From assembly GCA_951406725.2 (NCBI GenBank), contig OX597831.1, positions 71,300,001 through 71,364,000 on the forward strand: 64,000 nt of DNA, in the 5' to 3' direction. Shown here piece after piece: positions 1 to 64,000 of this stretch; positions within the stretch are counted from its first letter, which is position 1; each line of letters opens with the position of its first letter. The notes under the pieces were generated by a model, which was given only the letters and a program-made list of their open reading frames with translations, was not told the DNA's origin and searched no databases. The position numbers and the translations under genes were made by a program. The DNA is from Octopus vulgaris (taxonomy: Eukaryota).

Positions 1-1102
1 ACTTCAGGATTGTCTCTCATTCATGGTCGAGTGTAGTGTCAGATTTAGGCAGAAGCTAAACAAACTATAGCTTAGGGCCTTCAAAGAAGCAAGGGGCTTC
101 GAAATAATAAAAAGGTTCACATATGTTTTCATTTTTGTGAGATAATCTGGTATAGTTTTTTTAACAAGGACCCCCAACAAGATGTGTTTTTCCCAACTAC
201 ATGGTTTCAGATTCAGTGTGCCTTGGGCAAGTGTGTTCAACTGTAGCTCTGGACCAACCAAAGCTTTGTAAGTGGACTTGGTAGATGAAAACTAAAAGAA
301 GCTCATTGTCTATATAAATGTGTGTATGTGTGTGTGTGTGCATAGAGTGTTTGTGTCTGTCCTTCTACTGCTTGGCAACCAATGTTGGTCTGCTTAAATC
401 CCCATAATTTAGCAGTTTGGCAAAAGAAATAGTACAAGACTTTAAAAAATAAGTACTGGGGCAATTTGTTCACCTAAAATCCTTCAAGGTAGTGCCCCAG
501 CATGGCCACTGTGCATTGACCAAAAATGTTTTATATAGCTTATGACTCCACCAGGTCTAACTCCAGCACTGGTTTGAGTGGATATTGTTTTGCAAGATGA
601 TGATAATATTGGAGTGGATTGCAAAATAAAAGACTTTATGCTGAAGAAATTGGTGATGGTCTGCTTTCTTAAAAGTCAGACAAATAAAATACTGAAAATG
701 GAATATTTTTCTGTTTAGAGAAGAAGAGCGTTTTGGGCTGGTTGTTACTCCCTCTCTGAGGAAAAATTCTCTTCTCTGGCAGAGAGTCTTCCCCAGAATG
801 TGTGAAGCTTTCTGTCTTCTGAATATGTAAACCTATTTCCATTTTGTGGACTTAATTGTCTGGAGGGTTTGCCTGAATTTCCTTGTAAAAGGGAGAAATT
901 CTTTTTACTACTATTACTGTGAGAGCTGCTGCTGCTACCACCACCACCAGCACTAGTAGTAGTACTAGTAGTAGTTATTCCCTCTCTTCATCTTCAGCGC
1001 TGTGGAGAAATTATAAGAAACAACCAAGCAAAACAAGAACATAACAATTTATAAGGTTCATGCAGTGAAACAGAGAGATAAATTGAATAGGTTATATATA
1101 TA

Positions 1103-1269
1103 TACTCTTTACTCTTTTACTTGTTTCAGTCATTTGACTGCGGCCATGCTGGAGCACCACCTTTAGTTGAGCAAATCGACCCCGGGACTTATTCTTTGTA
1201 AGTCCAGTACTTATTCTATCGGTCTCTTTTGGTTAGCTAGCTACTTACCACACAGCCACTCCTGCGCCT
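1103..1269 (-). mobile_element. SINE family A, internally deleted copy
   Basis: Reverse complement of the family A head (ggcgcaggagtggctgtgtgg) joined directly to the 3' part with its (gagtaaaa)n tail. Confidence 0.8.
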
Positions 1270-2007
1270 ATGCAGACAATTCTTATGAATGGTGTGCTAG
1301 TGCTGGTGTAAACAGTCATTTGTATTTTTCCTCCTCTGTGGCTTTTGGTCGTTTGGTATCTTCTTGATGTAATTACTCACTGCACTAATTCTTAAATGCT
1401 TCCATCAACCAGATTTTTGATATTTGTTTTACCAAGTTCTTGGACTTGGCTACTTCATAAAATTTCTTTGTGGAGACAGTATTATCTGAAGAAAATAGCA
1501 CTCTTTTGTTCTTAATCTCAGGTAGCCCCAACTGGGCAGACTCATGATCAAAGATATTCTAGCTATGACTGTTCTCTCTATTGTCAAGCATAGTGTGTCA
1601 ATGACTGTATTATCCAATGCATTCTTCACTTTTCAAGACAGCATGGTATGATTTGAAGGAAGGTGGGTGTTTGTTTGCTAATTCCATTAGGTGAATAGCC
1701 AGCCACAAAGAGGCTTCATTATTCTGTTAGTACACAAATCCTATCCGTATATTCATACTATTATATCTAACAAATTCTTGTCTAGTCTGTGTGATTGGAG
1801 AAATCCTCAAACTGTTGACTAGGTGGATCATGAAATGATGCTTTTGTTGTGCATTATAATTTATATGATTTCTAAGGTTGGACACCTTTTCTAACACCAA
1901 CTACATTACTGAGTGGATAAAGTGTATTTTCCTTTAACACCTGCACTAGTGAGATTTCCTTGTACTCCACAAAGCAAAGGAATCTTCACTAATCTATGTT
2001 ATCTCCA

Positions 2008-2298
2008 GTGAGTGGATTTGGGAGACAGAAACTGAAAGAAGCCCGTTGTATATGTGTGTACGTGTGTGCGTGCATGCATGCGTGTGTGTTTGTGTGTGTT
2101 TGTCCCCCCCCCCAACATCACTTGACATCCGATACTGGTGTGTTTGTGTCTCCATAACTTAACAGTTTGGCAAAAGAGACCAATAGACTAAGTACTAGGC
2201 TAACAAAGAATAAGTGCTGGGGTTGATTTGTTCGACTAAAGGCGGTGCTCCAGGATGGCCACAGTCAAATGGCTGAAACAAGTAAAAGAATAAAAGAA
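2008..2298 (+). mobile_element. SINE family A, 5'-truncated copy
   Basis: gtgagtggatttgg...gaaactgaaagaagcccg, internal (TG)n, then ggccacagtcaaatggctgaaacaagtaaaag tail. Confidence 0.8.
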
Positions 2299-2721
2299 TA
2301 TATGAAGTCCTTGTCATGGAATTGGAATTGTAGAATTACTATAGTTCCAGACAGAAAAAAAATGAGTATTCAATTAAGTTATTTTATGTTCCAAATTAAA
2401 ATACTGCAAATGTCAATTTTGATTTTCATCTTTCAAGAGTCAGTAAAGCATCAAGTACAAAATACTGGTACTGATTAAATCAACTCTGCCCCTCCCCCCC
2501 CCACTTAAATCTGAACCTTGTGCCTCTGTTAGAAATCATCATCATCATCATCATAGTGTGCTAACAAAGTTTGCTTTGTAACAATGTGCTTTCAGGTTTC
2601 ACCACTCTGAGTGGCACCTTGAGCAAATGTGTCCTATCTATAACCACAATTTGTCGTATATGTCACATGTGAGAAATTCATAGGCAGAAATTGTAATGAA
2701 GCATATCATGTGTGTGTGTGT

Positions 2722-2783
<62 letters not shown>

Positions 2784-2929
2784 AAATGTTGCTTCAGTTT
2801 GACTCATTTAGATGACAACTGCAGTATGGTAATTTGAAGGACCAATGAGATAAAAATGATATACTTGAAAAACAAGTAAGAATTGGAAAAAGGTAGGGCA
2901 TCCGGTCATAGAATGTTACCCCAGTAAAT

Positions 2930-3125
2930 ATTCTTTTCTACTCTAGGAACAAGGCCTGACATTTTGGAGGAGGGGGGGGCTAGTTGATTAGATGGACCCT
3001 AGTACACAACTGGTACTTTAAATTATCGACCCCGAAAGGATGAAAGGCAAAGTCGACCTCGGTGGATTTGAACTCAGAACGTGCTTTTCGTCCGGTGCAC
3101 TAACATTTCTGATAGCTCACTGCCT
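2930..3125 (-). mobile_element. SINE family B, degenerate copy
   Basis: Contains the family B core atcgaccccgaaaggatgaaaggcaaagtcgacctcgg also present at 16221, 48268 and 55830. Confidence 0.75.
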
Positions 3126-3317
3126 TCAGAATGCTACCTCAGTAAATATTGCTTAACCTATGCCATCATGAAAAAGGCAAATATAAAAGCAATGATTGTT
3201 GTCGTTGTTGTTGTCGATACTGCTGTTGTTGTTCTTCTTCTTGTTTCTAAATTACTGAATCATATTTTGTTATCCATTCTACTCTTCTAAATCCAACTAT
3301 TTCTGCTTTCAATCCAG

Positions 3318-3380
3318 GGATGATCCCATTGAAAAGATTTTAGCAAACCTAGATAAACAGAGAATCAAAAGTAATTTACG
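3318..3380 (+). CDS. Internal coding exon of a glutamate carboxypeptidase II / NAALADase-like (M28B) gene
   Basis: Acceptor ttctgctttcaatccag and donor CG|gtaagt. Reads DDPIEKILANLDKQRIKSNL(R), resembling GCPII 'KAFLDELKAENIKKFLY'. Ends in phase 2, matching the phase of the exon at 58189. Confidence 0.8.
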
Positions 3381-3964
3381 GTAAGTTTCTATTTATTTCA
3401 CCTTTTTTTCTTATTTCTTTTTTCTTATTGTTTCCCCTTTCACCCACTCACACCCTCTCTCTTGTCTTTCTTTCTCTCTTTCACTACTTTTCCTATCTTC
3501 CTCTCTTCTCTCATCGTTCTTTATTTCCTTTTCCTCGTCATGTTTTCTATTTGTTTTTGACTTCTCTTGCCTCATCTTTGTCTCTATGAATCCAATTATC
3601 AGTTGCTCTCTTTCTCTCCTTATCAACCTCCTGTCCCCTTTTCTCTTTCTCTCTCCCACTTTCATAATACCAATTATTTCTTAGAACAATGCAACTAGAA
3701 AACAAAATAAGAAAATGATAATGATGAGAGCAAGATAGAAAGGGTCATTTTGTTGACCCTGGGTGACTCTTTTCACAAACTATGATGTGGAAGAAGGTTG
3801 GTCCATCGTTCCAGTTTCTCTGGCATACAGCAAGCGGATACATGCTGCACATCTGGTAAAAGTGCCAGGATGTTGAGTTGTTGGCAAAAGTCTTGCTACT
3901 GTACAGTTGACCTGCTCTGTGTCACTAATGCTGCTGCTATTAGTGACTAGGTATACTTGTTTTT

Positions 3965-4133
3965 CCCTTTAGCATTTAAACCGGCCATATCCGGCCAAAA
4001 GTATTCTGCCTGTTTTATGTTCAAAATGGCCAGATCTGGTCTCTCACACCAACCCTACAATATCATTTTAAAAATTAACAGCTACCTCATCAAAATCTCA
4101 TAGCTACAAGATAATGCCTGATTAGTTCAAGGC

Positions 4134-4164
<31 letters not shown>

Positions 4165-4695
4165 GTTTAACGTCCGTTCTCCATGCTAGCATGGGTTGGA
4201 TGGTTCGACCGGGGATCTGGGAAGCCAGAAGGCTGCACCAGACTCCAGTCTTATCTGGCAGTGTTTCTACAGATGGATGCCGTTCCTAACGCCAACGGCC
4301 ACGGTCGGATTGGTGCATTTTACGTGCCACCGGCACGGAAGCCAGTCAAGGTGGCACTGGCTTCGGCCACAATTCGGATGTTGCTTTTTATGTGCCACTG
4401 GCATGGAAGCCAGTCGAGGCGGAGCTGGCATCGGCCATGATTCGGATAGTGCTTTTTACGTACCACCAGTCCAGGGGTCCTGGCATCTGCCGGATGCCAG
4501 TCATAGGATTGGTTCAATTTCGATTCCGATTTCGATTTCACTTGCTCCAGCAGGTCTTCGCAAGCAACGGGGGTTGGCATGGGTGCCTGTCGTCGGATGA
4601 GGTTCGATATCGACTTCGCTTGCCTCAACAGGTCTTTGTGTGTCCAAGGGAGGAAAAAACCTTAATTTTGGTAGAATAATGCGAACAGTAAAGGG
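3965..4695. mobile_element. piggyBac-type MITE interrupted by a family C element (about 4136-4655)
   Basis: Same sequence as the intact MITEs at 33307 and 59498 (ccctttagcatttaaa...taaaggg), split by a (cat)n-tailed element. Confidence 0.75.
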
Positions 4696-5168
4696 TTATA
4701 TAACCTGGTATTGAACACTACTTGGTTGTTTTCTGGCTGCTGTCACTGTTGACAATAAGCAAATCAAGTGATAGATTGAGTCTATTGAACTCAATTAATT
4801 TTAGCCACAAATCTAATGAGTCCAGCTTCACATCCCTGGAATACCACAAATATTGCCTTCCTTTTAACATGACAGATTTGCTGCATCACCTTCAGAACTA
4901 TGTCCAAGACATCCCCAATTAAGAAGTGCATATTTACATTAAAATTTACATTTACTTAAATTAGCAATTCATAGGAAAAAAAATTCTTTCTTCTTTTTTT
5001 TTTTTGATTTTGCAGCTTATTTAAATGTAAGGCATATGTCTAATGTAAAAAAAAATTACATACCATGTTTACCACCCAGATAGTCAACCAAGTTATTAAA
5101 GAAATCATATGCAGAAACTGGCATAGCTACTTAATTGTGGTGGTCACTAAGTATAGTGACAGAGATGA

Positions 5169-5800
5169 ATGGCTTCTCAGGGCTGTACAAGTCATGAACA
5201 TAATGCAGTAAGTAAAGTTGAGGTGAACTGTAATTTCAATGATGAATTCAATGTGATGATGGGAATCCATCAAGAGTCAATTTTCAATTATCTCCTATTC
5301 ACCATAGTTCTGCAGGCCATCTCAGAGGTGTTTAAAACTGGCTGTTCATGGGAACTCTTGTATGCTGATGATCTAGCACTCCTAAATTATTTTTTTGGAA
5401 ACTGGAAAGAAAATTCCAGACATGGATGCTAAATCTAGAATGAAGGAGTCTGAAGGTAAAAAGTAGCAAAGACAAAAGTTTCAATAAGCAGGAAAGAAGA
5501 CAGGTTCTTGATATTTTTAAGGAAATAACATTGCTCAATATGCAGAAAAGGAGCAGGTATAAACTCCATACACCCAATGTAGTCTATGAACACACACGAA
5601 ATATAGAGGAATCACAAAGGGATTTGCAGAGAATGTATGCTTTGTATGTGATAGATGCACTGGAGCAGTATATACCATTAGCACACAGGATATAGGGTCT
5701 CTTAAATACCTAAATGCCTCACTAGAAGTACTTGATAGTTTTTGATAGATGTAATTAGCAAGGTAGGTGGTTGCTCTGGATGGATGCTTGGAGACGCTAG
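5169..5800 (+). mobile_element. Decayed RTE-clade LINE reverse transcriptase fragment
   Basis: ORF contains GIHQES..LLFTIVLQAIS...WELLYADDLAL (RT core with YADD); stops and frameshifts follow. Confidence 0.8.
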
Positions 5801-6039
5801 GCACATTATATAAATCTACTGATTTATTGTGTCTCTACAGCAGGAAACTATTACTAACTCATATTTAAACATTGTCCATGTGGTAAGTAGCTTGCTAACC
5901 AACCACATGGTTCTGGGTTCAGTCCCACTGCGTGGCTGCTTGGGCAAGTGTCTTCTGCTATAACCTCGGGCCGACCAAAGCCTTGTGAGTGGATTTGGTA
6001 GACGGAAACTGAAAGAAGCCCGTCGTATATATATATATA

Positions 6040-6571
6040 GATATAGATAAGAAAGTTGGTTTGTGAAAGCACGTGGTTGAATATATAGAAAATAGTAAAA
6101 AGTGAAAAAACTACAGAAGGCTTGTTTTAAAAGGTTAAAAAATATATATTTGAGTCAATATGTCTGAAGAATGTTATAAATTTTTTTCTTACAATGACAT
6201 AGTTTAGAAGAAAGACCGGTTTCGCGTTTAGCTTTTCAAATTTCTTACGTCGTTATGTTTATGTTGAGAAGAGTTCTAAATAAGGGGAAGTAATAAGTGA
6301 TTTCTTCCGGTGTAAGGGAGATAATCGGTTAAAATTGTTTTCCTTTCCTTTGGGGTGAATTTCTCTGTATAAGTATGTTGGAATGGTTAAGTCTGCGCTT
6401 GTACTTTTCAATGAAGAATGTTTCCTTGTTTAGTCTAGTTTGTGTTGATGATCCGATAGCACATTGGTAAAATGGAAAGATTAAAAATTGTGGTAGTAGT
6501 TGCTTTGCGCATTTCTCAATGTGCTCACTAAAAGGTATCATTCTGTATTCTGGGAATGCAATCTGTTGTCG
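6040..6571 (-). mobile_element. Penelope-like element 3' fragment (GIY-YIG endonuclease C-terminus plus pseudo-LTR)
   Basis: Minus frame RQQIAFPEYRMIPFSEHIEKCAK...FLIFPFY...RLNKETFFIEKYKRRLN fits the PLE EN end (H..C / E..FI..Y...LN). A hammerhead-like motif follows. Confidence 0.75.
6208..6246 (-). ncRNA. Minimal type-I hammerhead-like motif, U3:A8 core variant
   Basis: Minus strand: AAGAAA T TTGAAAA GC TAAAC GC GAAA CCGGTC TTTCTT. Stem I AAGAAA/TTTCTT, palindromic stem III, GUC site. Confidence 0.6.
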
Positions 6572-7166
6572 ATATATATATATGTATGTATGTTTGTGTG
6601 TTTGTGTTTGTCCCCCTAACATCGCTTGACAACCAATGCTAGTGTGTTTACGCCCCCGTCACTTAGCGGTTCGGCAAAAGAGGTGGATACAATAAGTACT
6701 GGGATTACAAAGAATAAGTCCTGGGGTCGATTTGCTCGACTAAAGGCAGTGCTCCAGCATGGCCGCAGTCAAATGACTGAAACAAGTAAAAGAAAGTAAA
6801 AGAAAGTAAATATATGTATGTATGTATACATCTATGTATGTCTGTCTGTCTATGTATGTATGTGTGTGTGTGTGTATATATACATATATGTATGTATGTA
6901 TATATATATGGTACATGAGAGATGGAAGAAATGAAAATTCTTATTAATCACTACAATAGTTTGGACACACCTTGCATCAATTCTTCATGGGTGAGATACT
7001 TGACAACTGGTTCAGGAGCATCCGACAGCGCAGATGTGTCTCTTTGGGTGATAAATAGATATAATTTGTTAAAACAACAGTTCTGCTATGTATCTTTTCA
7101 TTTCATATAAAGAAAAGCAGTAAATTAAAGCATACAGCGTCATTGATATAGAAGATTAATAATGAA

Positions 7167-7334
7167 AGTGGCTGTGTGGTAAGTAGCTTGCTAACCAACC
7201 ACATGGTTCCGGGGTTCAGTCCCACTGCATGGCATCATGGGCGAGTGTCTTCTACTATAGCCCCGGGCCGACCAATGCCTTGTGAGTGGATTTGGTAGAC
7301 GGAAACTGAAAGAAGCCTGTCGTATATATGTATG

Positions 7335-7367
<33 letters not shown>

Positions 7368-7830
7368 TTGTATGTCTGTGTATGTTCCCCTAGCATTGCT
7401 TGACAACCGATGCTGGTGTGTTTATGTCCCCGTCACTTAGCGGTTCGGCAAAAGAGACCGATATAATAAGTACTGGGCTTACAAAGAATAAGTCCCAGAG
7501 TCGATTTGCTCGACTAAAAGCGGTGCTCCAGCATGGGCACAGTCAAATAACTGAAACAAGTAAAAGGAGTAGCTGTGTGGTAAGTAGCTTCCTTATGTGT
7601 GTGTATATGCTTGTGTGTCTGTGTTTGTTCCCCCAACATCGCTTGACAACCAATGCTGGTGTGTTTATGTCCCCGTAAATTAGCGGTTCAGCAAAAGAGA
7701 CCAATAGAATAAGTACTAGGCTTACAAAGAATGAGTCCTGAGGTTGATTTGCTTGACTAAAGGCGGTGCTTCAGCATGGACACAGTCAAATAACTGAAAC
7801 AAGTAAAAGAGTAAAAGAGAGTAAAAGAGT
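7167..7830 (+). mobile_element. SINE family A full copy followed by a second, internally deleted copy
   Basis: A-box-like tggctgtgtgg, B-box-like ggttcagtccc, internal microsatellite, duplicated 3' half. Confidence 0.85.
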
Positions 7831-7884
7831 ATATGTATGTGTATATATGTATATGTATGTGTATATATGTGTATGTATATATAC

Positions 7885-7922
<38 letters not shown>

Positions 7923-7938
7923 GCACACATACTCTGAG

Positions 7939-8248
7939 ACCATGCTGGAGCACCACCTTTAGTTGAACAAATCGACCCCAGGATTTATTCTTTGTAAACC
8001 TAGTACTTATTCTATTGATGTCTTTTGCCAAAGTGCTAAGTTAGGAGGATGGAAACACCTACGTCGATTGTCAAGTGATGGTGGAGGGACAAACACAGGT
8101 ACACAAACACACATATATATATACATGACTGGCTTCTTTCTGGAAGCTACAATTGTAGACACATGACCAAAGCGCCATGCAGTGAGACTGAACCCGGAAC
8201 CATCTGGTTGGGAAGCAAGCTTCTTACCACAGAGCCACTCCTACACCT
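7939..8248 (-). mobile_element. SINE family A, degenerate reverse copy
   Basis: ccatgctggagcaccacc...cttaccacagagccactcctacacct is the reverse complement of family A. Confidence 0.75.
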
Positions 8249-8261
8249 ATGTATGTATGTG

Positions 8262-8348
<87 letters not shown>

Positions 8349-8349
<1 letters not shown>

Positions 8350-8537
8350 AGAATAGGATATCTGACTCACTAAAAAGAGCAGTTAAAACTCCATGCCACC
8401 AATTGTTGTAATTCCGAAAGTGATTGGAAAATAAAAACTTTTACCTTAATCCTATTTTGCAATCACTTTCGGAATTACAACAATTGGTGGCATGGAGTTT
8501 TAACTGCTCTTTCTAGCGAGTCAGATATTCTATTCTT
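8349..8537. repeat. Foldback inverted repeat (about 85-bp arms, 19-nt loop)
   Basis: 8349-8433 is the reverse complement of 8453-8537 with few mismatches. Confidence 0.9.
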
Positions 8538-8672
8538 TGGGTATCTCTTTTGTGTTTGAACGTACACTGTATTCTTCTTTGAATAATATATAGTCTATTG
8601 ACTAATTTTTTCTTTTTCACTAGACCACTGGTAACTAAGAATTTTTCGATGAATATTCTTGCTACCCTAAGA

Positions 8673-8712
<40 letters not shown>

Positions 8713-9029
8713 ATAATAATAATATTAGGGAGTATGGCTCCAAACTTACAGGGAAAAATTAGATTTAGTATATATGTATGTATGTTATTAAATGCTCAAA
8801 ATGAGGAGTAGATGTGCAGCCGACTACTGATGAAGTGTCATTCTTTATGTTCCTTTTCTTGTTTTCCTTTTGTTTCTTTTGTCATTTGCATACCCAAGTT
8901 TATCTTCGTATTTCATGTTATTTATATTTTGGGACATGCTGTACCCATATATGCATATATTTATACAGATATATGTACGTATGTACATATATGTATGTAT
9001 ATGTGCATATATATTTTTTTTATTTAAAT

Positions 9030-9069
<40 letters not shown>

Positions 9070-9071
9070 TC

Positions 9072-9107
<36 letters not shown>

Positions 9108-9590
9108 CATATATCTACATACATATATATATCTACATACATATATATATATATCTACGTACATATATATATATATATATGTATATGTACATATATATGT
9201 GTGTGTGTGTGTGTTTAAAGAATAAGGAGAAAATGAAGAGGTAATTAATAATATTCTTTATCAATTATAAAATATGACATCATCTCTGACAGCTGTTTCA
9301 CTTCAGATATTTTTAGATGATTAATTTGTAAAATTAATATCATTATAAGATGAATCTCTTCAGAGATAAAGAGGATATACTGATTAGAAATAGCTGTTGA
9401 GATAACGGCTATGAAACCATTAACTGATAGCAAAAAAAAAAATACAAAAAAAAAAAATATACAAAAAGGAAAGAACAGATTAATACAATATCATAGGGTA
9501 TTGGGAAAGAGAAAAGAAGAAGAGAAGGAAGTTTGGTAACTAACCGGTATTTTCATTGGATTTATGATCTCTTAATGAGGTTTATTACCT

Positions 9591-9635
<45 letters not shown>

Positions 9636-9721
9636 ATATATATTTATATGTACATATATATATATATATGATATATGTATGTATTTATATGTACATATAT
9701 ATATATATATATGTATGTAAA

Positions 9722-9771
<50 letters not shown>

Positions 9772-9971
9772 AGTAGTTGAATGAATTATCTTAGTATGGA
9801 TAATTCGGTTAACCGATACCTGGGTAGCAAATTCACGTCAGAAAAACACGGTTGAAGCTACTTGCCAAGGGCAGAGATCACATGCTTTCGAAATTAGGAA
9901 TATGCAGCCTTCGAAACATATGTCGAGAATAAAGGAATTTTGTTAAAATCGTCGTTCAACTCCATTCTTTC

Positions 9972-10012
<41 letters not shown>

Positions 10013-10161
10013 TCTGACTGGCCTGGTGCAGCCTTCGGGCTCCCCAGACCCCAGTTGAACCGTCCAACCCATGCTAGCATGGAAAACGGACGCTAAATGA
10101 TGATGATGATGATGATGATATATATATGTAATGTATATATGTATGCATTTATATATCTATG

Positions 10162-10198
<37 letters not shown>

Positions 10199-10944
10199 AT
10201 ATGTGAGTATATTTACGTATGTGTATATATATATATATATATATGAATATATAATACAAATAAGAAAATGGAGAAACAAATTTAGTTTGTTCATCAACTT
10301 ACAGATATTATAATGTTGGATTATTTATTCATTTTACAAATGAGAACATCAAAAGCATACAAAAATATTATATAAATCAATAGACAAGATAATAATACAA
10401 ATACAGATTTTAAAAGTCATGTATCTACATATATGTAAATTCATATATGTATATATATATATATATAATAACAAAATAATAAATAAAATATATGCATATA
10501 TACATACATATATGTACATACCTACATCTATATGTATATATACATGCATATACAGTTACAGGACACCAAAAAAACACAGAACACAACGAGAAACGAAAAC
10601 ATAAAAACAAAAACATGGAAACAGACTTTTTCAAACAACGAAAAAACAGAGTACAAGACATACAAAACAAGGAATATTCCCCTTCTTCAGTTGCCCCTGT
10701 TTTGACTACTCTGTGTTTCGAAGGTATGGGCAAAACACGACTTTGTTGAAACAGTCCTTCCCACAAAGCAAATTAAATAAAATTTGGGATTTTTTGCGGA
10801 GGGGTAAAAGTGGTAACAAGAACAGGACAATAAAAACAAAACAAGACAGAAAAAACAATACAAATAAAAACAGTAAAAGACAAGACAAGGAGAATAACAC
10901 CATAAAAACAAATAAGGGCTGTTAAGCCGAGACAATGGAAAAAT

Positions 10945-10977
<33 letters not shown>

Positions 10978-11184
10978 ATATATGTATATATATATATATA
11001 TACATGTATGTATATATATATATATATGTATTTGTGTGTGTATATATATATATATATATACATGTATGTATATATGTATATATATATATATATATACATG
11101 TATGTATATATGTATATATATATATATATGTATTTGTGTGTGTATATATATATATATATACATGTATGTATATATGTATATATG

Positions 11185-11215
<31 letters not shown>

Positions 11216-11222
11216 ATATATG

Positions 11223-11253
<31 letters not shown>

Positions 11254-11300
11254 GGATGTTAAATGTTGGTTGTATATATATACATATATGTATGTATGTA
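10945..11300. repeat. Compound (TA)n/(TATG)n microsatellite, representative of many (e.g. 8940-9215, 9593-9770, 35900-36090, 43790-43945, 44370-44700, 54350-54603, 55178-55440)
   Basis: Directly visible low-complexity tracts; these produce the IYIY/VCVC ORFs in the track. Confidence 0.95.
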
Positions 11301-12206
11301 GGTAGGTAGGCAGGTACATGCATGCATGTGTATGTCAGACAGGTTTCCATACAGTTTACTAAATTTTAAGCTCATAGCATTGCTTAACTTGGGCTGTGTT
11401 AGAATACCTAAGGTACCATACACTAAACTGAAACAAAGCACTATATAGTTGTTAAATGAACTTTGTAACCATACAGCTATGCTTGAGTTTCTCAAAACAA
11501 ATATATTTGTTGTTTTATCATGTTTTAAACACGATGTACACATACACACAAACACACTCTCTTTTTTTCTTGATGATAAGATGTAAAGAAATTAAATGGA
11601 AGTGCTTCTACATATAAGTATGTGTATGTGAATGCATATATATGTGCATGTGCGTGTATATATAGACACACACAAACACTTGCACACACACACACACACA
11701 CACACGCGCGCGCAAAGATACATGTATGTAAAAGTATGTTATACATACGCATATATACACATATTTATATTTTCAATTCCATTCAATTTGTTCAAATCTA
11801 GAGAAGAATACTTTTGCCCAACTGAGCGGCTGGTCCAATTATACAAAGATTTTATGTAAAGAATTAATGAGAGATAATGCCAGAAGCAATCTTTTGTTTA
11901 CTGAGCAATAAGCACACTTAGAAACAATATAAATTTGGACAAGAATATTTTCTCAAAAAACATTTCGCATATTTATGAATCATACAAATATTTAATTTAA
12001 TGATAAAGAAGGAATTTATCATTTGTAGCAGCCTGTATGTTCTTTATTTTGTTTGTAAATGAATAAAACCATTATTAATATATCCAGATCAGATAAATAA
12101 CTGCCTTCATTATCTTGCTGAAAAGAAAAGCTTGAATTTCCAGGTATTTTGTTGGTATTGTTGTTATTTAGTTTCAGGTTAGCTTTTATCTAGTAGACTT
12201 ATATTA

Positions 12207-12495
12207 CAGTTGTACACTGTCAACTTAATGTGACAGTCCCATAAAGGGAATCACACCACTGCTATTTAGCCCTAGCAGGCCTTGCTGCTCCAGACTGATG
12301 ACGAGGAAAGACTCAGAAACATGTCTCTGGTTGCAGGCTTAGCTGGATGGGGGTGCTTGTATCCCCCTTGTAAACATAAGGACACAAGAAATATGTGAAG
12401 GCTGACAGGAAGCGTTGATGCTTCCTAGGGCTAAATAGCGGTTGTGTGACAGTCCCTCTATGGGACTGTCATGTTAAGTTGACAGTTTACAACTG
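12207..12495 (+). mobile_element. Compact inverted-repeat element carrying a hammerhead motif (probably PLE-derived)
   Basis: Arms 12207-12275 and 12425-12495 are reverse complements; the hammerhead lies between them. Confidence 0.7.
12290..12330 (+). ncRNA. Minimal type-I hammerhead ribozyme motif
   Basis: CCAGA CTGATGA CGAG GAAAGA CTCA GAAA CATGTC TCTGG. Stem I CCAGA/TCTGG, canonical core, palindromic ACATGT stem III, predicted cut after C12325. Confidence 0.75.
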
Positions 12496-12752
12496 CTCTA
12501 TTGTTCCACCGCTGCTTATATCTCTCTGAGATATTTAGAAATTTAATATTTCTACTTATATTATAGTTTGTCTGTTAATACATTTTTCAATGAGCCTGTC
12601 CTATTTTGTCTTGGGGGTATGAAATTTTAGGGAGATTGGCTCATTTCTTTTTCATCTTGTCCGTTGACTTCCAGTGACTATTTTCTATGATACATCTGTC
12701 TGTTTGATAATTACATTCGTCCTCAGGAGTTCCATTCTCATTCTAACATTAA

Positions 12753-12972
12753 CCCTTTCATTACCGTATTTATTTTGAGATGATCTGTGTTTCTTTGAAT
12801 TACTTAAAATGTAATAAAGAATTTAGTAAAATAACTTAGTTATCATTCAGCTAGTGTTAGGAACATAAATTGTGACTAAGGTTTGGTGGAAGATTTTAAT
12901 TCAAAACTTACAAAAACAAGACATTTGTACTCAGAGCCAGAGGCAGTTTTGGCCGGGTTGGTAATGAAAGGG
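12753..12972. mobile_element. piggyBac-type MITE
   Basis: TTAA on both sides; TIR ccctttcattacc / ggtaatgaaaggg. A reverse copy lies at 61289. Confidence 0.85.
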
Positions 12973-14137
12973 TTAAAGATTATTATTAAATCATACAGAA
13001 TCCTTGCTAATCTCTGATGAGGAGCTGCAGTTTCCGAATATTATCATTTCCCCCATCAGCCATGTCTAACATCTTCATACATAAATATATACAAACTAGC
13101 AAGAATGAAGCTGTTCTGAAATAGTCTGGCTAATTTCTCACCAACGCTGACGAACTTGCTTGTAAAAGTTGAAACCTGTTAAGATAGGTATGTTGATGAG
13201 AATAATGCTGGAAGATTTCCTTCAGCTGCTTCAAGGATATAATTTGTTGTTTGATTCATGGATGTACCAAACATATTATTATGATAAACATAGGAACAAT
13301 CATATTGTCTTAACATTCATTGTAGTTTCATGTCTCAGTTTATTTGCCAGTTGTTTAAAATATGTTAACACAGCATTCTTGTTAGCAAAATAGACAACTT
13401 GTAAATTAGCGACTTCTTGTTCTCCTAAGGCATCAAATCTTAATGCATCTCTCAATATATAATAACTCCTATTTATTATTATATGATATATTTCATGAAC
13501 ATAGAACATTTTCATGACATTTTGTGTCATTTTAAAACAAACTGTCTACATGTCATCTCGATGGCATTTTTTTGCACTTTGTTGATGTCATCTACATCAA
13601 AGGTTCTCGACCCATTTTGGCCAAAGGCCTCCTTTTGGAGTCACAAATGCCCCCCCCCCCCCGAACATATTTTTATTTTTCAGTATACTACTTATTTTGA
13701 TATCAGCAGATAATGGTTAAAAAATAAAGGACGTTGTTTTACATATGCGCTTGTACGCAGTCGAGAGTACAGATGTACAAATTGAAATGCAAAAAAGAAA
13801 AAAACCAAATAAGGAATTGAAAGTTTGGTAATTGAGTTTATTAGCACCACGTGACACTTATGAGATCAACATGTTGTCTATCGAAAGAGTGCTCTTTGGT
13901 ACAAGTAAATGCCTATAAAATCACTTCAAACCTTTCCGATTTCCCTTATCAAAATAGCTGGAACTTGTGCATAAGTTATTGTCACCCAGGAGGAGAATTT
14001 TTTATGCCCAAGAAAGAGAGTGTATTTGATAGAAATTGTTGAAATACATATGTACTTCATATGAGTAGCAAATTGTGGAGGATGTTATCCACTGTACTTG
14101 GATCTAGTTAGAGTCACAAAATCAAACCCCTTTTAAA

Positions 14138-14700
14138 ATCATCATCATCATCATCATCATCGTTTAGCGTCCGCTTTCCATGCTAGCATGGGTTGGACGG
14201 TTCAACTGGGGTCTGGGAAGCCAGAAGGCTGCACCAGGCCCAGTCTGATCTGGCAGTGTTTCTACAGCTGGATGCCCTTCCTAACGCCAACCACTCTGTG
14301 AGTGTAGTAGGTGCTTTTTACGTGCCAGACAAACGGCCACGATCGAATGGTGCTTTTTATGTGCCACAGGCACGGGGGCCAGATGAGGCTGGCAATGGCC
14401 ACGAATGGATGGTGCTTTTTACGTGCCACCAGCATGAGGCCAGTTGGGGCTGCACTGGCAATGGCCACGTTCGGATGGTTCTCTTACGTGCCACCGGCAC
14501 TGGTATCACCGCTGCAATTTCCATTGATGTTGATTGATTTCGATTTTCACTTGCCTCAACAGGTCTTCACAAGTAGAGTTTTGTGTCTCAAGAAGGAAAG
14601 GTATGCATAAGTGGACTGGCTACATCTGTGTAGAGGCCACGGGTTATGGTCTTACTTGTCCTGCCAGGTCTTCTCCTGCACAGCATACTTCCAAAGGTCT
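14138..14700 (-). mobile_element. Family C SINE-like element with (gat)n tail (probably RTE-mobilised)
   Basis: (cat)n cgtttagcgtccgctttccatgctagcatgggttggacgg...ggatgcccttcctaacgccaacc. Related copies at about 4136, 10012, 20594, 22565, 29013, 37829, 39742, 47535, 51945 and 57797. Confidence 0.8.
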
Positions 14701-15351
14701 CGAAAATTTGTCATCTTAAGCATTCATTTCTTATTCAGGATCTAGTTTGTTTCATTCACTAAATTTGCATTTTTTTAAAAGGAAGTAGAAAATCTGACAA
14801 TTGGTTATCTTGATGCAGTTTTCCATGGTTATTCCTATGAAGACATGAACTTCTGGAGACAAAATTTGACACGCACAAATTTTTTTTTTAATTTGTGGTT
14901 TTAAAATATGGAATCTGAATCGACCATTAGTTTCTCTTTATAATTTCTAAATAACACTATACTTCTGTGTACCAGACATTTAGCTGTTATTTTTAGCATA
15001 ACGAGTTTTCTGGTGAGATCTTCATTTGCCTTCATTGCCTGTTTGTTGCTTCTGTAGAAATCTACGGATACACAAATGCAGAAAATGGAGAAAATGAAAG
15101 AAACGTGGACAACTTGTTCCAAAACACCCCTATCCATTTTCTTGAAAGTTAAGACGAACTTGAAGTGAACTTCGGTGAATTTTTGGAAATCCCCCACCCC
15201 CCAATATCTGCATGATATAACACTTATTCATAGAAAATTTCATTAAAAAACATCCATTTTTCTGAAAGTTATGATGATCCAATGTCGGAGATGGTGGGGT
15301 GGGGGGACAGAAATCTGTATTTATGTCATATGTATGTATGTATGTATGTAT

Positions 15352-15540
15352 CACGTGTGTACCGTTGGCAATTTTTTTCCTCTGTCTTCCCTTCTCTGGA
15401 TCTTTCCTTCTCCTATGCTTCTGACGAAGAGCTCCGCTCGAACCGTTAAACCCTCCTTCTTTCCTGAGCATCCAATAATACTATATTTGTTCCACGTCCT
15501 CGCGTCGTGTTTTTTTGTGCTTTCTTGTTTGGATTAACTC
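15352..15540 (+). mobile_element. PLE pseudo-LTR-like remnant with hammerhead-like motif (15417-15452)
   Basis: CTGACGA A GAGC TCC GCTC GAAC CGTTA AACC (GAAA altered to GAAC), microsatellite-flanked. Paralog at 17462. Confidence 0.6.
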
Positions 15541-15584
<44 letters not shown>

Positions 15585-16220
15585 CATGCACACATACATG
15601 CACACACGCACATGTGTGTGTTTGCTAGTGTCTGTTTTTGTTTTAGTTTTTGTTGATTTATATGCATCCACAAACAAGCCAATGAGGCACTCTCTGTATG
15701 GTTGTTCAGTTTGCTAGTTAAAACACCCAAATCTCCCTCATACTATGCTCTTGTTAGTATTAAGGAAAGGGAAAATGTTTACTCCTTTCCATCAGTACGA
15801 TTAAAATTAGTACTTTTGATTTTGTTCGACTCTATGAATTTAATACTTTTTTAACGCTTCTGTCCATTGCGTGATACAGGAAATTGGAAAATCCTGACCA
15901 AAACAGAGAAATTCTAACTTAACAAAAAATATAGAAAGTGAAAGAAAAAGTTCTGTTTTCCAAAAGCCAAAAGATGTTTTTTAGCTGACGTGTAATTTTA
16001 TAATTAAAGCAAATTCAAAATTTAAACTTCAAAACATAAAACTTACCATGTTATCTGGTGTATGGGTCCCAGTTCAAATGGGTACAAAACGTAAAACAAA
16101 TGTGTGTGTGTCTGTGTGTGTATTATTGGTTGGCTTTCTGATAGCCAGGGGTCAGTTTAAGTTCAATCGCAGAAAGGGATTCAAAATGGCAACACACGCA
16201 ATCATATACATACAAACATA

Positions 16221-16442
16221 CCTATTTCTTTACTACCCACAAGGGGCTAAACACAGAGAGGACAAACAAACAGATTAAGTCGATTATATCGACCCCAGTG
16301 TGTAACTGGTACTTATTTAATCGACCCCGAAAAGATGAAAGGCAAAGTCGACCTCGGCGGAATTTGAACTCAGAACGTAACGGCAGACGAAATACCGCTC
16401 AGCATTTCACCGGGCATGCTAGCAACTCTGCCAGCTTGCCAC
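16221..16442 (-). mobile_element. SINE family B monomer with TSD
   Basis: tRNA-like head (tggcagagttgctagc, gagttcaaattcc). Core resembles the Meta-domain type (cctttcatc.tttcggggtcgat). Flanked by tacaaa(c/t)atacctat. Confidence 0.85.
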
Positions 16443-17380
16443 CTATACAAATATACCTATACATACACACACATACACAAATACATACCTATCAGCCACT
16501 CCCAAAAGCCAGTTTTGGTAACCATTCTTTATATATTTGCACACAAACACACACATACTCAGTCATTCAGCTTTATGCTTCTATACATTACTTTTTTCTT
16601 GTTGTCGTCTTGTTTTTAGTTTTTGTTTTTGTTTTGGGAGTTTCACTTTAGCGACACCAGTTACACATGGTACCAAGAATTTGCTTGGTGTCACTAAAGT
16701 GGAAAAAGTGTCTTAAGTTTTTGATAATTTGAAACAAAAAGACATGTTTTTTTTAAACTGTCACAGAGATGTGAAAATATGGCCTCTCTTCGTTAATTTC
16801 AAATTAAACTTACTACAGTTGAGGGTCTTCCAGCACCCCACTAGTGCCCCCAAGTCTTTTAACGCCCCCCACCCCCGTGCTCCTTTACTCCTGGCCCCCA
16901 TTGAGAACCTTTGAGCTAAATGGTTTTTAGTCAGTATAGCGGTTGTCATCTATAGCAATTTAAAACAATCATTCTTCATGTGACACTTAAACAGCTTGCA
17001 TGACAGATTCTTGGTGGCATTCTAAGAATCATCTGTACCTCTTTAAAACTGGTTGCCTAAATATTGTCTCGAGAGTTTTCTACATAGCATTTTAAATGTA
17101 ATCTGTGACATTAAATCAAGTCTTCTAGAATTCAATGTTCATGACTTGTCATATTCTAGAGAAGCCAGTAAACCTTAAATTATTTATCATTTTGTAATGA
17201 CTTCCATTTGACATGCCACAAGTGTGACATCCAATAGTAACTGACTCAGTTAAATGACATAGTGTCTCCAATAAGCAATACAGGTTGTGACAATTATTCA
17301 TTTGTATTTGAATTAATAAAGGCTTGTAAACTGATTATCTGCCTGGAATATACTGTGCTGTGTGTGTGTGTGTGTGTGTG

Positions 17381-17433
<53 letters not shown>

Positions 17434-17461
17434 GTGTGTATGTGTGTGTGTGTGTGTGTGA

Positions 17462-17650
17462 CCACATGTGTATCGTTGGCGATTTTTTTCCTCCATCTTC
17501 TCTTCCTTGGATCTTTCCTTTTCCTCTGTTTCTGACGAAGAGCTCCGCTTGAAATGTTAAATACTCCTTCTTTCTTTCCTTTCCTGAACATCCAATAACA
17601 CTATACTTGTTCCACATTCTCGCGTTGTGTTTTCATGTTTGAATTAACTA
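17462..17650 (+). mobile_element. PLE pseudo-LTR-like remnant with hammerhead-like motif (17528-17563)
   Basis: GTTT CTGACGA A GAGC TCC GCTT GAAA TGTTA AAT; same family as 15352. Confidence 0.6.
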
Positions 17651-18667
17651 TATATATATATATGCACGAGTCATCTAAAAGTCCATAAGTCAGTTACCAT
17701 ATTCCCTTCCATATCAGCTAACTCTGATGAGTGTAAGGTTATAGAATTGGATTGTTACCTAGCACTCCATTGTATTCCTAGTGCGAAACTGATTGATATG
17801 ATCAGCTATGATGGATACATAATACTGTACGTTTTTGATAATATATTATAGTAAAAAAGAATTTTGATAAGAGGATTTTCCCCACATGGTGATTTGTAGT
17901 GAAAAAATATATAAATAAAGAGGGAAAATTCACACAGTTTATATATTTTTGATTTTTTAAAGGATGCTTGTTTGTATGTGTGTATGCATGCACACGTGCA
18001 CGTGCACACACACACATGTGCATATATACATGTATGATGGCTTCATCTGTATTTCAAACCAATGCCATTGCTTGGCTGTTCCCTTAAAGCAGTATGAATG
18101 TGGCTTTTCAGTCTTGCTAGGGACCTATACTCTTTTGCTCAGATATGACAATAATGGGTGCCTCTTGCAGCAGGTGTTCAGAGAGCTTACCACTCATGCT
18201 AACTTTCATTCCATCATGGAATTTTTCATTGAATGTTTTACCTTTTCCAGCTACAATAAGGCATAGCATGCCAAACATTATAGAGATGCAAAAATCAAGC
18301 AATATCTGTGATAAAAAGCCTTGTGCAGTGATGAAAGGCTTTGCACAGTAGCAATTCTATTCTCTAAATAATGCATGCCTTTACCCCAAACAAAGAACTA
18401 GTCTACACACACACATATACATACATACATACATACATACATACATACATACATACATACACATATACATACATACATACATACATACATACATACATAC
18501 ATACATACATACATACACATATACATACATACATACATACATACACATATACATACATACATACTTTTTTCTCTCTCACATATTCTTACTCACACAGAAA
18601 ACTCATGTGAGAGAATGACATGGAGATTTTGCAAATTGAATATTTGCATCTGAATTATTATTACATA

Positions 18668-19394
18668 CAAGCAGTATAGTCCAGCGTTGCTCGGGTTTGT
18701 TTTTTAGTTGCGCTTAAAACGGCAGACTTTGATGTTGTGTTAACAAAGTTTTGACATAGTTTCAATCTATGAATAAAAGTATAGTGTGGTGATGCTCGAA
18801 TTAGCTCTGAATGTGCTGCAAATGTGTAATGCCGAAAATCTATTAAGAAGTTAACACTGCAACAGTCTTCATTAAGATAAAGGACAGGAAAATCCCAAAC
18901 GTTAGCAAGAACAGTTTGTGGCTACAAAAATCCCAAAAGATGTTATTTTGTAGTCAAACGGGTGGGCAACATGAATTGTGGTTGTACCTGTAAAATGAAT
19001 AAAATCGATAATTTTACATCACGTATAAGTAAAAAAAGAACTGTAAAATCAAAACATAATCATTGAAGGTTTGACTTGAACATCATAAATAGTAACAGCA
19101 TGCAGATCACACTTTTTCTGGTTGAAATACACAAAAAAACTGCGACACAGCAGTCAAAATATCGTAAAAAATATGGATTTTCATAGAAAAAAAGTAGCTT
19201 TTTGATGTAAATAATTTTTGGTTTTAACATAGTCTGGTTTGAATTTTTTCTTCTATGGAATGAAGAGCAAGCCTTCTATCATACTCTCAATTTTGGTCAA
19301 CTTGTGCCATAGTGTCTCCAAGGAGATAGTGTTAGTTGAAGGCTACCAAACCTGCCACACACACACACAGACAACTTCAGTTTATATATATAGA
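18668..19394 (-). mobile_element. Non-autonomous Helitron
   Basis: Minus strand starts TCtatatatataaa and ends cccgagcaacgctggactatactgCTTG, a degenerate version of the hairpin+CTAG end of the 53229 copy. Confidence 0.65.
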
Positions 19395-20669
19395 TTTGCT
19401 TTCTCCTCCTACATGCCTTTCAACCACAATATGTAGTGGAAGTGTAATAAATGTTGTGTAATTAATTCATACACACAACGCTACTTCGTGCACACCAACA
19501 TTGGTACATATCATCACTTTTTTTTTCTGTGATCTTTCAACCAGCTTGAAATAGCACACAAATCTCCCTCACTTTATACATTACTTTCTTTAAAAAAAAA
19601 AAAAACTGACACACAGCTTCAGAGCTGAAATGGCCATAGTGGGAGTAAATGTCTTTGAACCTTATTCTGCTTATTCAGATTTTATGTGAGGCTAAACCAT
19701 AACAAAATTATTTATTACTTTATGAATAAGAATTACTCTCCTTATTCATAGAAGAATTTTTGGTGAAGAGGTGTAATCAATTTAATACCATCCCTTGGTA
19801 CTTGACTATCGCTGATTCTGTCATCTGATTCAGTCATAATTTATTTTATTTTAAATCAATCAACATACATAATGTGTATATATTTATATGAATACAGGTA
19901 TTGTATTTTTTTCTTTATTCAAATAGGTGAGACTATTGGTTATTTACTATTACTAGAAGCATTACACCACTGACATACTAATGCCACTATTCACTGTCTT
20001 ACACTAGCTTTCAGTAGTTCTTAAAGTATTGCTTTATCAAGTGCTATAACTTCCAGAATCTTTTGGATTTTTATGGCTCTGAGATTTTGTCTGCTTATCA
20101 AAAATATCCAAGTTCTGTAAGAAAGATGAATGTGCTGCTATCATCAAGGGATGCTGGTCAAACATTACTTCCATACATTGAATTTAGTTTCACACATTGA
20201 ATACAGTTTCATAGATTCAATGAAGTTCCATAGATTGAAATGCTGTTCTATGGCTGAGGAATTTCTCTTTCACTAAATCTGATTACCATTCTCCATTGGT
20301 CTGCCTGTACTGTTTCTATTTCTCTCAGAATGTAGATATTTCAACCAACTTCTTCAACTCTTTCTCCTTCTTTGTCTATCTATCTGACTCTGTCTGTCTG
20401 TCTGTCTCTCTCATACACACATGCATATATAAGAGTAGGCATGTCTGTATGGTAAGAAATTTGCTTCCCAACTGTACAGTTTCAAGTTCACTTCCATTCC
20501 ATGGCAATTTGGGCAAGTGTCTTCTATTATAGCTTCGGGTTGACCTGAATGGGTTTGGTAGACAGAAACTAAAAGAAGTACACAGATGTATAGGTCGAAC
20601 CGTTTGACCCATGCTAGCATGGAAAACGGACGTTAAACGATGATGTTGATGATGATGATATATATATAT

Positions 20670-21070
20670 CGCAGGAGTGGCTGTGTGGTAAGTAGCTTGC
20701 TAACCAACCACATGGTTCTGGGTTCAGTCCCACTGCGTGGCATCTTGGGCAAGTGTCTTCTGCTATAGCCGCGGGCTGACCAATGCCTTGTGAGTGGATT
20801 TGGTAGACGGAAACTAAAAGAAGCCTGTCATATATATGTATATATATATGTATGTGTGTGTATGTGTGTATGTTTGTGTTTGTCCCCCTGGCATTGCTTG
20901 ACAACCGATGCTGGTGTGTTTATGTCCCCGTCACTTAGCGGTTCGGCAAAAGAGACCAATAGAATAAGTACTGGGCTTACAAAGAATAAGTCCCGGGGTC
21001 GAGTTGCTCGATTAAAGGTGGTGCTCCAGCATGGCCGCAGTCAAATGACTGAAACAAGTAAAAGAGTAAA
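20670..21070 (+). mobile_element. SINE family A full copy
   Basis: Complete head, internal microsatellite and (gagtaaaa) tail. Confidence 0.9.
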
Positions 21071-21325
21071 AGATTATGCATATGTAAACCTACTCTTGTG
21101 TGTCTTTGTGTTTGTGTTTGTCTCCTTCCATTTGACAACTGGTGTTGGTGTGTTTATGTCCTTGCAATTTCGCAGAAGAGACTGCTGTCACTTTGTGGAT
21201 GTTCCACTGGGTTAAAGGTGAGAGGGCCAAGTGGTCTCTATGTTTGTTTGTTACTATGTAGGCACCTAAACAACTAGCGAAAGCTTGATACATGCTACCA
21301 AGCCAGGCTCACTCACATATACACT

Positions 21326-21365
<40 letters not shown>

Positions 21366-23361
21366 CAGTAGTAGTGTTGCATTATTGTAGTTTGCGTTTT
21401 ACATGACAGTGTCATGTGACCCAATCCAGTGGTCGTGCGATGAAGACTAGGCTGCTAGATATGTGATGCATGTGACTGCAGTTTTATTTCATTATTCATT
21501 TCAGGCCGGTGGAAGCAAGGGGATTTGAGTCTATTGTATTATTTTGATAAACACTTTGCTCTGCGATTACTTTAATGTTCTTGAAGAAGCCCTCCCCCTT
21601 TCTGGGAAAATATACATTTACAGTCTATTTGGCAATAACAATTTTCTTTAATTGATAATATAACAATGGTGTTAGCAATAGGATATTAGGATTTAGAAAA
21701 TTAATGCTGTCTGATCTCGAGATGTTAAGATGCCTGATCTGAAGATGCTTAAGATGTCTATTAGCTAGCCTGTACTAGAACAAAGAAGCTCAAAAGTTCT
21801 ACTGATAGTAAAGTAATAACTGATCTCTTCTTATCTAAAGCAAGGACTGAGAATATTAGAAGTGTCTTTGTGATGGAGAAAATGAACTTCTCAGAGACTA
21901 TAATGTCCTCAATGAGACCAAAAGAAGAAGATTATTATTGTTGAAAGGCATATTTTCTGAATCTGAAGCAAAACTCACTGGAGTTAATACAATGATATAA
22001 TGAAAGATTATATTAATGGTTTAAAAACAATTTTACATTAATCTGATGGTTTTTGGAATGTAACACCCTTGATAGTCGAGGGATTATTGTAAGTTCTGAT
22101 TCTCAGCCTACGTCAGATACTGAGACAGGATCACACAAGCTGACTGATTTGGTTTGAGCTAACCATCAAATCCCAAGTTCTGTTAAAGCTCAGGAAATAA
22201 CAACAGTGAATACTCCTCTTGGATTCAGGTATCAGATGTATTGCCATACTGTATAAAAACAGTAAGCACTGTATTTCTGTGTGCCATGAAAAATACATTA
22301 GATGCCACCACTATAATTGTTTTAGATATCACTGTTTAACTAATTTGGTAAAATGAGATTTGCTTTGATGGCTGCACCACTGATGCCCTGGAACACAAAA
22401 ATTAAAGGCATTTTGTAAGAAACTCACCTCCCGTCATTTGGCTACTAGTGACATGTGGAATATCTTTTGTACTGAAGATTTGACCTTTCTAGGATATAAT
22501 GTCTCCAAACAGGGTATTCAACCAAAGGATACATTTGTGAAGAAAATATTGGAAGTAATATTCGTGTCAGTGGCATGTAAATGCACCCACTACACTCTCA
22601 GAATGGTTGGTGATAGGAAGAGCATCCAGCTGTAGAAACTCTGCAAGATCAAATCGGAGTCTGGTGCAGCCATCTGGTTCACCAGACCTCAGTTAAATCG
22701 TCCAACCCATGCTAGCATGGAAAACGGACGTTAAATGATGATGATGATTCCCAGAGAGTAGAAAAGAACTAGAATCACTTTAAGAAATAGCTAATAGACA
22801 TTGCAACTCTTGTTGTAACTACAATGTCTTTTACTCATGCCTAGCGTATGAAATTGTGTTGTTGTTAACGTCACCTTCCTCCTTCTACTCCTCCTCCAGC
22901 AGTTTGCTGGTGTCACTTTTCCTGGTGATTTGTGTTTACTGTCTATGTAGGTCTCTCAGACTAAAAACATTAAAGAGAAAATATTTGTATTTGGGAGGAG
23001 GTGTCACAAGAGACCAAAACAACAGCATTAATCTTAAGAAGTGCTCTAGACTAGAGAAATTTTGTTGAAGGGTATTTTCCTAGTCAGAATTGAATGCACT
23101 TCTAAATTTGAACAATGAACAATAGACAAAGGATTCTAGCAAGTTGCCAATCAAATCATACCAAATCATTTATCAAAAGTAGACAAAATAGGTGCAGGAG
23201 TGGCTGTGTGGAAAGTAGCTTGCTAACCAACCACATGGTTCCGGGTTCAGTCCCGCTGCATGGCATCTTGGGCAGGTGTCTTCTGCTATAGCCCCGGGCC
23301 GACCAATGCCTTGTGAGTGGATTTGGTAGACGGAAACTGAAAGAGGCCTGTCGTAGATATG

Positions 23362-23394
<33 letters not shown>

Positions 23395-24480
23395 TTGTGT
23401 GTGTTTGTCCCCCTAGCATTGCTTGACAACCGATGCTGGTGTGTTTGCGTCCCCGTCACTTAGCGGTTCGGCAAAAGAGACCGATAGAATAAGTACTGGG
23501 CTTACAAAGAATAAGTCCCGGGGTCGATTTGCCCGACTAAAGGCGGTGCTCCAGCATGGCCGCAGTCAAATGACTGAAACAAGTAAAAGAGTAAAAGAGT
23601 AAGAGTAAGAGTAATATAGGTGTTAGAAGTTACTTAGTGCATACACTGACACAAGCAGTACCTAAGAATAATTAATATAGATTGAAAAAAGAATTGTTAC
23701 CATTGAGTTTGTGATCAACGAGAATCTAGATTAAGGAAGCAAAGAGATTTTAAGCAATGGATTGCTAAAACAACAATGATGCAAAGAGGTAAGAAAAGAT
23801 AAGAAGCCAGTTGTAAAGAATTTGAATTATAGAAAGATAGCTCTATGCTGTATGTAATCAAGATAGGAAGTTGTGTAAGGAGAACTCATTGAATAAATTA
23901 AGATATAGAAAAATAGTATTAGTGAAGTAGAAAAGTAAGGACCAATTGATGGTCTCTGAGAATGGAATCAATGTCTGTTATGAATGGAAGGCAGCCAAAC
24001 AGTTAATTGATAAGTTTGTTGAACTGGTTTGTAAGAAACGGTAGTCATAAAAGCAAGTTTAGATGTGATTGAGTAAGATTGTCGAGAAGTTGGAAAAAGA
24101 AATATTTAGGACATATTGGTGAAGAGAACTTTTTACCTACACCAAATTAATTAATCGTTTCCAGGAATATTGGGATTGAGGAGAATTAAACTCTACATGG
24201 AAACCAAACAGGAAGCATGTAAAAAATTGTAACTAACCTCATAATGTTGGGAGCTAAATTAGATTGAATCAGTTCTTGTATGTTAATAGTGTTTATATCT
24301 TAAATTATGGGAGAATAAAAGGCAATGGTGTCTTCTGTCTCCAAGGTGTGAAAGAATTTAAATTCAGAATAGTGACAATGAACAGAATAGTGGTAATGAA
24401 CTTTAGAAAGATGGTTGCAGTCGGTAAAATTAACCCTGCCACTAGATTATTAGTTATTTTATTGAGCCTGGAATATTGGT
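21326..24480 (+). mobile_element. Heavily decayed Gypsy LTR retrotransposon with nested SINEs
   Basis: Putative LTR tg...aaca (21326-21665) and PBS-like tggtgttagcaataggat. RT remnants AQEITTVNTPLG and LTFLGYNVSKQGIQPKDTFVKKILEV/..PESRKELES. The 3' boundary is uncertain. Confidence 0.55.
23190..23612 (+). mobile_element. SINE family A full copy
   Basis: Complete head to tail; aataggtg on the left and tataggtg on the right resemble a TSD. Confidence 0.9.
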
Positions 24481-25139
24481 TTCAAATTTTGATACAGCTA
24501 TTTCTGAGCAGGGGTTCAAGTTGCTTACATTGGCTGCAATACTGCAATACTTGATTAGTGCTGGAGTTGATGTAATCGACTGAGAAGTTGAAAGGCAAAG
24601 TTGACCTTAGCAAAATTTGAACTCGGAGCATAAAAAGATGGACAAAATGCCATGAAGCACTATTCCCAGAATGCTAAGAATTCTGCCTGCTAAAACATTT
24701 TGTCCACTCATACTCAAACTATAGAAGGATATAAGTAGATACTGCAATAATGAATATTATCATAATTTCAGTAAACATTGAAAGAGCAGTCAAATATAAT
24801 TAGCTTGCAATCACAGATCCTCCAATAATCACTTTTATTTAATTAACTCATTCTTCCAGCATTCATTTAGACATTATGAATTCTCTTACTTATTCATGTT
24901 TAACATAGTCTTATAAAGCTTTTCTAAATTGACTAACTGAATAGTCTAACAAAATAGTTTCATGAAATTATCTGTCTAAATACCTTAGCTGCTGAAGTTT
25001 GAAGCTGATATAAATTGTGTTGTAATTATGCTTATCATTCATCATATTGATTTCTTACTATGGCATTATGTCATAGATTTACAGGTGTGGTATAGTATAT
25101 GTGATTAAATCAACTAGCTATATAATTGATGAAAACCAG

Positions 25140-26400
25140 TTTCCTACTGTGACCGCAGTGGTATTTGAACTTGGAATGTCAAAAGCCAGAACAAATAACA
25201 CGAAGAACTTTTCTGAAGCTTTGATTATTTGGCAAGCCTATCACTACCACCACCACCACCACCAAAGAGATGGCTAGATGACTACATTGACCCCAGAGTT
25301 CAGCTGCTGCTTATTTTATTGATCCCAAAAAGATGAAAAGTATAGTCGACCTCAGCAAAATTTAAAGACAGACAAAATGTAAAGACGGACAAAATGCTGC
25401 TGAGTATTTTACCCAGCATGCTACCAATTCTTCCAGCTCACCTACCTTAATGATAATATCTGTAATAATAATCCTTTCTAATATAGGCACAAGGCCTGAA
25501 ATTTGCATGGAAATGGGTAAGTCAATCACATTGACCTCCCCTTCCCCAGTCCTCAGCTGGTACTTATTTTATTGACCCTGAAAGGACGAAAGACAAAGCT
25601 GCCCCTGGTAGCATTTGAACTCAGAATGTGATGATGGACAAAATACTGCAAGGCATTTTGCCCTGCATGCTAACGATTCTGCCAGCTCACCACTTTAATG
25701 ATAATAATAATGGATTTCAAATCTTAGTACAAGACCAGTAATATTGGGGGAGGAGGTGCCAAACTGGTACTTATTCTATGTACTCCTAAAGGATGAGAGG
25801 CAGAATTTAAACTCAGAACATGAAGATTGACAAAATGACACTAAGTATTTTGCCTGACATTCTAATGATTCTACCAGCTCACCGGCTTAAAAAATAATAG
25901 TAATGATAATAATAATAATAATAATAATAATGATAATAATAATGATAATAATAATTTGGCCGCAAGGGCAATAATTTTGGGGGAGGGGATGAGTCGATTA
26001 CATCGACCCTAGTGTTCAAATGGTTACCTATTTTATCAACCCCAGAAGGATGAAAGACAAAGTTGACCTCAGCAGAATTTGAACTTAGAATGGAGTGACG
26101 AATGAAATACCACTAAGCATTTCGTCTGCCATGCTAATGATTCTGCCAGCTTGCTGCCTTAATAATGATAATAATAATAATCCTTTTTATTACAGCTGCA
26201 AGGGGGTAAGTTGATCACATCAACTCCAGTACATGACTGGTACTTTATCGATCCCAGAAGGATGAAAGGCAAAGTTGACCCTTGATAGAATTTGAACTCA
26301 GAATTTAGTGACAGGCGAAATACCGCTAAGCACTTTGTCCAGCATGCTAATGATTCTGCCAGCTCACCACCTTAATACTGCTACTACTACTACTAATAAT
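25140..26400 (-). mobile_element. Train of about six degenerate family B SINE copies, mostly separated by (AAT)n tracts
   Basis: Repeated ...gaaggatgaaaggcaaagttgacc...tttgaactcagaa...gctaatgattctgccagctcacc blocks in the same orientation. Confidence 0.8.
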
Positions 26401-26772
26401 AATACCTTGAGATGGTTTAGGACAGTTTTACATTCTAAATATTTTCGCATTTGTTTTTTTCATTTTTGTAGCTGAATAAGAGTTCAGTAAACCTTAACAT
26501 GTTTAGCTTTCATGTTTTTGCTTGTATTTTCTCTCAGTTATGTAATTCCATATGCTTGACTAGTGTATATACTTTTGTACCAAGTAACCTTTCACAGATC
26601 AATAAAATAAAAATGCAACTATTTATCCATCTGTAACTGCCCGGTTATTTATCTTACCATCTATAAATCTGTAAATGTATATCTATCTATATACCAGATT
26701 TCTTTGTGTATTGAATTGTGTATCTATTTGTGAATGTGTATATATACATATATCTAATGGTATGCTTTGATG

Positions 26773-27030
26773 TGGAGATGTGTGACTTAGTGGTTAGGGT
26801 GTTGCACTCGTGATCATAAGATTGTAATGTCAGTTTCTGGACTGAGCACTTTTGTGTTCCTGAGCAAAGCACTTTACTTCATGTAGTTCCAGTCCACTCG
26901 GCTAAAATGAGTCACCCTGCAACAGGCTGGCATCCTCATCCAGAGAGATTAATATATATGCTGCAGAATCCGGGAAATCGACTTCCTTGTGAGCCTATGG
27001 TTCAGGAAGGGCCTTTGATTTTTTTTTTTT
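26773..27030 (+). mobile_element. SINE family D, degenerate copy
   Basis: tRNA-like head gacttagtggttagggtg; homologous to 37558. Confidence 0.65.
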
Positions 27031-27553
27031 TTTTATTTTTTACGTGGCACCAGCACTTACAAGCCTGCAAGATATGGGATATTCAGCTGGAGAGGGTTGC
27101 AAGCCTGTATGCGAGGGCAACCACGCTTTTACATAGCTTGTCTTTTCAAGCACAGCAAACCACCAGGAGTCTCGATCCCCTGTCATCCCCTCAGTGAGTT
27201 CCAACGTTTCTCACCACTTCGTCACACATCTTTCTGGGTCTACCCCTTACACATGTTCCCTCTACAATTAGAAATCAGCACCTTTTGATGCAACTGTCCT
27301 CATTCATACACATTACATACTAGTGCAGTCTTTTCTCTTGCACACTACATCTGATGCTATATATACCCAGCTTTTCTCTCAAATCATTTACACTCTATCA
27401 TGTATGCACACTGACATTACCCATCCAGTGAAGCATACTGGCTTCATTTTTTTCAGGTCTTCACATATCCTCAGTAGTCACAGCCCATGCAGTGTAGTTG
27501 TCCGTATACAGGCATCATACAATCTGCCTTCCATTCCAGATATTCTCTGTCTT

Positions 27554-27591
<38 letters not shown>

Positions 27592-27594
27592 TCT

Positions 27595-27943
27595 CTCTTA
27601 CTCTTTTACTTGTTTCAGTCATTTGACTGTGGCCATGCTGGAGCAAGTCAACCCCAGGATTTATTCTTTGTAAGCCTAGTACTTATTCTATCAGTCTCTT
27701 TTGCCGAACTGCTAAGTTATGGGGACAAACACAGATACACAAACATATACACACACATACATATATATACACATATATATGACAGGCTTCTTTCAGTTTC
27801 CGTCTACCAAATCCACTCACAAGGCTTTGGTTGGCCTGAGGCTATAGTAGAAGACACTTGCCCAAGATGCCATGTAGTGGGACTGAACCCAGAACCATGT
27901 GATTGGTAAGCAAGCTACTTATCACACAGCCACTCCTGCGCCT
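27595..27943 (-). mobile_element. SINE family A reverse copy
   Basis: Reverse complement of family A, ending cacacagccactcctgcgcct. Confidence 0.85.
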
Positions 27944-28671
27944 ATATACATGTTTGTATATTTATATATATATATAGTAAAACAGGGGAGCTTAATTAGA
28001 GCTAGGCAAGTTAACATTTCAGCACCTCTGTGTATTTTTGACTAAACAGATTATTCTGAAAATACCAAGTAATTCAACTGCTCAGATTAGCAGGCAATAC
28101 TGAGTTGAAACAGTAATTCACTGGTGCTGGGTATTCTGCTAATCCATGTTTGTATCAAAAGAATAAGTGTTACATTTCCTGTAGAGAAATTTACCGTATA
28201 CAAGAATAAAAAGAATGAATATTTTATCCTTCCCAGAACATGTTTCAATAGTATATTTATTCAAAATACAGGTACAATTGCATCACATGATTGGTTATAT
28301 TATGTAAGTTTGTATTTTTACAAATTGCCATTTCTTCAAGTGATTCACCAACAAATATTTTAGAGACAATTCTATGAAGAAAGCAGAGGTTTATAGAAAA
28401 AAACTAACAAATGAGAAGAATTCAACTGGGGACGAAGATATTTAAGCCAACAACCAATCAGACTTCTTGTTTCATGGTCAGCCAAGTTAATGCATGCATT
28501 CGTTAAATGGCAGAGAGTGTCTGATATTTTAGTTCCTTATCTAGGCAGGAGTTAACAACTGTGAGGGAATTTTTTTGCCACTATCAACAAAGCCAGCAAG
28601 TTACCCTAAAACAAGTTTTTCAAAATCTGGAGCTACTGCAAGATATTAGTATATTTAATCTTATGGTTTTA

Positions 28672-28931
28672 TTGTGTCTGGGGAGAGTCATTTTCTTTTT
28701 GTGCCTTATTATGTAACACACTCACCGGTAAAATTTCCACGTTTTTCTTTTTTTTTTTATTGTCCTAAAATTTTCATTGCGTCTTGTAACCTTTTCAATA
28801 GTTTTGACTCAAAACTATTGAAAAGGTTGCAAGAAAATTTTAGGAAAATAAAAATATGAAAAAAGTGGAAATTTTACCAGTGAGTGTGCTACATATAAGG
28901 CACAAAAGAAAATGACTCTCCCCAGACACAA
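28672..28931. repeat. About 260-bp near-perfect palindrome centred at 28808, containing a U3:A8 hammerhead-like motif
   Basis: ttgtgtctggggagagtc...ttcaatagttttga c tcaaaactattgaa...gactctccccagacacaa. Confidence 0.9.
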
Positions 28932-29012
28932 CAGAATATGCTTCAACACACAAACTCATATAAAGAATCTTGCAAAGCAAATTCAAAAACGAAATAATCT
29001 TATGGTAATATA

Positions 29013-29600
29013 CATCATCATCATCATCATCATCATCATTTAGCGTCCATTCTCCATGCTAGCATGGGTTGGACGGTTCAACTGGGGTCTGTGAAGCTGG
29101 AAGGCTTCATCAGGCCCAGTCAGATCTGGCAGTGCTTCCTTCATGGAGTTGTCACATGTTCCTAACGCCAACCACTCCGTGAGTGTAGTGGGTGCTTTTT
29201 ACATGCCACCCGCACAGGTGCCAGACAGAGCTGGCAAACGGCCACGAACGGATGGTGCTTTTACGTGTCACCGGCACGGGGCCAAGCGAGGCTGGCAACG
29301 GACACGAACGGATGGTGCTTTTATGTGCCACCAACACGGGGGCCAGACAGAGCTGGCAAACGGCCACAAAACGGATGGTGCTTTTACGTGTCACCGGCAC
29401 GGGGGCCAGGCGAGGCTGGCAACGGACACGAACGGATGGTGCTTTTACGTGCCACCAACATGAGGGCCAGACAGAGCTGGCAAACGGCCACAAAATGGAT
29501 GGTGCTTTTACGTGTCACCGGCACGGGGGCCAGGCGAGGCTGGCAACGGACACGAACGGATGGTGCTTTTACGTGCCACCAACACGAGGGCCAGACAGAC
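29013..29600 (-). mobile_element. Family C element with an internal ~60-bp tandem expansion of two alternating units
   Basis: ggatggtgcttttacgtg...gctggcaa(a)cgg repeated about 7 times after the (cat)n end. Confidence 0.85.
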
Positions 29601-32302
29601 ATGGCATGCATGCTAAAGTGTGCCTGCACTATAAATCTCTACTTCCCTCATGGAGTTGTCACATGTTGCTAAAATATATGGTGGTGTATGACTTGAAAAT
29701 ATTCAGCAGTGTATCACCTCAAGGTATGGCAGCTTGAGAAAATAGAAACTTACATAATGTTGTTACCTTTTTCAAGTTATCCAACTATATTCATATTTTG
29801 AAGAAATTTGTTATGGAAACGTGTAGTGATAACCTGAAATATCAATTTGTTTTATTCTTGTTTACTAGATGTGTGTTTGTTTTTGTGTGTGTGTGTGTGT
29901 ATAAAAATACACACACACACATCCATATGCTGAGCACATAGGTGCAAAAACAAGGTGGAGAATATAGTTTTCAAATGCCAAAGGTAGAATAAAATGTAGT
30001 GTTTTTATTAAAGCTAAAAATTCCTGTAACCAATCACCAGACAGAAGTGAATTTTTCAAACAATACAGTGGTTAACTGTTTATAAAATTTTATGAAACAT
30101 TTATAGACACAGCATAATAATCTGTGATGTTTTTTAGCTCTAAAAAACAATACATGTGCGCACATATACACAGACTTGTTCGCACATGTACTTGCCTCTC
30201 TCTCTCTTTCTCTCTCTGTATACATGTGTGTACACACACACACACACACATACACACGCACTCAGGTTAGGAGAAGCAGTGAGAAATGTATCTTAATACT
30301 CTGCATGTATAGTCTTAGAACAGAATTAAAGTAAAATCGGAATCTCTCAGTGCGTCTCACTGTTCACTGTATTTCTTTTCAATTAAATTGACAAGTGTTA
30401 TGATGTCAAAGGGATTTGGACAATGTTAGTAAACTGCAATACTTATATTTCTGTCACTGGCAAGAGGAGCTTTACAAATGAGATATGTGAAAGTTTTACA
30501 TTCAGCCACCTTTTTATACAAATGCAATAGAATTTATCTCTTACTCTTGCCAACTTCTTGGATTGTAAGCATCAGTAAACTGTTTAGTAGCACTGTATCA
30601 CTGACTGCATCTAACCATATTATATATCTGTTATATTTTTCAATTTTTCTCGGCAAAGATGGAACAAATGGTATTTTAAAAAGATATCTCAGTTATTCGA
30701 ATTTTATGAATGCAAAATAAGAAGTAAAAACGATTATGATTTTGACAGAAGAACCGGGAGGTAAACTCTGTGACTTGTGTCCAAAATTTAAATTGGTTCT
30801 CTTTGAAAAATATCATCATATCTCTCTTCACATGAAATCAACTTGCAGAATAACAATCTAGGGCTGGGATTTGTGTGATGCTCAATCATTCTGTCAGATT
30901 TAATCTTTGCGTGCACGAATTGTTGAGCCTAGTATGTCATTCCATGAAGACGTCCCTTCAAACATATTTATCAGATTGGGCTTCAAATTATTATTGCTTG
31001 GTTTGAAAATTGAAAGCAATTGAACAAAGTGCAGTTGCACAAAATACCACTTGGCAAACAAAAATCATGCAAATTGGAACTTACGGAGAAAGGATGGAGT
31101 AAGGTTAATCACTGGGAAGTCTTTTAACCCAGAAATTGCATGCCATGATTGTGATAAATTATATAAGAGGGATTGGGTGGTAGAAATGATAAATGGGTTA
31201 TTGTTTGGCTTGGCAGAGAGGATACAGGTGAAAGATTAATATATAGTTATATTGGCTTGACCACTATTTTCAGCATTTTAACTGGCTATTGGTCAGTAAT
31301 GGTGGTTTTCTGGACAGATATTTATCACTTCTGATTCAATGTTTTGTATTGCTTAATAAGAAATATATTTTAAAAGTTTGGAATAATACTATGATATTTC
31401 ACCTTGATGCCACAACATGTCAGTGAACACAATATGTTAAACATACATACACCTACACCTTATTATATATACACCTTACTATATATATATATAACATATA
31501 TATATAAAGCATATATATATATATATATATATATATAGACCTACTGCACATAAATGTCACACATACATAGATACATGTACACATACATTTTACACATTCA
31601 TGCCAAAAAAGGAGAGACAGCAGCCAAATTTATCTGAAATCATATCTGACAACTTTCATTCAAAAAGAAAATGGTAAAAATCTAATGTTGTCCTTGATGG
31701 GCTGCTTACAGATGGAATGTTTTTTGATCATAAGGGGGCTCAATAGATGTTGATTTCAGAGCTTCACAATAACAACAACAGCAAAGACAACGTGCACACA
31801 CATACACATCCCATTGTCAAACATGTGCACATATGCGACATATTATAAAGATACTCATCAAAAGAGCTAAAGAGGAGACATCTTTGTGGTCACCCACCTT
31901 GCTAGAAATAACAACTTAATCATCCTCAAATCACATATTATCTGTCTTAAAGATGGGTTGGTCCAACTTAACATGCTTTGATGAATGGTTTGCTTGATCA
32001 GGGCTGACATGGGGCTAAGCAATACAAGGCATGGCATAAATATTCATCACAAAACTCCTACAAATGTACACTTTACATATACATTTGTATCTCATACATT
32101 TAACAAGCATTTAACACGTATACACTTTTACACATCAACACATGCATCATTTACACATTCAAACATATACATCTCTCTCAGACATATTTGTTAAGCATTC
32201 ACATACACACACACACACATGCATGCATGCACACACACACACACACACACACATACACATGCATGCACAAATACATAACTTATACATACCTCACACACAT
32301 AT

Positions 32303-33107
32303 AGGCGCAAGAGTGGCTGTGTGGTAAGTAGCTTGATTACCAACCACATGGTTCCAGGTTCAGTCCCACTGCGTGGCACCTTGGACAAGTGTCTTCTACT
32401 ATAGTCTCGGGCCGACCAAAGCCTTGTGAGTGGATTTGGTAGACGGAAACTGAAAGAAGCCCGTCGTATATATGTATATATATATATGTGTTTGTGTGTC
32501 TGTGTTTGTCCCCCTAGTATTGCTTGACAACCGATGCTGGTGTGTTTATATCCCCGTCACTAAGCGGTTCAGCAAAAGAGACCGATAGAATAAGTACTGG
32601 GCTTACAAAGAATAAGTCCCGGGTCGAGTTGCTCGATTAAAGGTGGTGCCCCAGCATGGCCGCAGTCAAATGACTGAAACAAGTAAAAGAGTAAAGAGTA
32701 TATACACTGGCATGTGCATACATCACTTACCTTTTATCTTTTACTTGTTTCAATAATTTGACTGTTGCCATGCTGGGGCCTTAAAGGGTTTTACTCAAAC
32801 AAATTGACACCAGGACATATTTTTTTTAGACCTAGTACTTATTCTATCAGTCTTTTTTTTTTTGCCAAATCACTAAGTTACAGGAATGGAGGACAAAATC
32901 AGACACAAACAGGCACACATAGATATAGATACAAACATATGTATATGATGGGCTTCTTTCAGTTTCCATCTACCAAATCCACTCACAAGGCTTTGGTTGG
33001 CCCAAGACTATAGTAGAAGATATTTACCCAAGTTGCTATTCAGTAGGACTGAACCCAGAACCATGTGGTTGGAAAGCAAGCTTCTCACCACACAGCCACA
33101 GCTGCAC
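32303..33107. mobile_element. Adjacent tail-to-tail family A SINEs (+ 32303-32700, - 32730-33107)
   Basis: Full forward copy immediately followed by an older reverse copy. Confidence 0.8.
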
Positions 33108-33306
33108 TTATTTCTCACAGAATGTCTAAGTCAACCTGAGGCTACAGCAGACGGCACTTACCTAAAATACCACACAGTGTGATCAAACCTGAAACCAGTG
33201 TGGATGCAGGGCAAACATTTTAACCATGTCCTTCTGTATCAATATTATCATGTTCACTCATTTCCTGTAAAATTAACTGGTTTGCTTCGGCTATTGAGGT
33301 AATTAA

Positions 33307-33527
33307 CCCTTTAGCATTTAAACTGACCATATCCGGCCAAAATATTCTCCCCTGTTTTATGTTCAAATTGGCCAGATCTGGTCTCTCACACCAGCCCTAC
33401 TATATAATTCTAAAAATGAATAGTTACTTCATCAAAATCTCAAAGCTACAAGATAATGCAGGATTAATTCAAAACAAGGTGAATGAAGAAGCATTACTTT
33501 TGATAGAATAACGTGAATACTAAAGGG
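33307..33527. mobile_element. piggyBac-type MITE
   Basis: TTAA ccctttag...ctaaaggg TTAA; same family as 59498 and 3965. Confidence 0.85.
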
Positions 33528-33929
33528 TTAAGATGAATATAATCCATTGTACAAACCATTTTTCCTAATTACTTGTATGTACACCTGGATTAGCCGTAAC
33601 TTAAATGAAAATTTAACCACAAATTGAGATACTGACAGGACATCAAAGGTGTGTACACAAGAGATGACTATGTTGGTATGAACTGACGAGGGGTCAGTAT
33701 GTAGTATTCATTAAGGTGGCGAGCTGGCAGAATCATTAGCAGCATTTCATCCATCCTTTTGTTCTAAGTTCAAATTCTGCCAAGGTCAGCTTTGCGTTTT
33801 ATCATTTCGGGGTCAATATAATAAGTACCATTTTGTGCCAAAATTTGAAAAAGGTATGTAGTATACATTAATATAGGGTGGACATTTAATTATAGTGACA
33901 CCTAATTAGACCAGGCTATAGTAGAAGAT

Positions 33930-34100
33930 AGGGAGAGTTTACGAAAAAAGCAAAAGACGAAGACAGGTGGTGTACAAAACAAACAGATGTATTAGTATAA
34001 CGCTCAGGAATAGAAAAAATCTTTTACGTTTAGAGCCTACGCTCTTCTACAGAAAGGGACACAGAAAAAACAAGGAGGGAAAAAAAAGGAGAGAAAAGAA
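33930..34100 (-). mobile_element. PLE pseudo-LTR remnant with hammerhead-like motif (34021-34056)
   Basis: Reverse-complement homolog of about 42240-42400. Minus strand CTTT CTGTAGA A GAGC GTAG GCTC TAAA CGTA AAAG. Confidence 0.65.
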
Positions 34101-34474
34101 GATACTTGGACACAGTGTTGTACATTTTTTTTAGCTAGTTGCTAGAGATGCCCCAGTGTTAAATATTAGATGTGTTGTGAGCCATTACTGAAATGTATGT
34201 GAGATTTTTGTGGACCAAGAAACTCTGTAAAATAAGCAACAGACAGTGGGTGATAAGTGCACAAAACAATAGGCAAGGGAGTGGTTCAAGCCCTGTTCCT
34301 CTATCTCAACTGGTACTTTGCAAACTTACACCAAAAGTTGCATCTTCTGCAGTACTGCATATCACCAGGCGACATATTCCTGTGTCATCTCCTTCATCAG
34401 GTTTATGCATTTAAACAATATACACAAGCACACACATACATACACATAAATATGTGTTTGTATGCTTGTGTGCA

Positions 34475-34533
<59 letters not shown>

Positions 34534-34537
<4 letters not shown>

Positions 34538-35170
34538 CAGTATCGCCCGGCGTTGCTCGGGTTTGTAAGGGAAATAACTATATAAGCATTTTTAGAGAGT
34601 TATAGCCAAAAAATAGCAAAAAATGCATTAAAAATGGAAAAAATATGATGGTAAATTTTTTGAAAAATCGTTGACTCATCGTAGACATTTTTAGAGAGTT
34701 ACTTCCCTTATATAATAGCGAAAAAATGCATTAAAATGGAAAAAAAACGATGGTAAATTTTTTTTTAAATCGTAGACTCATGTAGACGCTTTCTTAGCCA
34801 TTTCTGTTTTGGTGTCTTCAAGCTATGAAGTCGTTGTTCTAAAAGAACGCTGGTCTCCTTGACAACGCATTACGACGTTGATTTCCTTACACTCCCTTCC
34901 CCACAGGTGCAGGTGTGAGCGTGGACGCCAACTCCGCCGCCATCGACACACGAAAAATTATGCATTAAAATGGAATAAAAAATGATGTTAAATTATTTTT
35001 AAAATCGTAGACTCATCGTAGACGCGCGCTAATACTCAGACGGGCTCGATATGAATCACGACTATAAGCTACTCGAATTTGGTTAAACTGCACCGCAAAA
35101 TGTGGGAGTAGTTAGGAATCTAAATCGAAGGGGACAGACACTCACACAACTACAGTTTTATATATATAGA
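34534..35170 (-). mobile_element. Non-autonomous Helitron
   Basis: Shares both ends with the 45657 and 53229 copies and carries an extra internal segment. Confidence 0.8.
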
Positions 35171-35189
35171 TATACATAGCGCAGTAGTG

Positions 35190-35450
35190 GTGAGATGTGA
35201 CAGCAAAGAAAAGCATACATTCACTCTCTGCATGCAATTAGACTCGGAAAGTTCGTGAGGAACCCATTGACCCAATTTGCTGACTTTTCCGATAGCACAC
35301 AGGTCTCAATGAATGGTTGAATGACCAAATCCAAGCTTCTCTGCTAGTTCCTCAACAGTTACGATGAGATTTTGTTCCACCAGGGTTTTCAGGATGTCCT
35401 TGTCGAGTTCTACAGATCTTTCAGGATGAGGCTCGTCTTCTAGGCTGTTC
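35190..35450 (-). mobile_element. Mariner transposase fragment
   Basis: Minus strand LEDEPHPERSVELDKDILKTLVEQN..TVEELAEKLGFGHSTIH / AIGKVSKLGQWVPHELSESN, including the WVPHEL motif. Confidence 0.85.
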
Positions 35451-35647
35451 CAATATAGCTTTGAAAAAAATAGCTGTTAAAATCGAAATGCACTCTTCAA
35501 AACTTGCACTATGAATAAGGACAAGATAAAATTACTACCTGCTTTTATAGCAAGTTAATATAAGTAGTTTATCCCATTCCCCTCTGACTTTTAGTTCAAG
35601 CTGTTGAAAAAACCGCATTATTATATATATATACATACATACATACA

Positions 35648-35679
<32 letters not shown>

Positions 35680-36007
35680 CACACACACTCTCTCTCTCAC
35701 ACACATGCACACATTTATATTCTGTTATTCTTTTATATGTTTCAGCCTTGAGGTTGTGGCCATGCTGGATCATGTGTGTGTGTGTGTGTGTCTATCTGTC
35801 TGTCTGTATGTATGTATATATATGTATATGTATGTGTGTGAACAATAATATTTTCAACAGATGTGTTGCAAATGTATCTGATTGTTCTCAAGCTTCAATA
35901 CTGTGTGTGTGTGTATGTGTGTGTGTGTGTGTGTATGTATGTATATGTATGTATGTATATGTATGTATGTATGTATGTGTGTATGTATGTATGTGTGTGT
36001 GTATGTA

Positions 36008-36040
<33 letters not shown>

Positions 36041-36099
36041 ATGTATGTATGTATGTATGTATGTATGTATGTATGTATGAGTGTATGTATACTTTATTA

Positions 36100-36534
36100 C
36101 TAACACAAGCCACTACGATTATTTAATGTAAAGTCTTCCTCAAATCACTATCTCTGGCTATTTACTCTCTTCCAAGAACATTTTCACTCACACTTATGTG
36201 TTAGCTTCCCATACATTTTACTCATGTATCTATCAGCGTGATAGAGAGAAACAAATATTACATCTAGTTTCACTTTATTCGTTGCCCACTGTGTGTGTGC
36301 GTTTGCGTGTGGTGTAAACCAGACTAAGAAAAGCATTTGACACACACACCAGAATGTGAGTTTTCTGTAAATTTTGCTTAATTGGAGTTTAAATTTTAAA
36401 AACTGGACCTGGCATGACGCGATGCATTGTACTCTTAAAAATGCTAGGTAAATTGTAATTGAAGAAATCCTATATTGTAGATTTGTATAACTCCCAAAGG
36501 GAGGCAGATAAAATCTGCCTTTTATAATAAGAGA
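36100..36534 (-). mobile_element. Probable Helitron remnant
   Basis: Minus strand begins TCtcttattataaaa and ends ...gtgTTAG|t. The 3' hairpin is unclear. Confidence 0.4.
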
Positions 36535-37557
36535 TATATATATATATCAATAATAAAGGGTGAAATTAATTAATTTAGAAATAATCATTAATTTCACCAA
36601 GTAGAGTTCGGCATGTAAAAGCCCCATTCAAGGAAGGTTTAAGTAATACTAAGTAATTAAGGGTTTAGCAACGATTTACCTCACCACACACCGAATTTAG
36701 AAATAGCAGTCAAAAAGTTTTGGCTATTCTTTCTACTTAAAAGGGAGATCCCAGTAAAACCAAAGCACTTAAAAAGCAAACGACGCAGACAAAAGAGAAA
36801 GAAATGATGAAAATCATTCTATATTAAGTCACCTACGGACGTACGTTTCGGAATTATATATATACTCATAAATATTTAGGCCTAACACAGTATTTATTAG
36901 TTAAATTTGAAGTATTTATGCTATAGTTGTTAAATCTTTAGAATGTTAAAACCGATGTGAATTCAGCTTTTTACTTTCTTCGTACACAGAAAAATAAAGG
37001 AAAATTGTTGTGACATGTTTCACAGTTCATTGACCTCTCATCAGAGGAGAAGTACACCATCATTCTTTTTCCCTAGGAAAGAACTTATAGCCTATAGCTA
37101 TTTATTCAGAAGACAACCTAGAACTTAGCTGCAGTAGCTAAACTAATCTGCATACTGCACAATTGCTGGCGGCATATTTATATAGTTAAATTTATCTATG
37201 TACAACACAGCGTGGATTAGAAAACCTGAAATGTATTCAGAGTTGTTAAACTGCAGTTTTTAAGCGTATCTCTGTGGCACTTTATACAGATGTGAATACA
37301 ACTGCTTGCTTCTGTTGTAGATAGACAAATAAAGCTAGTTTATCCTGACATGTTTCATAGTCTCTGATTTTTTGTCTGTGCAAAGAGAATATTTGTTTAC
37401 TTTCCAAAGCTTTCCATAGTGAAGTTGTTACAAACTGTAGTCTAGCTACTTTGATTTTAATACTGATTTCCTAATACATGCTGGTTTTATATAAAAATAG
37501 TTAGTAAATAATTCATCATGCCGTCAGTTAATTATATGTGTGTGTGTGTGTGTATGT

Positions 37558-37803
37558 GGAGGCACGTGACTTAGTGGTTAGGGTGTCAGCATCATGATCA
37601 TAAGATTGTGGTTTCGATTCCTGGACTGGGTGTCGCGTTGTATTCTTGAGCAAAACACTTCATTTCACGTTGCTCCAGTCCACTCAGCTGGCAAAAAGTA
37701 GTAACGCTGCGATGGACTGGCGTCCTGTCCAGCTGGGGAACATATACACCATTGAAACCGGGAAACCAGGCCCATGAGCCTGGCTAGGCTTTAAAAGGGC
37801 ACA
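37558..37803 (+). mobile_element. SINE family D (tRNA head; central block resembles the MESC-type domain)
   Basis: A box tgacttagtgg, B box gtttcgattcc, then ctgcgatggactggcgtcctgtccag...gaaaccggg. Confidence 0.75.
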
Positions 37804-40749
37804 TTTATTTTATTTTTACATATATATATGTCTGCCAGCCTCGTCTGGCACCTGTGTCGGTGGCACATAAAAAACACCATCTGAGCGTGGCCGTCTGCCA
37901 GCCTCATCTGGCACCTGTGTCGGTGGCACATAAAATCACCCACTACACTCTCGGAGTGGTTGGCGTTAGGAAGGGCATCCAGCTGTAGAAACACTGCCAG
38001 ATCTGACTGGCCTGGTGCAGCCTTCGGGCTTGCCAGACCCCAGTTGAACCGTCCAACCCATGCTAGCATGGAGAACGGACGCTAAACGATGATGATGATG
38101 ATGATGATATATATATTGTATGTGCAGGTGAGGTTGTGTGAAGTTTGCTTTCTACCCACAGGATTCCTGGTTCAGTCCCACTGCGTGGAACCTTGGGCAA
38201 GTGTATTCTACTGTAGCCTTGGGCTGACCAAAGCCTTGTGAGTGGATTCGTATATGCGTGTGTGTGTATGAGTATGTTGTGTCTGTGTTTGTATCCCACC
38301 ACCACTTGACAACTGGTGTTGGTATATTTACATCACTGTAACTTAGCGGTTCAGCAAAAGTGACTGATAGAATTAGTACCAGCCTTTAAAAACGTAGCTT
38401 CTACTACAGCCTTGGGTTGATGGAAGCCTTATGTATGGATTTTATAAACAGAAACTGAAAAATTCATTGTGTGTGTGCATGCATGCGTGTGTGTGTGTGT
38501 GTGAGTGCTTTTGTGCATGCTTCTGTCTAGGTGTGTGTGTTTACATCCGCTTCTCGTTTATCCGAAAGCCATGATTTTGTGCAGTGTTCCGTTAGCATTT
38601 CTTCTTCCAATAGATTCATACTTTTGAAAACATTTCAAATAAGGGACCCCTTACTCGACAAACTGGTTAGCATTAGGAACAACATTAAACTGTAAATCAA
38701 TACCACTATAATACATTTGTCTCTCCCATGATAGCATGGGAAATGGATTTAAAAGAAATGAATGACAAACAAACATGTTTCTATGTACATGTGTGAACGT
38801 ATGCATGACTATACATGTCACATGTGTTTATTCGCATTAGTATTCTATGAAAGCTGCAATTTACAAGTTGTATTTTCGTTGCTATTTCTATCAATAAATC
38901 ATCTGCTTACTTTGTGCCTTCGAGGATGTATGCAATATAAGATCCCTTATTTAAAAAAAAAATGTAAGGATGCCTGGCTGTAAATCTGTGCCTTCATAAT
39001 ACATAATTCATGCCAGCATAGAGAAACAGTGAATGATATTCAAATGATATAATATAAGCAAACTTGGTCATGGAATATCATGGACTGAGAATCTATGAAA
39101 AATCCTTTAAAATATTTGGTTTGGGAGTTCCAGGGTTTTTTGGTGAGTGTGGAACTACCTCTTAGCCACAATTATTCCCAAGTCTACTCTGACCCAGAAT
39201 AGTAACCCCTATCAGGATCCCAGCTGTAGGTTAACTAGTATACAGGAGGACAATCCATCTGAATGTAGGGATGCAGAAATGCTCTTGGTTGGAATCAGGG
39301 CATGCAGTAAAACCATCAGGAGTGAGGGCCCTAGCTTTTGTCGCTACATTCTTCTAAGAGAGAGAGAGATAGGCACTCTAATGTAAAGCCTGCAGTCTTA
39401 CATTATTATTGGTCATCTTGTTTTGGATTGTCACTGAACACAGATCACAGCGCCTCAGAGAGTAATACTCATGCTGCACAAGCATTTATCACTCTAATCC
39501 AATGGCATACAGATGTCTCTTTATGGTAACCTCTTTTGTCATTCCATCTGCTGAAAGTCTTATGGCATTAGAAGAGTAGCAATATATACTGACCTAACCA
39601 TTTTGAAGTACCCAGTAAGTTACAAATTTTATCTGTCATCTATGCTTCAAACCATACACATCTGTAGCACTAGAAAATAGCTGTCATTTGTGAAGAAAGA
39701 ACAATTGCCATATATGTATGTGAGAAGGTATATAGGTGTGTCATCATCATCATCATTTAACGTCTGTTGTCCATGCTGGCATGGGTTGGACAGTTTGACC
39801 AGGGCTGGCAAGCTGGAAGGCTGCACCAGGCTCCAGTCTGTTTTGGTATCGTTTCTATGGCTGGATACCCTTCCTAATGCCAACCACTCCAAGAGTGTAA
39901 CAGGTGCCTTTATATGCCACCGGCACAGGTGCCATTTGTATAACACCAGTATCTGCCACAACTACGGTTTTACTTGTCTTAATGGGTCTTCTCAAGCATG
40001 GCATAATGCCAAATGGACTCAGTCATTGCCTCCATGTGGCCCAACTCATGAAGCCTGGCATAATGCCAAATGGTCTTGGTCCTTGCTTCCATGAGGTCCA
40101 ATGCTCAAAGGTACTTTTACATACCACCAGCACAGGTGTCATTTGCATGACACCAGTGTCTGCTATGACTGTGATTTTACTTGGCTTGATGGGTCTTTTT
40201 CTCAAGCACAACATAATACCAAAGGTCTCAGTCAGTGCCTCTATGAGGCCCAACATTCGAAAGGAGCTCAACCACATTGCCTCCATGAGGCTCAATGCTC
40301 GAAAGGTGCTTTTTACATGCCACCTGCATGGGTGCTGGTTATGTGACACCTGCATCAGCCATGAATGGGATTTCACTTGGCTTCATGGGTCTTCGCAAAC
40401 ACAGCATATCACCAAAGGTCTTGGTCACTAGTCATTGCCTCTGTGAGGCCCGAAGTTTGGAGAACATGCTTTACCACCTCATCCAATGTCTTCCTGGGTC
40501 TACCTCCACAGTTAGGGATTGCACTTCTATACAGCTGTCCTCATCCATATATATGTATATATTATGTGTATGCATATATACATAAGTGGTGGAGTGTACA
40601 TGTCTTAACTGCACTATTGTATGGATGCAACACCTAGACAACCTACTGCAGGCATATCCAACATCTTGAATGACTCTGCCAGTGATGCTTGGATAATATC
40701 CTGAAAATGTCATGGCAACCTTGTGTCTAATGCACAACTACTGCAGCTG

Positions 40750-41160
40750 GCAAAGTCATTTTTTATAAAGCACCACCTTAGATGATCTGGTCATCTTGTC
40801 CATTTTCGAGGACACTCACATCCTAAAACAGGTGTTTATGGTGAGCTGGAGCAAGAAAAATGTCCCCAGTGCAAGCCACATGAGCATTTCAAAGATCAAT
40901 ATTGATACTAACACCTGAGATGATCTTGCATCAAACTGGAAGCTGTGGAAGAATCTGATTGCTACTGCTGTTAAATAATTTAGGGCAACCGGGTTGCTTA
41001 CATCAAGTTGAAATGTGCTGGTAAATATATGGTGGATGTGAACTCTCACCCTGAGAAGGGCAAACAAGAGTCTTTTCATGTGACCAGTGTGATCATGTTT
41101 GCTTCTTAAAAGGAAGCCTACTCAGCCACAGGTGTAGTGATAGAGGCACCCCCATCTACC
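40750..41160 (+). mobile_element. Decayed RTE LINE C-terminal fragment
   Basis: Frameshifted HLR(W)SGHLVH..DTHI.KQV.YGELEQ...KPHEHFKD...DLASNWKLWKN matches the RTE 'LRWAGH...PKQ..YGEL' region. Confidence 0.65.
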
Positions 41161-41427
41161 ACTGTGATATCCAGCAGATTCTCTCAAGCACATTGTATAG
41201 CAGACTGTGAGGGTTGGCTGGTGACTCATTTGGCATTGTAGGTCCCGACATCCAAATGGCCTGGCTGTTGTTAGAAGGATAACTAGTAGTAAGTGTGGAA
41301 TGACTTGTAGGTCCCTTGCAGGGCTTAAGAGTCATATGAGATGCCATCAGCAATGAGGAAACCATACTAGAGATGTTTCTTGGAGTAGAATGTCTTTAAG
41401 AAGTGGTATTACTGAGTTATGAGATGA

Positions 41428-42400
41428 TTTCCTCTTGTCCTTCTCTATACATCCAGCAAATGGGACGCCACTTGGCTGACTTGGCAATGACACCCCGGTC
41501 TCACACCATTTCCACTCTACTTGTTACTCTGTGCAACACCTGTCGAATTGTCCTTGCACAGGGGCCATCCAGACTCCCGTATGCGCTCTGAACAGGGATT
41601 AATCTTCTCTCTTCACTTCTTTGCACCACATGGGCTCAACTCTCCTCCCCTCTTCACCTAACAGCCTCCCCTCTCCTCTCTCCTCCTCACACCTACTTCC
41701 TCCAACTCCTACTTCTTATCACTCCTACTCTCCTGTCTTCTACTCACTCCTACCTACCTTCTCCCTTCATCATCACACCTCCCTCGTAACCCCACCCCAC
41801 CCAATCCAACCCCACCTTCCCAATCCATCCCACCCTACTCCATCCCTCACACCCACTCCCACATTCCCCACCTCTACCTCCCCCTCAGCCTAACCCACCC
41901 CAGCCTTGCTTTACCCTCTCTTGCTGCCCCACCTCCCAACACCATTACACCACTACACCATACACCAATATACCACACAGCACCACATCACACCACCACA
42001 CACACATTAGCACCGACCACTTCCCAGCCCCACATCCACACACCTACACATACACACACCGCACATGTCAAGGTCACCAGCCCTCTTCCACACGCACATA
42101 CATACTCTCTTATACACATGCACGTGCACTTTGTTTTGGGATTACCACTACTTTATTATCTCCCCTTCTTCCTAGCTCTCCTGTGTGACCCCTCTGTCCG
42201 GCATTCGCCATGATAGATTGCTAGCCACTACACATTCTTTATTTTCTCTCCTCGTTTCTTTCTGTGTTCCTTTCTGTGGAAGAGCATAGGCTCGAAACAT
42301 TAAAGACTTTATCATTTCCCAAGCGTTAAACTAATTCATCTGTTTGTTGTCTAAACCACCTGTCTTCATCTTTTGTTTTTTTTTGGAATTCTCCTTTTAT
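41428..42400 (+). mobile_element. Penelope-like element 3' end: GIY-YIG remnant, CT/CA-rich tract and pseudo-LTR with hammerhead-like motif (42270-42305)
   Basis: Frameshifted CPSLYIQQMGRHLAD / LGNDTPVSHHFHS / RMRSEQGLIFSLHFFAPHGLN (YIG-like motif and the E..I..L...P.GLN end). Confidence 0.8.
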
Positions 42401-42405
42401 ACACA

Positions 42406-42937
42406 CTAGCCTTGAAGCCGCCCTTTGGGCAGCATTCAGGCTAGCTCCTGTAGGGGGCACCTTTGAGGTCTTTGGCCCCATTATCGGGCTGCTTCACAGC
42501 CCTCTACCCTTGTGTAATGTAATGGACTCGGATAGATTCATTGTATATGTATCTCCTTGTATTAATTATCTGATAACCCATTCCAAACCCCCTTCCCACA
42601 ATAATAGTGGTGGGGGTCAGTGGGTCTCCATTTCAGCAGCCCTTCAGAAATTGAACCTCCTTATGATACTCCCTGGGAGTTCATGGTATGAAATTCATTG
42701 TCATTGCTCTGATTTGGTCACCAATGCTATGTATGTAGTTTAAAATGCAGTAAAAATAGGAGGGTAAGTGGGACCCTAATTAGGCAACCCTTAAAAAAAT
42801 AGACCCCCTTAGGACATTCTCTGGGATTAGGAGAGTTGCTGGTTTGAGTTTCGTTATCCTTGCACCAACAGTCTAGGAGGAATTAACGAACATAAAAATG
42901 TAATGGACAGAGAAACCACTCAAATTTATAATAGGGT
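42406..42937 (-). mobile_element. Probable Helitron
   Basis: a|ctag followed by GC hairpin gccgccctttgggcagc at one end, and ttataatagg at the other. Confidence 0.5.
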
Positions 42938-43333
42938 ATATTTATGTGCCTGTACATATGTGTGTTTGTATATACTGCAGATGCATATACACCCCTGAAT
43001 ACATAATATGGACTGAAGCAGAATTACAAACCTACAATAAGTTCACCACTTCATTGTACTGGATTTGGGATGATAAATAACAAAAATGACATCAACACAA
43101 ATAACAGCTACAAAAACCTCATAAAAAAAAAGGAAGTGGGGAAATATTTTCTGGGGACAGAAAATTCTTCTCTTAAGGTCTCTAGCAATGATAAAACACA
43201 ATCTGAAGTCATATCCCTCCTTTAGGAAATGTCATAAGCAACATTCCTACTTATTCATTTAATCTGCACCTGATTTTCACATATTGCAAAAATTACCCAA
43301 AACTTTGAAAAGCTAAATGTTAGATCTTGGTGA

Positions 43334-43379
<46 letters not shown>

Positions 43380-44608
43380 GTTTAACGTCCACTTTCCATG
43401 ATTATTTTTTTCTTCTAGTACGAAACCTTTTTTTAGTCACGATTCACATAAAAATGTATGCACTAAAACCCTTTTCTATACAAGAGACTCAGAGTAAGAG
43501 GTGTTCCCTTTTCCTTTTTCCGCCTCTCTTTTTCACTTGTGTTATGTGTCAAGTTTACCTTAAGAATACGTAAATCAGAATATTTTCAGTTAAACTATAA
43601 TACAAAAACACTTATTCTGTAAAGAATATTCTGTAAAGAATATCTTTATTCCTTACATATAAATACATTGACTAAAACTATTCTCCCTTTATGTTAAAAA
43701 GTTACACTTTTTTCAATTAAACAAAAAATATATTGGTATATAAAAATCTGATACATTTTCAACCCTTTCTCTTTATGTTTCATATACATATGTGTGTGTA
43801 TATATATATATATATATACATCTGTACATACATATGTATGTATGTATGTATGTATGTGTGTATGTATGTATGTCTATGTGTGCGTGCGTGTGTGTATGTA
43901 TGTATGTATGTATGCAATGCATGTATGTATGTATGTATGTATGTTCAAATACTTTCAATGCAAGGCACAGATACATACAGAATCATATTAAGCTCAAATT
44001 TTTAGAGTAAAGAAGTAGACAAGTCTTGATATATTTGCAAAACTCTCGTTAAAAGCAAAATGATATTGGTTTCAACAACATTTTGTGAATACCATTATTA
44101 AAGGCTGAAATGTCAAAGGAAGGTTTTCTTTAGACCATTTCCTATCATTGACTGTGTCGTGTTTCACTTTGTAAGCTTGCTTTATTCTGTCTTTAGCTTT
44201 TCTTCACATTAATGTGCGTATGTTAGCGTTTAGGTGCTCATGTAGTATATAGATGCTTGCGTGTGTATATATGCTCACCTATATATTTGTGTTTCGTTTC
44301 ATTGTGTTTGTTTTAGAAATCATGTCTTTGGCCATGCTGGAACAACATACGTATGCATGCGCGTATATATATGTATGCGCACATGCACATATATACACAC
44401 ATACACACACACACACAAACACACATGCATACTGCCACACTCACATGCACACAAACACACATATGTGTGTGTATGTGTGTTTTTGTGTGTGTGTATACTC
44501 ACATAATATACATACACAGAGAGAAATAGATGCATAGATATAAAGATAGATATCCATATGCATGTATGTATATATATATATGTGTGTCTCTATCTCTCTC
44601 TTTCTCAA

Positions 44609-44649
<41 letters not shown>

Positions 44650-45656
44650 CACAGACACACACACACACACACATGCACACACACACACACACACTCACAC
44701 TTACACTCACTGACAAGAAGATATATAAATTATGCATACATATAGTTCTTTTCCTTGCTATGTTATACTAGATTTGTTAGTTTCTCGTAGCTAAACATAC
44801 TTCTCTTCCTGCTTAATAAAAGCAAGTTAGAGTGTTTGTTTATGTTTGTTTGATACATCTTGTTTGTATGTTTATGTTTTGTTTATGTGTGTTTTTTGTA
44901 CCTAAAATTGTATAAATGTTTAATGTTTCATCATACGGAAAATATTTGCTTAGTGTCACTATATAGTATTTGTATTAACTAAAAGCTGTTATTTCTGGTC
45001 ATATTTGGTTCTCCCAATGATGATGGTGATGATGATGATGATGACGGTTGTTTTCATTCACATTTTAGTTTTACTATTGATTCGTGTTTTCATCATGTTT
45101 TGATATCCTCATGCTATATATTTTGGTAGTTTTCTTTGATTTCTTTATTCTTCACTTTTTTTTTTTTTTTGATTTTTCTGATCCATTATTTTAACAATTT
45201 AGATGAGTGATGGAACAGCAGAAATGTTAGAGTGCTATGCCAAGATTCTTGTTTTGTTTGGTTGCATATTAACCACTTCCAGGGTTCAAATTATATTTGT
45301 TTTTCATCCACATCTGAGTCAATAAAAAAAAGTATTACAATAATTTTGGTTACAAATTGGTCAATAAAAGAAGGGCCATTATTCATTATGTTTGTTGGTT
45401 CTCCCAGACTGGTGATACTGATATGGTTGATGCCCTGCCAAAGTCTGCAACAATTATGTCTGAAAGAGAGTGAACTGCATTAGAGATAGCCGAGGACCAG
45501 GTGGTGGCATTTTACCAGCTGACACGTCAATTTAAACAGCCAATTTTCTTCTTGGATTGATAAAATGAATACAATTCTGAACAGAATAGTTGAAACAAAT
45601 ACCAGGTTTATATCAGAGATATTATAGTGTTGATGAATTAAGAATTTTATACATTA

Positions 45657-46051
45657 CTAGCAGTATCGCCCGGCGTTGCTCAGGTTTGTAAGGGAAATAA
45701 CTATATAAGCATTTTTAGAGATGTAAAGTATAATAGCCATCTCAATATGGCTAACCACAAAGTGGGGTGTTACTGTAGCTTTTTACGTTCTGAGATTTAA
45801 TAATACATTTTTAAAGAGTTACTTCCCTTATATATGCCAAAAATGCATTAAAATTGGGAAAAAAGGATGGTAAATTTTTTTTTAAACTGTAGACTCATCG
45901 TAGACACGCGCTAATACCCAGAAGGGCTCAATATGAATCACGACTATAAGATACCCGGTTTTGGTTAAACTGCACCGCAAAATGTGGGAGTAGTTAGGAA
46001 CCTAAATCGTAGGAGACAGACACCACACAACCTCATTTTTATATATATAGA
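45657..46051 (-). mobile_element. Non-autonomous Helitron
   Basis: Minus strand A|TC...hairpin cctgagcaacgccggg...CTAG|T. Confidence 0.85.
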
Positions 46052-47095
46052 TTTGTTTCAAGTTTTAGCACTAAGCCAGTAAAGAGTGGATTTATAAGGG
46101 AGTGGCATACCAGAGAATGGCAAGAAGGGTGGCAGATTTGATTTACACCTAGATGACCTTTATTTGTTCCAAAATGTTGCTGATCTTTAGTTCTAAAGCA
46201 TCTCTAAACCTTTGTGCTGAAAAACATGAAAAGAAACTATAATGAAAGCCTGTCCGTTGTGATCATCTCATGTAATTTCCAGAAAATATTTCCAGAATTA
46301 CATTATGCAATGTGATCTTCCTTTAAGGTGATAAGATGTTATTTGAGGGAAATTGAGCTGTTATTTCATGAAGGTTTTGTGGCTATGCAGTGGCATCCTT
46401 TTTTTATGAACAATGATCTACATAAAGGTGTAGTAACTGCTGTAGCAACTCTTCAAAACTAAAGTTTTTCTCTTGTCTTACTGGATTCAGAATTCCACAA
46501 TTTGGAAGTGACCTAAGCTCCTAAACAGAAGCCATGTATCTCTTTCTTCTCTATAAAAACACTTGCTTTATTAATATAAACATTTCCAAGTTACTGAAAC
46601 CATCCCATTCATATTTCCATTGAAAACTGAAAAGTAATGTAAAATAGTTATTTCCTTTATTCTTCAAACGTAACCGATATTCTTGAATGGGAATGCTTTT
46701 GGCTTTTATATTTTCTTTTGGCTATGTATTTCAACTAAATACAGTCCACTTACAAGAATTTTATAGAATTTTCTTGGTTCCTGCATTGAATTTGTTTTTC
46801 CAAAAAATACTTGATATAAAAATTTACATTGTATATACACTCATATATATACACTCAGGTATACATAAAAGTACATTATATATGTATGTCTGTCAGCGGG
46901 TGTGACTGTGTATGTGTATTGTATGTTTGTGTGCAGACACATGTATGTGCATTTGTATGTGTTATGTTACATTCTTTGATACACAAATAGGGACAGTGGT
47001 GGAGGTGGAGGTGCTCTGGTTTTGTTGAACCTTTTGTGTTGAAATAAGAAATTTGCCGATGTACAAGCTACTGCTATCAGTTTGAGTTTGCTTTA

Positions 47096-47493
47096 TACTC
47101 TTTACTCTTTTACTTGTTTCAGTCATTTGACTGTGGCCATGCTGGAGCATCGCCTTTAGTCGAGCAAATCAACCCAGGGACTTATTCTTTGGAAGCTCAG
47201 TACTTATTCTATCAGTCTCTTTTGCCGAATCGCTAAGTGACGGGGACGTAAACACACCAGCATCGGTTGTCAAGCAATGCTAGGGGGACGAACACAGACA
47301 CACAAACACACAGACGCATACATATATACATATATACGACGGGCTTCTTTCAGTTTCCGTCTACCAAATCCACTCACAAGGTATTGGTCGGCTATAGTAG
47401 AAGACACTTGTCCAAGATGCCATGCAGTGGGACTGAACCCGGAACCATGTGGTTGGTTAGCAAGCTACTTACCACACAGCCACTCCTGCGCCT
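47096..47493 (-). mobile_element. SINE family A reverse copy
   Basis: Near-complete reverse complement of family A. Confidence 0.9.
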
Positions 47494-48267
47494 ATTTATA
47501 TTTATATAAAAAAAATCACGGGGCCTCATAAAAAACATTGGTGTGGATGCTGGTGCCACGTAAAAAGTACTATTGATGGTTTCACATTAAAAGCCTCCAG
47601 TACACTCTGTGGAGTGAGTAGTTGGTGTTAGGAAGGGCATCCAGCCATAAATACCAAACCAAACCAGACTATGGAATATGATGTGGCCCCCTGACCTTGA
47701 CAGTTCCTGTCAAGTTGTCCAACCCATGCCAGCATCGTAAATGGATGTTAAATGATGACGCTGATGTACGTCTGTTGTTGTTGGTTGAGGAGGACTATTG
47801 TAGAAGTCTTTCCAATTGTGACCATCCCTGTTTTGTATAACATACTGTATTTAAAACAACTTTAGCTAATGTATCAGTTGATTGGTGCGTGATTTGTTGG
47901 AGATTTGGCTGCTATTTTTAGCAGATTGTGTGACTATGTGTAGACTGTCTCATTACTATGTGTGTGTGGTTATGTGTGTAATGGTGTGTGTGTATGAGTG
48001 CACGTGTGTGTGTGTGTGGTATATATGTGTGTATGTATGGTAAACAGTTTTCAATCTTCTGTAAAAGCATGTCCAGCCATAGGAAAATATTACCATACAT
48101 GGAAACAAGTGAGGGTTGGTGACAGGAAGAGCATCCGACTGTGGAAAATTTGCCTCAACAAATTCCATCTGACCTACGTAAGCATGAAAAGGGAAGCGGA
48201 AAATGACAATGACAATGGCAACAACAACAACAATAATGATGATGATGCGGTGGAGGAGGATATATAT

Positions 48268-48682
48268 ATTTCTTTATTACCCGCAAGGGGCTACACACAG
48301 AGGGGACAAACAAGGACAGACAAAGGGATTAAGTTGATTACATCGACCCCAGTGCGTAACTGGTACTTATTTAATCGACCCCGAAAGGATGAAAGGCAAA
48401 GTCGACCTCGGCGGAATTTGAACTCAGGATGTAACGGCAGACGAAATACTTATTTCTTTACTACCCACAAGGGGCTAAACACAGAAAGGACAAACAAGGA
48501 CAGACAAACGGATTAAGTCGATTATATCGACCCCAGTGCATAACTGGTACTTATTTAATCGACCCCGAAAGGATGAAAGGCAAAGTCGACCTCGGCAGAA
48601 TTTGAACTCAGGACGTAACAGCAAACAAAATACGGCTACACATTTCGCCTGGCATGCTAACGTTTTTGCCAGCTCACCGCCT
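48268..48682 (-). mobile_element. SINE family B head-to-tail dimer with one TSD
   Basis: Two body units, one tRNA head, flanked by tggaggaggatatata. Confidence 0.85.
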
Positions 48683-48835
48683 TGGAGGAGGATATATATT
48701 TAAACATATATATATGCATACAAATAAATATACACTTATACAGATATATGCAAATCTGCATGTGTGTACATAAGGACGTACGTATGGAATGTATGAGCTT
48801 CATGCTCAGTGAAGGTGGAAAAAGAGTGGATTTTT

Positions 48836-48870
48836 TTTTTACGTTTCAAGCATAGCTCTTCATCAGAAAG
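48836..48870 (-). ncRNA. Minimal hammerhead-like motif in a PLE-type remnant
   Basis: Minus strand CTTT CTGATGA A GAGC TAT GCTT GAAA CGTA AAAA. Confidence 0.6.
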
Positions 48871-49633
48871 AGGAGAAAGAAAATTCTAGAGAAGGGAAAA
48901 CCACGTGTAGCACACACACACACACACACATGTGTACGGCTCGTAGTTCAATTAATTAGGAAGAGATGAGATGCAGTTTGGTTTCATGCCAAGAAGAAGC
49001 ATTACTGATGCTATCTTCCTGGTGAGGTAGCTTTTTGCATGTGTGTTTACTGTTGTTAAGGTAAGATCAAAAACATTATTCCGTCTAGTGAAAGATATCA
49101 TTTAATGTACACAGTATTAAAATAAGAACTACTAATAGTTTCTTGCCATAAAGACACTTTACTTTTCTTTTTCCATTCTTATTTATCCTTTGTCTTCTCA
49201 TGTACCAATGTCTTGGTTTTCAAATAGAAGTGACCATGTGTCCTGAGCCTTAAGATTGCTGGAAGACTCAAGGCACATTATATATACAGTCAAAGGATCA
49301 TATATCTGAAAAAGAAGCATGCTCTAAAAGTTAGAACAGTAATGTATTTACATGAATTTGAATTGGTCACTCCATGCATAGAGTGACCAATGGTTTTACA
49401 TCCATAAAGCATTTTGTTTTGTAAATGACATGTGAGACTCCTATGGCCATGGGCACATAACCTCTCTTCAAACTGGAAGTAGAAAACCATTATGGTTAGT
49501 AAATTTGTCAACAAAAGAATACTATACACTGTCAGAACCTTAAACAGAACAAGATATCTCCCTTAGACTGATCTGGTTGGCAAATCTTATGGACCTAAAG
49601 AGCAAACGGGGAATCTCTGCCATTAGGCTGGTT

Positions 49634-50621
49634 CTGGTCTGCAAATACTTTTTACAGCCCTAATCGATGAACAGGTAATCTCACACCTACAGCAGGTGGT
49701 GTTTGAAATAGGGACAGGAGTTATAGATCTCATGTCTTGAGTTTAAAAGAGATTCCAGATCCAGGGAGTCTTTAACGCTCCTTGCCTGCCCTGCTATGTA
49801 AAGCTTGCATCATCTGCTCCCATTTGTGTAGGACTGCAGCTGCTCTATGATCCTCCATTTAATTTCTTATGGAGTTCTTTAATCCTTAAGGTGCCACATA
49901 TGGCTAGCCAGGGATATGATGTAATGTCTTTCTGGAACCCTAAAAGAGGACCTGTGGTTGCACAGGCATATATACATATACATGAATACATACACACACA
50001 AGCACATTTATATAATGAATAAAAGCATAATTTCACTAATAAATCTCTCCCATTCTAAAGAGAGAATTCACTGGGTGATATCGATGCTGCTGTGAGAATA
50101 TTTCTCAACACTTCCTTCTTTTTCATGGTAGGATTTTGTTGGTTAATTAGCATCTGTAGATAAGATAGAATGCATCTATGATACATCTCAACATCCTCCT
50201 CTCTGAGCAGCAGCATTCCCTCCCATTCATTGATGACTGTGTTGCTAGTAAGGAACATTGGGACAGAATTTCATGAAAAGATAAGAGATGTAAACACTTG
50301 TCACAACCTGATCATATAACATCTTCATCTTTAGTAACCTTACAGGGTTAGCCATGTGTGGCACCTTAAGGATTAAAGAACTCCATAAGAAATTAAATGG
50401 AGGATCATAGAGCAGCTGGAGTCCTACACAAATGGGAGCAGATGATGCAAGCTTTACATAGCACGGCAGGCAAGGAGCCTTAAAGACTCCCTGGATCTGG
50501 AATCTCTCTTAAACTCAAGACATGAGATATATAACTCCTGTCCCCATTTCAAACACTACCTGCTGTAGGTGTGTGATTCCCTGTTCATCGATTAGGGCTG
50601 TAAAAAGTACTTGCAGACCAG
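49634..50621. repeat. Long inverted repeat (about 276-bp arms, about 436-bp spacer)
   Basis: 49634-49909 is the reverse complement of 50346-50621 with scattered substitutions. Confidence 0.92.
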
Positions 50622-53228
50622 TTTTACATTGTCCAGTTGCTTATAGTTTTCTATAGTTTTCTAGTTAATGTGAGATATTTGCAACATCACATATAATGTT
50701 CTGAAGCCTCCACCTAGAGCAGGGTGAAATTACATCTGTGTAATAGTCACATCTATCCTTCGAGGGATTTCTCCTTCTAATGGTTCAGTAAAGACAGTGC
50801 TAAATGCTGTGCCCTCTGGGTAATGGTTCAACCACTTCCCTACTGAAAGTTCTAATCAACAACAAAATATATTTTCAATTATTATATTATTTTAGGTTCC
50901 AAATAAATTGGTAAAATTTTTCTTTATTTCGGCCTTGTTTCTTTTTCATTTTTGTCAAAGAAAATAAATTTCTAGAAAAGAAAACAAAAAAAATATCAGT
51001 TAACACATTCAGACAAAATTAAAAACGTGAGAAGCTCAGCAGGCAGCCTTGTGTGTTGTGCCATCTCTTGCCACCTCTTTTATATTACATCTGCATTTCT
51101 TCTACTACCTATCAGCTAAATAATCAGAGAAAGTGTGTGCGTGAGAGAGAGAGAGAGTTATGGAGAGAGATGGTGAAAGCATTCAGTTGTGTCAGATCAT
51201 TGTTGACAAACAAAGAACTTATTTGATGGATGTCTATAATGTCTATTGGCAATTCAATCTAAGTAATTGAAGTAAAGAAAAAGAATGTGTGTATAAACAT
51301 ACATATACACACATATATTTCTATTCATATATATAATTACATACGTATGTGTGGATATATATATATATATATACACATATAAACTCATACCCACACACAC
51401 ACACACATATATATATATACATATGTACATACATACATACATACATACATACATACATACACACACTCATTTAGTAATGTATATTAAAATTGTTTTACCT
51501 TGTGAAAACATCTAACAGAGGACACAATATGTTGGGTATAGTAGATAGATATGTTTATTTGAAAATTTAGCAGTCTACTTTACATTTTGCTCCAGGCTGG
51601 GCTGTCTACAGCTGTCAGTCAATGAAAGTGGAGATAATTTCAATATATCAAGAATTTATTTGGTATTTAATATGCTCTTATTCATCTTTGCTGTTCAAAT
51701 ACATGCCACTGGCTACCCTGAGTTATTTCTCTTCCTTCATTTTTGTTTCGTTTATGCAAATTTTGCATACGTCTATGTGTCCAGCCTGTTACAGATCAGG
51801 TAGGTCAGCTACTGTGCTGATGATGGCTATTGAGGTAGAAAGAGATCATTTTCATTATATAGTATGTGTTATGGAAATGCCTTCCTTGGGCCCATTAGAC
51901 CCTGATGATCACACACATACATGCATACGCATATACATGGATATATCATCATCATCACCATTATCATCATCATCAGCTTCATCATTTAATGTCTATTTTC
52001 CAGCTGTTATGGGTTGGATGGTTTGATTTGATCCACGAGCCAGAGGACAGTGTTGAGCCTCAATGTCTATGGTTTATATGGCTGGATGCCCTCCTTAGTA
52101 TCAACCAGTTTACAGAGTGTACTTGGTGTTTTATTCTTGAAACTAGCATGAGTGAGGTTGCCTAGAAAAAGAAGAAGGCTCTTCAACTGATTAAATTTGT
52201 AGTAGAGAAGGACGTGGCTGTATGCTGGGTGTTGAGAGGTTAAAGTATGATTGAAGGACAGGTATAAGTGTCTTACTATAAAAGAGATAGATGGCTACCT
52301 TGCATTATATAGACGTAAGCAAAAGTAGCTGGAAAGATTGTGAGAGGAGAGTAACAGATGGTTAGGGACGAGAGAAGAGGTTAATGTAATAAATGATATA
52401 CATTGGTAGAGGTGTGGTTGGTAGTAAATATCAGTATGAAGAAGAAGGTTAAAAAAATAGTTCAGGATGAAGAGGGATAAGTGGCAGTATAGGATGGGGT
52501 GGAAAGCAGCCTATAGAAAGATCTAAAAGGAGAGATAGAGAGAGATATACAGGAACAGAGATGACTGACACAGGTAGAAGATACTGACAACAGATTTGGG
52601 GAAGCATAAGGGGGTGATTGCAGACATGAGATGGTGTAGCTTAGAAGAGAGAAAGAGTTAACTGGAGGCACAGAATGGCATAATCAGAGGAAAATGAAGT
52701 GTAAAGAAATTATATTGAGTACGAGGGATGAGACATATGGAGCATGAAAGAGGGAATTAAATATGTGAAGATTCTACTTTCATATGATAACAGCAGCTGG
52801 AAATGGCAATTGTTAGAGATTCTATGGAGGGATGTGTGTTAGAAAGATGAGATGTAGGGAAAATCTGATGGTGACAGACCAGATGAGGGGCAAGGAGCCA
52901 TTGTCTGTAGAGACATGAACCTAATGCTTTTAAGAACTCCCTTTCACTATGATGGCCAGATCTTATTAAGCTCAACAAAATGCCAATCATCTCAGTTCTT
53001 GTCTGTCTATGACTGCATTGTGTGATGTGTCCTTCCATATTCTAAATGTTAAGATTGAATTTGAGAACAACTTCAATATTTTTATCAAATCAAGTGACTC
53101 CTTGTTTGCTTGTGAAAATTGCATTATGCTTAATTGAGATAACTATTTACAGCTAGATCATTTGACTGAGTATTTTATAGTTAACCCTCTCTGCCTCAGA
53201 TGCTGAATATTGCAAGTCATCTGTTATA

Positions 53229-53627
53229 TCTTTATATATAAAAGAGAGGTTGTGTGTCTGTCTCCTACGATTTAGATTCCTAACTACTCCCACATTTTGC
53301 AGTGCAGTTTAACCAAAACCGGGTATCTTATAGTCGTGATTCATATCGAGCCCTTCTGAGTATTAGCGCACATCTACGATGAGTCTATGATTTTAAAAAA
53401 ATTTACCATCATTTTTTTCCATTTTAATGCATTTTTTCACTATTATATAAGGGAAGTAACTCTCTAAAAATGTCTACGATGAGTCAACGATTTAAAAAAA
53501 ATTTACCATCATTTTTTTTCCATTTTTAATGCATTTTTTTGCTTTTTTTTTTTGGCTATAACTCTCTAACAATGGTTATATAGTTATTTCCCTTACAAAC
53601 CCAAACAACGCCGGGCGATACTGCTAG
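53229..53627 (+). mobile_element. Non-autonomous Helitron
   Basis: A|TCtttatatataaaa ... cccaaacaacgccgggcgatactgCTAG|T: canonical termini and AT target. Confidence 0.85.
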
Positions 53628-54196
53628 TATGCAATAAATTAGTATTGTTTTCCCATTAAACTTACCATTTCTCTCAGCTTTGCTATATATATTGTGTCAG
53701 ATCTAGTTTACATGAAACATTATTGCTGAAACATAAGCTACAGGAAATGGCAAAGGTCAGGTCATTACAATATATGAAGAAAAGTAAAGCATTCATTTTC
53801 TTCATCTCTGATCATGGAATGAATTATTCAAAATGAAACCTTAAATGCAAACAATATCATGTTTAACAAAGGTCAATGTATCTAGTGGAAAAACCAGGAA
53901 ATTACTCATTAGAGAACTCTTCTAATCAAACATTTAAAACTGGTAATGAGCTTTTAAACTGACAAAAGATTATTAGCTTATTTCAGTGACACATTCCCCC
54001 AATCCTAGTTACTGCTCTGCTCCTATTTGCATATCATAATGATTTCCTTATTCTCTACACTTGTTGTTTGATTTAAAACTTTTTATTTAATGATTTGAGT
54101 TCATATATCTGAGACAGTGCAGAAGCTACTTTCTTCCCCCCCCCTCTCACACACACATATTCTAGATTATTTTAGATTATGTCCAGACACAGGGGC

Positions 54197-55632
<1,436 letters not shown>

Positions 55633-55829
55633 ATGCATTCAGTTTATTGGGAAAAAGCAGTTGTCATGAACTCACCGATGTATTATGTCTGTTTTTCCCA
55701 AAACTACAATGGTTTCTGCTTTTATGAATTGGTATACACTGTGTACCATCACTATACTATCAGTATTTCAGTTTGATACTTTTGGTTTGGTCGTTCTCCC
55801 AGGTGTTTCAATGATTCCATGTGAGCCCA

Positions 55830-56431
55830 CCTATTTCTTTACTACCCACAATGGGCTAAGCACAGAGGGGACAAACAAGGACAGACACACAGATTAAGTC
55901 GATTACATCGACCTCAGTGCGTAACTGGTACTTATTTAATCAACACCGAAAGGATAAAAAGCAAAGTCGACCTCGGCGGAATTTGAACTCAGAACGTAGC
56001 GGCAGACGAAATACCTATTTCTTTACTACCCACAAGGGACTAAACACAGAGGGGACAAACAAGGACAGACACACGGATTAAGTCGATTACATCGACCCCA
56101 GTGCGTAACTGGTACTTATTTAATCGACCCCAAAAGGATAAAAGGCAAAGTCGACCTCGGCGGAATTTGAACTCAGAATGTAGCGGCAGATGAAATACCT
56201 ATTTCTTTACTACCCACAAGGGGCTAAACACAGAGGGGACAAACAAGGACAGACACACGGATTAAGTCGATTACATCGACCCCAGTGCGTAACTGGTACT
56301 TATTTAATCGACCTCGAAAGGATACAAGGCAAAGTCGACCTCGGCGGAATTTGAACTCAGAATGTAACGGCAGACGAAATACTGCTAAGCATTTCGCCTG
56401 GCATGCTAACGTTTCTACCAGCTCGCCGCCC
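55830..56431 (-). mobile_element. SINE family B head-to-tail trimer (184-bp period) with one TSD
   Basis: Units start at 55830, 56014 and 56198 with a single head. Flanked by catgtgagc(c/a)cacc. Confidence 0.9.
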
Positions 56432-56434
56432 TAA

Positions 56435-57150
56435 CATGTGAGCACACCGTCCATCATGGTCCCCCATGAATGTTCATAATTTGTCAACATTTGCCATTCC
56501 TCTGTCCTGAAGGAAGTTGTCTACATGCATTTGGTTCTTCCTTCAACTGAATGCCATAAGACCATTTGACACACACGTTCTTCTGGGTGTCTGATGCAGT
56601 GACCAGCAGTTCTCAGTCTTCTCTGCTGAATCTTCTCAGTCTCTTGGGTAGATATTGATAAAGCTGTTTGTTTGTTTGTTCATTGTGCTAAGCGGTCTCT
56701 GTCCCAGTGGGAGAAGTCCGAAACGTGGTCCTTTGCTATTTGTAAGACCCGCAGAAGAGAAAGCCGGTCAACCCCCGACACCGAGAGCATCGACAGATGG
56801 CTGAATGCTCATCCAGGCTCAGCGGTTGTGTAGGAAGTCGGGGACAAGAAATAGGAGAAAAAGTGAGAGAAAATTGGAGCGAAAGAGTACAACAGGTGTT
56901 GCCACCACCCCACCTCCCGTCGAAGCCTTGTAGAGCTTTAGGTGTTTTCGCTCAATAAACACACACAATACCCGGCCTGGGAATCGAAACCGCGATCCGA
57001 CCGTGGGTCTGCTGCCCTTACCACTGGGCCATTGTGCCTCCACTGATAAAGCTGCTCATTGGTTAAAGGCACTCTCCATGTAACATTCAGAGCCATTCTT
57101 AACATTCTTGTGTAGCAGCCATCAATTTGTTTTCCAAGTTTCAACACTGT
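56435..57150 (-). mobile_element. RTE LINE fragment interrupted by a SINE
   Basis: Minus frame IDGCYTRMLRMALNVTWRVPLTNEQLY continues after the insertion as ..EKIQQRRLRTAGHCIRHPEE. Confidence 0.8.
56667..57043 (-). mobile_element. tRNA-derived SINE (family E) with 11-bp TSD
   Basis: Head tggcccagtggtaagg...gtttcgattccc and (caaa)n tail. TSD tgataaagctg at 56656-56666 and 57044-57054. Confidence 0.9.
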
Positions 57151-58188
57151 ATAACAAAACTGGAGACAAACAACCTAATTTTCAATTTCATACCATCTTG
57201 GAACTCCAGGTTTTGCACATTTTGTGACACACACTCCAACCCACTCAATAAACCTGCTTCATTTCCTCTTCTCATTCCTTACCCCACCCCCACCTCAAAA
57301 AATCAGAACTACTGTGCTCTAGACCTCTTTATTTCCTGCCAACACTTACTGACACCCTTCCACAAAATTGCTGCTACATTATTCTGTGACTATCTACAAA
57401 GGCTGTTTTGAGAGGAAATAAATCAAATAAACATTGTACTTATTTGCCTAATTGTTTATGAATCATATTTTCTAAGTGAATTCCTTTAGAAATAAAAAAA
57501 GCTACATAAAGGATTCCACACAAGTTAGAATCTTATCATCACCCTTAAAACCTCTTCCATATTGATGAATTCTTTTCTCTCAGATAATTGTAACTCTTGG
57601 GAGCATAACTGTTTAGGATCGGATCACCGGGGAAACTTTTGTACATCATTGTTTCTTGACGTTTCATCAAGATCCACTTAACTCATCTTCCTAAGATGCT
57701 TGGTATATGTATATATATATTTAAGCAGGTGTGTGTGTGTGTATGTATGTGTGTGTGTGTAAGTATGTGTGTGTGTGTAAAGACAGAAGAAAAAGTCATC
57801 ATCATCATCATCATTGTTATCATTTAACATCTATTTTCCAAACTGACATGGGTCAGATGGTTTGACATGAGTTGGTAAGGCCAGGGGCTGTACTATGTTC
57901 CATTATCTGTTTTGGCATGATTTCAACTGCTGAATGCCCTTCCTAGTGCCAACCACTTTACAGAGTGTAGTTGATGCTTTTTATGTGGCACCAGCACCAG
58001 TGCACTTTGTTACTCCTCTAAATTTCCCATTTTCTGTTTTCAGAGAGCCAAATATATTTTTCTTTGGTCAGTGCTACCTCATTGATTAACTGCTGCTCTG
58101 CATTTTGTTAGCCTTAAGGATGTCGTCTCTAATGTAATTTTTAAATATTTTGTATTATATTTGTCTTTCTGTTTTCTTGTTTATCCAG

Positions 58189-58345
58189 AGACTACACACA
58201 AAAACCTCGTTTAACAGGAACGCCTGGTGAGAAAGAATTAGTGGATAAAATCTTTAACACATGGAAGGAGAATGGCTTGACTGGCGTTGTTATCACACCA
58301 TATAGAATTCTTATGTCATATCCAAACATAACTCAACCAAATCAG
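58189..58345 (+). CDS. Internal coding exon of a glutamate carboxypeptidase II / NAALADase-like (FOLH1/NAALAD2-like) gene
   Basis: Polypyrimidine acceptor ...cttgtttatccag and donor CAG|gtaaat. Reads (R)DYTQKPRLTGTPGEKELVDKIFNTWKENGLTGVVITPYRILMSYPNITQPNQ, colinear with GCPII '[52 protein letters not shown]'. Confidence 0.92.
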
Positions 58346-58643
58346 GTAAATATTTCTACTTCCATTCAAAAGGCTTTCATTTACTTTAAGCATGATTCTT
58401 GTAAGATTAAAGAAATGAAGCACTGACTATGTAGTTAGCAGTTGAAATTTTCCTGCATACATTGTAGTAAGCCAAGAGCTTTTAAATAATTAAAATTGCA
58501 TTTTCAATGATGCAACAATAATTTTCTAACTAACTATTTTGAGTTAAAACAAGAGAAACAATTCCAAAATTTCACTTCGTTAAAATGAATTAATTATGGA
58601 ATGCAGTGGAGAGAGAGTTTGATGTTTACAGTAAGATGATAAC

Positions 58644-58682
58644 TCCAGACATGTTTCAGTGTTATTAAACCTCCTCAGGAAA
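58644..58682 (-). ncRNA. Minimal hammerhead-like motif (imperfect stems)
   Basis: Minus strand TTTC CTGAGGA GGTTT AAT AACACT GAAA CATGTC TGGAG. Confidence 0.45.
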
Positions 58683-58847
58683 GCATACTCTAACTGGAAG
58701 ATCTTAGATTACTAGAGAAGTAGACATCCTAGAGCTGCAATAATGATTAAACTGTCCTTCAACTAAAAAGTAAAAAATTGATATTCTACACTAATAGAAT
58801 ATGTCCTACTATACATGGCTAGCAAAAGAAAAGTTTTTGTACAGATA

Positions 58848-59263
58848 GGCGCAGGAGTGGCTGTGTGGTAAGTAGCTTGCTAACTAACCACATGGTTCTG
58901 GGTTCAGTCCCACTGCGTGGCATCTTGGGCAAGTGTCTTCTGCTGTAGCCCCGGGCCGACCAATGCCTTGTGAGTGGATTTGGTAGACGGAAACTGAAAG
59001 AAGCTCTTCGTATATATGTATATAGGTGTATGTATGTGTGTGTGTTTGTGTGTCTGTGTTTGTTCCCCTAGCATTGCTTGACAACCAATGCTGGCGTGTT
59101 TATGTCCCCGTCACTTAGCGGTTCAGCAAAAGAGACCGATAGAATAAGTACTGGGCTTACAAAAAATAAGTCCTTGGGTCTAGTTGCTCGACTAAAGGTG
59201 GTGCTCCAGCATGGCTGCAGTCAAATGACTGGAACAAGTAATAGAGAAAAAGAGTAAAAGAGT
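58848..59263 (+). mobile_element. SINE family A full copy
   Basis: Complete head to tail. Confidence 0.9.
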
Positions 59264-59497
59264 ATATTCAGCCTGCTAAAAACAGCTGCTATATGCCCTA
59301 CCATCTTATTTGGGAAGAACACATTAGATTGGATGATCAAACCTAGAAGGAATTAAATCATAATTCCATTTGATCAAAAGTGACTTGGGGTGGGTGGTGA
59401 GGGTAACAAACAGGGATAATGGGGTAACAACACACTTTCAACCACTGTCTTTCTTGACCAAGCAGATTGATTAATTTGTTAACTTCAGCACTGTTAA

Positions 59498-59718
59498 CCC
59501 TTTAGCATTTAAATCGGCCATATCCGGCCAAAAGTATTCTGCCTGTTTTATGTTCAAACTGGCCAGATCTGGTCTCTCAGACCAACCCTACAATATCGTT
59601 TTAAAAATTAACAGCTACCTCATCAAAATTTCATAGCTACAAGATAAGACATGATTAGTTCAAAACAATGTGGATAAAAAAGCATTAATTTTGGCAGAAT
59701 GATGCGAACACTAAAGGG
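59498..59718. mobile_element. piggyBac-type MITE
   Basis: TTAA ccctttag...ctaaaggg TTAA. Confidence 0.85.
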
Positions 59719-60342
59719 TTAATCAAGTTATGAAAGACTTTTGCCTGTGCTTCTCAGAAAGTTGGAGTTGGAGATCATTGTTAGGCTACTGCTCCATAAC
59801 TCAATACCTCCATATATACACAGAAAAATCAGAAATAGCTATTTTACTGTGGCATTATGATTCATGACGGAAAATGTTTAGTGGATGGACTTAATATTTG
59901 AAAAGCCAGGTTTTACATTTTTTTTGTCGAATGTTGTAGTTGTAGACCCATTCACGTATGTAACCAACATCTAATGTTATGGAAATGAGTTTAAAAAGAG
60001 GAATCAAAGAAAAACAGCAAACCACGCTGTTGTCAACTCATTGAAATATTCTTGATTCGATGACAGCTTAATAAAATTTTTACTTTCCCTTCTTCTAAAA
60101 GCTAAAACAATGAGATATGACATGAAGATAGATAATATCAGTTACTTAGTCATCGTAGTTTTAAATTTGATATGCATTTATTCCAAGACAGACTTATTCT
60201 AATGAAAGATCATAAAAGTAACAATGACTACATAAGAAATAAGATAGAAACACTTCTATGGAGGTGCTTGCAGAGATCACTCTAAGACTGCTGCTCCATA
60301 ATTCAGTATTCTACATAATAAAAGAAATAACTTTAGACCATA

Positions 60343-60754
60343 TTCTTTTACTCTTTTACTTGTTTCAGTCATTTGACTGCGGCCATGCTGGAGCACCGCT
60401 TTTAATCGAGCAACTCGACCCCGGGACTTATTCTTTTTTGTAAGCCCAGTACTTATTCTAGCGGTCTCTTTTGCCGAACCGCTAAGTGACGGGGACATAA
60501 GCACACCATCATCGGTTGTCGAGCAATGCTAGGGGGACAAACACAGACACACAAACATATACACCTACATACATATATATACACATATATACGACAGGCT
60601 TCTTTCAGTTTTCATCTACCAAATCCACTCACAAGGTTTTGGTCGGCCCGAGGCTATAGTAGAAGACACTTGCTCAAGGTGCCACTCAGTGGGACTGAAC
60701 CCGGAACCATGTGGTTGGTAAACAAGCTACTTACCACACAGCCACTCCTGCGCC
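60343..60754 (-). mobile_element. SINE family A full reverse copy
   Basis: Complete reverse complement of family A. Confidence 0.9.
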
Positions 60755-60759
60755 TGTTT

Positions 60760-62160
60760 AACCAATGTCACTCTGAATGCCACAGTATTCTATGTGCCCT
60801 TCTTTACAATTGTGTCTACATCAATGCATTACTTTTGCTTCCTGTCCCAAAGAGCAGTATCAGGCCTATTTTACTTACATTGGGTTGCTATTTTTATTGA
60901 AATATTCCACCATACTGGTTCTAGCGCGCCTTTGGTATGGCCATCAAGGCAATCCTTCATATAGCATTGTCTTGGCAACAGTGTAATGTATCAGAGTAAG
61001 GTAGTATCTTGCAAATAGTTTTGGATGGCTGCTGATGACATGGGTGGTATTTTTCACTCTGGTATGGCAAGCTTGACATTTTCTGTCACAATGGGGAGGT
61101 CTAAAAGCATCCTTATTGCTCTTGTTGATTAGATATTTAATAGTTATCTCCTGCTCCTGGACAACAAATGTGAGCCTTTTTCAGTAAGATGTGGTATATT
61201 TCTCCAGGAGAAGCTGCTATTCTTGTCAATGTTGTTGGTACTCTCTTGCTTCAAGGGTATATATTTATGCATTCAAGTCTCTGTTTAACCCTTCCATTAC
61301 CAGCCTGGCTGAAACCGGCTCTAGTTCTGAGTACAAATGTCTTGTTTTCATAAGTTTTAAATTAAAATCTTCCAACATACCTTAGTCACAATTTATGTTC
61401 CTAACACTAGCTGAATGATAACTAAGTTATTTTATTAAATTCTTTGTTATATTTAAAGTAATTGAAAGAAACACGGAGCATCTCAAAATAAATACAGTAA
61501 CGAAAGGGTTAAGCTGGTCAGTCCAGTAACACTTGGAGTACCTGTCCAGGAGTTTTTTTTTACCTATCTCACCATGTAATTACCTTCATTGTTAAGTGAT
61601 GTGATGCGCTCATTTCTCTCTTTACTGTCCAGTAGGTGTTGTCTAAGTGATAGGATGCAGAATCTTGACTGGCTCGGGCTCCTTCCCACACTTGTCCCTT
61701 TAACATAGATTCTGTGAGTGTCACTGTTGATGTGGAAGTTACAAGTGATTGCTAGTATATTTCTAGTCTTGATGTCCAAACTGTAGATTTCTTCAAGTGT
61801 CTAATCAAATATCCTAAACGTTGGTACTAGCACAGGCACAGTGAAAGTATTGTAGGATTTCGTTATATTGAATGCAGGCAGCTCTGACTCTCACAGCTTC
61901 TGAAGTAGTGATTTGTCTCTAGTTATACTTACAGCACCAACATATAAAATATTTTCATTTATCCTGAGGTATTTGTACTATTCATCACCAATGATAGGAA
62001 TGAAAGCCAAGCCATTGGTATCTATCTCTTTGCTTGCTTAGTAATTTATTCTTTGTTTCAGTATCAAACATGAACACTTACCCTAATCAAATCCCATTCC
62101 TTTGTCCCTTGAAAATGTTCTGACCATTTCTAAATGTCTGTGGAGTCTTGAATGTTAACT
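60760..62160 (-). mobile_element. Decayed R4/Dong-clade non-LTR retrotransposon
   Basis: Minus frames ESELPAFNITKSYNTFTVPVL...LDIKTRNILAITCNFHINSDTHRIYV, PKLFARYY...TVAK and NRPDTALWD (restriction-like endonuclease region). Confidence 0.7.
61289..61508. mobile_element. piggyBac-type MITE nested in the R4-like element
   Basis: TTAA-flanked; reverse copy of 12753-12972. Confidence 0.85.
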
Positions 62161-62175
62161 CAAGCATAGCTTTAA

Positions 62176-63258
62176 CCCTTTCGTTACTATATTTCTGACC
62201 AAAATACACCCCTCGTGAGTTTCAATTAAATTCTAAAATAATCATGAATCTAGGCTTGTTTCATTAAATAACTGTAACTTTTTTAGTTATCAACATATTA
62301 ATGTGATATTTGGAACATAATTAAAGAAAGGGTTCTTAATCAATTCTATTGCATAACTTTTGTCTCAAAGTGACTTTAATTACAGGTAAATCCAGGTAAA
62401 TTGAGCAAAAGGTAAAAATATTAAAATTTTGTTTAAACATCACCATAGAAAATGAATCATCAACTAATATTCAAATGGGTATGCAACAAAATTTTGATAA
62501 AGAAGAATTGTGCACATCACTATATCATCAGTTGAATTTAATGCACAACAGGTGTACCATAAAGGTGGAATAAAGTGAAATACAGGAATCCACCGTAAGT
62601 TTGACCGAACTAAAGAAATCGGTCAAAAAATAATATACGGCCCTGGTTATGGTATGGAAGTGATAAATTCCAGACCACATCGTTCCCTAGGCCATGCTGA
62701 CTAACATTATTTTCCCTGTATAAAACTAAATCCACGAGGTACCCAGTATTTGCTTCACAAATTTTCCGAAATTTGAACCCCCATTTTGTGTTTGTTTACA
62801 TTCTGCGTAAGTTTGTTTCCGCATTGATCGCTTCAAACAATAACTTCCAGACCACATCATACCCTAAGCCATGCTGACTAACATTAGTTTCCCTGTATAA
62901 AAATTAAATCCACAACAGTACCCAGTATTTGTTTCACAAATTTTCCGATTCAGAATCAATGCTTGATAACATGAAACTCCTATCCATTTTCAAAGTTGAA
63001 GAAAAATCGATGCCGAAAAAAATGTGGAAATAAATCTCCCAAAATTCAGGGAATTAAAATTACACGTCGATCATTGTACAAAACTGTAGATGAATTGTTT
63101 ACGAAGCATAATCACGTGTTTTCACGAATGTACTAAAGTGATTTGCTCTGATATTCTCATTTAAATATGAATAGGTAAATTCGGGCGGCTTTGGGCAGTT
63201 TGGTCACATTAACCAATATTTTTTTCGAGCTGCTTTGGGCAGTTTGGTAACGAAAGGG
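62176..63258. mobile_element. About 1.1-kb non-autonomous piggyBac-type element
   Basis: TTAA ccctttcgttac ... gtaacgaaaggg TTAA. Internal ~100-bp direct repeat near 62668 and 62845; subterminal gctttgggcagtttggt twice. Confidence 0.8.
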
Positions 63259-63355
63259 TTAAGTCATCAACAAGAAAGATGTTGGTGATATTAATTTTTT
63301 TTCCTATGCCGATCATATCATATAACCTTTGTATTTACTTAACAGTGCTTACGTA

Positions 63356-64000
63356 GGACTCACTGCTAGGATAAAAAGTAATGTAGATGGACTCACTGCT
63401 AGGACAAAAAGTAATATAGATGGACTCACTGCTAGGACAAAATGTAATATAGATGGACTCACTGCTAGGACAAAAAGTAATATTGATGGACTCACTGCTA
63501 GGATAAAAAGTAATATAGATGGACTCACTGCTAGGACAAAAAGTAATGTAGATGGACTCACTGCTAGGACAAAAAGTAATGTAGATGGACTCACTGCTAG
63601 GACAAAAAGTAATATAGATGGACTCACTGCTAGGACAAAAAGTAATATAGATGGACTCACTGCTAGGACAAAAAGTAATATAGATGGACTCACTGCTAGG
63701 ACAAAAAGTAATATAGATGGACTCACTGCTAGGACAAAAAGTAATGTAGATGGACTCACTGCTAGGACAAAAAGTAATGTAGATGGACTCACTGCTAGGA
63801 CATAATGTAGATGGACTCACTGCTAGGACAAAAAGTAATATAGATGGACTCACTGCTAGGACAAAAAGTAATGTAGATGGACTCACTACTAGGACAAAAA
63901 GTAATGTAGATGGACTCACTGCTAGGACAAAAAGTAATGTAGATGGACTCACTGCTAGGACAAAAAGCAATATAGATGGACTCACTGCTAGGACAAAAAG
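63356..64000. repeat. 33-bp minisatellite, about 19-20 units, running off the window end
   Basis: Unit gatggactcactgctaggacaaaaagtaat(a/g)ta; one unit near 63802 lacks 5 bp. Confidence 0.95.

Follow-up and report, generated by a model that had tools for sequence, protein, structure and literature searches.

A high-copy repeat with a hammerhead motif and a PLE-type insertion pattern in an intron of Octopus vulgaris

Insertions of Penelope-like elements (PLEs) are described as an inverted 5'-truncated copy with a tail of 30-40 bp (PMC8557442). Target-site duplications of 8-10 bp, a 31-bp tail and an overlap at the inverted junction are also reported, and self-priming has been proposed for the head-to-head junctions (PMC3846280). 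In vitro, the protein of the anole PLE PAc nicks AT-rich DNA on both strands and extends each of them; reverse transcription starts at two internal sites, between which the tail lies, and hammerhead cleavage is not needed (PMC11167929). PLEs account for 6.83% of the O. vulgaris genome; of their 190 consensus families, 31 were recently active (PMC13282606).

The hammerhead motifs of PLEs are mostly minimal; the canonical metazoan hammerhead has a helix I of 6 bp, a helix II of 4 bp and a palindromic helix III of 1-2 bp (PMC4209133; PMC7761336). With a weak helix III, the canonical type I hammerhead is reported to perform best as a dimer (PMC4209133). In the axolotl retrozyme HHR_Amex2, which cleaves, helix II begins with a U-U mismatch at its base (PMC7229834). 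So far, the link between animal retrozymes and PLE enzymes consists of co-occurrence and sequence similarity, the mechanism being left open in these sources (PMC7229834; 10.64898/2026.07.22.740005). The sample of the retrozyme survey contains no molluscs (10.64898/2026.07.22.740005).

The window analysed here is a stretch of 64,000 nt of O. vulgaris DNA (GCA_951406725.2, contig OX597831.1, positions 71,300,001 to 71,364,000), and all positions below refer to it. It contains a small element that combines inverted arms with a hammerhead motif.

Anatomy of the element and its surroundings

The element consists of a 69-nt inverted copy and a 282-nt forward unit that includes a 58-nt tail. Its length is set at 347 nt because the family ends at about 12208 and 12553/4 and a 10-bp repeat lies just outside. 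The features of the element and of its host gene are as follows, with the basis of each in brackets.

12197..12206, + strand: target-site duplication, left copy, 10 bp, AT-rich (ACTTATATTA)
12207..12275, - strand: left arm, 69 nt, an inverted, truncated and tail-less copy of 12425-12495 (BLASTN and alignment)
12272..12275, no strand: head-to-head junction, 4-nt palindromic microhomology CTAG (sequence)
12272..12553, + strand: forward unit, 282 nt, GC 0.45 (0.447), non-coding (contig depth, frames)
12272..12346, + strand: predicted extended helix I around the hammerhead, with 12272-76 paired to 12342-46 (forward unit, minimum-energy fold)
12289..12331, + strand: type I hammerhead motif with a predicted cut at 12325/12326 (sequence motif and family variants)
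12408..12425, + strand: small hairpin GGAAGC/GCTTCC (fold); its sole variant among the 40 of 81 family differences listed sits in the loop, at 12416
12425..12495, + strand: right arm, part of the forward unit (BLASTN and alignment)
12446..12472, + strand: perfect local hairpin (12448-56 pairing with 12462-70), rare in the family (depth drop at 12447)
12496..12553, + strand: unpaired tail, 58 nt, single-sided in the present copy (family depth to 12553/4)
12554..12563, + strand: target-site duplication, right copy, 10 bp (direct-repeat match to 12197-12206)
about 3318..3380, + strand: host exon upstream of a 54.8-kb intron (tblastn, 22/22 identical to P0001 residues 98-119, which map to 3316-3381)
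58189..58345, + strand: next host exon (100% identical to P0001 residues 119-172)

Arms of about 70 bp pairing end to end had been noted in the initial annotation, and the alignment agrees: 62 of 71 columns are paired, with seven mismatches and one 2-nt gap. Inside the window, BLASTN recovers the pair at 87% over 71 (E 4e-19). The stretch 12207-12495 folds at -151.6 kcal/mol (z -13.1), and none of 200 shuffles was equally good. Folded without the left arm, the hammerhead region gives z values of -0.6 (12272-12343) and -0.85 (12272-12424), and the whole forward unit 12272-12553 gives -3.8. The arms account for most of the fold-stability signal of the element. The inner hairpins pointed out earlier (ggggg../ccccc and ggaagc/gcttcc) are present in the sequence. 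Within the element, CTAG occurs at 12272 and 12425 only. A BLASTN search within the 64,000 nt returned no second copy.

The initial annotation had delimited a self-contained unit of about 290 nt. This extent had to be revised, as the family runs on to 12553/4 and a perfect 10-bp direct repeat flanks 12207-12553, exactly outside the ends defined by contigs; the repeat is that of a single copy of the family. When position pairs were drawn at random with the same boundary freedom, 48 of 300,000 gave a repeat of 10 bp.

The source of P0001 names it an Octopus sinensis NAALADase 2 isoform. Because the exons at about 3318 and at 58189, both on the + strand, are consecutive in P0001, the element is placed in sense within a 54.8-kb intron of an Octopus NAALADase/glutamate carboxypeptidase II-like gene, and the sense orientation claimed at the outset stands. 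In the PDB, the frame 58190-58345 finds glutamate carboxypeptidase II (E 2.7e-07); the upstream exon (about 3318-3380) alone had no PDB match, and a Pfam scan of 22 short frames of the window gave no name for the host gene. Two further putative exons, near 11802 and 12088, were dropped, being unsupported by P0001.

Other repeats are scattered through the window. A ~229-bp element, presumably MITE-like, with perfect 17-bp terminal inverted repeats, occurs at 12749-12977 and 61284-61512 (copies 90% alike). Interspersed repeats of ~400 bp (7167-7571, 20671-21076, 23194-23601, 32303-32703, 47096-47497, 58850-59256 and 60339-60752) and tandem 184-bp units (48256-48681, 55829-56430) are what we take to be SINE-like sequences. 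A transposase remnant lies at 62613-62795 on the - strand (Pfam DDE_Tnp_1_7, E 3.5e-09). The end of the window, 63356-64000, is a tandem array of about 20 copies of a 33-bp unit with 95% matches and one open frame of ~155 codons per strand.

Copies of the family and their junctions

Evidence for the family was drawn from contigs of four public runs (X1, X3, X9, X16), placed on 11780-12740 at 80% likeness. X1 and X3 are DNA runs; X9 and X16 are RNA runs by guess. The four come from organism codes A and B, among four organism codes matched. Part of the stretch is contained in 20 of the 24 runs listed, half of it in none; no run recorded as RNA is on that list. The number of contigs placed was 2730 for X1, 2544 for X3, 98 for X9 and 44 for X16. 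Almost all of their depth falls within about 12208-12554. Relative to a single flank contig (depth 42.7), the summed depth in X3 is ~1,100-fold in the hammerhead core and ~2,900-fold in the tail; for the arms, where every copy counts double, it is 7,000-9,500-fold. As summed depth is no copy number, these ratios are read as an order of thousands only.

The sequences beyond the outer ends are heterogeneous and AT-rich. Among the 24 of 457 loose ends listed, those before 12208 comprise 25 contigs in each of X1 and X3 (agreement 0.55-0.56), and those behind 12553/12554 comprise 28 contigs in X1 and 23 and 38 in X3 (0.47-0.53). The left flank has zero cover in the four runs. A single right-flank contig (X3) spans 12528-12740 with one difference; only 26 of its letters fall inside the element, too few for a formal bridge across the junction. 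Among the differences listed, the present copy departs from the X1 majority (70% or more) at at least 16 positions in 282 nt. The element is a dispersed, aged member of a high-copy non-coding repeat family. The contigs show a high copy number and conserved boundaries, both of which the initial annotation had proposed to look for, the outer ends being fixed at about 12208 and 12553/4.

The inner junctions vary. Eight of the 15 joints listed, out of 32, connect a left arm ending at 12238-12275 with a forward unit starting at 12339-12520, and five further left-arm/forward-unit pairs are found among the 12 of 14 joints listed in another table. The latter also holds one partial tandem, leading from 12554 back to 12453. 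The joints are mostly single contigs of single-copy depth at 80% likeness, several with sides shorter than 30 letters. Since the inner junction differs from copy to copy, the inverted arms are likely a by-product of insertion. The notion of a self-contained hairpin RNA, in which the 58-nt tail had been missed, is not supported. Among the 15 of 32 joints listed, none leads from 12553 to 12272, as a complete head-to-tail copy would, and a retrozyme-type tandem source was therefore not seen among them.

Junctions at 12272 recur with various partners. The loose-end consensus at this position (26 contigs in X1, 25 in X3; agreement 0.62-0.63) has a partner at ~12347, judged by eye, which sits just outside the predicted extended helix I; 12512 (X1) and 12358 (X16) are other partners. 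Compared with a perfect inverse, ~6 of 30 letters of the consensus differ, four of them common to both DNA runs (by eye). It is possible that a fixed, imperfect long arm fits these departures equally well. The corresponding model is that of a fixed hairpin master of ~430 nt, in which a left arm of ~150 nt extends helix I and the hammerhead sits at the tip of the rod. It would move as one RNA, and the present copy would be an internal-deletion derivative; this model is the closest to the initial annotation. The commonest consensus at 12272 resembles, by eye, the reverse complement of 12347-12376 and abuts the exact base of the predicted extended helix I, and some of its departures from the perfect inverse, found in organism A as well as in B, would retain G-U pairs. 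However, outer ends that are fixed and inner junctions that vary widely in both arms are the opposite of what 5' truncation of such a master would leave, junctions at 12272 also have the partners 12358 and 12512, and the agreement of the consensus is just 0.62-0.63. A hairpin master is regarded as improbable, and the arms as likely products of insertion.

The hairpin gacagtccc/gggactgtc of the right arm, part of the initial annotation, is real in this sequence but not a feature of the family. In both DNA runs, depth collapses between 12443 and 12447, where 0.4-0.6% of the value at 12443 is left, for which reason a functional role in the family was rejected, and loose ends lie behind 12447 in all four runs. 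It is likely a local palindrome correction in the present copy, or else the mark of a small subfamily. The exact right-arm motif had no match in metagenome and viral contigs.

Small size, inverted repeats and high copy number are shared with MITEs, and a MITE (non-autonomous DNA transposon) whose terminal inverted repeats had captured a hammerhead would accommodate the ~70-bp repeats and the CAGT start after TA on the left. Yet the right repeat is not terminal, as the 58-nt tail extends beyond it and the 10-bp duplication lies outside this asymmetric tail; CT, not TA, follows the right arm, and arm length differs between copies. For its non-terminal right repeat, the position of the duplication and the variable arms, this identity was rejected as very improbable.

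The hammerhead motif

The core is formed by CTGATGA (12295-12301) and GAAA (12316-12319), with stem I between 12290-94 and 12326-30. The type I hammerhead with this stem and a predicted cut at 12325/12326 is thus found in the sequence as first annotated. Helix I has 5 bp here and would have 6 bp with the A that the family carries at 12331 (73-95% of depth). Helix II has 3 bp plus a variable 12302/12315 pair, and loop II has 6 nt. Helix III has 2 bp and is palindromic (12319-12324); positions 12321-22 are swapped in 33-100% of depth, and either version is palindromic. Position 12306 is C in 90-95% of the family depth. No catalytic-core variant occurs among the 40 of 81 family differences listed. 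Judged by its letters, the hammerhead is a canonical metazoan type I motif of the retrozyme type. Rfam gave no match at gathering score in the window and none at E up to 10 in 12000-12800.

The C-A mismatch at the base of helix II had been ascribed to CpG decay. In the family, 12302 varies as C>T (14-65% of depth) and 12315 as A>T (0-46%), and CpG decay at 12315 was rejected as the cause on these grounds; A>G at 12315 is absent among the 40 of 81 differences listed, a minority G being possible in the other 41. The A12315G repair that had been proposed would run counter to this natural variation. As the family varies at both positions in other ways, the mismatch looks like a variable 1x1 position of the family and not like decay of a single copy.

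In the present copy, the pair probability is 0.32-0.37 for helix I and 0.97-0.99 for helix II, and the hammerhead fold costs 7.6 kcal/mol compared with the minimum-energy fold. Since folding ignores tertiary contacts, the helix I value is weak evidence of low activity; the hammerhead of this lone copy is likely weak or silent.

A gapped version of the motif had no match in viral and prokaryote genome contigs. It was found at three distinct metagenome loci (L001:629-669; L002:314-353 and 1041-1080; L003:765-804), and these have nothing but the searched motif in common with the element. The three contigs are related (68-84%) and have ORFs of at most 113 residues; stem I and the palindromic helix III of their type I hammerhead are those of the element. 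Periods of ~1021 nt in L001 and ~727 nt in L002 are of the kind that tandem or circular units would give; the end of L002 is presumably a sequencing adapter.

Hammerhead cores of the minimal type reported for PLEs are present in the window at 15420-15450 (+), 17530-17560 (+) and 48866 (-). The first two lie in copies of a ~225-bp repeat (15329-15553 and 17439-17663; 78% alike) beside microsatellites. At 58678-58640 (-) lies another type I hammerhead-like core, in a decayed state, which shares the palindromic helix III of the element; no inverted arms were found around it, nor any likeness to the element beyond the core. Weaker cores occur at 37044 (-) and 13147 (+).

Mode of insertion and comparison with known systems

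The element displays a head-to-head inverted copy, a one-sided tail, a 10-bp AT-rich duplication and a hammerhead motif, all of them features of the PLE type. Insertion in the manner of PLEs, from whatever source, is held to be very probable. As to the source, the balance tips slightly in favour of a non-autonomous RNA of pseudo-LTR (pLTR) or retrozyme type, inserted by PLE enzymes in trans, of which the element would be a dispersed monomer.

In the proposed mechanism, the PLE protein would bind an uncleaved source RNA whose 5' end lies at 12272 or further upstream and which extends past 12553. The GIY-YIG endonuclease of the PLE would nick both strands of AT-rich DNA, 10 nt apart. Reverse transcription would begin at two internal sites ~58 nt apart, at 12553 and at ~12495-12499, and the stretch between them would become the 58-nt tail. 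The two cDNAs would end at variable points and then join head to head, in the present copy at CTAG. Alternatively, fold-back priming of a single cDNA would yield the same head-to-head product. When the antisense-strand DNA is folded, the 3' end is paired in the minimum-energy fold and unpaired in the centroid, which may lend weak support to fold-back priming. The role of the hammerhead would lie in the source RNA, where it would probably act as a dimer through the palindromic helix III.

The coding capacity bears on the source. Every frame of the forward unit has at least one stop within 12326-12447 that is removed by no family variant among the 40 of 81 differences listed. There is no ATG in 12480-12553, and the one frame of 40 residues has no protein match at E up to 10, which is weak evidence. 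An RT/GIY-YIG ORF is absent from the present insertion, with all frames closed; this statement concerns the insertion and not its source loci. The forward unit is non-coding, and the present insertion is not an autonomous PLE.

The main rival reading derives the element from an autonomous PLE, as its solo pLTR; the mechanism of insertion would be the same and the source different. A promoter in the pLTR would start transcripts at 12272, reverse transcription would begin internally, ~220-280 nt downstream, and the outcome would be thousands of short pLTR-plus-tail insertions with an inverted copy. The anatomy of the element is indeed identical to that of published PLE insertions, and internal initiation near the 5' end of a PLE RNA would alone fix both the 5' and the 3' ends. 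In some PLEs, helix III is described as small and palindromic and the base after A9 as bulged, and O. vulgaris has 190 PLE consensus families (PMC13282606). However, the ORFs of PAc and Pen2a, as described, begin in the pLTR and read through the tail, whereas the frames here are closed within 12326-12447. The lack of an ATG in the tail region points the same way, although there may be an intron, or the ORF may begin beyond the tail, as does, weakly, the unmatched 40-residue frame. The hammerhead is canonical, whereas the motifs at 15420, 17530 and 48866 of the same window look minimal. A solo pLTR is considered rather unlikely. Should the family prove to be the solo pLTR of an annotated PLE, it would be ordinary.

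Within the preferred reading, a non-autonomous RNA mobilised in trans, we tentatively suggest, at somewhat less than even confidence, that the family is an octopus retrozyme with a canonical hammerhead and that its dispersed monomers, thousands in number, bear the head-to-head copy and tail otherwise confined to PLEs. The commonest inner junction would then be set by the extended helix I of the ribozyme itself. If so, the genome would show directly that retrozyme RNAs are mobilised by PLE enzymes. A non-coding family with a canonical hammerhead and thousands of PLE-type junctions would make the retrozyme-PLE link testable by junction counts, and such counts in an existing assembly would also test the two-start-site against the fold-back model of PLE insertion.

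If the retrozyme reading is true, host introns would receive a preformed double-stranded substrate for ADAR with each insertion. On transcription of the host intron, the arms would form ~70 bp of double-stranded RNA. PLE-type insertions are a possible source of intronic double-stranded RNA. Octopuses show heavy A-to-I editing. In X16, 17 A>G and 14 T>C places were counted, against 7 and 9 in X1, 6 and 9 in X3, and 6 and 12 in X9; X9, equally an RNA run by guess, has no A>G excess. At 12372 and 12373, A>G reaches 46% in X16 and 0 in X1, from one contig. A loose end behind 12414 (X16) shows, by eye, four T>C changes that are absent among the genomic variants listed. Together these give only a hint of A-to-I hyper-editing of family copies. 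Elsewhere in the window, an inverted pair of 276 bp (49634-49909 and 50346-50621; 96% alike, ~440 nt apart) is another possible source of intronic double-stranded RNA.

The closest likeness is to the PLEs (Penelope/Poseidon, Neptune; PAc of Anolis; Pen2a of Adineta). The element shares with them a head-to-head truncated copy, a one-sided tail, a duplication in the 8-10 bp range at an AT-rich target, a type I hammerhead close to the repeat's 5' end and an occasional partial tandem. Unlike PLEs, its unit has no RT/GIY-YIG ORF or ORF start, its tail is 58 nt long instead of the usual 30-40 nt, and its hammerhead is canonical and not minimal.

The non-LTR retrozymes of metazoans (coral, mussel, axolotl, Xenopus), as described in PMC7229834 and 10.64898/2026.07.22.740005, resemble it in their non-coding unit of ~280 nt with GC under 50%, their canonical type I hammerhead with a palindromic helix III, the helix II base mismatch of HHR_Amex2, duplications of more than 4 bp, and thousands of copies, dispersed monomers among them. 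The forward unit lies within the size range of 150-450 nt, has GC under 50%, shows no LTR and apparently neither PBS nor PPT, and has a duplication longer than 4 bp; the family letters give a canonical type I hammerhead with a variable first pair of helix II. In contrast to these retrozymes, the element is single in the window, and no full head-to-tail joint is seen among the 15 of 32 listed. The inverted copy and the tail appear in neither main text by term search (PMC7229834; 10.64898/2026.07.22.740005). As far as sequence features go, the element has those of a retrozyme, yet it is not filed here as a non-LTR retrozyme.

Non-autonomous Chlamys PLEs such as MRC1 (PMC8557442) are likewise short non-coding derivatives, moved by PLE enzymes as is proposed for the octopus element. 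Unlike it, elements of the MRC1 type are described as forming pLTRs and head-to-tail multimers and as resembling their partners at the 3' end, and most Chlamys elements as being without canonical hammerheads (PMC8557442).

The initial annotation had proposed a small non-coding, ribozyme-bearing mobile element, retrozyme-like or a PLE pseudo-LTR derivative, and high copy number, fixed ends, the duplication, the lack of an ORF and the hammerhead motif all accord with this. The further suggestion of an undescribed system gives way to the anatomy, which is the published pattern of PLE insertions. No description of the family or of any octopus retrozyme was found in the literature searched, most subscription journals, Repbase and Dfam lying outside that search; the family may well already be in the O. 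vulgaris repeat library, Repbase or Dfam. The element looks like a new family of a known kind and not a new system.
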